Assembly (NCBI RefSeq): GCF_001598795.1
Contig: NZ_BCZP01000014.1
Location: forward strand, 60,001 to 92,000
DNA: 32,000 bases
Source: Delftia acidovorans NBRC 14950
GTDB taxonomy: Bacteria; Pseudomonadota; Gammaproteobacteria; Burkholderiales; Burkholderiaceae_C
Direction of reading: 5' to 3'
Shown here: in pieces, positions 1 to 32,000 of the stretch
Layout of the letters: the number at the start of each line of letters is the position of its first letter
Position numbering within the stretch: position 1 is the first letter of the stretch
The notes under the pieces: model-generated
What the model was told of the DNA's origin: nothing
The model's database searches: none
Seen by the model: the letters and a program-made list of their open reading frames with translations, nothing else
Translations under genes and position numbers: made by a program

Positions 1-1
1 C

Positions 2-610
2 GTGGGTGACGAACTCCTGCATCACCTTGCGGCCCAGGTGGCGCGGGTCCTTGATCTGGCTGTAGAGCTTGCCGTCGGAGAAGGTGCCTGCGCCGCCTTC
101 GCCGAACTGCACATTGGACTCGGGCACCAGCTCGCGCTTGCGCCACAGGCCCCAGGTGTCCTGGGTGCGCTCGCGCACCGAGCGGCCGCGCTCGATCACG
201 ATGGGCCTGAAGCCCATCTGCGCCAGCACCAGGGCCGCAAAGATGCCGCAGGGCCCGAAGCCCACCACCACGGGCCGGCGCTGCAGGTCGGCAGGCGCCT
301 GGCCCACGGCATGCCAGCGCATGTCGGGCGTGGGGTTCACATGGGCATGGCTGGAGAACTGCTCCAGCAGTGCGGCTTCCTGGCTCTCGTCGGCCAGCGT
401 CAGGTCCACGATGTAGACGGCCAGCAGCTCGGACTTGCGCGCATCGAAGCTGCGCTTGTGCACGTGCACGGAGGCAATGGCCTCCTCGGCAATGCCCAAC
501 TGGCGCGCGGCCAGGGCGCGCAGCGGCTCCAGGGGCAGATATTCGGTGTGGCTGTCGGGGTGGTATTGCACCGCCGACAGGGGCAGTTTCAGTTCAGAGA
601 CGCGGATCAT
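2..610 (-). CDS. FAD/NAD(P)-dependent oxidoreductase (COG2509-like), N-terminal 203 codons. The gene continues past the window start.
   Basis: Absent from the supplied track because it is open at the window edge. Hand translation of the reverse complement from ATG 610-608 reads MIRVSELKLPLSAVQYHPDS...RRPVVVGFGPCGIFAALVLAQMGFRPIVIERG...QFGEGGAGTFSDGKLY. This shows a GxGxxG dinucleotide-binding fold followed by the GAGTFSDGK motif of this family. The frame was checked at two places relative to the ATG. Confidence 0.8.
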   Translation of the reverse strand, partial: MIRVSELKLPLSAVQYHPDSHTEYLPLEPLRALAARQLGIAEEAIASVHVHKRSFDARKSELLAVYIVDLTLADESQEAALLEQFSSHAHVNPTPDMRWHAVGQAPADLQRRPVVVGFGPCGIFAALVLAQMGFRPIVIERGRSVRERTQDTWGLWRKRELVPESNVQFGEGGAGTFSDGKLYSQIKDPRHLGRKVMQEFVTH

Positions 611-1168
611 GGCTTGTACCTATCAAGCAGAGGGCCGGCGATGGTAAGGCAAAGCAGCGCCCGGCACAGGCGGCAGCGGCTACATCCATGGAGCGTGCTC
701 GGGTTCGCAAAGGCCAGGCGGGCGTGCGTGCGGGGCAGGCGGCCGGCGGGCCTGAAACACTGAAACACCAAGGGACTGGGACCGGGCCGCAAACCTTCGA
801 TGCATTGGCCCAGGCTTGCGGGAAATGCAAGGCATGCGAATGCATGTGCCCGATGACTGCAATGGGCGCTTTGCTGGTGATATCAATAGCATGCCAATCA
901 ATAGGCGAACTTTTGATTCTCCCCATGAGAATCAGAAAATTCCTAGAAGGAAAATCCCATTGTCAAAAAAGGTGTATTTGCTGGAGAGGCGATTTCCAGG
1001 ATCATTTGATCCCTCCATCAGTTTCCTGCGGGCATAGCCGGAAGCTTTTGGGGCTTTTTCAAGAGAGGGTTGCCGGCAAGGGAAGCCATATGCGGGCAAT
1101 GGAGTTCAACCAGATTGACATGCTGGCCTCAATTCCGGGTGCGCGGGTATTGAGGCTGGTTACGCCAT

Positions 1169-3133
1169 ATGAAAAAAACAATGGGAGGCGCCGCGCTCCG
1201 CGGCGCATTGGGAGTCATCGCCTGCGGGCTGGCAGGGGTGGGTGCCGTCCGGTCGGAAGTGGTATCCCGGGTCACGGCCCTGCCAGAGTCCGCCACGCGG
1301 GTGAACATGGGTGATGGCGGCCGCGTTCAGGTCACGCCGGCCCAGGTCAAGGACGGTGTTTCATACAACGGCTTCAGCCAGTTCGATGTGGGCAAGGCCG
1401 GGCTCACGTTCCTGAATGAGGGCGTCAAGGCACGGACCATCGTGGCCGAGGTGTTCTCCGCTGCGCCCTCCCATATCACAGGAACCATCGATGTCAATGG
1501 CCCCCGCGCCAATCTGATTTTTGCGAATCAGAACGGCATCCGCGTCAATGGCGGCAGCTTTGTCAATTTCGGCAGCGTTGCGCTGACCACGGGCGCCGTG
1601 ACGCTGCGCGATCAATTGCAGCCCTCGGGTTATGTCCAGCGGCTGGTGGATGTCCATACCAAGCAGGGCGAGATCGTGATTGGCGAGCAAGGGGTGTCAG
1701 GCAATCTGATCCGTCTGGAGATGATCGCCAAAAGCATTGCCCTGCAGGGTGCCGTCACCAACGAGTTCTCATCATCAAGCGCCCTGGTCCGCATGGTGGC
1801 CGGGGAATCCACGGCCCAGTTCGATACGGCGGCGTCGCCAACGGACAACTTGACGCCATGGGTCTACTACGAGGGAGGGAAGGCGCGCAGCACCGCATTG
1901 GCGGTGGACCTGAATGCGGATTCCAAGGTCACCTCCGGGCGTATCGAGATTCTGGTGACCGACCAGGGCGCCGGTGTGCGCAACCAGGGGCAGATGGTGG
2001 CCTCGGCCGGGGATTTCCGGCTGACCAGCACGGGACAGCTGGAGCAGATCGGCGGCAAGGTGCAGGCCCAGGGGCAGGTGGACATACGCTCCCGGGATAT
2101 CGCGCTGGGTTCGCGCGGCGACGAGACCAGCCTGCTGGCGGCCGGCAGCCGTGTCCGCCTCGAGGCCGAAGGGGCCATCCGCAACCTGGGCGGCGAGATC
2201 TCCGGCCAGCAAGGCGTGGGCGAGGCAGAGGATGCCCATGCCGTCGTGCTCAAGGCCGGTGGCGGCATAGAGCACAGGACGCCCGTGGGGGCCGCGAAAA
2301 CCGCGCTGATCTTCGGCAAGGAAGGCTCCGTGCTGCTGGACAGCGGGCAGGGCGTGGATTCCATCAACGCACGCATCGTATCCAACAGCGATCTGGTCAT
2401 TCGGGGAGCTGCGGATGTGCGCAACGAAAGCGTGCACATCGCCGGTGCCGGCCTGGAAGATTGGGCATCGCACAGCGTCTTCAAGCGCAGGAAAGGCTAC
2501 AGCGTGGACATGGGCGAGCTGGCCGATCCTGCCAACCAGGCCTACTGGGTGGCGCAAGGCAATGTGCAGGTCACGGCGCGCAACTTCTCCAACCTGGGCG
2601 GCCATGTGTTCTCCAACCAGGGCGGCATCAAGATAGAGGCGCAAGAGAGCGTCGTGACCAAGGCGCACAGCATTGGCGGATTCGAATACCGGCAAAGCTG
2701 CTTCCTGTTCGTCTGCAGGCGCACAGCCTCCTCCAACGAGGCGCTGGTGGGCGGGCAGATCATGGGCGCCGAATCGGTCGATATACGTGCTGGCGGGAAG
2801 ATCCTCAACGATGCCGGCCAGGTCTACGCAGGCAAGGGCATGACCCTGGAGGCTCCCGAGATCATCGCGCGAGGGCGCCCCGTGCATACCGTCATCCTGC
2901 GCGACAAGGGCCTCAAGGCCCTGTTCGGCGACACCTGGGCCAGGATCTATGCCACGGACCAGGGCGGCAGCTACACCGTCCAGCAAGGACGGCTGGTTCT
3001 CAAGGGGCTGGCATACCAGGATGGCGGGGTGTTGCAAGCCTCCGAAGGCGTGGACGGCGCCATCGAGGTGATTCGCAAGCCTTCCCGAGATGCGGTGCGC
3101 ATCGAGGACCACCTCGGCATCTTCTGGTGGTGA
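1169..3133 (+). CDS. Short TPS-domain exoprotein (filamentous-haemagglutinin N-terminal domain protein, 654 aa); a second TpsA-type cargo.
   Basis: The N-terminus MKKTMGGAALRGALGVIACGLAGVGA looks like a signal peptide. A TPS-like core follows: DGVSYNGFSQFDVGKAGLTFLNEGVKARTIVAEVFSAAPSHITGTIDVNGPRANLIFANQNGIRVNGG, where ANQNGI corresponds to the NPNGI motif; no NPNL loop is seen. The remainder is beta-helix-like G/A/V-rich repeats. The stop lies 5 nt before the tpsB ATG. Confidence 0.8.
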   Translation: MKKTMGGAALRGALGVIACGLAGVGAVRSEVVSRVTALPESATRVNMGDGGRVQVTPAQVKDGVSYNGFSQFDVGKAGLTFLNEGVKARTIVAEVFSAAPSHITGTIDVNGPRANLIFANQNGIRVNGGSFVNFGSVALTTGAVTLRDQLQPSGYVQRLVDVHTKQGEIVIGEQGVSGNLIRLEMIAKSIALQGAVTNEFSSSSALVRMVAGESTAQFDTAASPTDNLTPWVYYEGGKARSTALAVDLNADSKVTSGRIEILVTDQGAGVRNQGQMVASAGDFRLTSTGQLEQIGGKVQAQGQVDIRSRDIALGSRGDETSLLAAGSRVRLEAEGAIRNLGGEISGQQGVGEAEDAHAVVLKAGGGIEHRTPVGAAKTALIFGKEGSVLLDSGQGVDSINARIVSNSDLVIRGAADVRNESVHIAGAGLEDWASHSVFKRRKGYSVDMGELADPANQAYWVAQGNVQVTARNFSNLGGHVFSNQGGIKIEAQESVVTKAHSIGGFEYRQSCFLFVCRRTASSNEALVGGQIMGAESVDIRAGGKILNDAGQVYAGKGMTLEAPEIIARGRPVHTVILRDKGLKALFGDTWARIYATDQGGSYTVQQGRLVLKGLAYQDGGVLQASEGVDGAIEVIRKPSRDAVRIEDHLGIFWW

Positions 3134-3138
3134 ACCGC

Positions 3139-4836
3139 ATGAGCCACTGGATCTCCGCCGCGGGCATCTGCGCGCTGGCCCTCAGCCCGATGCTCGTCCA
3201 TGCACAGTCCGTGTCTGCGCGCGACCCCAACGACCAGATCATCCGCGAGCAGCAGGAAAAACTGCGCGAGGAAATGCTGCGCCGCTCCGCACCCGCCAGC
3301 ATTGAATTCGAGCAACCCGCTGCCGCAGCCGCAGGCATGGAAGACCGATTCCCCGAAGGCCTGCAGCCCCAGGGACCGGCCTTTCCCATTCATACCATCA
3401 GGCAAGACGGCATGGCGTTGCTGCCGGAGGCTGTCTTTGCCAGGGTCACCGCGCCCTTTGTCGGCCGCTCGATCGGGGTCGAACACATCAACGTGCTGCT
3501 GGAGCGGGTCAACCGGGCCCTGATCGCTGCGGGCTACACCACCTCGCGTGCCTACGTGGGCAACCAGAGCCTGCAGGAGGGCGTGCTGTCCCTCACCATC
3601 GTGCCGGGCCGCATCGAGCAATTGCTGTTCAACGGCACCCCCGTCGGTCTCGGCGACGATCAGGCGCTGGGCGTGCATCTGGCCCTTGCCATGAAGCAGG
3701 GCGACGTGCTGCGCCTGCGCGACATCGAGCAGTCGGTGGACCAGTTCAACCGCCTCAGGCGCAACAACGTGCAGGTGCAGATCCGCCCGGGCACGCAGCC
3801 GGGCGGCTCCATCGTCGAGTTCGTCAACCAGGCGGGCCAGGCCGCGCGCTACAACGTCTCGCTGGACAACCAGGGCGCGGCCGCCACCGGCCGCCTTCGC
3901 GTGCAGCTGGGCCTGGATGCCGGCAATGTGCTGGGCCTGATGGAGTCGCTGGGCGCCGGCCTGACCACCAGCACGGAAACCAACGCCCTGTATGGCACCT
4001 TCTCCGTGCCGCTGGGCTACGCCACGCTGTCGGCCATGGCTTCCGTGTCGGAATACCAGAACCTCATTGGCGACACCGCCCTGGTCCACGGCACATCGAA
4101 GACCTACACGCTGTCGCTGAGCCGCCTGCTGCAGCGCGACCAGAACAGCAAGACGGCCATGGACCTGAGCTTCTCGCACCGCAAGTCCGAGCGTTCCGTC
4201 AACAACATCTCGCTCAGCCCGCAGACCCAGGCCGTGCTGCGCCTGGGCATCAACCGCCTCACGCGCTTTCAAGCCGGACAGGGGCTGGGCCAGTGGACGG
4301 TGGATGCGGGCATCTCGCGCGGCATGCCCTGGCTGGACACCAACCGCGACCCGGCCGACCTGCCCCGGGAGGCCGCCCGCTACCGGTTCACCAAGCTGGA
4401 GCTGTCGGCATCGGTCGAGCGGCCGTTGGGCAGCCTCCTGACCTGGCGCTCGCGTGCGTTGGGCCAATGGAGCCGGCATCCGTTGTACTCGTCCGAGCAG
4501 ATCTTCGCCGGAGGCGTGGGCAGCGTGCGCGGATTTCCCGAATCGGCCGTTGGCGGCGACAAGGGCATGGTCTGGCGCAATGAATGGGCGTTGCAGCGGC
4601 CGCCCCAGATCCTGGGCGGGCAGATCCGCTACGAGCCTTACCTGTTTGTGGATGCGGCGCGGCTGTCCACCGTTGCAGACAGCCGCTCGCATGCCCTGGC
4701 CAGCGCGGGAGGCGGGCTGCGCATCGCCTTCGCGGGCGGCTTCGCCGAGCTGATCGCGGGCAAGCCGTTGCGCACACCCAGTGAAATGCCCAAGCCAGGC
4801 TGGCGTGTCAATGCCAGCCTGGCCTACCAGTTCTAG
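3139..4836 (+). CDS. cdiB: TpsB / CdiB outer-membrane two-partner-secretion transporter (ShlB/FhaC/HecB family), 565 aa.
   Basis: The true start is ATG 3139, in frame within track ORF 1858..4836. Signal peptide MSHWISAAGICALALSPMLVHAQS. POTRA-like segment FPIHTIRQDG...GYTTSRAYVGNQSLQEGVLSLTIVPGRIEQLLFNG. Conserved loop-6 motif GSVRGF. Barrel terminus ...NASLAYQF ending in an aromatic residue. Confidence 0.9.
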   Translation: MSHWISAAGICALALSPMLVHAQSVSARDPNDQIIREQQEKLREEMLRRSAPASIEFEQPAAAAAGMEDRFPEGLQPQGPAFPIHTIRQDGMALLPEAVFARVTAPFVGRSIGVEHINVLLERVNRALIAAGYTTSRAYVGNQSLQEGVLSLTIVPGRIEQLLFNGTPVGLGDDQALGVHLALAMKQGDVLRLRDIEQSVDQFNRLRRNNVQVQIRPGTQPGGSIVEFVNQAGQAARYNVSLDNQGAAATGRLRVQLGLDAGNVLGLMESLGAGLTTSTETNALYGTFSVPLGYATLSAMASVSEYQNLIGDTALVHGTSKTYTLSLSRLLQRDQNSKTAMDLSFSHRKSERSVNNISLSPQTQAVLRLGINRLTRFQAGQGLGQWTVDAGISRGMPWLDTNRDPADLPREAARYRFTKLELSASVERPLGSLLTWRSRALGQWSRHPLYSSEQIFAGGVGSVRGFPESAVGGDKGMVWRNEWALQRPPQILGGQIRYEPYLFVDAARLSTVADSRSHALASAGGGLRIAFAGGFAELIAGKPLRTPSEMPKPGWRVNASLAYQF

Positions 4837-4905
4837 CGCTGTAACGCCCGCACAGGCGCACCGACCGCAAGACAGCAGCAACACAGAGACAGACAAGACA
4901 GAGCA

Positions 4906-7900
4906 ATGAAGAGGGAGCCCAGCATGCATGCACCGACCATGAGCCAGCAAAACCAACAGTCCTCCCCTGTGCCCGAGGAATCGAGAACCGCGCACCGCGC
5001 CCCTCGTTGGGCCCGGCGCACGGCGGCGTTCATGGCCGCTGTTTTCTGGTTGACTCAACTGCAACTGGTCATGGTTGGTACCGCTCAGGCCCAGCCGCAG
5101 CCGCCGGCCGGGCCAATCGCGGGCCCATTCGGCGGACCCATTGCCGACCCGCGCGCGCCGATGGCCTTCCAGCCCGGCATCCAGTCGCTGCCGGGTGGCG
5201 GTGCCCTGGTCAACATCACGGCGCCCAATGCGGCCGGGACCTCGCTCAACCAGTACGAACGCTTCGATGTGCCCACGTCCGGAGTCGTCCTCAACAACAG
5301 CCTCATCGGTGGCACCCCGCTGCTGGGCGGCACGGCAACGGCCAATCCGAACCTGTCCGGCGGACGCACGGCCAACACCATCGTCAACGAGGTCACCGTC
5401 ACCGGAACACCCGGCCAGATGCGGGGCACGGTGGAGGTTTTCGGCGCGCCCGCCACCGTCATCATCGCCAACCCCAACGGCATCACCTGCGATGGTTGCG
5501 GCGTGGTCAACACGCCCCGGCTCACCCTGAGCACGGGCCGGCCCACCTGGCTGGATGCCAACGGACAGGGCAGCACGTTCCAGGACGCGAAAAAGCAGGG
5601 CTTCGACGTGAACGGCGGCCGCATCGACGTGCGCGGCACCGGCATCGAGGGCACCGTGGGCCAGCTCGACCTGATCGGCGAGATGCTGAGCATCGACGCT
5701 CCCCTGCGCGCCCACTACCTGAACCAGGACATCTCCAGCATCAACCTGACGGCAGGCAAGACGCCCGCCATGCCGGGCTCCGCGCGTGCCGCTTCTGAAT
5801 CCCCGCAGTCCCCGCAGACCCCGGCTCCAGCGCAGTCGGGCCGGGCCCTGGCCATCGATGCCACGGCCCTCGGGGCCATGACCGCAGGCCAGATCCGTGT
5901 CATCTCCACCGATGCCGGCATGGGCGTCAACCTGCAGGGCCCGCTTCTGGCCTACCAGCGCGACGTGGAGATCCAGAGCGCTGGCCGCGTGAGCACGGGT
6001 TCCCTGGCTTCGGCACGGGACATCCGCATCGACAGCGATGGCTATGTCAGCGTTGCTGGAGAAGTCTCTGCGGGCAAGCAACTGCAGGTCAGCGGCCGCG
6101 ATGGCATGCAGTTCAACGGACCCGTTCAGGCGCAGGGCGACATCCGGCTGCAAAGCGCGCAGGGCGGCATCGCCGTGAGCGGCGATCTCGTGACCGCCGG
6201 CAGCCTGCAGGCGCGTGCGGGTGGCGACCTGCAGATGGGTTCTGGCGCAAGCACCGTGCAGGTTGCGGGCGCCACCACACTGGGTGGCAAAAACGTCCAC
6301 CAGACCGGCAAGCTGCTGGTGGGTGGCGACCTGGCCATCGACGCGGGCGAAGGTGCGTCCCTGGGCGGCGTCACCGCAGTCGCGGGCAGCCTGGACATGC
6401 GGGCCGGCCAAGGTGCGTTGCTGTCGGGGCAGTTGCAGGTCAACCGCAGCGCCAAGGTTTCGGCCGACACCATCGACGTCACGGGACGCAGCGTCGTTGG
6501 CGAGAACTTCCAGCTCGACGGTGTTCGATCGGTTGGCCTCATCGGCAGTGCCCAGGTGGGCCAGTCGCTGAGCATGAAGGCGGGCACCGTGGGCATCAAC
6601 GGTGACATCTCGGCCGGCGAAACCAATGTGGACGCCAGCCGGGTCGATCTCGGCAGCATGGAAAAAGGCCTGTCCATCGGCGGCGACCTGAACCTGCGCG
6701 TCGGCGACTCCCTGCATGCGCGTGGCGATGTCAGTGTCACGGGCAGCGCGAATCTTTCCAGCGGGGGCGACGCCCGGTTCGACGGTGCCATCACTGCCGG
6801 GCGCGACCTGGGCCTGAGCGCGGGTGGCGACCTGACCATGGCCGGCCCGGTCACATCGGGCGGCAAGGCCAGCTTCAATGCCGCAGGCAACCTCACGGCG
6901 CACGGCGACATCCTTGCGGGCGGCGGCATCACGGGTAAGGCGGGCGGGGACATCCGCCTGGGCGGGCAGGTGGGCTCGGCCGGTTCCCAGCAATGGAGTG
7001 CGGGCGGCGACTTCTCTGCCGACAAGGGCATGGAGGCTGCGGGCCTGTCCGTCGAGGGCCGCAACATCCGCATCGCCGGCGATGTGCTGTCCCAGGGCGC
7101 CGTCAACATGAAGGCAGGCCAGAAGCTCCAGCTGGGAGGCGACTTGCGCTCGGCAGGCAGCACCACCCTGAGCGCCGGCGCCGAAGGCATCACCGCCAAG
7201 TCCATCCTCACCAACGAAGACCTCGACATCCGCAGCCAGGGCAACATCGCCCTGGAGCAGGCGCAGGCCGCGCGCGACGTGCGCCTGGAATCCTCGACGG
7301 GCAGCATTGCAACGGGCAACCTGCTGGCCGGGCGCGATGCCGGCGTGACTGCGGCGGGCAATGTACTCGTCGATGGAACACTGCATGCCGGGCGCGATGC
7401 GCGCATTGCCGCCAAGGGTGATACCACCGTGCGCGGCGATGCCTTCGCCGGGCGCGACGTGGCGCTGGCTGGCAGCTCCATCAGCCTCGACAAGGGCCTG
7501 CAGGCCGGTGGAGGCATGCAACTGGAGGCCGGGGATGGCGGCATCGCCAGCCGGGGCCAGCTGGTTGCCAACCGGGGCATCACCGCCCTGTCCGCAGGCC
7601 AGATCGACGTCCAGGGGCCGGTGCTCTCCGGAGAGAACCTGCAACTGCGCGCAGGCCGTGACATCACGGTGGCGGGCGACATCGCGGCCATGGGCACCAT
7701 GGACATCCGGTCGGCACAGGCCCTCAAGGCCGAACGCCTGCAGGCCGGCGCCGATCTTGACGTTGCGGCTGCATCCGTCCACACCCGCAGCGTGCTGGCG
7801 CAGGGCCAGGCCACGCTGCGCGCCGACGATGCCCTGCGCATCCAGGGCGACCTGATGGGCGCCGGCATCGACGCCACGGCGCGCACGGGTGCCATCTCCG

Positions 7901-10900
7901 TCACCGGCACGGTGGCTACGCCAGGGTCGCTGAGCCTCAAGGCCGGCACCGATGCCGAGGCCGGCAAGGTGGTGGCCGGCACGGCCGACGGCCAGGCTGC
8001 CGTGATCGACGCGGGCGGCAACATCCGCCTGCAAAGCCTGGAGACCGGCGGCGCCTACCAGGCCCGCGCGGGAGGCAGCCACGAGGTGGCAGGCGCGGCC
8101 ACCGTCCAGGGACCGGCCGACATCGCCGCTGGCGCGGACATCACCGTGGGTGCAGATGCAGCCTTCGGCCAGGGCCTGGCCGCGAATGCCGGCGGACGCA
8201 TTGCCGTGGCCGGCGACACCCTGGTGCTGGGCGATGCACGCCTGCAAAGCGGAGCGGGCCAAAGCTACGGCGAGACTTCGGGCGGCAAGGCGGGCGGGCA
8301 GATGCGCGTCACCGGCAGGCTCGATGCCAGCGCCGGCCAGGGCTTCGCCGTGGGCAAGGAGCTGCGCGTCAACGACGGCATGGACATCGAGGCCAAGGCC
8401 GGTGCCATCGACGTGGGCGGCGGCCTCGCCACGCTGGGCGATGCGCGCCTGCAGGGCTCGGACGGCGTGCGCGTGGGCGGCGACCTGCAACTGCGCAAGG
8501 GTGAGCTTGCCAGCTCCGGCGGCGCCATCGCCATTGCAGGCAAGGTCTCTGCCGAGCAGGACCTGGGACTGAAGTCCCGGGGTGACATTGCCATTGGCGG
8601 TGCCACCGTCGCGCAAGGCCGGCTCACCGCCCGCAGCGAGGCTGGCAGCATCGGCTTTGGCGGCAACCTCGACGTGGCCGGCGACTTCGACGCCCATGCG
8701 GCGCAGAACCTGAGCTTTGAAGGCAACAGCCTCTTCCTGGGCGAGGCCCGGCTCAAGGCGGACAACGGTGCCATCCGCAACCGGGGCGACATGACCTTCG
8801 CTAAGGCGGTGGACATCGACACCGGCGGCGATCTCTCCAACGAAGGCCTGATCCAGTCGCGGCAGGACATCTCCATCCGCGCCCGCAATATCGACAGCAA
8901 CCTGGCCCGCGCTGGCGGCATCGTCACACCGGGCCAACTCACCGTCCAGGCCGGGGGCGCCACGCGCCTGGGCAGCCAGGGCAAATTCAGCGCCGGGCAG
9001 GACATGGCGCTGCAGGCGGCCGGCGGCACCAGCAGCCAGGGCACCCTCCAGGCGGGTGGCAAGCTCACCCACACCGGCTCCCTGTCGAGCAGCGGCAGCG
9101 TCGTGGCCGACGACATCACCATCGACGGCGCGCTGGGCAACCAGGGCGGCAGCGTCTATGCCCAGGGCAGCCTGGGCGTCTCGGGCAGCACCAGCAACAG
9201 CGGCAACATTGCCGCCAGCACCATCACCATGGCCGCCTTGGACAACAGCGGCCAGATCGGTGCGCAGGGCATCTCCCTGGGCGCCACCGGCAACTCGGGC
9301 AGCATCTCCGGCTCCAGCGTGGGCATAGATGGCAGCCTGAGCAACAGCGGCAGCATAGGCGCCAGCGGCTCGCTCGGCGTCTATGGCGGCTCCATCTCCA
9401 ACAGCGGCTCCCTGGCGGGCGGCGACGTCACCCTCAGCGGCAGCAGCATAGGCAACGATGGACAGATCCAGTCCTCGGGCTCCCTGAGCATCTCGGGCGG
9501 CAGCTTCGACAACGGGCTGACCGAATCGCGCAGCTGTGTCTCGGCCAGCGGCTGCGGCGCGGGCTCCGCCCCTGAAGACTGGCGCTACAGCCAGACCCCG
9601 GGCACCGTGCATGCGGGCGGTGCGCTCACCGTCAACGTCGGCAGCATGACCAACAAGGGCGTGGTCAGCGCAGGCAGCAGCGTCAATATCCAGGGCAGCC
9701 TCAATAACACGCGCAGCGTCAACGACCCCTACACTTCCGCAGGCGCCAGTGGTGGCGCCAGCACCGGCATCATCTCGGCCGGTGGCGACCTCACCATCTC
9801 GGGCCCCTCCGTGCAGAACGCGGGCGGGCAGATGCAGGCAGGCGGCGCCGTCAACATCACATCGGCCGGTGCCTTCAGCAATGGCGCCCCGGCCGAAGGG
9901 GTGACCGGCCAGATCCAGGGCAGCAGCGTCACCATCAACGCCGCCAGCATCGACAACCAGGGCACGCTGCTGGCCAAGAGCGGCGATGCGAAGCTCACCG
10001 CCAGCTCCGGCGGCATTGCCAACACCGGCACGGTGGCCGCCAGCGGCGGCCTGCAACTGCAGGCCAGCGGCGCGGTCAGCAACGGCGACGGTGCCAACCT
10101 GCTGGGCCAGGACATCCGCATCAAGGGCTCGGGTTTCAGCAACCAGGGTACGGTCTATGGCCAGGGCGGCGCGCCCGGCGAGATCGACATCAACACCACG
10201 GGTGGCTTCAGCAACAGCGGTGGCACACTTGTGGCGGGCGGCAAGCTCAACATCCAGTCCGGCGGCTACAGCAACAGCGGCGGCACCGTGGGCAGCCTGG
10301 GCGACGCCACCCTCACCATGGCAGGCGCCTATGGAGCCACCGGCAACGAACTGCTGGCCCTGGGCCACCTTCAGCTCAACGTGGGCGGCATCAACGTGGG
10401 CGCCTCGGAAAGCTGGTCCTATGGCGGCAGCTCCGTCGCCTGGACCGGCACCCTGCGCAACCAGGGCAGCGTCGCCATCGCCGGCAGTGCCAGCGGTTCC
10501 ATCCACAACGAAGCCACGGGCACGCGCAGGGGCAGCGGCGAACCCGACGTGCGCGACGGCACCTACGAGGTGCCCGACTACCCGGCCGCGCTGGCCGACC
10601 TCAAGGAAGTGCGCGTCATCGGCTACACCGACGTGGCGCAGCGCGCGCAGCTGTACATCGGCGGCGGCTTCGACGGCTCCCTGGTCAATGAGGCCTCGGA
10701 CGCCAGCGTGGGTGGCGGCAGCATCGAGCAGCGCAAGAAGAACCAGACCATCACCTGGGAGGGCAAGAACGCCGACGGGGACATCGTCACCGTCGAAGGC
10801 CTGGCCCGCAGCGTGCCGCGCCTGAACACCGGCAGCGGCAGCTCCACCATCACTCTGGTCGGGCCCGATACCGGCACCATCGTCGGCGATGCCATCACCA

Positions 10901-13900
10901 TCAATGGCGGCACCATCACCGTACGGCCCGGCATTGATCCCGCCACGGGCCTGCCCCTGGTCGTGGAAGCCCGCAACCGCGAGGTCAAGCCCGGCGAGGT
11001 GGCCAAGGGCCCCGACGGACAGGCCGTCAAGGGCGACGTCAAGACCGGCGATGCCGGCAAGGCCGACGCGCCCAGGGAATTCAAGGTCCTGGGCGGCGAC
11101 CCCGGCAGCATCGGCGCCGGCGACACCAAGGGCCAGGGCAGCGACATCAAGGGCCCGGGCGACGAAGGCCTGCCGCCCCGGACCTCCAGGCCGCTGGACC
11201 TCTCGCGCCCTGAACTGGCCACGCCCGAAGGCGGCGTGGCCGCCCTGCTGGGCGGCGGCAAGAGCGTGGCCTGGCCCGACTGGAAGCAGATGCAGATCGT
11301 GCCCGGCGGCATCAGCGCCAACGACCTGGAACTCAACCTCAACGGCCAGTTCATCAACCGGGGCCAGCTCGAAGTCACCAACAACCTGGCCATACGCGCC
11401 GCCGAAGGCATAGACAACTTCGGCGCCAGCATTCGCGCGGGCGGCTACACCAGCCTCAGCGGCGGCAGCCTCGACAACCGGGACGGCAAGATAGAGACCG
11501 GCACCCTGCTGACCTCCCTCAAGGGCGACATCGACAACAGCCGCGGCAGCATCGTCGCGCATGACGGCGGCTATCTGCAGGCCAGCGGCAATATCGCCGC
11601 CACCGATGGCCGCTTCGTCAGCGACGCGGGCAAGATCGTGCTGGACGCGGGCGGCAACATCGACCTGGTCGCCAGCAAGGTCGAGGGCAAGAAGGGCGCG
11701 GGCCTGTATGCCGACGGCGACATCCGCCTGGGCGCCACCGCCAAGGCCGAAAGCACGCACAAGAAAGAGGACCAGATCCTCGTCACCCAGCACTACGACG
11801 CGGACAACAACCTCACCAACCCAGAGATCCGCATCAAGATCGGCGAAACCCAGCGGCGCACCGACACCCTGACCCACACCGGCACCACCATCGACGGTGG
11901 CGAAGGCGGCGTCACGCTGCGGGCCAAGGGCGACGTGGTGGCCCTGGGCTCGCACATCAAGGCCGGTGAGGACGTTCTGGTGCAAGGCGCCAGCGTGCGC
12001 GTCGAAGCCCTGGTGGACAAGTCCAGCAGCCTGGAGGAAGAGCACCGCAAGAACTACGACCATGCGCTGTTCCAGCGCAGCGAATCCCTGTCGGGCGGAG
12101 AAATCGAGGCAGGCCGCAACCTGAGCATCGTGGCGAACGGCAAGGCCGACGCAGGCAAGGGCGACATCACCCTCAAGGGCGCCACCGTCACCGCCAAGGG
12201 CGACGCCAGCCTCATCGCCAGCCGCGACGTCAACCTGCAGGACATGCAGACCGAGCACGGCCGCTTCGAGGAAACCTACAGCAAGAAAAGCGGCTTCCTG
12301 AGCAAGAAGAGCACGCACACCGTGGAGGAAGGCGCCAGCAGCCTCAGCGAAGGCAGCGTGCTCAGCGCCAACAACATCTACCTGCAGGCCGGGCGCGACA
12401 TCAGTGTGACCGGCTCGCACGTGGTGGGCCAGGGCGACGTGGGCCTGGTGGCCGGGCGCGACGTGCAACTGCTGGCGGGCCAGGACAGCGCCGCCGCCAC
12501 CAGCCACAGCCAGACCAAGAAATCGGGCCTGTTCAGCGGCGGCGGCTTCGGCATCACGCTGGGTTCCAAGTCCGTCACCATCGACCGCAGCAACGAAAGC
12601 GTGCGCGCGGCAGGCTCCAGCGTGCAGGCGCAGGGCGGCAACGCCTCCATCGTGGCCGGCAACCAGTACCGCCAGACGGGCTCGGCCGTGCTGGCTCAGG
12701 GCGATGTGAACATCGTCGGCAAGAGCGTTGAGATCAACGAGGCGCGCGAGCTCGAGCGCGACAAGTTCGAGATGCGGGCCAAACAGAGCGGGCTGAGCGT
12801 CAGCATCAGCAACCCCGTGGTCAATGTCGTGCAAGGCGGCGAGACGGTCGCCCGCATTGCCGGGGCGACCGGCAAGACCAGCGATGCTCGCATGCAGGCC
12901 CTGGGTGCGGCCGCTGCCGGCATGGCGGCCTATGAAACCTATGGCAAGGCCAGCCAGCTCATCGCAGACCCCAGCAGTGCCACCAGCGTAGGCATCAGCC
13001 TCAGCCTGGGCAAAAGCTCCAGCCGCAGCACCAGCGAATACCAGGTCAACAGCGCCGTAGGCTCCCTGGTCAAGGCCGACGGCAACGTCAGCATCACGGC
13101 CACCCAGGGTGACGTCCACGTGCGCGGCAGCAGCGTGGAAGCCGGCAAGGACGTACGCCTGGCTGCGGACAAGGGCAACATCGTCCTGGAAGCGGCAGAA
13201 AACCGCTTTGCCGAGCAAAACAGCCAAAGCAGCAGCTCGGCCAGCGTGGGCGTGGCCTTCACCCTGGGCAGCAAGAACGGCTTCAGCGTCAATGTGGGGC
13301 TCAGCCAGGGCAAGGGCAGTGGCAGCGGTGAAAGCCTCAGCCACACCAACACCCACATCAAGGCAGGCGGCACGGCCAGCGTGCAAAGCGGCGGCGACAC
13401 CACGCTCAAGGGCGCCACCATCGTGGCCGACACGGTAAAGGCCGACATAGGCGGCAACCTCGCCATCGAAAGCCTGCAGGACAAGAGCACCTACAACGAG
13501 AAAAGCAGCAGCGCAGGCCTCAACGTCAGCCTGTGCGTGCCTCCCCTGTGCTACGGCCCCTCCAGCGTGGGCGGCAGCGCCGGGCGCACGCGCATCGACA
13601 GCGACTACCAGAGCGTGGTCGAGCAAAGCGGCATCCGCGCTGGCGACGGTGGCTTTGACGTCAAGGTCAAGGGCGACACCACGCTCAAGGGCGGCGCCAT
13701 CACCAGCACCCAGGTGGCGATGGACGACGGCAAGAACCGCTTTGAAACCGGCGGCAAGCTGACCACCAGCGACATTGAAAACCATGCGGAATATGACGCC
13801 AGCGGCTGGAGCGCAGGCGGCAGCGTGGGCTTCCAGGCAGGTGACCAGAGCACAGCCAAGACGGAAGAACAAAAAAAGGCCGCACTCAACACAGGCAAGG

Positions 13901-15381
13901 GCCTGACGGGCGGCAGTGCCGGCGTGGGTAGCGACAGCGGCAATGCCAGCAGCACCACCAAGGCCGGCATCAGCGGCGTGGCGGGTGACAGCGGCGCGCG
14001 CACGGGGGACAAGGAGACAGGCCTCAAGCCCATCTTCGACAAGGACAAGGTGCGCGAGAACGTCAATGCGCAGATCGAGATCACGCGGGAGTTTGGTTCA
14101 CGTGCGAGCAAGGCGGTGGGGGACTTTGCCGACAGCAAGCTCAAGGAGGCGATGGCCAACGGTGATGAGGCGGAAATCGAGAAATGGAAAGAAGGTGGGG
14201 CTGGCCGAGTCGCGCTGCACGCATTGGTTGGTGCGGCGGGCGGGGGATTGGCAGGAGCTGCCGGCGCGGGCCTGAGCCAGGTGGCTGTCGCGCATCTGGA
14301 CGAAACCTTGAAGGAGTTGGGCGTTGACGAAGGTGCGCGAAACACCCTGGTCGCCGTGGCTGGAACGGCCGTGGGGGCCGTGGCCGGTGGAGCAGCAGGG
14401 GCAGCGGCTTCGACCAATGCCACGCTGAACAACTTCCTCAACCACAAGGAGCTCACGGAACGGGCTAAGAGTGAGAGCGCCTGCCAGAAGGGCGACAAGG
14501 CGGCGTGCGGCGAGGTAAGCAAGCTGGACGCGCGTTCTGCTAAACGCAATGAAGATATCCGTAAAGGTTTGGCTCCAGCGACGGTGGATCAGAACCTGGA
14601 GATTCAAGAAGACCTTGGCACAGTGGTGACAGAGCTTGCCAAGTACAAGGATCAGCTATACCAGCAATTGGGGGCCACTGCAGATCCTCAGCGCAGAGCT
14701 GACCTGATGGGGCAGATCAACGCAGCAGACAACAATATCAAACAGTTGACTGTGCTGGGTCAGGATAATTTGCTGTACTTGTATGGTAAGACCAATGATG
14801 AGCAGTATTGGAGTGCCTATAAGCAATTGCAGGCGGCATCTAGTGGCAATGATGTGGCGGATGTGATAATGACCGGGGCTGCTTTTATTGGAAAGAATAG
14901 AAGGCCCGTTGCAAAAAATGGTGCGGAGAAATATGAGGATTTATCATCTTCGACAGACGGGCCTAAAGTAGAAGTGAAAGGCTCTGGGGAGACGAAAATA
15001 GCGCCTCCTGAAAATTCCTATGCTGTATATCCTCGAGGCCCTGGAGCTTCTGAGGGGCCAGTTCCTAAAGACTATGTAACGGTATCTCGATGGGTTTCAA
15101 AAGAAGAGGCAGCTCTTTGGATGCAAAACCAAGGCACAGCCATTCCTGCAAATGTCCCTAGAAACGGGACGCCTCAGGTGTATGTTACAGAGGGAGGCGC
15201 ACCATATCCTCCTGGTGCTAAAGGGGAAATCCGTATTGATTTTGCCGTGCCAAATGCGATGCTGCGTAAAGGGAATTCATCGAACAATTTTCAAATTCTT
15301 CAGCCTTCGTCAAGTACGCCTATTTATAATGTAAAGATCCATGTTCCTAATGGAATGGAAATTCCGACACTTAGAAAGTGA
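4906..15381 (+). CDS. cdiA: CdiA-type giant TpsA exoprotein / contact-dependent inhibition toxin (3491 aa from ATG 4906).
   Basis: The TPS domain carries both canonical motifs (..[23 protein letters not shown].. and ..[31 protein letters not shown]). More than 1500 aa of ~20-residue FHA-type repeats follow. An FHA-2-like part is present ([29 protein letters not shown]). A Gly/Ala-rich pretoxin region ends in [16 protein letters not shown]. The C-terminus is variable and lower in GC. The start is ambiguous: in-frame ATG 4924 has AGGGAG 6 nt upstream and may be the real start. Confidence 0.92.
   Translation: [3491 protein letters not shown]
14425..15378 (+). other. CdiA pretoxin boundary (LNN at 14425-14433, equivalent to VENN) plus the CdiA-CT toxin region (aa 3177-3491).
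   Basis: The motif ...[21 protein letters not shown]... matches the layout of PT-VENN domains (Gly/Ala-rich, then xxNNxLxxxE). Codon usage visibly shifts from about 14540 onward. Hand count of 14761-14820 gives 24/60 G+C, against 47/60 for 8401-8460 in the repeat region. Confidence 0.75.
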
Positions 15382-15671
15382 TGCAAGAAATGAAGGTCTC
15401 TAAAGATTTTGGTATCATCTTAAGAAAAGATGCCATTGCACTTAATTCTATAGATATTGATTTAATACTGAAGGAATTTAATTTTGAAAAATTATTTGAT
15501 GAAGATGAGTTTTTAATATCTCTTGGCCCTTTCTTCGGTTCGGAGAATTCCGAAGAATGCATAGTGTTTTTGAAAGAATTAGGTCTTTCATATATTGATG
15601 ATTTCTTTGTTTTGGAAGGGTATTTCCCCGATTGGTGTGATGTCTTTGTGAAGAAATCTGAGAATTTCTGA
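15381..15671 (+). CDS. cdiI: Candidate cognate immunity protein (CdiI), 96 aa, acidic.
   Basis: The ATG at 15381 shares its A with the cdiA TGA stop (TGATG). The track ORF starts 3 nt earlier, at GTG 15378. It is a small AT-rich ORF immediately after a polymorphic toxin C-terminus: MQEMKVSKDFGIILRKDAIALNSIDIDLILKEFNFEKLFDEDEFLISLGPFF...GYFPDWCDVFVKKSENF. I recognise no family; the call rests on position. Confidence 0.6.
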   Translation: MQEMKVSKDFGIILRKDAIALNSIDIDLILKEFNFEKLFDEDEFLISLGPFFGSENSEECIVFLKELGLSYIDDFFVLEGYFPDWCDVFVKKSENF

Positions 15672-15684
15672 TTAACAAGGTCCG

Positions 15685-15817
15685 ATGCCACAGCACAGCA
15701 CAGCACAGCACAGCACAGCACAGCACAGCACAGCACAGCACAGCACAGCACAGCACAGCACAGCACAGCACAGCACAGCACAGCACAGCCTGGGGACGCC
15801 ACATTGCATCTTCGCTC
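15685..15817 (+). pseudogene. 5' fragment of a lipoprotein-gene paralog, interrupted by the microsatellite.
   Basis: ATGCCACAG (15685-15693) and CACAGCC....GACGCCACATTGCATCT.CGCTC (15784-15817) match 16359-16396 of the intact lipoprotein gene (ATGCCACAGCCCAAAGACGCCACATTGCATCTCCGCTC). The match includes a 17-nt perfect run. Confidence 0.5.
15689..15788. repeat. Perfect pentanucleotide microsatellite (CACAG)x20.
   Basis: Counted directly: 100 nt, 20 uninterrupted CACAG units, from 15689 to 15788. It produces the artefactual CAVLC-repeat ORFs on the minus strand. Confidence 0.98.
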
Positions 15818-15853
15818 GCATTAAATGGTTATAGAATTTCTATTTGGTGAATT

Positions 15854-16243
15854 ATGAAGCTATGTATTAAATTTGAGAAAAATGGTTGGTTTGAGTATTT
15901 TATTAAAAATAAAAATATTCCTTGCATTTGTAAAATAAAAGGCAATGATTTTTCTGTGGAATTTTTTTCTCCATTGCCTGAGGCAGTAGGTACTGTGAAA
16001 GATTTCTCTAAAGAGGAAATAAATCTTAGAGCTCCATCATATGGAGGTGGGGTACATACACATAATTCTTTTGCGGAGATTAGTTTGATAGAGGTATCGC
16101 AAGATATTTATGAAATATCTGATCTTAGATTTTTTTATCAAACATCTGGATGGCACCAAATATTGGAGAATTTTTCTTTGGTGGAGGTTGTTGATGAGGA
16201 TTTGCCAGATTGGGTCAAAGATTTGGATAAAGGCAAGATTTGA
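15854..16243 (+). CDS. Small AT-rich hypothetical protein, paralog A (129 aa); orphan immunity-like.
   Basis: A clear paralog of 16997..17398. Shared blocks: I.FE.N.F.E..IKNK.IPC.C..KG..F.VEF..PL, GG..TH..F.EISL, DL.FF...GW..I.EN, PDW...LDK. It is preceded by a ~10-codon AT-rich coding remnant ending in TGA 3 nt before the ATG. Confidence 0.7.
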   Translation: MKLCIKFEKNGWFEYFIKNKNIPCICKIKGNDFSVEFFSPLPEAVGTVKDFSKEEINLRAPSYGGGVHTHNSFAEISLIEVSQDIYEISDLRFFYQTSGWHQILENFSLVEVVDEDLPDWVKDLDKGKI

Positions 16244-16277
16244 TTTAATTTGCTTTGAGTAAATTCGAATTAATCTC

Positions 16278-16808
16278 ATGAAAGACGAACGTTCTTTTTT
16301 GATCCTATGTCTTTCCGTTGCGCTGGCCGGTTGCGCCATCGAACCTCGCCGCAACTACATGCCACAGCCCAAAGACGCCACATTGCATCTCCGCTCCACA
16401 GGCATGCCCATGTCGGCAGGTTTTTCCATCAGCTCCGCCAGCACGGCGTGCGAAGGCTTTGAATTCGCAGGATCTGTTCGCGATGGAGGCGAGAGCGTGC
16501 TGCTGCCCTGGATTGCAGCGTTGAGCAACAAGCTCAGCGGCGTTCCAACTGTGCGAGAGGCTGCGGTGCCCGCAGATGCGCCAGTGCAGGTCAAAGGCTT
16601 TTCCTCCTGGCAAGACCAGTACAGCAGAGGTTCCTGTGGGCCGGTAACCAAGCGGTTCACTCCCACTGCTGATGGCGTCTACCGTGTGGATTTTGTCTGG
16701 GCTGGCGTGCGCAAGTGCGGGTTGCGTATTGTGGATATCAGCAGGCCTGATGAGCCAAGGGAAGTACCTGGCACGCCGCTGATCTGTCCTCGTCCGCCGG
16801 GGCTGTAG
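16278..16808 (+). CDS. Putative lipoprotein (176 aa), unknown function.
   Basis: Signal peptide plus lipobox: MKDERSFLILCLSVALAGC. From ~16317 onward the gene is much more GC-rich than the AT-rich modules on either side. Partial copies lie at 15685-15817 and possibly 18525-18632. Confidence 0.75.
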   Translation: MKDERSFLILCLSVALAGCAIEPRRNYMPQPKDATLHLRSTGMPMSAGFSISSASTACEGFEFAGSVRDGGESVLLPWIAALSNKLSGVPTVREAAVPADAPVQVKGFSSWQDQYSRGSCGPVTKRFTPTADGVYRVDFVWAGVRKCGLRIVDISRPDEPREVPGTPLICPRPPGL

Positions 16809-16996
16809 TTCATACGGTGTTCATAAGCCTTCTTCATTCCATTGTTGTAAATGGTGTGACTACTAAAGGTGCCAGGCAAAAGGTGGTGGAAATACTGGAT
16901 CAGTTGTCTTCTGGATGGCAATATTTTAGCCAGATTTGTAGCTCTAATAAAATATTGTCTGGTGATTTTATTGCTGCTAGAAAAGAGTGGAGTTAA
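16809..16996 (+). pseudogene. 5'-truncated coding remnant (about 62 codons) abutting paralog B; possible orphan toxin C-terminal tail.
   Basis: Hand translation of the frame ending at TAA 16994-16996 gives VHTVFISLLHSIVVNGVTTKGARQKVVEILDQLSSGWQYFSQICSSNKILSGDFIAARKEWS*. There is no ATG. The AT-rich sequence begins exactly after the lipoprotein stop. The TAA is directly followed by ATG 16997. Confidence 0.35.
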
Positions 16997-17398
16997 ATGA
17001 TTTTAAATATTGAATTTGAGGAAAATTTCTTCATGGAAAGTATTATTAAGAATAAATTTATTCCATGTGTTTGTAGGGTGAAAGGGCTTAATTTTACCGT
17101 GGAATTCTCCCGGCCGTTGAAAATGATGGCTACAGGATATATCCCGAATTTTAATCTGCAAGATATATGCGATAGATATTCTGCGGCTGCAGGTGGAGAG
17201 TATACTCACTATTGTTTTGGTGAGATTAGTTTGAATTATTTATCTGATAGTTCATTTGAGGTAATTGATCTGAAATTCTTCGATGAAATCTATGGCTGGA
17301 TAGATATTATTGAGAATTCGGTGTTGGCTGAGAAATTTAAAGAAGAGGATAGATATTATCCTGATTGGGCTAGAGAGCTGGACAAAGATAGGAAATGA
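16997..17398 (+). CDS. Small AT-rich hypothetical protein, paralog B (133 aa); orphan immunity-like.
   Basis: Paralog of 15854..16243 (roughly half of the first 41 aligned residues are identical by eye). GGAG sits 4 nt upstream of the ATG, and the start abuts the stop of the upstream remnant. Confidence 0.7.
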   Translation: MILNIEFEENFFMESIIKNKFIPCVCRVKGLNFTVEFSRPLKMMATGYIPNFNLQDICDRYSAAAGGEYTHYCFGEISLNYLSDSSFEVIDLKFFDEIYGWIDIIENSVLAEKFKEEDRYYPDWARELDKDRK

Positions 17399-17655
17399 TT
17401 ATTGTGTAAATATTTTGGATCGCAGTAAATACTAAAGAATTTTTTTGATGAAAATTCTCCAGTATTTAATGCAGATCTAGATAAATATTGGATTTGGTGT
17501 GTCAAAGACGTCCAGACCACTTGGCGGTGCGGAGCGATATTTTCCAGTACCAGGGCCATCGTTTGCTAACAGAAGTCATTCTTGGCGGAAGTGGTCGTTA
17601 ATCTGGTAATTGCTGTGTAATAATTTGGATTAAATGATAAATTAATGGAGGGTTT

Positions 17656-18138
17656 ATGTTTTTCTGGAAAATAAAAGATCTCAAGAATGCTTTAATTCAT
17701 CGCGAGCTAACAGAAAAACAGGTATTTATTTATATTCTGATTTTCGTGCTGCTGAGCATTGTTGCGATGGAGATTACTCGCTATCTTCATCCTGATCGAG
17801 TGGGATTTTGGGACTATGTAGACTCTTTTTTGAGTATTTCTATTGTCCTTTGTGGAACTGTTTTTTCTTACCGTGCCAATGGAGGGTCGTCTGGCGTGGA
17901 TTTTTCTGCAAGATTCTTTAGTATCAGCCTTGTGGTAACTCTTAGGCACATGTTTTTTCTGATTCCCATTGCATTGATTTTCTATGCGTATACTACTTAT
18001 TCATACATTAAAGGAATGGGGATAAATCCAGGGCAGGTGGTGATGACAGGAGGGGTTGAGGTTGTTTTGCTTGGAATCTGGTGTATTAATATATACCGGT
18101 CCATTGTCAAAAATATCAGCGACGTGTCTAGAGCTTGA
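17656..18138 (+). CDS. Small integral membrane protein, about 4 TM segments (160 aa).
   Basis: GGAGGG lies upstream of the ATG. Hydrophobic stretches: VFIYILIFVLLSIVAMEI, FLSISIVLCGTVFSY, FFSISLVVTLRHMFFLIPIALIFYAY, VEVVLLGIWCINIY. Composition is AT-rich like the neighbouring orphan ORFs. Confidence 0.65.
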   Translation: MFFWKIKDLKNALIHRELTEKQVFIYILIFVLLSIVAMEITRYLHPDRVGFWDYVDSFLSISIVLCGTVFSYRANGGSSGVDFSARFFSISLVVTLRHMFFLIPIALIFYAYTTYSYIKGMGINPGQVVMTGGVEVVLLGIWCINIYRSIVKNISDVSRA

Positions 18139-18166
18139 AGTGATCTGAAAATGGGAGTATTGATCG

Positions 18167-18472
18167 ATGTTTGATTTAGATATTCTTGTGCCTATCGCTT
18201 TGGGTGTTTTGTATTATTCGTGGTTCCATGGGTTTCATGTAGCTTCGGAATATATGGATATCGTCCACAATTCTTCGGGCTGGAAATGCGTGTTGGTCGG
18301 TGTGATGGCTGGATTATTGCCGGGAGCCATTGTGCTTTGTATTTTTCTCTTGATTAGTTCAAAAGGAGATTCTGGCTTCCTGGCATTTGTAGTGCTCTCA
18401 TGTATCTGGTTTTATTTGAGAGCGGCAATGCTCACGGCCACCAAGAAAAGTAGTGCTTCACCAAACGAGTGA
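18167..18472 (+). CDS. Small integral membrane protein, about 3 TM segments (101 aa).
   Basis: GGGAG lies 9 nt upstream of the ATG. Hydrophobic stretches: ILVPIALGVLYYSWF, CVLVGVMAGLLPGAIVLCIFLLI, FLAFVVLSCIWFYL. It is the last AT-rich ORF before composition returns to high GC. Confidence 0.6.
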   Translation: MFDLDILVPIALGVLYYSWFHGFHVASEYMDIVHNSSGWKCVLVGVMAGLLPGAIVLCIFLLISSKGDSGFLAFVVLSCIWFYLRAAMLTATKKSSASPNE

Positions 18473-18524
18473 CTTGCGTAATGTTGGTGTGGGAGTTCGG
18501 GGAGACTGCATAACGAGCTTCGTT

Positions 18525-18632
18525 TGCTGCGGGCCTGTGTATCTGAGGTTTCAGCCTGAAGCAGGCAGGCGCTACCGCGTGCAGTTCGAGCAGGAGGATC
18601 GGGTCTGCGATGCCCGCTTGCTGGCCGTGACC
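18525..18632 (+). pseudogene. Possible 3' remnant of a lipoprotein paralog.
   Basis: CCGPVYLRFQPEAGRRYRVQFEQEDRVCDARLLAVT aligns by eye with SCGPVTKRFTPTADGVYRVDFVWAGVRKCGLRIVDIS of the 16278..16808 protein. The shared pattern is CGPV..RF.P.A...YRV.F......C..R, about 14 of 36 residues with one gap. No credible N-terminus or start exists upstream. Confidence 0.3.
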
Positions 18633-18990
18633 GCTGCCGGTAGTACCTCCGAGGCGGCCGTGCGCTGGTGTCTCTTACAGCCGGTGGCTGTGTACCGATG
18701 GCTTCATGAGCATCGGAATGAACGAGGTCATCCGCTACCGCTAGTTTGCGCGTTGGTCTCAAGGGCGTTGTCATGCCCTGGCCTAGGTGGGTCGAAAACA
18801 GTGCACACACTTGGTATGAAGTTTGCATGGATACCCGGTCGCTCAGGCGCCGGACGGACGTCCTGCACCGCGTGGCTGCATCTGCGCGAAGTGGTGGTGG
18901 AACGGATGTAAGCTCGCGGCAAGCCTGCGGGCGGGTGCTGCCCCAGGTGAACAAGATCAACGCATTCCACGCACCACAAGGAGACATTTC

Positions 18991-20982
18991 ATGAAGCAAC
19001 CCCCTTCCAGGCAACGCCTGCCCGCATGGCAGTGGATCGGCCTTGCGGCCGCCACGCCGCTGTTCCTCGCATCGTGCGGCGGTGGTGGTGGCAATGGCGG
19101 ATCGGGCCAGGACGACCTGGCGGCCTGCGCCATCACCTCGGGCGATGGCAGCGTGGTCGTGGGCTCGGGCCTGCCCGGTGATCCGGCCGCACCCGAACCC
19201 TCGTCGGGCTACCGCCTCGGCAAGAAGGCCCTGCACACCTCCAAGTACATGGTGGTCACGGCCAACCCGCTGGCGTCCAAGGCCGGTTGCGAGGTGCTCA
19301 AGTCCGGTGGCTCGGCCGTGGATGCGGCCGTGGCCGTGCAGATGGTGCTGGGCCTGGTGGAGCCGCAGTCCAGCGGCATTGGCGGTGGCGCCTTCATGCT
19401 CTACCGCGATGCGGCCACGGGCAAGGTCGTGGCCTATGACGGCCGCGAGACCGCGCCGGCTGCCGCCACGGAAAACTACCTGCGCTACGTGGACGATGCC
19501 ACCGACCAGACCGCGCCCAAGCCTTCGGCGCGCTCCAGCGGCCGCTCCATCGGCACGCCGGGCGTGGTGCGCATGCTGGAACTCGCGCACAAGGACTACG
19601 GCAAGACCGCGTGGCCCCAGCTGTTCAATTCGGGCATCGACCTGGCCAGCAAGGGCTTTCCCATCAGCGGCCGCATGGCCGCCGCGCTGGAGGGCTCCAA
19701 GACGGAGCTGGCGCGCGATGCCGATGCCGCCAAGCTGTACTTCGATGCCCAGGGCAAGCCGCTGGCGCTGGGCGCCAAGTTCGTCAACCAGCCCTATGCC
19801 GACACGCTGCGCAGCATCGCCACGGGCGGTGCCGATGCCTTCTACCGTGGCGACCTGGCCCAGGCCATCGTCAGCAAGGTGGGCGTGACGCAGACCGTCT
19901 CGGACGGTGCGCCCATCACCCCCGGCAAGACCACGCTGCAGGATCTGGCCAGCTACGAGGCCAAGCGCCGCGAGGCCGTCTGCACCACCTACCGCGCGCG
20001 CTACATGGTCTGCAGCATGCCGCCGCCGTCGTCGGGCGGCATCGCCGTGGCACAGGCCATGGGCATTCTGGAGAACTTCGACCTCAAGGCCTATGCGCCC
20101 ACGGCCATCGATGGCGAGGGCGGCAAGCCTTCGGTGATGGGCGTGCACCTGGTCAGCGAAGCCCTGCGCCTGGCCTATGCCGACCGTGACAAGTACGTGG
20201 CCGACACCGACTTCGTGCCCCTGCCCGGCGGCTCGCCGGCCCTGATGCTGGACAAGAGCTACCTGCGCCAGCGCGCCGCCCTCATCTCCACCACCAAGAG
20301 CATGGGCACGGCCCAGGCAGGCAACTTCGGCACGCCTTCGCAGGGCGTGGTCGATGTCAAGGAGGCCGGCACCACGCACATGAGCATCGTCGATGCCAAG
20401 GGCAACGCACTGAGCATGACGACCACGGTGGAGTCCAGCATGGGCTCCTTCCACGTCACGCGCGGCTTCGTGCTCAACAACCAGCTGACCGACTTCGCTG
20501 CCATCCCCAGCACCACCGACGGCCCGGTCGCCAACCGCGTTCAGCCCGGCAAGCGCCCGCGCAGCTCCATGGCGCCCACGCTGGTGTTCGACCTGAAGAC
20601 CGACGGCACCGCCGGCGACTTCAAGATGGCCACGGGCTCGCCGGGCGGCAGCACCATCATCCAGTACGTGACCAAGACCCTGGTCGGCGCGCTGGACTGG
20701 GGTCTGGATGCGCAGCAGGCCACGTCGATGGTGGACTTCGGCGCGGCCAACAGCCCGACCACCAACGTGGGCGGCGAGCACCCCAACATCAACACGGCCA
20801 ATGGCGGCAACGACGATCCGCTGGTCAGCGGCCTGCGTGCCCTGGGCCATGTGGTGTCCATCAGTGCGCAGTCCAGCGGTATTGGCACCATCTTGCGGGT
20901 GCAGCGCAATGGGCAGGCGCAGCTGGAAGGTGGGGCTGATCCGCGCCGTGAAGGGCTTGTTTTGGGCGATACCGTTCGCTGA
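18991..20982 (+). CDS. ggt: Gamma-glutamyltransferase (663 aa), probable lipoprotein.
   Basis: AAGGAGA lies upstream of ATG 18991, in frame within track ORF 18823..20982. Lipobox LFLASC. Family blocks: ANPLASKAGCEVLKSGGSAVDAAVAVQMVLGLVEPQSSGIGGGAF, and the autoprocessing/catalytic site AGTTHMSIVD. Confidence 0.92.
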   Translation: MKQPPSRQRLPAWQWIGLAAATPLFLASCGGGGGNGGSGQDDLAACAITSGDGSVVVGSGLPGDPAAPEPSSGYRLGKKALHTSKYMVVTANPLASKAGCEVLKSGGSAVDAAVAVQMVLGLVEPQSSGIGGGAFMLYRDAATGKVVAYDGRETAPAAATENYLRYVDDATDQTAPKPSARSSGRSIGTPGVVRMLELAHKDYGKTAWPQLFNSGIDLASKGFPISGRMAAALEGSKTELARDADAAKLYFDAQGKPLALGAKFVNQPYADTLRSIATGGADAFYRGDLAQAIVSKVGVTQTVSDGAPITPGKTTLQDLASYEAKRREAVCTTYRARYMVCSMPPPSSGGIAVAQAMGILENFDLKAYAPTAIDGEGGKPSVMGVHLVSEALRLAYADRDKYVADTDFVPLPGGSPALMLDKSYLRQRAALISTTKSMGTAQAGNFGTPSQGVVDVKEAGTTHMSIVDAKGNALSMTTTVESSMGSFHVTRGFVLNNQLTDFAAIPSTTDGPVANRVQPGKRPRSSMAPTLVFDLKTDGTAGDFKMATGSPGGSTIIQYVTKTLVGALDWGLDAQQATSMVDFGAANSPTTNVGGEHPNINTANGGNDDPLVSGLRALGHVVSISAQSSGIGTILRVQRNGQAQLEGGADPRREGLVLGDTVR

Positions 20983-21064
20983 TTTTGGTCTGATGATTGA
21001 CTGAGGAAGGCGCTGCTGGCAGGGATGCTGGTGGCGCTTTTCTTTTATGGGGTCCATAGCCTGC

Positions 21065-21587
21065 CCCTGCCGGGTGGTTGTTTTTCGAGGCCGGGTTTCG
21101 GCCCGGCGGCCGACCCGCTTTCTTGTCGCGCGACAAGAAAGCGGGGCAAAGAAGCGCGCCCCAAACTGCCCACGACCCTTCGCTTCGCTGCGGGCGACCT
21201 GCGTTGGCAGAAGGGGGGAGGCCGGGGATAGCCAACAGCCGGCGCCATCGCTCCACTCGGCTTCAAACGGGGCCGAGCGCAGCGACGGCCCGAAAAACTC
21301 CCCCGTATGTCAGCGCCTGCGGCGTGGTGGTTGCGGGGTTGCAGTCCTGCCGAAGGACAGGACTGCTTCGTGATCTGACTCGCTGCGGTTGTCTGAGCGG
21401 CGCGCGAAGCGCAAAGCGAGTTCCGCAGCGAACCCCGCAACCGCCACGACGCAGGTTGCCCCGGAGCGAAGCGCAGGGGTCGCGGGCATTTGGGCGCGTT
21501 TCTTTGCCTACTTTCTTATCGCGCGATAAGAAAGTAGGTCGGCCGCCGGGCCGAAACCCGGCCTCGAAAAACAACCACCCGGCAGGG
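21065..21587. repeat. Composite nested-palindrome repeat element (MITE/REP-BIME-like), non-coding.
   Basis: Imperfect inverted arms of about 130-140 bp (21065-~21204 against ~21455-21587). Each arm carries a perfect palindrome: 21115-21144 CCGCTTTCTTGTCGCGCGACAAGAAAGCGG and 21507-21538 CCTACTTTCTTATCGCGCGATAAGAAAGTAGG. There is an inner 24-nt inverted pair (21317-21340 / 21431-21454) and a 9-bp stem hairpin (21341-21366). Confidence 0.85.
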
Positions 21588-21870
21588 ACAAAAAAGCATC
21601 CCTGAATGGCAGCCACTCTGAGGGCACACGCCCCATGACTGTCGCCTCAAAGACATGCCCCACCCACCCCAATGCGCGAAAAAACACCCCACCACCCCCC
21701 GCAAACCAAGCAACCACGCCACCCCCTGCTATAGAGCCATCAGTCCCGCACCCACGCTGCGCGTTTTCCCCAGACGCCCCAACGCTACGGGCTTGCCCGA
21801 ATCCATGGTTGGCATGCATCCATCTAAATTGAACAGCAGCAAGTTCGATGGTCGTGAGCCTCTGAGGAAG

Positions 21871-22833
21871 ATGGAAATGCAAAGACGAGTGTTTGGCGCA
21901 TGGATGTGCGCATCGGTCCTGATGACGGGCGCAGCATGGGCGCAGGACAGCTATCCCAGCCGCCCCATCAGCCTGGTCGTGCCCTACGGCGCGGGCGGCG
22001 TGACCGACGTGGTGGCGCGTGCGCTGGCCCAGGGCATGGGCAAGCAGCTGGGGCAGACCGTGGTGATCGAGAACAAGCCCGGCGCAGGCGCGTCCATGGG
22101 CGTGATGGAGATGCGCACGGCCAAGCCCGATGGCTACCGCCTGACGCTGGCGCCCGTGAGCATCTTCCGCCAGCCCCACATCCAGAAGGTGCAGTACGAC
22201 CCGGTGCGCGATCTCAGCTACATCGCCACGTACATGACCTATGACTTCGTGCTGGCCGTGCCCCAGGACTCGCCGTTCAAGACGGTGCAGGATCTGGTCG
22301 AGTTCGCCAAGAAGAATCCGGGCGCCGTGGATTACGGCACGCCGGGCAAGTTCACGGCCAACCACGTGGTGATGGCGCTGCTGGAGCAGGCCACGGGCGC
22401 ACGCTTCACGCATGCGCCCTTCAAGGGCGATGCCGAGGCGCTGAACTCGCTGATGGCCGGCCACATCAAGTCCGGCGTGTACGCCAACACGGTGCTGCCG
22501 TACCTGAGCTCGGGCAAGCTGCGCGCCCTGGCCTCGGCCTCCGAGGTGCGGCCCGAGGCCTTTGCCAACGTGCCCACGTTCCGCGAGGCCGGTTATGCCT
22601 TCGATGTGCCCTCACCCCTGGGCATTGCCGGGCCGCGCGGCCTGCCGCCAGAGATCGTGCGCAAGCTCGAAGCCGCCATCAAGGCCGCCATGGACGACCC
22701 GGCCTTCCGCCAGGTGGTCGGCAACTACGGCGTGCGCACGCAGTTCCGCGGCAGCCAGGAGTACACGGCGTTCGCCAAGAAGGCGTTCGAGGACGAGAAG
22801 AAGATCGTGCAGAACATAGGCCTGGAGGATTGA
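21871..22833 (+). CDS. Bug-family / tripartite tricarboxylate transporter substrate-binding protein (TctC-like).
   Basis: MEMQRRVFGAWMCASVLMTGAAWAQDSYPSRPISLVVPYGAGGVTDVVARALAQ...VIENKPGAGASMG shows the typical Bug N-terminus and a signal peptide. ATG 21877 has better GAGGA spacing and may be the start. Confidence 0.88.
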   Translation: MEMQRRVFGAWMCASVLMTGAAWAQDSYPSRPISLVVPYGAGGVTDVVARALAQGMGKQLGQTVVIENKPGAGASMGVMEMRTAKPDGYRLTLAPVSIFRQPHIQKVQYDPVRDLSYIATYMTYDFVLAVPQDSPFKTVQDLVEFAKKNPGAVDYGTPGKFTANHVVMALLEQATGARFTHAPFKGDAEALNSLMAGHIKSGVYANTVLPYLSSGKLRALASASEVRPEAFANVPTFREAGYAFDVPSPLGIAGPRGLPPEIVRKLEAAIKAAMDDPAFRQVVGNYGVRTQFRGSQEYTAFAKKAFEDEKKIVQNIGLED

Positions 22834-22838
22834 GGCCG

Positions 22839-24272
22839 CTACGCGGGCGGCAGCCCGGCCATGGCCCGCAGGTCCACCAGCCGGTCGTACTCGGCCGCCG
22901 TGACCAGCCCCAGCGCCACGGCCGCCTCGCGCGGCGCAATGCCGCGTGCCATGGCCTCGCGCGTGATGCGTGCCACGGCGTCATAGCCCAGCACCGGGTT
23001 GAGCGCGGTGGCCTGCAGCAGCGAGTGGCTGACCTGCTGCTCCAGCCGCTCGGTGTGTGCCTGCAGGCCGGCCACCAGCTTCTCGGAAAACACGCGGCTG
23101 GCGTCGCCCAGCGCGCGCATGGCGCGCAGCAGGTGGTGGATCAGCACGGGCTTGGCCACGTTGAGCTCGAAGTGCCCGGCCGAGCCCGCCAGCGTGACGG
23201 TGAGGTGGTGGCCCATGGCCTGGTAGGCGGCCTGGACCACGACCTCGGCCACGGTCGGGTTGCGCTTGCCCGGCATGATGGAGGAGCTCAGCCCATCGTC
23301 GGGAAACACCAGCTCCCCCAGGCCGCAGCGCGGGCCTGAGCCCAGCAGGCGGATGTCGTTGGCCATCTTGGCCAGCGAACCGGCCACCACGTTGAGTGCG
23401 CCCGAGACCTCGATGAGCGCATCGTGCGCGGCCATGCCTTCGAACTTGCAGGGATTGGGCGTGACCGCCAGGCCCGTGAGCGCCTGTATCTCCTCGCAGA
23501 AGACCCGGTCGAATCCGGCCGGCGCGTTGAGCCCCGTGCCGGCCGCCGTGCCGCCCTGGGCCAGGCTCCACAGCCGGGGCTGGGTGTCCCGCAGCCGGTC
23601 CATGCCGTGGCCCACCTGGTGGGCGAATGTCTCGAAGCTCTGGCCCAGCGTCATGGGCACGGCGTCCATCAGGTGCGTGCGCGCCACCTTGAGCACGCCG
23701 GCAAAGGCCAGGGCGCGTTCCTGCAGGCGCTGCTGCAGCCGCTCCAGGGCGGGCAGCAGGTGGTCGCGCAGCTCCAGCGCCGTGGCCAGGTGCATCACCG
23801 TGGGAAAGCTGTCGTTGGACGACTGCGATGCATTGGCATGGTCGTTGGGGTGGACCGGGCTGCGCGTGCCCGGGGGCTGGCCCAGCATCTGGTTGGCGCG
23901 GTTGGCGATGACCTCGTTGGCATTCATGTTGGTCTGCGTGCCCGAGCCCGTCTGCCAGATGGTCAGCGGGAAATGCGCGTCCAGCAGGCCGTCGCGCAGT
24001 TCGGTGGCCGCGGCCTCGATGGCTGCGCCGCGCTCGTCGTCCAGCACGCCCAGGCGCCGGTTGGCGCGCGCTGCCGCCAGCTTCTGCAGCCCGAAGGCGC
24101 GGTACAGGCCCTGCGGAAAACGCTCCTCGCCAATGGTGAACAGCTCCAGCGCGCGCTGGGTCTGCGCGCCCCAGAGTCGGTCGGCAGGGATGTGGACGGG
24201 GCCGAAGGCATCGTGCTCGATGCGGGTATGAGCTTGGGTCTGTGCCTGGGCCTGGGTGCGTGTCTGGTCCAT
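22839..24272 (-). CDS. fumC: Class II fumarate hydratase family enzyme (477 aa).
   Basis: Start ATG 24272-24270, internal to track ORF 22839..24659. FumC-type blocks: LWGAQTQRA, IWQTGSGTQTNMN, HPNDHANASQSSND, ARTHLMDAVPMTLGQ, and the signature SSSIMPGKRNPT. Confidence 0.85.
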   Translation of the reverse strand: MDQTRTQAQAQTQAHTRIEHDAFGPVHIPADRLWGAQTQRALELFTIGEERFPQGLYRAFGLQKLAAARANRRLGVLDDERGAAIEAAATELRDGLLDAHFPLTIWQTGSGTQTNMNANEVIANRANQMLGQPPGTRSPVHPNDHANASQSSNDSFPTVMHLATALELRDHLLPALERLQQRLQERALAFAGVLKVARTHLMDAVPMTLGQSFETFAHQVGHGMDRLRDTQPRLWSLAQGGTAAGTGLNAPAGFDRVFCEEIQALTGLAVTPNPCKFEGMAAHDALIEVSGALNVVAGSLAKMANDIRLLGSGPRCGLGELVFPDDGLSSSIMPGKRNPTVAEVVVQAAYQAMGHHLTVTLAGSAGHFELNVAKPVLIHHLLRAMRALGDASRVFSEKLVAGLQAHTERLEQQVSHSLLQATALNPVLGYDAVARITREAMARGIAPREAAVALGLVTAAEYDRLVDLRAMAGLPPA

Positions 24273-24276
24273 GGGC

Positions 24277-25269
24277 TCAGTCCAGCGAGATCTTCGCGTC
24301 GGCCGCCACCTTGCGCCAGCGCTCCACCTCGGCGGCTGTGTGGCGGGCCAGGGCTTCGGGGGCGTATTGATCTGCGGGCAGCAGGCGTATGCCCTGGGCG
24401 GCCATCCTGTCGGTCCAGGCCTTGTCGGCCAGGGCCTTGGTATAGGCCTGGTAGACCTTTTGCACCACGTCGCGCGGCGTGCCCTTGGGCGCGTAGATGC
24501 CGTACCAGGTGGCGGTCTCGAAGCCGGGCAGCAGCTTCTGGCCCAGCGCTGCCGCGCCCGGGAACTGGGGCATGGGCTTGTCCGAGGTGAGGGCGATGGC
24601 GCGGATGCGCTCGCCGGCCAGCTGGGGCAGGGCGGTGTTGGTCTGGTCGAACATGGCATCGACCTGGCCCGAGATCACATCGGTCATGGCCGGTGCCGCG
24701 CCCTTGTAGGCCACCTGGGTGATCTCCATCTGCGCGCGGCTGGCGAACAGCGCCGCCACCAGGTGCGAGGTCGATCCCACGCCCGCGTTGCCGAAGTTCA
24801 GCCGGCCCGGGTTCTGCTTGCCGAAGGCCACCAGCTCCTCGGCCGTTTTGTAGGGGGAGTTCTTGCCCACCAGCAGCACCAGCGGCGTGTCGGGGAAGCG
24901 GAACACTGCCTCGAAGTCCTTGACCGGGTCATAGGCCAGCTTCTTGTACAGCGACGGCGCCGCGCCCATGTAGCCCATGTGGCCGACCAGGAAGCTGTAG
25001 CCGTCGGGCGCCGAGCGCGCCGCCTTGGCCGCGCCGATGGTGCCGCCCGCGCCCGGAACGTTCTCGATGATGATCTGCTGGCCCAGCTGGGTGCTGGTGC
25101 GCTGGGCGATGTCGCGCGCCATGGCGTCCGTGGGGCCGCCGGCCGCGAAGGGCACGATCCAGGTCAGCGGCTTGGCGGGGTAGCCGCCCTGGGCGTGCGC
25201 GGCCAGGGCGAAGGTGGTGGCGGCCAGGGCAAGGGCCAGGCGTGGCAGGCGGGGAAGATGGAAAGGCAT
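24277..25269 (-). CDS. Bug-family / TctC-like periplasmic substrate-binding protein (330 aa).
   Basis: Start ATG 25269-25267, internal to track ORF 24277..26400. MPFHLPRLPRLALALAATTFALAAHAQGGYPAKPLTWIVPFAAGGPTDAMARD...IIENVPGAGGTIG. The stop lies 4 nt upstream of the fumC-like start. Confidence 0.88.
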   Translation of the reverse strand: MPFHLPRLPRLALALAATTFALAAHAQGGYPAKPLTWIVPFAAGGPTDAMARDIAQRTSTQLGQQIIIENVPGAGGTIGAAKAARSAPDGYSFLVGHMGYMGAAPSLYKKLAYDPVKDFEAVFRFPDTPLVLLVGKNSPYKTAEELVAFGKQNPGRLNFGNAGVGSTSHLVAALFASRAQMEITQVAYKGAAPAMTDVISGQVDAMFDQTNTALPQLAGERIRAIALTSDKPMPQFPGAAALGQKLLPGFETATWYGIYAPKGTPRDVVQKVYQAYTKALADKAWTDRMAAQGIRLLPADQYAPEALARHTAAEVERWRKVAADAKISLD

Positions 25270-25313
25270 GGTGTTGTCTCCTGTAGTGCTGTGTTCTGTC
25301 CTGGGCCGGGGTG

Positions 25314-26696
25314 TCAGCGGCCGCTGGCTGTATGGGCGCGCGACAGCGCAAGGGCGCGGTCCACCATCTGCGGGGCCTCGCCCAGGTAGTTGCGCGGGTC
25401 GGTGAGGCGCTGCAGCGCCGCGCGGTCGAAATGGGCCGTGACTTCGGGCAGGCGGGCCAGCGCATCGGCCAGCGTGCCGCCCTCGGCGTTGACGCTGCGG
25501 CAGGCGGCATAGACGATGTCGTGCGCCTGCTGGCGGCCCGTGTGCGGGGCCAGGCCCATCATCACGGCCTCGGCCACGATCAGGCCGTCGGTCATGTCCA
25601 GGTTGCGGGCCATGCGTTCGGGATCGACGATGAGGCCGCCCAGCATGAAGCGCGCCTGGTGCAGGGCGCCAGCCGAGAGCACGAAGCTCTCGGGCAGGGC
25701 CACCCATTCGGCGTGCCAGGGGCCGGTGGCGCGCTCCAGGTCCTGGACCATGGCGTCCAGCATCAGGCCCGCATGCTGGCGCACGGCCTTGGAGGCGGCC
25801 AGCATCAGCTCGCTGGAGATGGCGTTGCGCTTTTGCGGCATGGTGCTGCTGGCGCCGCGCCCGGTGACGAAGGGCTCGAACACCTCGCCGAACTCGGTGG
25901 AGGACAGAAGCATCACGTCGTAGGCGATCTTGCCCAGCGAGCCGGTGACCAGGGCCAGGAAATTCACCGCTTCGGCCAAGCCGTCGCGCGCCACATGCCA
26001 GGTGGTGGCGGGCACGCCCAGGCCCAGTTCTTCCATGAGCAATTGCTGCACTTCCAGGCCCCGGCCGCTCAGCGAGGCCAGCGTGCCTGCCGCCCCCGCG
26101 AACTGGCCCACCAGCACGCGCGGGCGCAGTTCCTTCAGGCGCTGGGCATGGCGGTCGAACATGGCCAGCCAGATGGCGGCCTTGTAGCCGAAGGTGATGG
26201 GCAGGGCGTGCTGCAGGTGCGTGCGGCCGGCCATGGGCGTGTCGCGGTGGCGTTCTGCCAGGTCGGCCAGGATGGTGCGCAGCGCGGCGATGTCGGCATC
26301 GACCAGGTCCAGCGCATCGCGCACCTGCAGCACGGTGGCCGTGTCCATGATGTCCTGGGTGGTGGCGCCCCAGTGGATGTAGCGGCCTGCGTCGCCGCAC
26401 TGTTTCACCAGCTGGTGCACCAGCGGCAGGATGGGGTAGCCGACAATGTCGGTTTCCTTGCGCAGCAGCTCGAAGTCCAGCGCTTCGAGGCTGCAGCGCT
26501 GCGCGATCTCGTGTGCGGCCTCGGCCGGAATCACGCCGCAGCGGCCCTGGGCGCGCGCCAGCGCGACCTCGACCTCGATGTAGCGCGACACCAGCGCGCT
26601 GTCGGCGAAGATGGCGCGCATGGCGGGGGTGCCGAAGGCGTCGCGGAACAGCAGCGAGTCGATGGCGGTGCTGGAGGTGAAGGACGGAAGGGTCAT
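25314..26696 (-). CDS. Adenylosuccinate-lyase / 3-carboxy-cis,cis-muconate cycloisomerase (PcaB)-like lyase, fumarase-aspartase superfamily (460 aa).
   Basis: MTLPSFTSSTAIDSLLFRDAFGTPAMRAIF... plus HWGATTQDIMDTATVLQVRDA, GRTHLQHALPITFG and the signature GASSTMPQKRNA. The track ORF starts at TTG 26711; ATG 26696 is preferred. Confidence 0.85.
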   Translation of the reverse strand: MTLPSFTSSTAIDSLLFRDAFGTPAMRAIFADSALVSRYIEVEVALARAQGRCGVIPAEAAHEIAQRCSLEALDFELLRKETDIVGYPILPLVHQLVKQCGDAGRYIHWGATTQDIMDTATVLQVRDALDLVDADIAALRTILADLAERHRDTPMAGRTHLQHALPITFGYKAAIWLAMFDRHAQRLKELRPRVLVGQFAGAAGTLASLSGRGLEVQQLLMEELGLGVPATTWHVARDGLAEAVNFLALVTGSLGKIAYDVMLLSSTEFGEVFEPFVTGRGASSTMPQKRNAISSELMLAASKAVRQHAGLMLDAMVQDLERATGPWHAEWVALPESFVLSAGALHQARFMLGGLIVDPERMARNLDMTDGLIVAEAVMMGLAPHTGRQQAHDIVYAACRSVNAEGGTLADALARLPEVTAHFDRAALQRLTDPRNYLGEAPQMVDRALALSRAHTASGR

Positions 26697-26741
26697 GGTG
26701 CGCAATTGCAATTAAGTTCGGACATATCGATATTTTTATTT

Positions 26742-26753
26742 ATGTACGTACAT
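26742..26753. promoter_or_regulatory. Candidate GntR/HutC-type operator: perfect 12-bp palindrome ATGTACGTACAT in a divergent promoter region.
   Basis: It lies in the 97-bp AT-rich gap between the lyase operon start (26696) and the GntR start (26794). It contains GT..AC half-site symmetry. Two further palindromes are nearby: GCAATTGC at 26702-26709 and ATATCGATAT at 26724-26733. Confidence 0.4.
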
Positions 26754-26793
26754 TACGAACATCCGGGTTTGCCTGGGGTGAGGGCCTGCGCCC

Positions 26794-27536
26794 ATGGCTG
26801 AGACACGCTATGCCCAGGTGGCGCGCGACCTGTCCGAGCGCATTGCCTCGGGTGAATACGCCGTGGGCGCCCTGCTGCCCACCGAGCTGGAGCTGTGCGA
26901 CCGCTATGGCGTGAGCCGCCACACCGTGCGCGCGGCGATTGCCGAGCTGCAGCAGTCAGGGCTGGTATCGCGGCGCAAGAAGGTGGGCACGCGCGTGGAG
27001 GCGGCGCAGCCCCATGCGCACTACCGCCAGGCGCTGACCTCGCTGGAGGACCTGGTGCAGTTCGGCGCCACCCATGTGCGCGAGGTGCGGCGCATCGAGG
27101 AGGTGGTGCTGGACCAGGACCTGGCCGCCGAGCTGGACTGCCCGGCCGGCAGCCGCTGGCTGGCCATCTGCAGCCTGCGCCGCGACGGCGCCGCGCCGCA
27201 CCTGCCCATTGCCTGGACCGTGGTCTATGTGGATGCGCAGCGCTTTGACACGCAGGAACTGGCCCAGCGCGTGCGCGCCGCGCCCGAGTTGCTGGTCAGC
27301 AGCCTGCTGGAGCAGCAATACGGCCTGCGCATCGCGCGGGTGCGGCAGGCCGTGGTGGGAGCGCTCATTCCGGATGCGCTGTCGGAGGAATTGCAGGCCC
27401 CGGCCGGGTCAGCGGCGCTGAAGATCGTGCGCCGCTATCTGGATACCGATGGGGAGTTGATGGACCTCAGCGTGACCTTGCACCCGGCCAGCCGCTACAC
27501 CTTGCACACGCAGCTGGACCGGGATCTGGCGAGCGT

Positions 27537-27540
<4 letters not shown>
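26794..27540 (+). CDS. GntR-family transcriptional regulator (HutC/UTRA-type architecture), 248 aa.
   Basis: N-terminal winged helix: YAQVARDLSERIASGEYAVGALLPTELELCDRYGVSRHTVRAAIAELQQSGLVSRRKKVGTRV. It is divergent from the lyase/Bug/fumC operon. Confidence 0.88.
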
Positions 27541-29393
<1,853 letters not shown>

Positions 29394-29631
29394 GATTTTT
29401 TTACTCCTTGGTCAGGCCATCGTAGGCCAGAGTCGGGTTTGCCCGATGCGCGTTCAGCATGACCTTGGGCCGCAACATGTTTTGTAAGAAATCTCCACAC
29501 AACTGTCCTACGCGTGGGTTCGCGCCCGGATTTCAGTGCAGGGGGAACACGGCGCCGTGGGGAAGATTGTCCGCGTCCGGTGCCGCTTCGTTGTGCGCGA
29601 ATGGGGAATGCAGCATGCCGCTGGCGGCAAC

Positions 29632-29655
29632 AAAAAAGGCCTCTTGCGAGGCCTT
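29632..29655 (-). terminator. Rho-independent terminator downstream of cysK.
   Basis: On the minus strand, AAGGCCTC-GCAA-GAGGCCTT is followed by TTTTTT. On the plus strand this reads AAAAAAGGCCTCTTGCGAGGCCTT. It lies ~50 nt after the cysK stop. Confidence 0.7.
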
Positions 29656-29706
29656 GTGTTTCATGCCGCAGTGCAGTGCACTGCAGCGGACGGGGCTTGC
29701 CGCCGG

Positions 29707-30624
29707 TCAGGCCGGCAGGAAGCCTTCCACCGACAGGTAGCGCTCGCCCGTGTCGTAGTTGAAGCCCAGCACCTTGGCGCCTGCGGGCAGCTCGGGCAGC
29801 TTTTGCGCAATGGCGGCCAGCGTGGCGCCCGAGGAGATGCCGACCAGGATGCCTTCCTCGCGGGCCGAGCGGCGTGCGTACTCGCGCGCGGGTTCGGCCT
29901 CGACCTGGATCACGCCGTCCAGCAGGCTGGTGTCCAGGTTCTTGGGCACGAAGCCTGCGCCAATGCCCTGGATGGGGTGGGGCGAGGGCTGGCCGCCCGA
30001 GATCACGGGCGATGCGGCAGGCTCCACGGCAAAGACCTTGAGCTGGGGGAACCTGGCCTTGAGCACCTTGGCCACGCCGGTCAGGTGGCCGCCCGTGCCC
30101 ACGCCGGTGATCAGCACATCCAGGCCTTCGGGGAAGTCGGCCAGGATTTCCTGGGCCGTGGTGCGCACATGCACGTCGATGTTGGCGGGGTTCTCGAACT
30201 GCTGGGGAATCCAGGCGCCGGGCGTCTGGCTGGCCAGTTCCTGGGCGCGGGCGATGGCGCCCTTCATGCCCTTTTCCTTGGGCGTGAGGTCGAAGCTGGC
30301 GCCGTAGGCCAGCATCAGGCGGCGGCGCTCGATGCTCATGCTCTCGGGCATGACCAGCACCAGCTTGTAGCCCTTGACGGCGGCCACCAGGGCCAGGCCC
30401 ACGCCAGTGTTGCCGCTGGTGGGCTCGATGATGGTGCCGCCGGGCTGCAGGGCGCCGGACTTCTCGGCGTCCTCGACCATGGCCAGGGCGATGCGGTCCT
30501 TGATGGAGCCGCCGGGGTTGCCACGCTCGGACTTGATCCACACATTGGCACCGGCGCCGAACAGGCGGTTGATGCGCACATGGGGCGTGTTGCCAATCGT
30601 TTGCAGGATGTTGTCAGCTCTCAT
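29707..30624 (-). CDS. cysK: Cysteine synthase A (O-acetylserine sulfhydrylase), 305 aa.
   Basis: Start ATG 30624-30622 with GGAGGT upstream. [22 protein letters not shown]...[22 protein letters not shown]...[12 protein letters not shown]...GISSGA: the PLP-lysine motif and the family blocks. Confidence 0.92.
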
Positions 30625-30764
30625 CGGACCTCCGCGAGTTGGGGTGGTGGTTGGACAGTCGGGGGTGGCGCGCAGACGCTGCGCGAAAACCAGGCATTCA
30701 TTGTGCACGCAGCTGTTCTATGCATGGGCTATATCGATATGGCCTGGACGGCTAACATCGCCGC

Positions 30765-31700
30765 ATGAATCTACGGTTCCTGGAAACCTTTGTCTTGCTG
30801 GCCGAGCTGCGCAATTTCCGCATGACGGCCGAGCGGCTGTACACCACGCAGGCCGCCGTCTCCAGCCGCATCGCCACGCTGGAGCAGGAGTTCGGCGTGC
30901 GCCTGTTCGACCGTGGCGTGCGCGAGGTCACGCTGACGGCCGACGGCGCCAAGGCCCTGGTCCATGCCGAGCGCATGCTGCGCCTCATGCGCGAGATGCG
31001 CGAAGACATGCTGGACAAGCAGGCCTATGCGGGCGTGATCCGCATCGGCGCCATCGAGTCCATCGTGCACAGCTGGTTTCCCGACTTTCTGGCGCTGCTG
31101 CAGCAGCGCTATCCGCGCCTGCAGGTGGAGATCGCCTGCGACACCACGCTGCACATGTCCGATCAATTGGTGAAGGGCCAGCTGGACCTGTCGCTGCAGG
31201 CCAAGCCCGTGACGGCGGCCGGCGTGGGCCATCTGTCGCTGGGTGAATTTCCCATGGCCTGGGTAGGCAGCCCCAAGCTGGGCATTGGCGACGAGACCCT
31301 GAGCCTGGCCGAGCTGGCGGCCTTTCCCATCATGTGCTTTGCGCGCGGCTCCGAGCCGTATGCGGTGATCGAGCAGTTGTTCTCCACCGAAAGCAGCGCC
31401 TCGGTGCACCTGAACTGCATCGCCTCGGTGGCGACCATGATCCGCGTGGTCTGCGACGGCCTGGGCGTGGCCGCCGTGCCGCCGGCCATCATCCAGCGCG
31501 AGCTGGCCGAGCAGCGCCTGCGCCTGCTGCGCGTGGACCGTGAGTTCCCCTCGCTGCCGCTGGTGGCCTGCTTTCGCAATGACCACCAGAACCCGCTGAC
31601 CGAAGTGGTGGCGCGCGCGGCCGAGGAGACCGCCGCCGCCTTTGCGCTGAACCACGGCCAGGCCGTGGCGCGGCTGCCGGGCAGCGGCCTGGGCGGCTAG
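30765..31700 (+). CDS. LysR-family transcriptional regulator (311 aa).
   Basis: HTH N-terminus MNLRFLETFVLLAELRNFRMTAERLYTTQAAVSSRIATLEQEFGVRLFDR. It is divergent from cysK. Confidence 0.9.
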   Translation: MNLRFLETFVLLAELRNFRMTAERLYTTQAAVSSRIATLEQEFGVRLFDRGVREVTLTADGAKALVHAERMLRLMREMREDMLDKQAYAGVIRIGAIESIVHSWFPDFLALLQQRYPRLQVEIACDTTLHMSDQLVKGQLDLSLQAKPVTAAGVGHLSLGEFPMAWVGSPKLGIGDETLSLAELAAFPIMCFARGSEPYAVIEQLFSTESSASVHLNCIASVATMIRVVCDGLGVAAVPPAIIQRELAEQRLRLLRVDREFPSLPLVACFRNDHQNPLTEVVARAAEETAAAFALNHGQAVARLPGSGLGG

Positions 31701-31720
31701 GCCCGAGGCCGCCTGGTCGA

Positions 31721-32000
31721 TCAGCCCTGCGCCGAAGCCAGCAGCTGCTCCACGGCCAGGGCCACGGACAGCAGTCGCCGGTCCTGCCCGCCGAGGCCGG
31801 CCAGGCTCAGGCCCACGGGCGCCTCGCCTGCGCGGTGGCAGGGCAGGGAGATGGCGCAGCCGTCGAGGAAGTTGATCAGCGTGGGGTTGCGCAGGATCAG
31901 GCCGTTGGCGCCGAAGTAGGCTTCGTCGCTCTGCGTGAGGTCGGCGATCTTCGGGGCGACCACGGGCACGGTGGGCATGACGATCAGGTCATGGTCGGCC
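31721..32000 (-). CDS. Amidase-signature family protein, C-terminal ~93 codons. The gene continues past the window end.
   Basis: The frame stays open upstream of the internal Met (hand-read ADHDLIV-MPTVPVVAPKIADL...). The tail NFLDGCAISLPCH..GEAPVGLSLAG is typical of amidase C-termini. Confidence 0.7.
   Translation of the reverse strand, partial: ADHDLIVMPTVPVVAPKIADLTQSDEAYFGANGLILRNPTLINFLDGCAISLPCHRAGEAPVGLSLAGLGGQDRRLLSVALAVEQLLASAQG

Follow-up and report, generated by a model that had tools for sequence, protein, structure and literature searches.

A TreTu-related toxin domain, predicted from sequence and fold, at the tip of a Delftia acidovorans CdiA protein

The end of the cdiA gene of Delftia acidovorans NBRC 14950 raises the question of what kind of toxin its product carries, where the variable part of the protein begins, and how that part came to be joined to the rest. 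The DNA analyzed here, referred to below as the window, is a stretch of 32,000 nt, and the segment of interest within it is best explained, taken as a whole and with a probability of roughly two in three, as the toxin/immunity end of a contact-dependent growth inhibition (CDI) locus arranged in the E. coli order cdiBAI. Judged by its sequence, the CdiA tip is a recognizable kind of bacterial weapon in an uncharacterized variant form.

The cdiBAI locus and the start of the variable region

The transporter gene cdiB (nt 3139-4836, forward strand) encodes a 565-aa protein of the Omp85/ShlB type of two-partner secretion (TPS), assigned from its Pfam domains and a signal-peptide-like start. POTRA_2, POTRA_3 and ShlB (E 1.2e-66) fall in the C-terminal part of an open reading frame spanning nt 1858-4836, and a signal-peptide-like sequence, MSHWISAAGICALALSPMLVHA, comes after the in-frame Met at nt 3139. 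The effector gene cdiA (nt 4906-15381, forward strand; TGA stop codon at nt 15379-15381) encodes 3491 aa and is recognized by a TPS domain at aa 101-363 (Pfam, E 1.3e-33), by filamentous-haemagglutinin repeats matching Fil_haemagg and Fil_haemagg_2 (E 1.3e-60), and by DUF6862. The combination found is that by which CDI loci are known: a CdiA with TPS domain and haemagglutinin repeats, an adjacent Omp85/ShlB-type transporter with POTRA domains, and a variable C-terminal region (CT) followed by a small immunity gene. The CT itself has three parts, namely LNNFL with DUF6862 and a further stretch, a linker, and a 128-aa toxin.

The Gly/Ala-rich region of CdiA closes with ATLNNFLNH, in which LNNFL (aa 3174-3178, nt 14425-14439, forward strand, read from the translation) had been taken by the initial annotation for a variant of the VENN boundary. 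As regards position this holds, because the motif stands where VENN stands in E. coli-type CdiA: it closes the conserved body, keeps Asn-Asn with an aromatic residue next, and has the variable CT directly after it. The CTs of Burkholderia gladioli carry ETLNNWLNH at the equivalent place. However, the PT-VENN pretoxin domain (PF04829) gave no Pfam match in CdiA aa 2901-3213 even at E<=10, and LNNFL is for this reason a positional analog of VENN rather than part of a recognized VENN domain.

Burkholderia-type CDI (bcpAIOB), reportedly described by Anderson and by Nikolakakis in 2012, is said to have a boundary of the form Nx(E/Q)LYN. The Delftia locus would resemble it in its betaproteobacterial CdiA, its non-VENN boundary and its downstream orphan CT/immunity modules, which are also found downstream in the B. 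gladioli locus L002, and would differ from it in the order cdiBAI and in a motif that reads LNN(F/W)LNH and not LYN. With E. coli-type CdiA-CTs (e.g., EC3006; PMC9424206, PMC7858069) the locus shares the order cdiB-cdiA-cdiI, an NN motif with an aromatic residue at the CT start, and an N-terminal CT domain that has a Cys pair and is reused with different toxins; by analogy, it may also share a C-terminal toxin neutralized by CdiI. Unlike these systems, the Delftia protein has LNNF as its motif without a PT-VENN Pfam domain, and its N-terminal CT domain is of the DUF6862 type, which is without a characterized member or a known inner-membrane receptor.

Composition break, allelic exchange and the candidate entry domain

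Codon composition changes within the CT and not at its start. The GC content of third codon positions (GC3) is 0.87 over CdiA aa 1-3100 and still host-like, at 0.89, over aa 3174-3209, the 36 codons counted from the motif. The maximum-likelihood change point lies at aa 3210 (nt 14533-14535, forward strand), where the single-change model takes GC3 from 0.78 to 0.41 with a log-likelihood gain of 42 units for one change point over none; this agrees with the earlier observation that codon usage drops from about nt 14540. A second, weaker step at aa 3325 (nt 14878) gives segments of 0.78, 0.55 and 0.32 in a two-change model.

A metagenomic sister allele, L001, matches the window at ~100% identity as far as nt 14465 and once more beyond about nt 15850, and between these identical flanks it carries a C39-like peptidase toxin instead. 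Over nt 13975-14465 only four mismatches occur (13995, 14019, 14289, 14355); they restart at 14466 and grow dense at 14502-14512, which puts the onset of divergence 14 to 29 codons past LNNFL. Since the L001 divergence and the GC3 break both begin 3' of LNNFL, the proposal that the joint lies downstream of the motif is borne out. The aligned alleles show that, compared with L001, recombination has swapped the cassette and left the previous immunity gene as an orphan. What these data locate is where the alleles begin to differ and not the exact strand exchange, which the start of divergence does not fix because a crossover may fall anywhere within the stretch shared by donor and recipient.

It is improbable that the GC3 step reflects amino-acid or expression constraints and not recombination, with LNNFL itself as the true joint. 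Crossovers do happen in shared sequence, and since the identical run at nt 14356-14465 includes the motif, the exchange could lie anywhere within that run; however, GC3 concerns silent positions, at which the drop is about 0.35-0.4 with the large likelihood gain given above, and L001 stays identical for 41 nt past the motif start before becoming 12-28% different while still GC-rich. This last pattern shows that exchange within the entry domain took place in separate layers.

The N-terminal CT domain (aa 3177-3338, nt 14434-14919, forward strand) is a putative cytoplasm-entry domain, a role suggested by its position, by modular reuse and by analogy. DUF6862 is located at aa 3181-3248 (nt 14446-14649) with E 2e-6, above the Pfam threshold. 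About 165 aa after LNNFL are common to the window and L001, at 72-97% nucleotide identity, and the toxin of L001 differs; likewise, an analogous LNNWLNH-DUF6862 domain in B. gladioli is joined to two different toxins, one in the main cdiA and the other in orphan P0006. Cys3193 and Cys3201, with a spacing of 8, form a candidate disulfide pair, and the B. gladioli domains have a Cys pair too. A PtsG-dependent entry domain has been described as helical and disulfide-stabilized, with both the aromatic residue after NN and the Cys pair being important (PMC9424206), and the Delftia domain likewise has both features. Searches with the N-terminal CT domain gave weak apolipoprotein-like helical matches only, and no relative of solved structure was found. 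The stretch that follows DUF6862 is the part that the initial annotation had read as helical.

The entry domain is joined to the toxin by a linker (aa 3339-3363, nt 14920-14994, forward strand), delimited on one side by the end of homology to L001 at ...FIGKNRR and on the other by the start of the B. gladioli toxin module at APPPNTY. The CT is indeed bipartite, as had been proposed, with ~165 aa common to L001 followed by a separate 128-aa C-terminal module that occurs on many unrelated carriers.

The toxin domain, its immunity gene and its possible targets

The toxin domain (aa 3364-3491, nt 14995-15378, forward strand; 128 aa) is predicted from Pfam, profile and AF2/Foldseek comparisons to adopt an ADP-ribosyltransferase (ART) fold of the TreTu superfamily. 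Pfam TreTu_C (PF24691) matches it at E 9.8e-5 and 23.4 bits, below the gathering cut-off of 27; the close relatives P0023, P0046, P0047 and P0058 gave no TreTu_C match at E<=0.001, and a more distant relative, the Rhs protein P0134, passes at 44 bits. Against the PDB, the toxin-family profile found 7ZHL/7ZHM (TreTu/TriTu) as best matches at E 3e-4, the next being only 0.04, and hhalign aligned the family with the TreTu clade at 98% probability (E 1.6e-13). A search of 1.84 billion representatives yielded 160 relatives, including proteins 41-45% identical to TreTu. CdiA, Rhs and Tc-type proteins all bear the domain, which in 120 of 121 full-length matches ends 15 residues or fewer from the C-terminus.

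Structure prediction and Foldseek, which had been suggested as a check, were applied to the 128-aa toxin and returned TreTu as the top match for both of two AF2 models (pLDDT 80.7 and 91.4, with pTM 0.86 for the latter), at probability 0.99-1.00, TM 0.47-0.57 (about 0.5) and E about 6e-3. Next came CNFy domain 4 and PARP-like ART domains (RCD1, PARP10), which are much weaker (probability 0.3-0.94, TM about 0.4) and without sequence similarity; CNFy (CNFgamma) is among the closest structural neighbors of TreTu (PMC9825190). Profile and model alike mark the toxin as divergent but related to TreTu, an ADP-ribosyltransferase, with a predicted ART split beta-sheet fold. An initial guess of a HYD1/TreTu-like ART is thus upheld for TreTu by sequence-profile, profile-profile and fold comparison, whereas the HYD1 identity was dropped as unsupported because the Tox-ART-HYD1 Pfam model gave no match at E<=1.

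TreTu/TriTu comes from Salmonella Typhimurium Rhs-main (7ZHL, 7ZHM; PF24691; PMC9825190), and both toxins are C-terminal polymorphic-toxin domains of ~115-130 aa with the ART split-sheet fold, which in Delftia is predicted. They share the GRW/SRW Arg on strand 1 and a Glu six residues on at helix 1, the (V/I)(E/D)F(x)VP and I(V/L)xP blocks, and an immunity gene directly 3'. They differ in delivery, by CdiA (type V secretion) in Delftia and by Rhs/T6SS for TreTu, and in that the Delftia toxin has a further conserved N-terminal segment, YPRGxGA...GPxPxGY, which brings an added strand, and has the basic docking helix deleted.

The cognate immunity gene cdiI (nt 15390-15671, forward strand; 93 aa), a member of an unannotated family, is assigned by its linkage to the toxin family. 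Its most likely start is the ATG at 15390, 9 nt past the cdiA stop codon; the start at 15381 given in the initial annotation is not favored, nor is the GTG at 15378 listed by the ORF finder. The product is 100% identical to the 93-aa protein P0162. In 15 of 15 genome loci, from Burkholderiales, Pseudomonas, Frateuria, Rhodomicrobium and Myxococcota, the toxin is immediately followed by a homolog of cdiI (E 8e-15 to 4e-48); such a homolog adjoins the toxin in B. gladioli as well, and in P0009 it is fused to the toxin. The cdiI family had no match in Pfam, NCBIfam, PADLOC or the PDB, and immunity-family profiles did not match any 7ZHM chain at E<=10; as far as such profiles reach, the family is unrelated to TriTu.

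At the level of single residues, the counterpart of TreTu R6 is R3395 (nt 15088-15090) and that of E12 is E3401 (nt 15106-15108), with the Arg kept in 122 of 122 toxin-family members and the Glu in 120 of 122. R6A and E12A, like W68A and H31A, inactivate TreTu (PMC9825190), and the Arg-Glu pair that is essential there, neighbors at the NAD+ site, is kept in the Delftia toxin. TreTu W68 is replaced by Asn3461 (Trp in 97 and Asn in 11 of the 122), and H31 is not kept, aligning to Gln3424 (HMMER) or Tyr3426 (hhalign), so that two of the three residues of the proposed R-H-h triad (His31, Trp68) are replaced. In the published TreTu model, R80 and K85 dock on helix D of EF-Tu, and mutating both residues abolishes activity; the 13-residue segment holding them between GPD and PVPE (SIEGRLAKRKG) is cut to 4 residues (SSST) here, at which the AF2 model predicts no helix. 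A further feature of the toxin family, absent from TreTu, is a conserved extension at the N-terminus, YPRGxGAxxGPxPxGY.

These differences bear on the target. The full TreTu mechanism, in which the toxin would mono-ADP-ribosylate EF-Tu at Asp21 and arrest translation, is unlikely: TreTu is the closest characterized homolog by both sequence profile and fold, and the R6 and E12 equivalents are conserved, but the R80/K85 segment is shortened, neither W68 nor H31 is matched, the immunity protein shows no sequence relationship to TriTu, and the N-terminal extension is extra. The deletion of the basic C-terminal docking helix, together with the replacement of W68 and H31, makes it probable that the target is recognized in another way than EF-Tu is by TreTu. 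Loss of that protein-docking helix leaves the substrate class wide, and several interbacterial ART toxins target RNA (PMC13617354); even so, a nucleic acid (rRNA, tRNA or DNA) as substrate in place of a protein, as for Tre23, RhsP2 and TreThr, is quite unlikely, given that no greater similarity to those ARTs than to TreTu was found and that they are absent from the top Foldseek matches. Depletion of the cofactor by an NAD(P)+ glycohydrolase in the manner of Tse6/TNT, in place of transferase activity, would agree with a retained fold and NAD+-site Arg/Glu combined with lost TreTu target-docking features, and there are known NADase toxins that use ART-related folds (PMC13617354 cites Tse6); nevertheless, Tse6/TNT-type NADases are absent from the Pfam and Foldseek matches and the nearest relative is a true transferase, which makes this reading very doubtful.

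A further reading of the toxin, given a little under even odds, makes it a member of a sister clade of TreTu that is so far unannotated and comprises about 160 clusters at 50% identity. Its members would be minimal ARTs without the EF-Tu-docking helix, with their own conserved Gly-rich N-terminal segment and their own strictly linked immunity family, and the Delftia/Burkholderia subclade would have an altered catalytic pocket (Arg-Glu kept, Trp to Asn). If membership of this sister clade is correct, a target other than EF-Tu Asp21 would be modified, and the Delftia protein would be a CDI-delivered ART of such a type. In the mechanism proposed for the locus as a whole, the CT would enter the target periplasm after receptor binding and be released after LNN. 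The N-terminal CT domain would take its toxin cargo through the inner membrane, and the toxin would then ADP-ribosylate an essential cytoplasmic target with NAD+; CdiI would block the toxin by tight binding.

The right end of the cassette

A perfect (CACAG)x20 microsatellite (nt 15689-15789; Tandem Repeats Finder, 100% matches) lies close to where the exchanged cassette ends on the right; at the same locus in six metagenome copies it has 3 repeat copies. It is followed by an orphan immunity gene of 129 aa (nt 15854-16243, forward strand; GC content 0.32), left by the displaced C39-like peptidase toxin, with DNA ~100% identical to the gene that in L001 follows the C39-like cdiA allele at a distance of 4 nt. 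Farther on, an orphan module (nt 16817-17398, forward strand) consists of a 3' remnant of a C39-like toxin (nt 16817-16996; 47% identical to P0001 aa 437-487, E 8e-14) and a paralogous immunity gene (nt 16997-17398), the two orphan immunity paralogs being 43% identical (E 2e-34).

The cdi locus and the boundary of the CdiA C-terminal region

A cdiB-cdiA-cdiI locus is present within the window. The transporter gene cdiB (3139..4836) encodes a protein with POTRA_2, POTRA_3 and ShlB domains and a signal peptide following the Met at nt 3139, while cdiA (4906..15381) encodes a 3491-aa protein with a TPS domain, haemagglutinin repeats and DUF6862. The same locus is carried by six metagenome contigs, whose C-terminal region (CT, from the LNNFL motif on) is 99.6-99.7% identical. 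A scan for promoters and terminators 3' of cdiA yielded chance-level signals only. Upstream, a 654-aa ORF at 1169-3133, which has its own TPS secretion domain (E 1.8e-30) and stops 6 nt before cdiB, is a short TpsA-like gene preceding the transporter.

LNNFL stands at the end of the Gly/Ala-rich region of CdiA (aa 3174-3178, nt 14425-14439), and LNNF is a VENN-analogue motif. Pfam searches of the pretoxin region gave no match to PT-VENN or DUF637, and no PT-VENN domain was detectable in this CdiA. GC at third codon positions (GC3) is 0.87 for aa 1-3100 and still 0.89 for aa 3174-3209; a single change point fits best at aa 3210 (nt 14533; log-likelihood gain 42), with a second step at aa 3325 (nt 14878), giving segments of 0.78, 0.55 and 0.32. 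GC content is 31-43% in cdiI and the small ORFs downstream, compared with 69% in the cdiA body and ggt. The initial annotation had described an LNNFL boundary with a composition break lying downstream of it; on translation and the GC3 change point, both its coordinates and its description are therefore correct.

After LNNF come DUF6862 (aa 3181-3248, E 2e-6) and then a stretch, helical on the reading of the initial annotation alone, that extends to ...FIGKNRR (about aa 3338). The DUF6862 module is common to the window and L001, a metagenomic contig bearing a sister cdiA allele in which a different toxin follows. Burkholderia gladioli has an analogous ETLNNWLNH-DUF6862 domain, which stands before one toxin in a 5068-aa CdiA and before a TreTu-like toxin in the orphan P0006, with the domain/toxin junction lying immediately before APPPNTY. 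In a characterized PtsG-dependent entry domain, three features are important for import: VENN is removed, a Tyr becomes the new N-terminus, and a disulfide is present (PMC9424206). The window domain resembles it in its reuse, in the aromatic residue after Asn-Asn and in the Cys3193/Cys3201 pair, an analogy that suggests a reusable entry-type domain with a putative role in entry. No papers on DUF6862 were found in a literature search. A linker (aa 3339-3363) separates this domain from the toxin. A single-sequence phmmer search of the CT against the PDB returned only apolipoproteins, which were dismissed as spurious.

The toxin domain and its cognate immunity protein

The toxin (aa 3364-3491, nt 14995-15378) is a divergent ADP-ribosyltransferase (ART) of the superfamily of TreTu, the Rhs toxin that forms a pair with TriTu in Salmonella Typhimurium. 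Its match to Pfam TreTu_C (E 9.8e-5) scores 23.4 bits, under the cut-off of 27, and a profile of ten relatives finds TreTu (7ZHL/7ZHM) as the best sequences in the PDB (E 3e-4). Against 1.84 billion representatives, the same profile retrieves 160 proteins at E<=1e-3, including CdiA-type, Rhs and Tc-type carriers, and in 120 of the 121 matches that are full-length, no more than 15 residues separate the end of the domain from the C-terminus. Its weaker matches include proteins with 41-45% identity to TreTu, and one Rhs protein among them passes Pfam TreTu_C with 44 bits. When hhalign compares the toxin family directly with the TreTu clade, 83 columns align at 98% probability (E 1.6e-13).

AlphaFold2 models built from 10 sequences (pLDDT 80.7) and 36 sequences (pLDDT 91.4, pTM 0.86) both contain a beta1-alpha1-beta2-beta3-beta5-beta6 arrangement plus an additional N-terminal strand. 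Foldseek ranks TreTu first in the PDB for both models (prob 0.99-1.00, TM 0.47-0.57), followed by CNFy and the ART domains of RCD1/PARP; TreTu, too, is reported to have CNFy among its close structural neighbours (PMC9825190). Pfam, profile, hhalign and AlphaFold2/Foldseek matches to TreTu thus bear out the earlier guess of a TreTu-like ART, while its HYD1 alternative was dropped, as Pfam gave no Tox-ART-HYD1 match; the overall interpretation, a modular CdiA-CT comprising a motif, an entry-type domain, an ART toxin and an immunity gene, was essentially right. Ten of the twelve closest toxin relatives carry no Pfam domain, and NCBIfam and PADLOC return nothing for the toxin; a fold and probable chemistry are now assigned to a family mostly blank in databases. 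The hits P0122, P0148 and P0152, each matched in multiple stretches, and the PDB 'Pizza' propellers aligned only with the GT..P..V....VYVT segment and were taken as repeat-protein false positives.

TreTu requires R6, E12, H31 and W68, and has a weaker requirement for S25 and F41 (PMC9825190). The counterparts of the first two are retained with the six-residue spacing of TreTu, as R3395 (122 of 122 family members) and E3401 (120 of 122). The W68 column holds Trp in 97 of the 122 members and Asn in the subclade of the window (NNF), and the residue aligned with H31 is Gln3424 or Tyr3426, according to the aligner used. TreTu also bears a segment, SIEGRLAKRKG, whose R80 and K85 are placed on helix D of EF-Tu in the published model. 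In the window toxin this segment is missing, thirteen residues being reduced to four with no helix predicted, whereas its family has a conserved YPRGxGAxxGPxPxGY that TreTu lacks. With R and E kept, W68 and H31 changed and the docking segment lost, an NAD+-using ART mechanism is therefore adopted here, but EF-Tu is not adopted as the target. A new target is probable, and the clade that lost the target-docking helix of TreTu is a good place to seek one. R3395, E3401 and N3461 are precise testable residues. This probable new target, together with a clean pair of alleles, constitutes the main interest of the locus.

The cognate immunity gene, cdiI, most likely starts at ATG 15390, leaving a 9-nt stop-to-start gap, and its 93-aa product is a 100% match to the protein P0162. 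A homologue lies directly 3' of the toxin in B. gladioli and in all 15 toxin-encoding species-representative genomes (E 8e-15 to 4e-48), drawn from Burkholderiales, Pseudomonas, Frateuria, Rhodomicrobium and Myxococcota. The family has no match in Pfam, NCBIfam, PADLOC or the PDB, and two immunity-family profiles found no TriTu-like immunity protein in the PDB; a previously unannotated immunity family is thereby defined. Toxin and immunity homologue appear in a single reading frame or called protein in P0009, a relative from the protein searches, and in L022 739-1047; the two may be fused in nature, or a frameshift or an artefact of gene calling may have joined them.

Cassette exchange and orphan modules

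The closest CT relative in a search of 5.8 billion proteins, P0001, is encoded on the 2-kb contig L001. Over nt 13975-14465 the two DNAs differ at four positions (13995, 14019, 14289 and 14355) and are identical over the last 110 nt up to 14465, motif included; divergence begins 41 nt past the first base of the motif. Identity is 72-88% at 14485-14574 and 85-97% at 14575-14800, the sequences are unrelated between about nt 14850 and about nt 15850, and the match resumes at nt 15856, with 98-100% identity as far as at least 16395. In L001, the toxin at the end of cdiA is Peptidase_C39-like (E 8.5e-9), and the 129-aa gene 4 nt 3' of it is the window ORF 15854..16243.

The cassette was brought in recently by recombination. 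L001 carries a different toxin and the window retains the 15854..16243 gene; one lineage therefore exchanged its cassette of entry domain, toxin and immunity gene, the earlier immunity gene persisting as an orphan. L001 displays the same three-tier GC3 pattern, its first drop lying about 45-50 codons after the motif, and at 14466-14533 both alleles are GC-rich yet different; the CT is thus a mosaic of several exchanges with boundaries inside the N-terminal CT domain. A crossover can fall anywhere in sequence shared by donor and recipient, and the data thus place the start of allelic difference and not the exact exchange point. This near-identical pair is a clean case in nature of a CT being replaced while the old immunity gene is left as an orphan, and exchange boundaries within the entry domain, not at the boundary motif, are relevant to how CDI toxin repertoires diversify.

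Several further features lie downstream. A perfect (CACAG)x20 microsatellite at 15689-15789 separates cdiI from the orphan immunity gene, near the right-hand limit of the swapped cassette; the locus has only 3 copies in six metagenome assemblies (L005-L010), reflecting either a hypervariable repeat or short-read assembly collapse. The low-GC ORF at 15854-16243, about 100% identical in DNA to its L001 counterpart, is an orphan immunity gene left by CT replacement. It is followed at 16278-16808 by a 176-aa ORF of 59% GC with a lipoprotein-like N-terminus, located between two low-GC orphan modules, which has no Pfam domain and matches only Delftia 'hypothetical protein' entries. The products of these two ORFs exactly match the consecutive D. 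acidovorans GenBank proteins QQB51076.1 and QQB51077.1.

The second module, at 16817-17398, consists of a 59-codon remnant, which shares 47% identity with the C-terminal end of the C39-like toxin, and a 133-aa paralogue of the 129-aa immunity gene (43% identity), and is a decayed orphan CT/immunity module. The interval 17656-18472 holds two short ORFs of low GC, 160 aa and 101 aa long, that have no significant Pfam match and by eye look hydrophobic and membrane-spanning; both could be additional orphan immunity genes, protecting for instance from membrane-active CDI toxins. In B. gladioli (L002 1-12993), orphan modules are strung after the 5068-aa CdiA; among them are the TreTu-like CT P0006 and its immunity gene, CT fragments that contain DUF637, and a Gln_amidase/Imm35 pair.

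Follow-up and report, generated by a model that had tools for sequence, protein, structure and literature searches.

The window analysed here is a stretch of 32,000 nucleotides from Delftia acidovorans NBRC 14950, and the features described below with their spans are all located on its plus strand. A cdiB gene with ShlB/POTRA domains ends at position 4836 and is followed by the resident cdiA (4906..15381), coding for a 3491-aa protein with a TPS domain and a DUF6862 pretoxin; the C-terminal 460 amino acids contain the DUF6862 pretoxin and a sub-threshold match to TreTu_C. This cdiA is conserved with other Delftia strains up to about position 14894 (over 14400-14894 it shares 93% identity with that of loci L001 and L019), then it diverges into a strain-specific C-terminal toxin which is not a C39 peptidase. 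A 97-aa ORF (15378..15671), called as a 96-aa gene in loci L003 and L024, overlaps the cdiA stop codon and is presumed from its position to be the cdiI that matches the resident toxin; no family match was obtained for it. Downstream of this cdiB-cdiA-cdiI cluster, at the place typical of orphan modules, two small orphan immunity genes were recognized, copy A (15854..16243, 129 aa) and copy B (16997..17398, 133 aa), to which the 97-aa ORF is unrelated. Both cassettes are low in GC within a genome of 68% GC. They are separated by another gene, the high-GC gene of a 176-aa lipoprotein with the Cys-containing signal peptide LAGC (16278..16808). An Rfam scan of 15300-18700 was without a match.

It was clearly established that A and B are paralogous, as the preliminary description of this DNA had stated: the two proteins are 43% identical over their full length (BLASTP, E = 2e-34), both are recovered by the HMM of one family (E = 6.6e-41 for A and 6.8e-40 for B), and the blocks which had been found to be shared by them (IPC.C, F.VEF, GG..TH, DL.FF, GW..I.EN, PDW) are the conserved columns of this larger family, the invariant residues of which are all kept in A and in B. 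The family is unnamed and consists of proteins of about 120 amino acids, forming at least 109 clusters at 50% identity in an exhaustive HMMER search (E <= 1e-3); such a search was needed since word-indexed protein searching has little sensitivity for these proteins, returning only 4 and 9 matches. Members are present in Delftia, Acidovorax, Herbaspirillum, Pseudoduganella, Massilia, Mitsuaria, Pseudomonas and Acinetobacter, while the scan of species-representative genomes gave a single locus, in Massilia. They are annotated as 'hypothetical protein', except for one UniRef record which instead reads 'Immunity protein 8'. The Imm8 family (PF15586) was rejected as a candidate, having no match at E <= 10 for P0168, P0021, P0016 and P0019, whereas the true Imm8 gene of L001 scored 108.8 bits.

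Scanning A, B and 61 family members against Pfam and NCBIfam gave no family match, and the A/B profile had no match at E <= 0.3 among the PDB sequences, with 9L5U_C and 8SSM_C in the library. The immunity-like family had been reported as not recognised, and it is indeed undescribed. The AF2 model of copy B, calculated from a 61-sequence alignment which replaced a first, poor run with 6 sequences (pLDDT 59), reached a pLDDT of 91.6 and contains about 8 strands and 3 helices in its 133 amino acids. When it was compared with the PDB by Foldseek, in a library of entries released up to 8 April 2026 that does not necessarily include 9L5U and 8SSM, the best match had E = 0.44, TM did not exceed 0.29, and no immunity protein was among the 50 best matches. 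The Foldseek search of BFVD revealed no structural relative of A/B either.

The function of the family can be approached through its neighbours. In eight of nine independent contexts, drawn from Delftia, Acidovorax, Massilia, Acinetobacter and metagenomes, a Peptidase_C39-type toxin domain or its 3' stump stands directly upstream of the family member, hence the objection that homologs of A and B might occur mainly outside toxin loci does not apply. These toxins are mostly CdiA C-termini. A C39 toxin adjoins a family member in L001, L005, L007, L008, L012, L013, L019-L021 and L026-L030; truncated stumps precede the members in Massilia L004 and Acinetobacter L010, and the member in L006 is next to no toxin. 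The full-length toxins score 29.6-44.4 bits against Pfam Peptidase_C39 (gathering cut-off 22) and share the conserved motifs Q…TCGHNSCG, SHFVVVDG and IRDP, with the catalytic Cys, His and Asp all present. The preliminary description had assigned the toxin tail to no recognised family; it is in fact recognisable as Pfam Peptidase_C39, of the Tox-PLC39, Cpe1 and StbD-CT kind. In the PDB, the Delftia toxin led to ComA, LahT or Cpe1 neither by phmmer nor by profile search, and this assignment therefore rests on Pfam and a weak hhalign match.

The same or closely related immunity genes were found behind complete toxins in other strains. In five other samples (L026-L030), a full-length C39 CdiA-CT is followed at a distance of 3 nt by a gene whose product is 100% identical to A; P0002, 86% identical to B, follows a full-length C39 CdiA-CT in L019-L021, and P0004, 56% identical to B, follows a third C39 CdiA-CT allele in L001/L002. 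The stretch 15846-18593 of the window is 98.7% identical to L026, where the full-length C39 cdiA-CT abuts A. The toxins are 75-81% identical to one another and their immunities 44-61%; co-evolving toxin/immunity pairs usually show this pattern.

Directly before B, the 3' stump of a Peptidase_C39-type cdiA-CT is located (16835..16996), with about 52 codons and a TAA but no start codon. It matches model positions 102-148 of 149 in a profile of four full-length toxin domains, built without the window sequence (E = 8e-8), it is 62% identical over 50 amino acids to the C-terminus of the full-length Delftia CdiA of L019 (BLASTP, E = 2e-17), and in tblastn the L001 toxin aligns with 16835-16987 (E = 2.9e-10). 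The regions of the His (LLHSIVVNG) and the Asp (ILDQ) are kept and that of the catalytic Cys is not, so the stump cannot be active, because the Cys-bearing two-thirds of the domain are missing. Previously, a remnant of about 62 codons touching the ATG of B had been described: its TAA (16994-16996) does abut the ATG and it is a genuine toxin stump, but the homologous part is confined to about 50-52 codons (16835-16993), the first ten or so codons of the open frame being the 3' flank of the lipoprotein gene. The homology search proposed for this remnant led to the extreme C-terminus of full-length Delftia CdiA (L019, L001, L026), and each of these toxins is followed by an A/B homolog (86% to B, 56% to B and 100% to A, respectively). 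Relative to its L001 ortholog, which carries an in-frame TAG, the stump has 5 synonymous and 8 non-synonymous differences and is clearly decaying; it nevertheless contains the Shine-Dalgarno sequence of B, GGAG at -8 to -5.

Much less toxin is left before A. The flank at 15812..15853 is of the type of the 'B-A intergenic spacer' of L001 and L019, and only its last 8 nt before the ATG, 15846-15853 (GGTGAATT), match the toxin/immunity junction of the full-length loci; GGTGAATT contains the Shine-Dalgarno-like GGTGA and, 3 nt ahead of the ATG of A, a TGA stop. The frame ending in LNGYRISIW, which had been taken for a toxin remnant, contains no recognisable toxin coding sequence: it is open only because it crosses (CACAG)x20, a 34-nt out-of-frame fragment of the lipoprotein gene and the spacer, and in two related genomes an in-frame TGA shortens it to 8 codons. 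The flank was also considered as a decayed toxin 3' end, and this was not supported, as its local alignments to nine toxin 3' ends and to the end of the cognate toxin of A were not significantly above those of shuffled sequences; the one exception was a marginal match for the L019 spacer (p about 0.006, uncorrected for the three tests). The fragment of the lipoprotein gene is a 5' piece (ATGCCACAG … codons 27-40; 15685..15817), identified by the 85% identity of 15784-15817 to 16363-16396, and TRF shows that it has been enlarged from within by a (CACAG)x20.2 microsatellite without any imperfection (15689-15789), the repeat having only 3 units in the near-identical locus L003. The earlier view that the toxin parts are truncated to different extents is correct in substance, with about 52 toxin codons before B and essentially a stop codon and a ribosome-binding stretch before A.

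Taken together, the data argue, with a probability of roughly 0.85, for two orphan CDI immunity genes of one unnamed family which is partnered with CdiA-borne papain-fold (Peptidase_C39-type) peptidase toxins, and the arrangement is ordinary 'left-over immunity'. The interpretation as orphan cdiA-CT/cdiI pairs, already put forward in the preliminary description, is supported by the occurrence of the same pairs at the end of full-length cdiA genes (L026-L030, L019-L021, L001/L002). Other Delftia strains still deploy the C39 toxins, one allele adjoined by A and another one by a B-type gene; the resident cdiA now ends in the unrelated toxin with its 97-aa immunity gene, the older modules having been displaced downstream and having lost their toxin parts. 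The order A–lipoprotein–stump–B was probably inherited from cdiA(C39)–A–lipoprotein–stump–B, a layout which is intact in other strains, and the dead 52-codon stump still provides the ribosome-binding site of B. We infer that, on delivery by a neighbouring Delftia cell, each of the two C39 toxin alleles would be bound directly and neutralised by its own partner, A or B, which would make the strain immune to two toxins that it no longer produces.

Orphan cdiA-CT/cdiI modules downstream of cdiBAI have been described for E. coli EC93 and EC869 and for many other proteobacteria, and in these classical cases some of the conserved pretoxin (VENN-side) sequence is retained, and the toxin domain is usually still intact. 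The Delftia cassettes resemble them in their position 3' of cdiA, in their low GC content, in the existence of matching full-length toxins in other strains of the same genus and, in the case of B, in the intact immunity gene after a start-less toxin fragment; for A such a fragment is present only vestigially, as 8 nt. They differ in that the toxin domains are destroyed, pretoxin homology is absent and the cassettes are punctuated by a repeated genus-specific lipoprotein gene. The preliminary description had seen no VENN-type stretch for re-grafting, and this was borne out over 15382-18800, where the 3' 1.9 kb of cdiA (626 aa) found no homology (best E = 0.23 in blastn and 0.39 in tblastn); the modules cannot be re-grafted onto cdiA, because no pretoxin homology is left.

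Among the other explanations, the one which survives best, and which we still regard as unlikely, is that A and B are decaying, functionless relics hitch-hiking beside cdiA. The decay of the toxin stump would fit it, as would the scan of 15300-18600 for promoters and terminators, in which no signal above background and so no dedicated promoter was detected. In the closely related locus L003 (D. acidovorans CP022656.1) both genes are frameshifted, suggesting that a strain can do without A and B, provided that the frameshifts are not due to sequencing errors. Against this, both ORFs are intact in the window and in L001, L019-L021, L024 and L026, and both are preceded by a Shine-Dalgarno-like sequence. 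The protein of A is 100% identical across at least 10 contigs with synonymous differences only (3 synonymous and 0 non-synonymous relative to its L001 counterpart), and B, with 13 synonymous and 9 non-synonymous codon differences from its L001 counterpart, has kept the family-invariant residues.

That A and B might be two subunits of one immunity function, or both be needed against one toxin, is less probable still. Tandem pairs do recur: the order in L019-L021 is toxin–B-like–A, in L013 the C39 CdiA is followed by two family members, and in Acinetobacter L010 two members stand side by side. However, in many cases only one member stands behind the toxin (P0004 in L001, L005, L007, L008, L012, and A alone in L026-L030), the pairs show no position-specific orthology, A being 38-39% identical to either gene of L013, and in the window the lipoprotein gene intervenes. 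The least credible possibility is the classical proposal of a reservoir for toxin switching, in which orphan cassettes are kept to recombine onto cdiA and change the deployed toxin: Acidovorax L008 does have a genuine orphan of such kind, a fragment of 1005 aa in which Fil_haemagg_2 and DUF6862 are combined with an intact C39 domain, but neither a longer intact toxin ORF nor a stretch of cdiA homology was found upstream of A or B (15382-18800), and the 52 codons before B and 8 nt before A cannot be re-deployed as toxins because they have neither the catalytic Cys region nor homology to cdiA.

Left-over immunity against C39 toxins can be compared with systems characterized recently. Cpe1–Cpi1 of E. 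coli ATCC 11775 is a T6SS papain-like cysteine protease effector with its immunity protein (PDB 9L5U; PMC12136450); the same work lists 85 CdiA-linked PLCP toxins, some of them betaproteobacterial and all with a small putative immunity gene behind them, and has no Delftia entry in its table S1. Cpe1 belongs to the same Pfam family as the Delftia toxins (27.5 bits compared to their 29.6-44.4, cut-off 22) and has the same Cys/His/Asp triad, but the resemblance is a distant one (48 columns aligned by hhalign, E = 3e-4). Cpi1 was rejected as a relative of A/B, with an hhalign probability of 0.1% between the 61-sequence A/B profile and Cpi1, and the PDB chain 8SSM_C (named CdiI), which is related to Cpi1, is likewise unmatched by the A/B profile.

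StbD-CT–StbI of Citrobacter rodentium is a CdiA-like C39 peptidase toxin with its immunity (bioRxiv 10.64898/2026.05.07.723447), and resembles the Delftia pairs in its CdiA-borne C39 toxin and the small immunity protein encoded immediately downstream. StbI, compared by its description, has a five-stranded curved sheet and two helices, in contrast to the approximately 8 strands and 3 helices of the B model. Cleavage of GyrB/ParE at a Gly-Gly motif is known both for Cpe1 (PMC12136450) and for StbD-CT (bioRxiv 10.64898/2026.05.07.723447), and by analogy we infer that a cytoplasmic protein such as GyrB/ParE is probably what the toxins of the Delftia clade cleave. A C39/ComA-like papain-fold peptidase as C-terminal toxin domain had been catalogued as Tox-PLC39 (Zhang et al. 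2012, PMC3482391), listed for Bacteroidetes, Chloroflexi and Firmicutes with T2SS, T6SS or PVC delivery and with no dedicated immunity family, whereas the toxins of the Delftia clade are betaproteobacterial, are delivered by T5SS/CDI and have an immunity family of their own.

The C39 toxin kind is therefore already known, and the A/B immunity family is new and unrelated to Cpi1 and StbI, the latter as judged from its description. A concrete function, immunity to CDI-delivered C39 cysteine-peptidase toxins, is proposed for the at least 109 clusters of this family, which has a confidently predicted fold and no solved relative, and a toxin class for which inactivation of gyrase and topoisomerase IV was demonstrated recently has immunity partners from at least two families without relation to each other. 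The understanding of CDI itself is unchanged by this result; the locus would be a clean example of immunity hoarding, where two alleles circulating in the genus would be covered and a third, unrelated toxin is deployed.

The lipoprotein gene has homologs in Delftia only, apart from one metagenome match at 48%. Three copies of it were found in L001 (93-97% nucleotide identity) and one in L014-L018, with synonymous changes exceeding the non-synonymous ones, and it is probably the substrate of the rearrangements, which may have proceeded by tandem duplication plus deletions or through a circular intermediate. A role of the lipoprotein as a BcpO-like accessory protein of CDI is conceivable. It is a speculative and rather doubtful idea that the A/B proteins represent a new fold class of C39-toxin inhibitors which differ from Cpi1 and StbI in mechanism, that the Delftia lipoprotein repeat, in place of pretoxin homology, serves as a recombination scaffold by which the cassettes are duplicated, permuted and exchanged, and that the hypervariable (CACAG)n tract between cdiI and A could modulate read-through into the orphans. 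Finally, the sequence after B (17399..17496) has a weak likeness to the B-A spacer and the first 40 nt or so of an A-like gene, and might tentatively be regarded as a decayed relic; in a search of very small size it aligned over 101 nt with L001 13442-13538 at 65% identity (E = 8e-5).

The GC content of the window (68%) drops to 35-42% over 14800-18450, at the 3' part of a cdi locus in which an ORF of 654 aa (1169-3133; TPS secretion domain) is followed by cdiB (ShlB/POTRA domains), cdiA (3491 aa, 4906-15381), an ORF of 97 aa that overlaps the stop codon of cdiA (15378-15671), the two immunity-like genes A (129 aa, 15854-16243) and B (133 aa, 16997-17398), two small ORFs for putative membrane proteins (160 aa, 17656-18138; 101 aa, 18167-18472) and a gamma-glutamyltranspeptidase gene. 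The stretch 14400-18900 is 100% identical to GCA_016127415.1 CP066006.1, and 14400-15704 is 99.7% identical to D. acidovorans CP022656.1 (L003). The 654-aa ORF is additional to the main cdiA and may represent a truncated or a second TpsA-type gene.

It was clearly confirmed that the segment preceding B (16835-16996, about 52 codons and a TAA), which the preliminary description had regarded as a coding remnant of a toxin tail, is the 3' end of a toxin gene: the full-length toxin of D. tsuruhatensis (L001) matched 16835-16987 in tblastn (E = 2.9e-10), and a profile that was derived from four full-length toxins and excluded this window matched the remnant with model positions 102-148 of 149 (E = 8e-8). 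Its identity to toxin C-termini reached 62% for L019 (E = 2e-17), 51% for L001 and 47% for L026, and the DNA at 16842-17413 is 84% identical to the L019 junction between a full-length cdiA-CT (the C-terminal toxin part) and the next gene, whose product P0002 shares 86% identity with B. The His and Asp regions are kept in the stump, the Cys-bearing two-thirds and a start codon are absent, and the L001 ortholog carries an in-frame TAG. The Shine-Dalgarno sequence of B sits inside the stump, whose TAA touches the ATG of B.

The neighbours of the family were surveyed in nine independent contexts. In D. tsuruhatensis (L001/L002) P0004, 56% identical to B, begins 7 nt 3' of a full-length CdiA, and in Acidovorax (L008/L009) P0006 lies directly against an orphan CdiA fragment of 1005 aa that contains Fil_haemagg_2, DUF6862 and Peptidase_C39 domains. 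Members overlap the 3' end of a gene encoding the same toxin domain at its protein C-terminus in a metagenome (L005) and in GCA_041156805.1 (L007); the C39 toxin domain lies immediately 5' of the member in another metagenome (L012), and a C39 CdiA precedes two tandem members in the MAG GCA_051646515.1 (L013). Truncated toxin stumps stand immediately 5' of the member in Massilia (L004) and Acinetobacter (L010/L011), and one metagenomic member (L006) has no toxin neighbour. The full-length toxin domains scored 29.6-44.4 bits against Pfam Peptidase_C39 (gathering cut-off 22), and their common motifs Q…TCGHNSCG, SHFVVVDG and IRDP supply the Cys, His and Asp of a papain-like triad.

The flank of A is of different nature. 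The frame ending in …LNGYRISIW*, likewise proposed as a toxin remnant, did not hold up. Shuffle tests against toxin 3' ends were not significant with the exception of one marginal match; the frame is open only because it crosses a perfect (CACAG)x20.2 tract (15689-15789, between the resident cdiI and A, within a lipoprotein-gene fragment), a 34-nt out-of-frame lipoprotein-gene fragment and a homolog of the 57-58-nt B-A spacer of L001 and L019. An in-frame TGA cuts it to 8 codons in L001 and L003. The near-identical L003 has 3 CACAG units only, thus the pentanucleotide tract is hypervariable. Despite this non-toxin flank A is a true orphan: in five samples (L026-L030) a full-length C39 cdiA-CT is followed, at a distance of 3 nt, by a gene whose product is 100% identical to A, and 15846-18593 is 98.7% identical to L026, the match beginning 8 nt 5' of the ATG of A and including the TGA stop. 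The order in L026, cdiA(C39), A, lipoprotein gene, stump/B and two membrane ORFs, is the layout of the window with the toxin still attached. The orphan stump/immunity assignment is correct, qualified by the flank of A. As had been noted, no pretoxin homology remains at the modules by which they could be re-grafted onto cdiA, so, judging from the sequence, they could serve only as immunity and not as a toxin reserve.

A and B are paralogs, as suggested earlier, 43% identical from end to end (E = 2e-34), and the blocks listed for them turned out to be conserved columns of a wider family. Neither protein matched a Pfam or NCBIfam model. A word-indexed search found four relatives, all in Delftia; an exhaustive search with HMMER over 1.84 billion representatives yielded 109 clusters when E <= 1e-3 was required and 72 when the limit was 1e-10, almost all of them 110-160 aa long, the named members (Acidovorax, Pseudoduganella, Mitsuaria, Herbaspirillum, Pseudomonas, Acinetobacter) being labelled 'hypothetical protein' without exception. 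One UniRef label on a member, 'Immunity protein 8', gained no support from Pfam. The AF2 model of B (61-sequence alignment, pLDDT 91.6) is mainly beta with three short helices; Foldseek searches with it returned no relative from BFVD or from the PDB, where the best match had E = 0.44, and the family profile matched no PDB sequence. Tandem members also occur after the C39 CdiA of L013 (2402-3197) and in an Acinetobacter immunity island (L010, 5001-5820) holding SUKH and Imm45 genes as well; the two members of each pair share 42-46% identity, and these loci are unrelated. Stacking of immunity genes seems typical of the family.

C39 papain-like toxins delivered by CDI or T6SS are already known (PMC12136450; bioRxiv 10.64898/2026.05.07.723447). 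Cpe1, paired with Cpi1, cleaves GyrB and ParE according to a study that also lists 85 homologs linked to CdiA, every one followed by a divergent gene, and whose homolog table does not contain Delftia (PMC12136450); StbD-CT/StbI is another C39 pair (bioRxiv 10.64898/2026.05.07.723447). The 2012 polymorphic-toxin catalogue gave no dedicated immunity family for Tox-PLC39 (PMC3482391). Compared by its E. coli ATCC 11775 sequence, Cpe1 is, like the Delftia toxins, a Pfam C39 member (27.5 bits), and aligns with them only weakly (48 columns, E = 3e-4). Cpi1 from the same strain (9L5U_C in the PDB, with 8SSM_C as a relative) is not related to the family of A and B, with an hhalign probability of 0.1%. 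Of the two families that were not recognised in the preliminary description, the immunity family is new, albeit of a known kind, and the toxin family is the known Peptidase_C39.

Between the window and L001, A differs by 3 synonymous and 0 non-synonymous substitutions, B by 13 and 9, and the stump by 5 and 8, one of the latter being the nonsense codon in L001. In L003 copy A (8854-9244) carries one extra T at a T7 run, and the C-terminus of copy B (10001-10438) is frameshifted; these changes could be real decay or (homopolymer) sequencing errors.

The Delftia-specific lipoprotein gene (176 aa, 16278-16808, plus strand) stands out by its high GC content from the AT-rich cassette island that surrounds it, and its product might have a BcpO-like role. 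Some strains have one copy and L001 has three (10464-10997, 12318-12851, 13923-14453; 93-97% nucleotide identity); the 5' end encoding the signal peptide varies, the remaining ~500 bp are conserved, and the gene appears to be under purifying selection. The gene is probably the homology block mediating cassette shuffling: the order is B, A, lipoprotein gene in L001 and L019 and A, lipoprotein gene, stump, B in the window, most simply explained by recombination among lipoprotein copies. At least three alleles of the toxin/immunity pair (A-type, B-type, P0004-type) exist in Delftia, with 75-81% identity between toxins and 44-61% between immunity proteins. In the window strain the A-type toxin would have been swapped for an unrelated CT and its 97-aa immunity gene, the left junction presumably falling within the fragment of the lipoprotein gene in which the microsatellite is now found.

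The resident CdiA C-terminus had a sub-threshold TreTu_C match (22.2 bits, cut-off 27) and the 97-aa presumed immunity gene no family match; the two (14895-15671) look like another uncharacterised toxin/immunity pair. The products of the 160-aa and 101-aa AT-rich ORFs are hydrophobic and resemble membrane proteins, with matches to membrane-protein families below threshold only; both ORFs are kept 3' of B in L003, L024 and L026, and they may be additional orphan immunity genes, directed at toxins that act on membranes. Directly 3' of B, 17399-17496 shows weak resemblance (65% over 101 nt) to the B-A spacer together with the initial ~40 nt of an A-like gene; it could be what is left of an earlier B-A tandem that has decayed.
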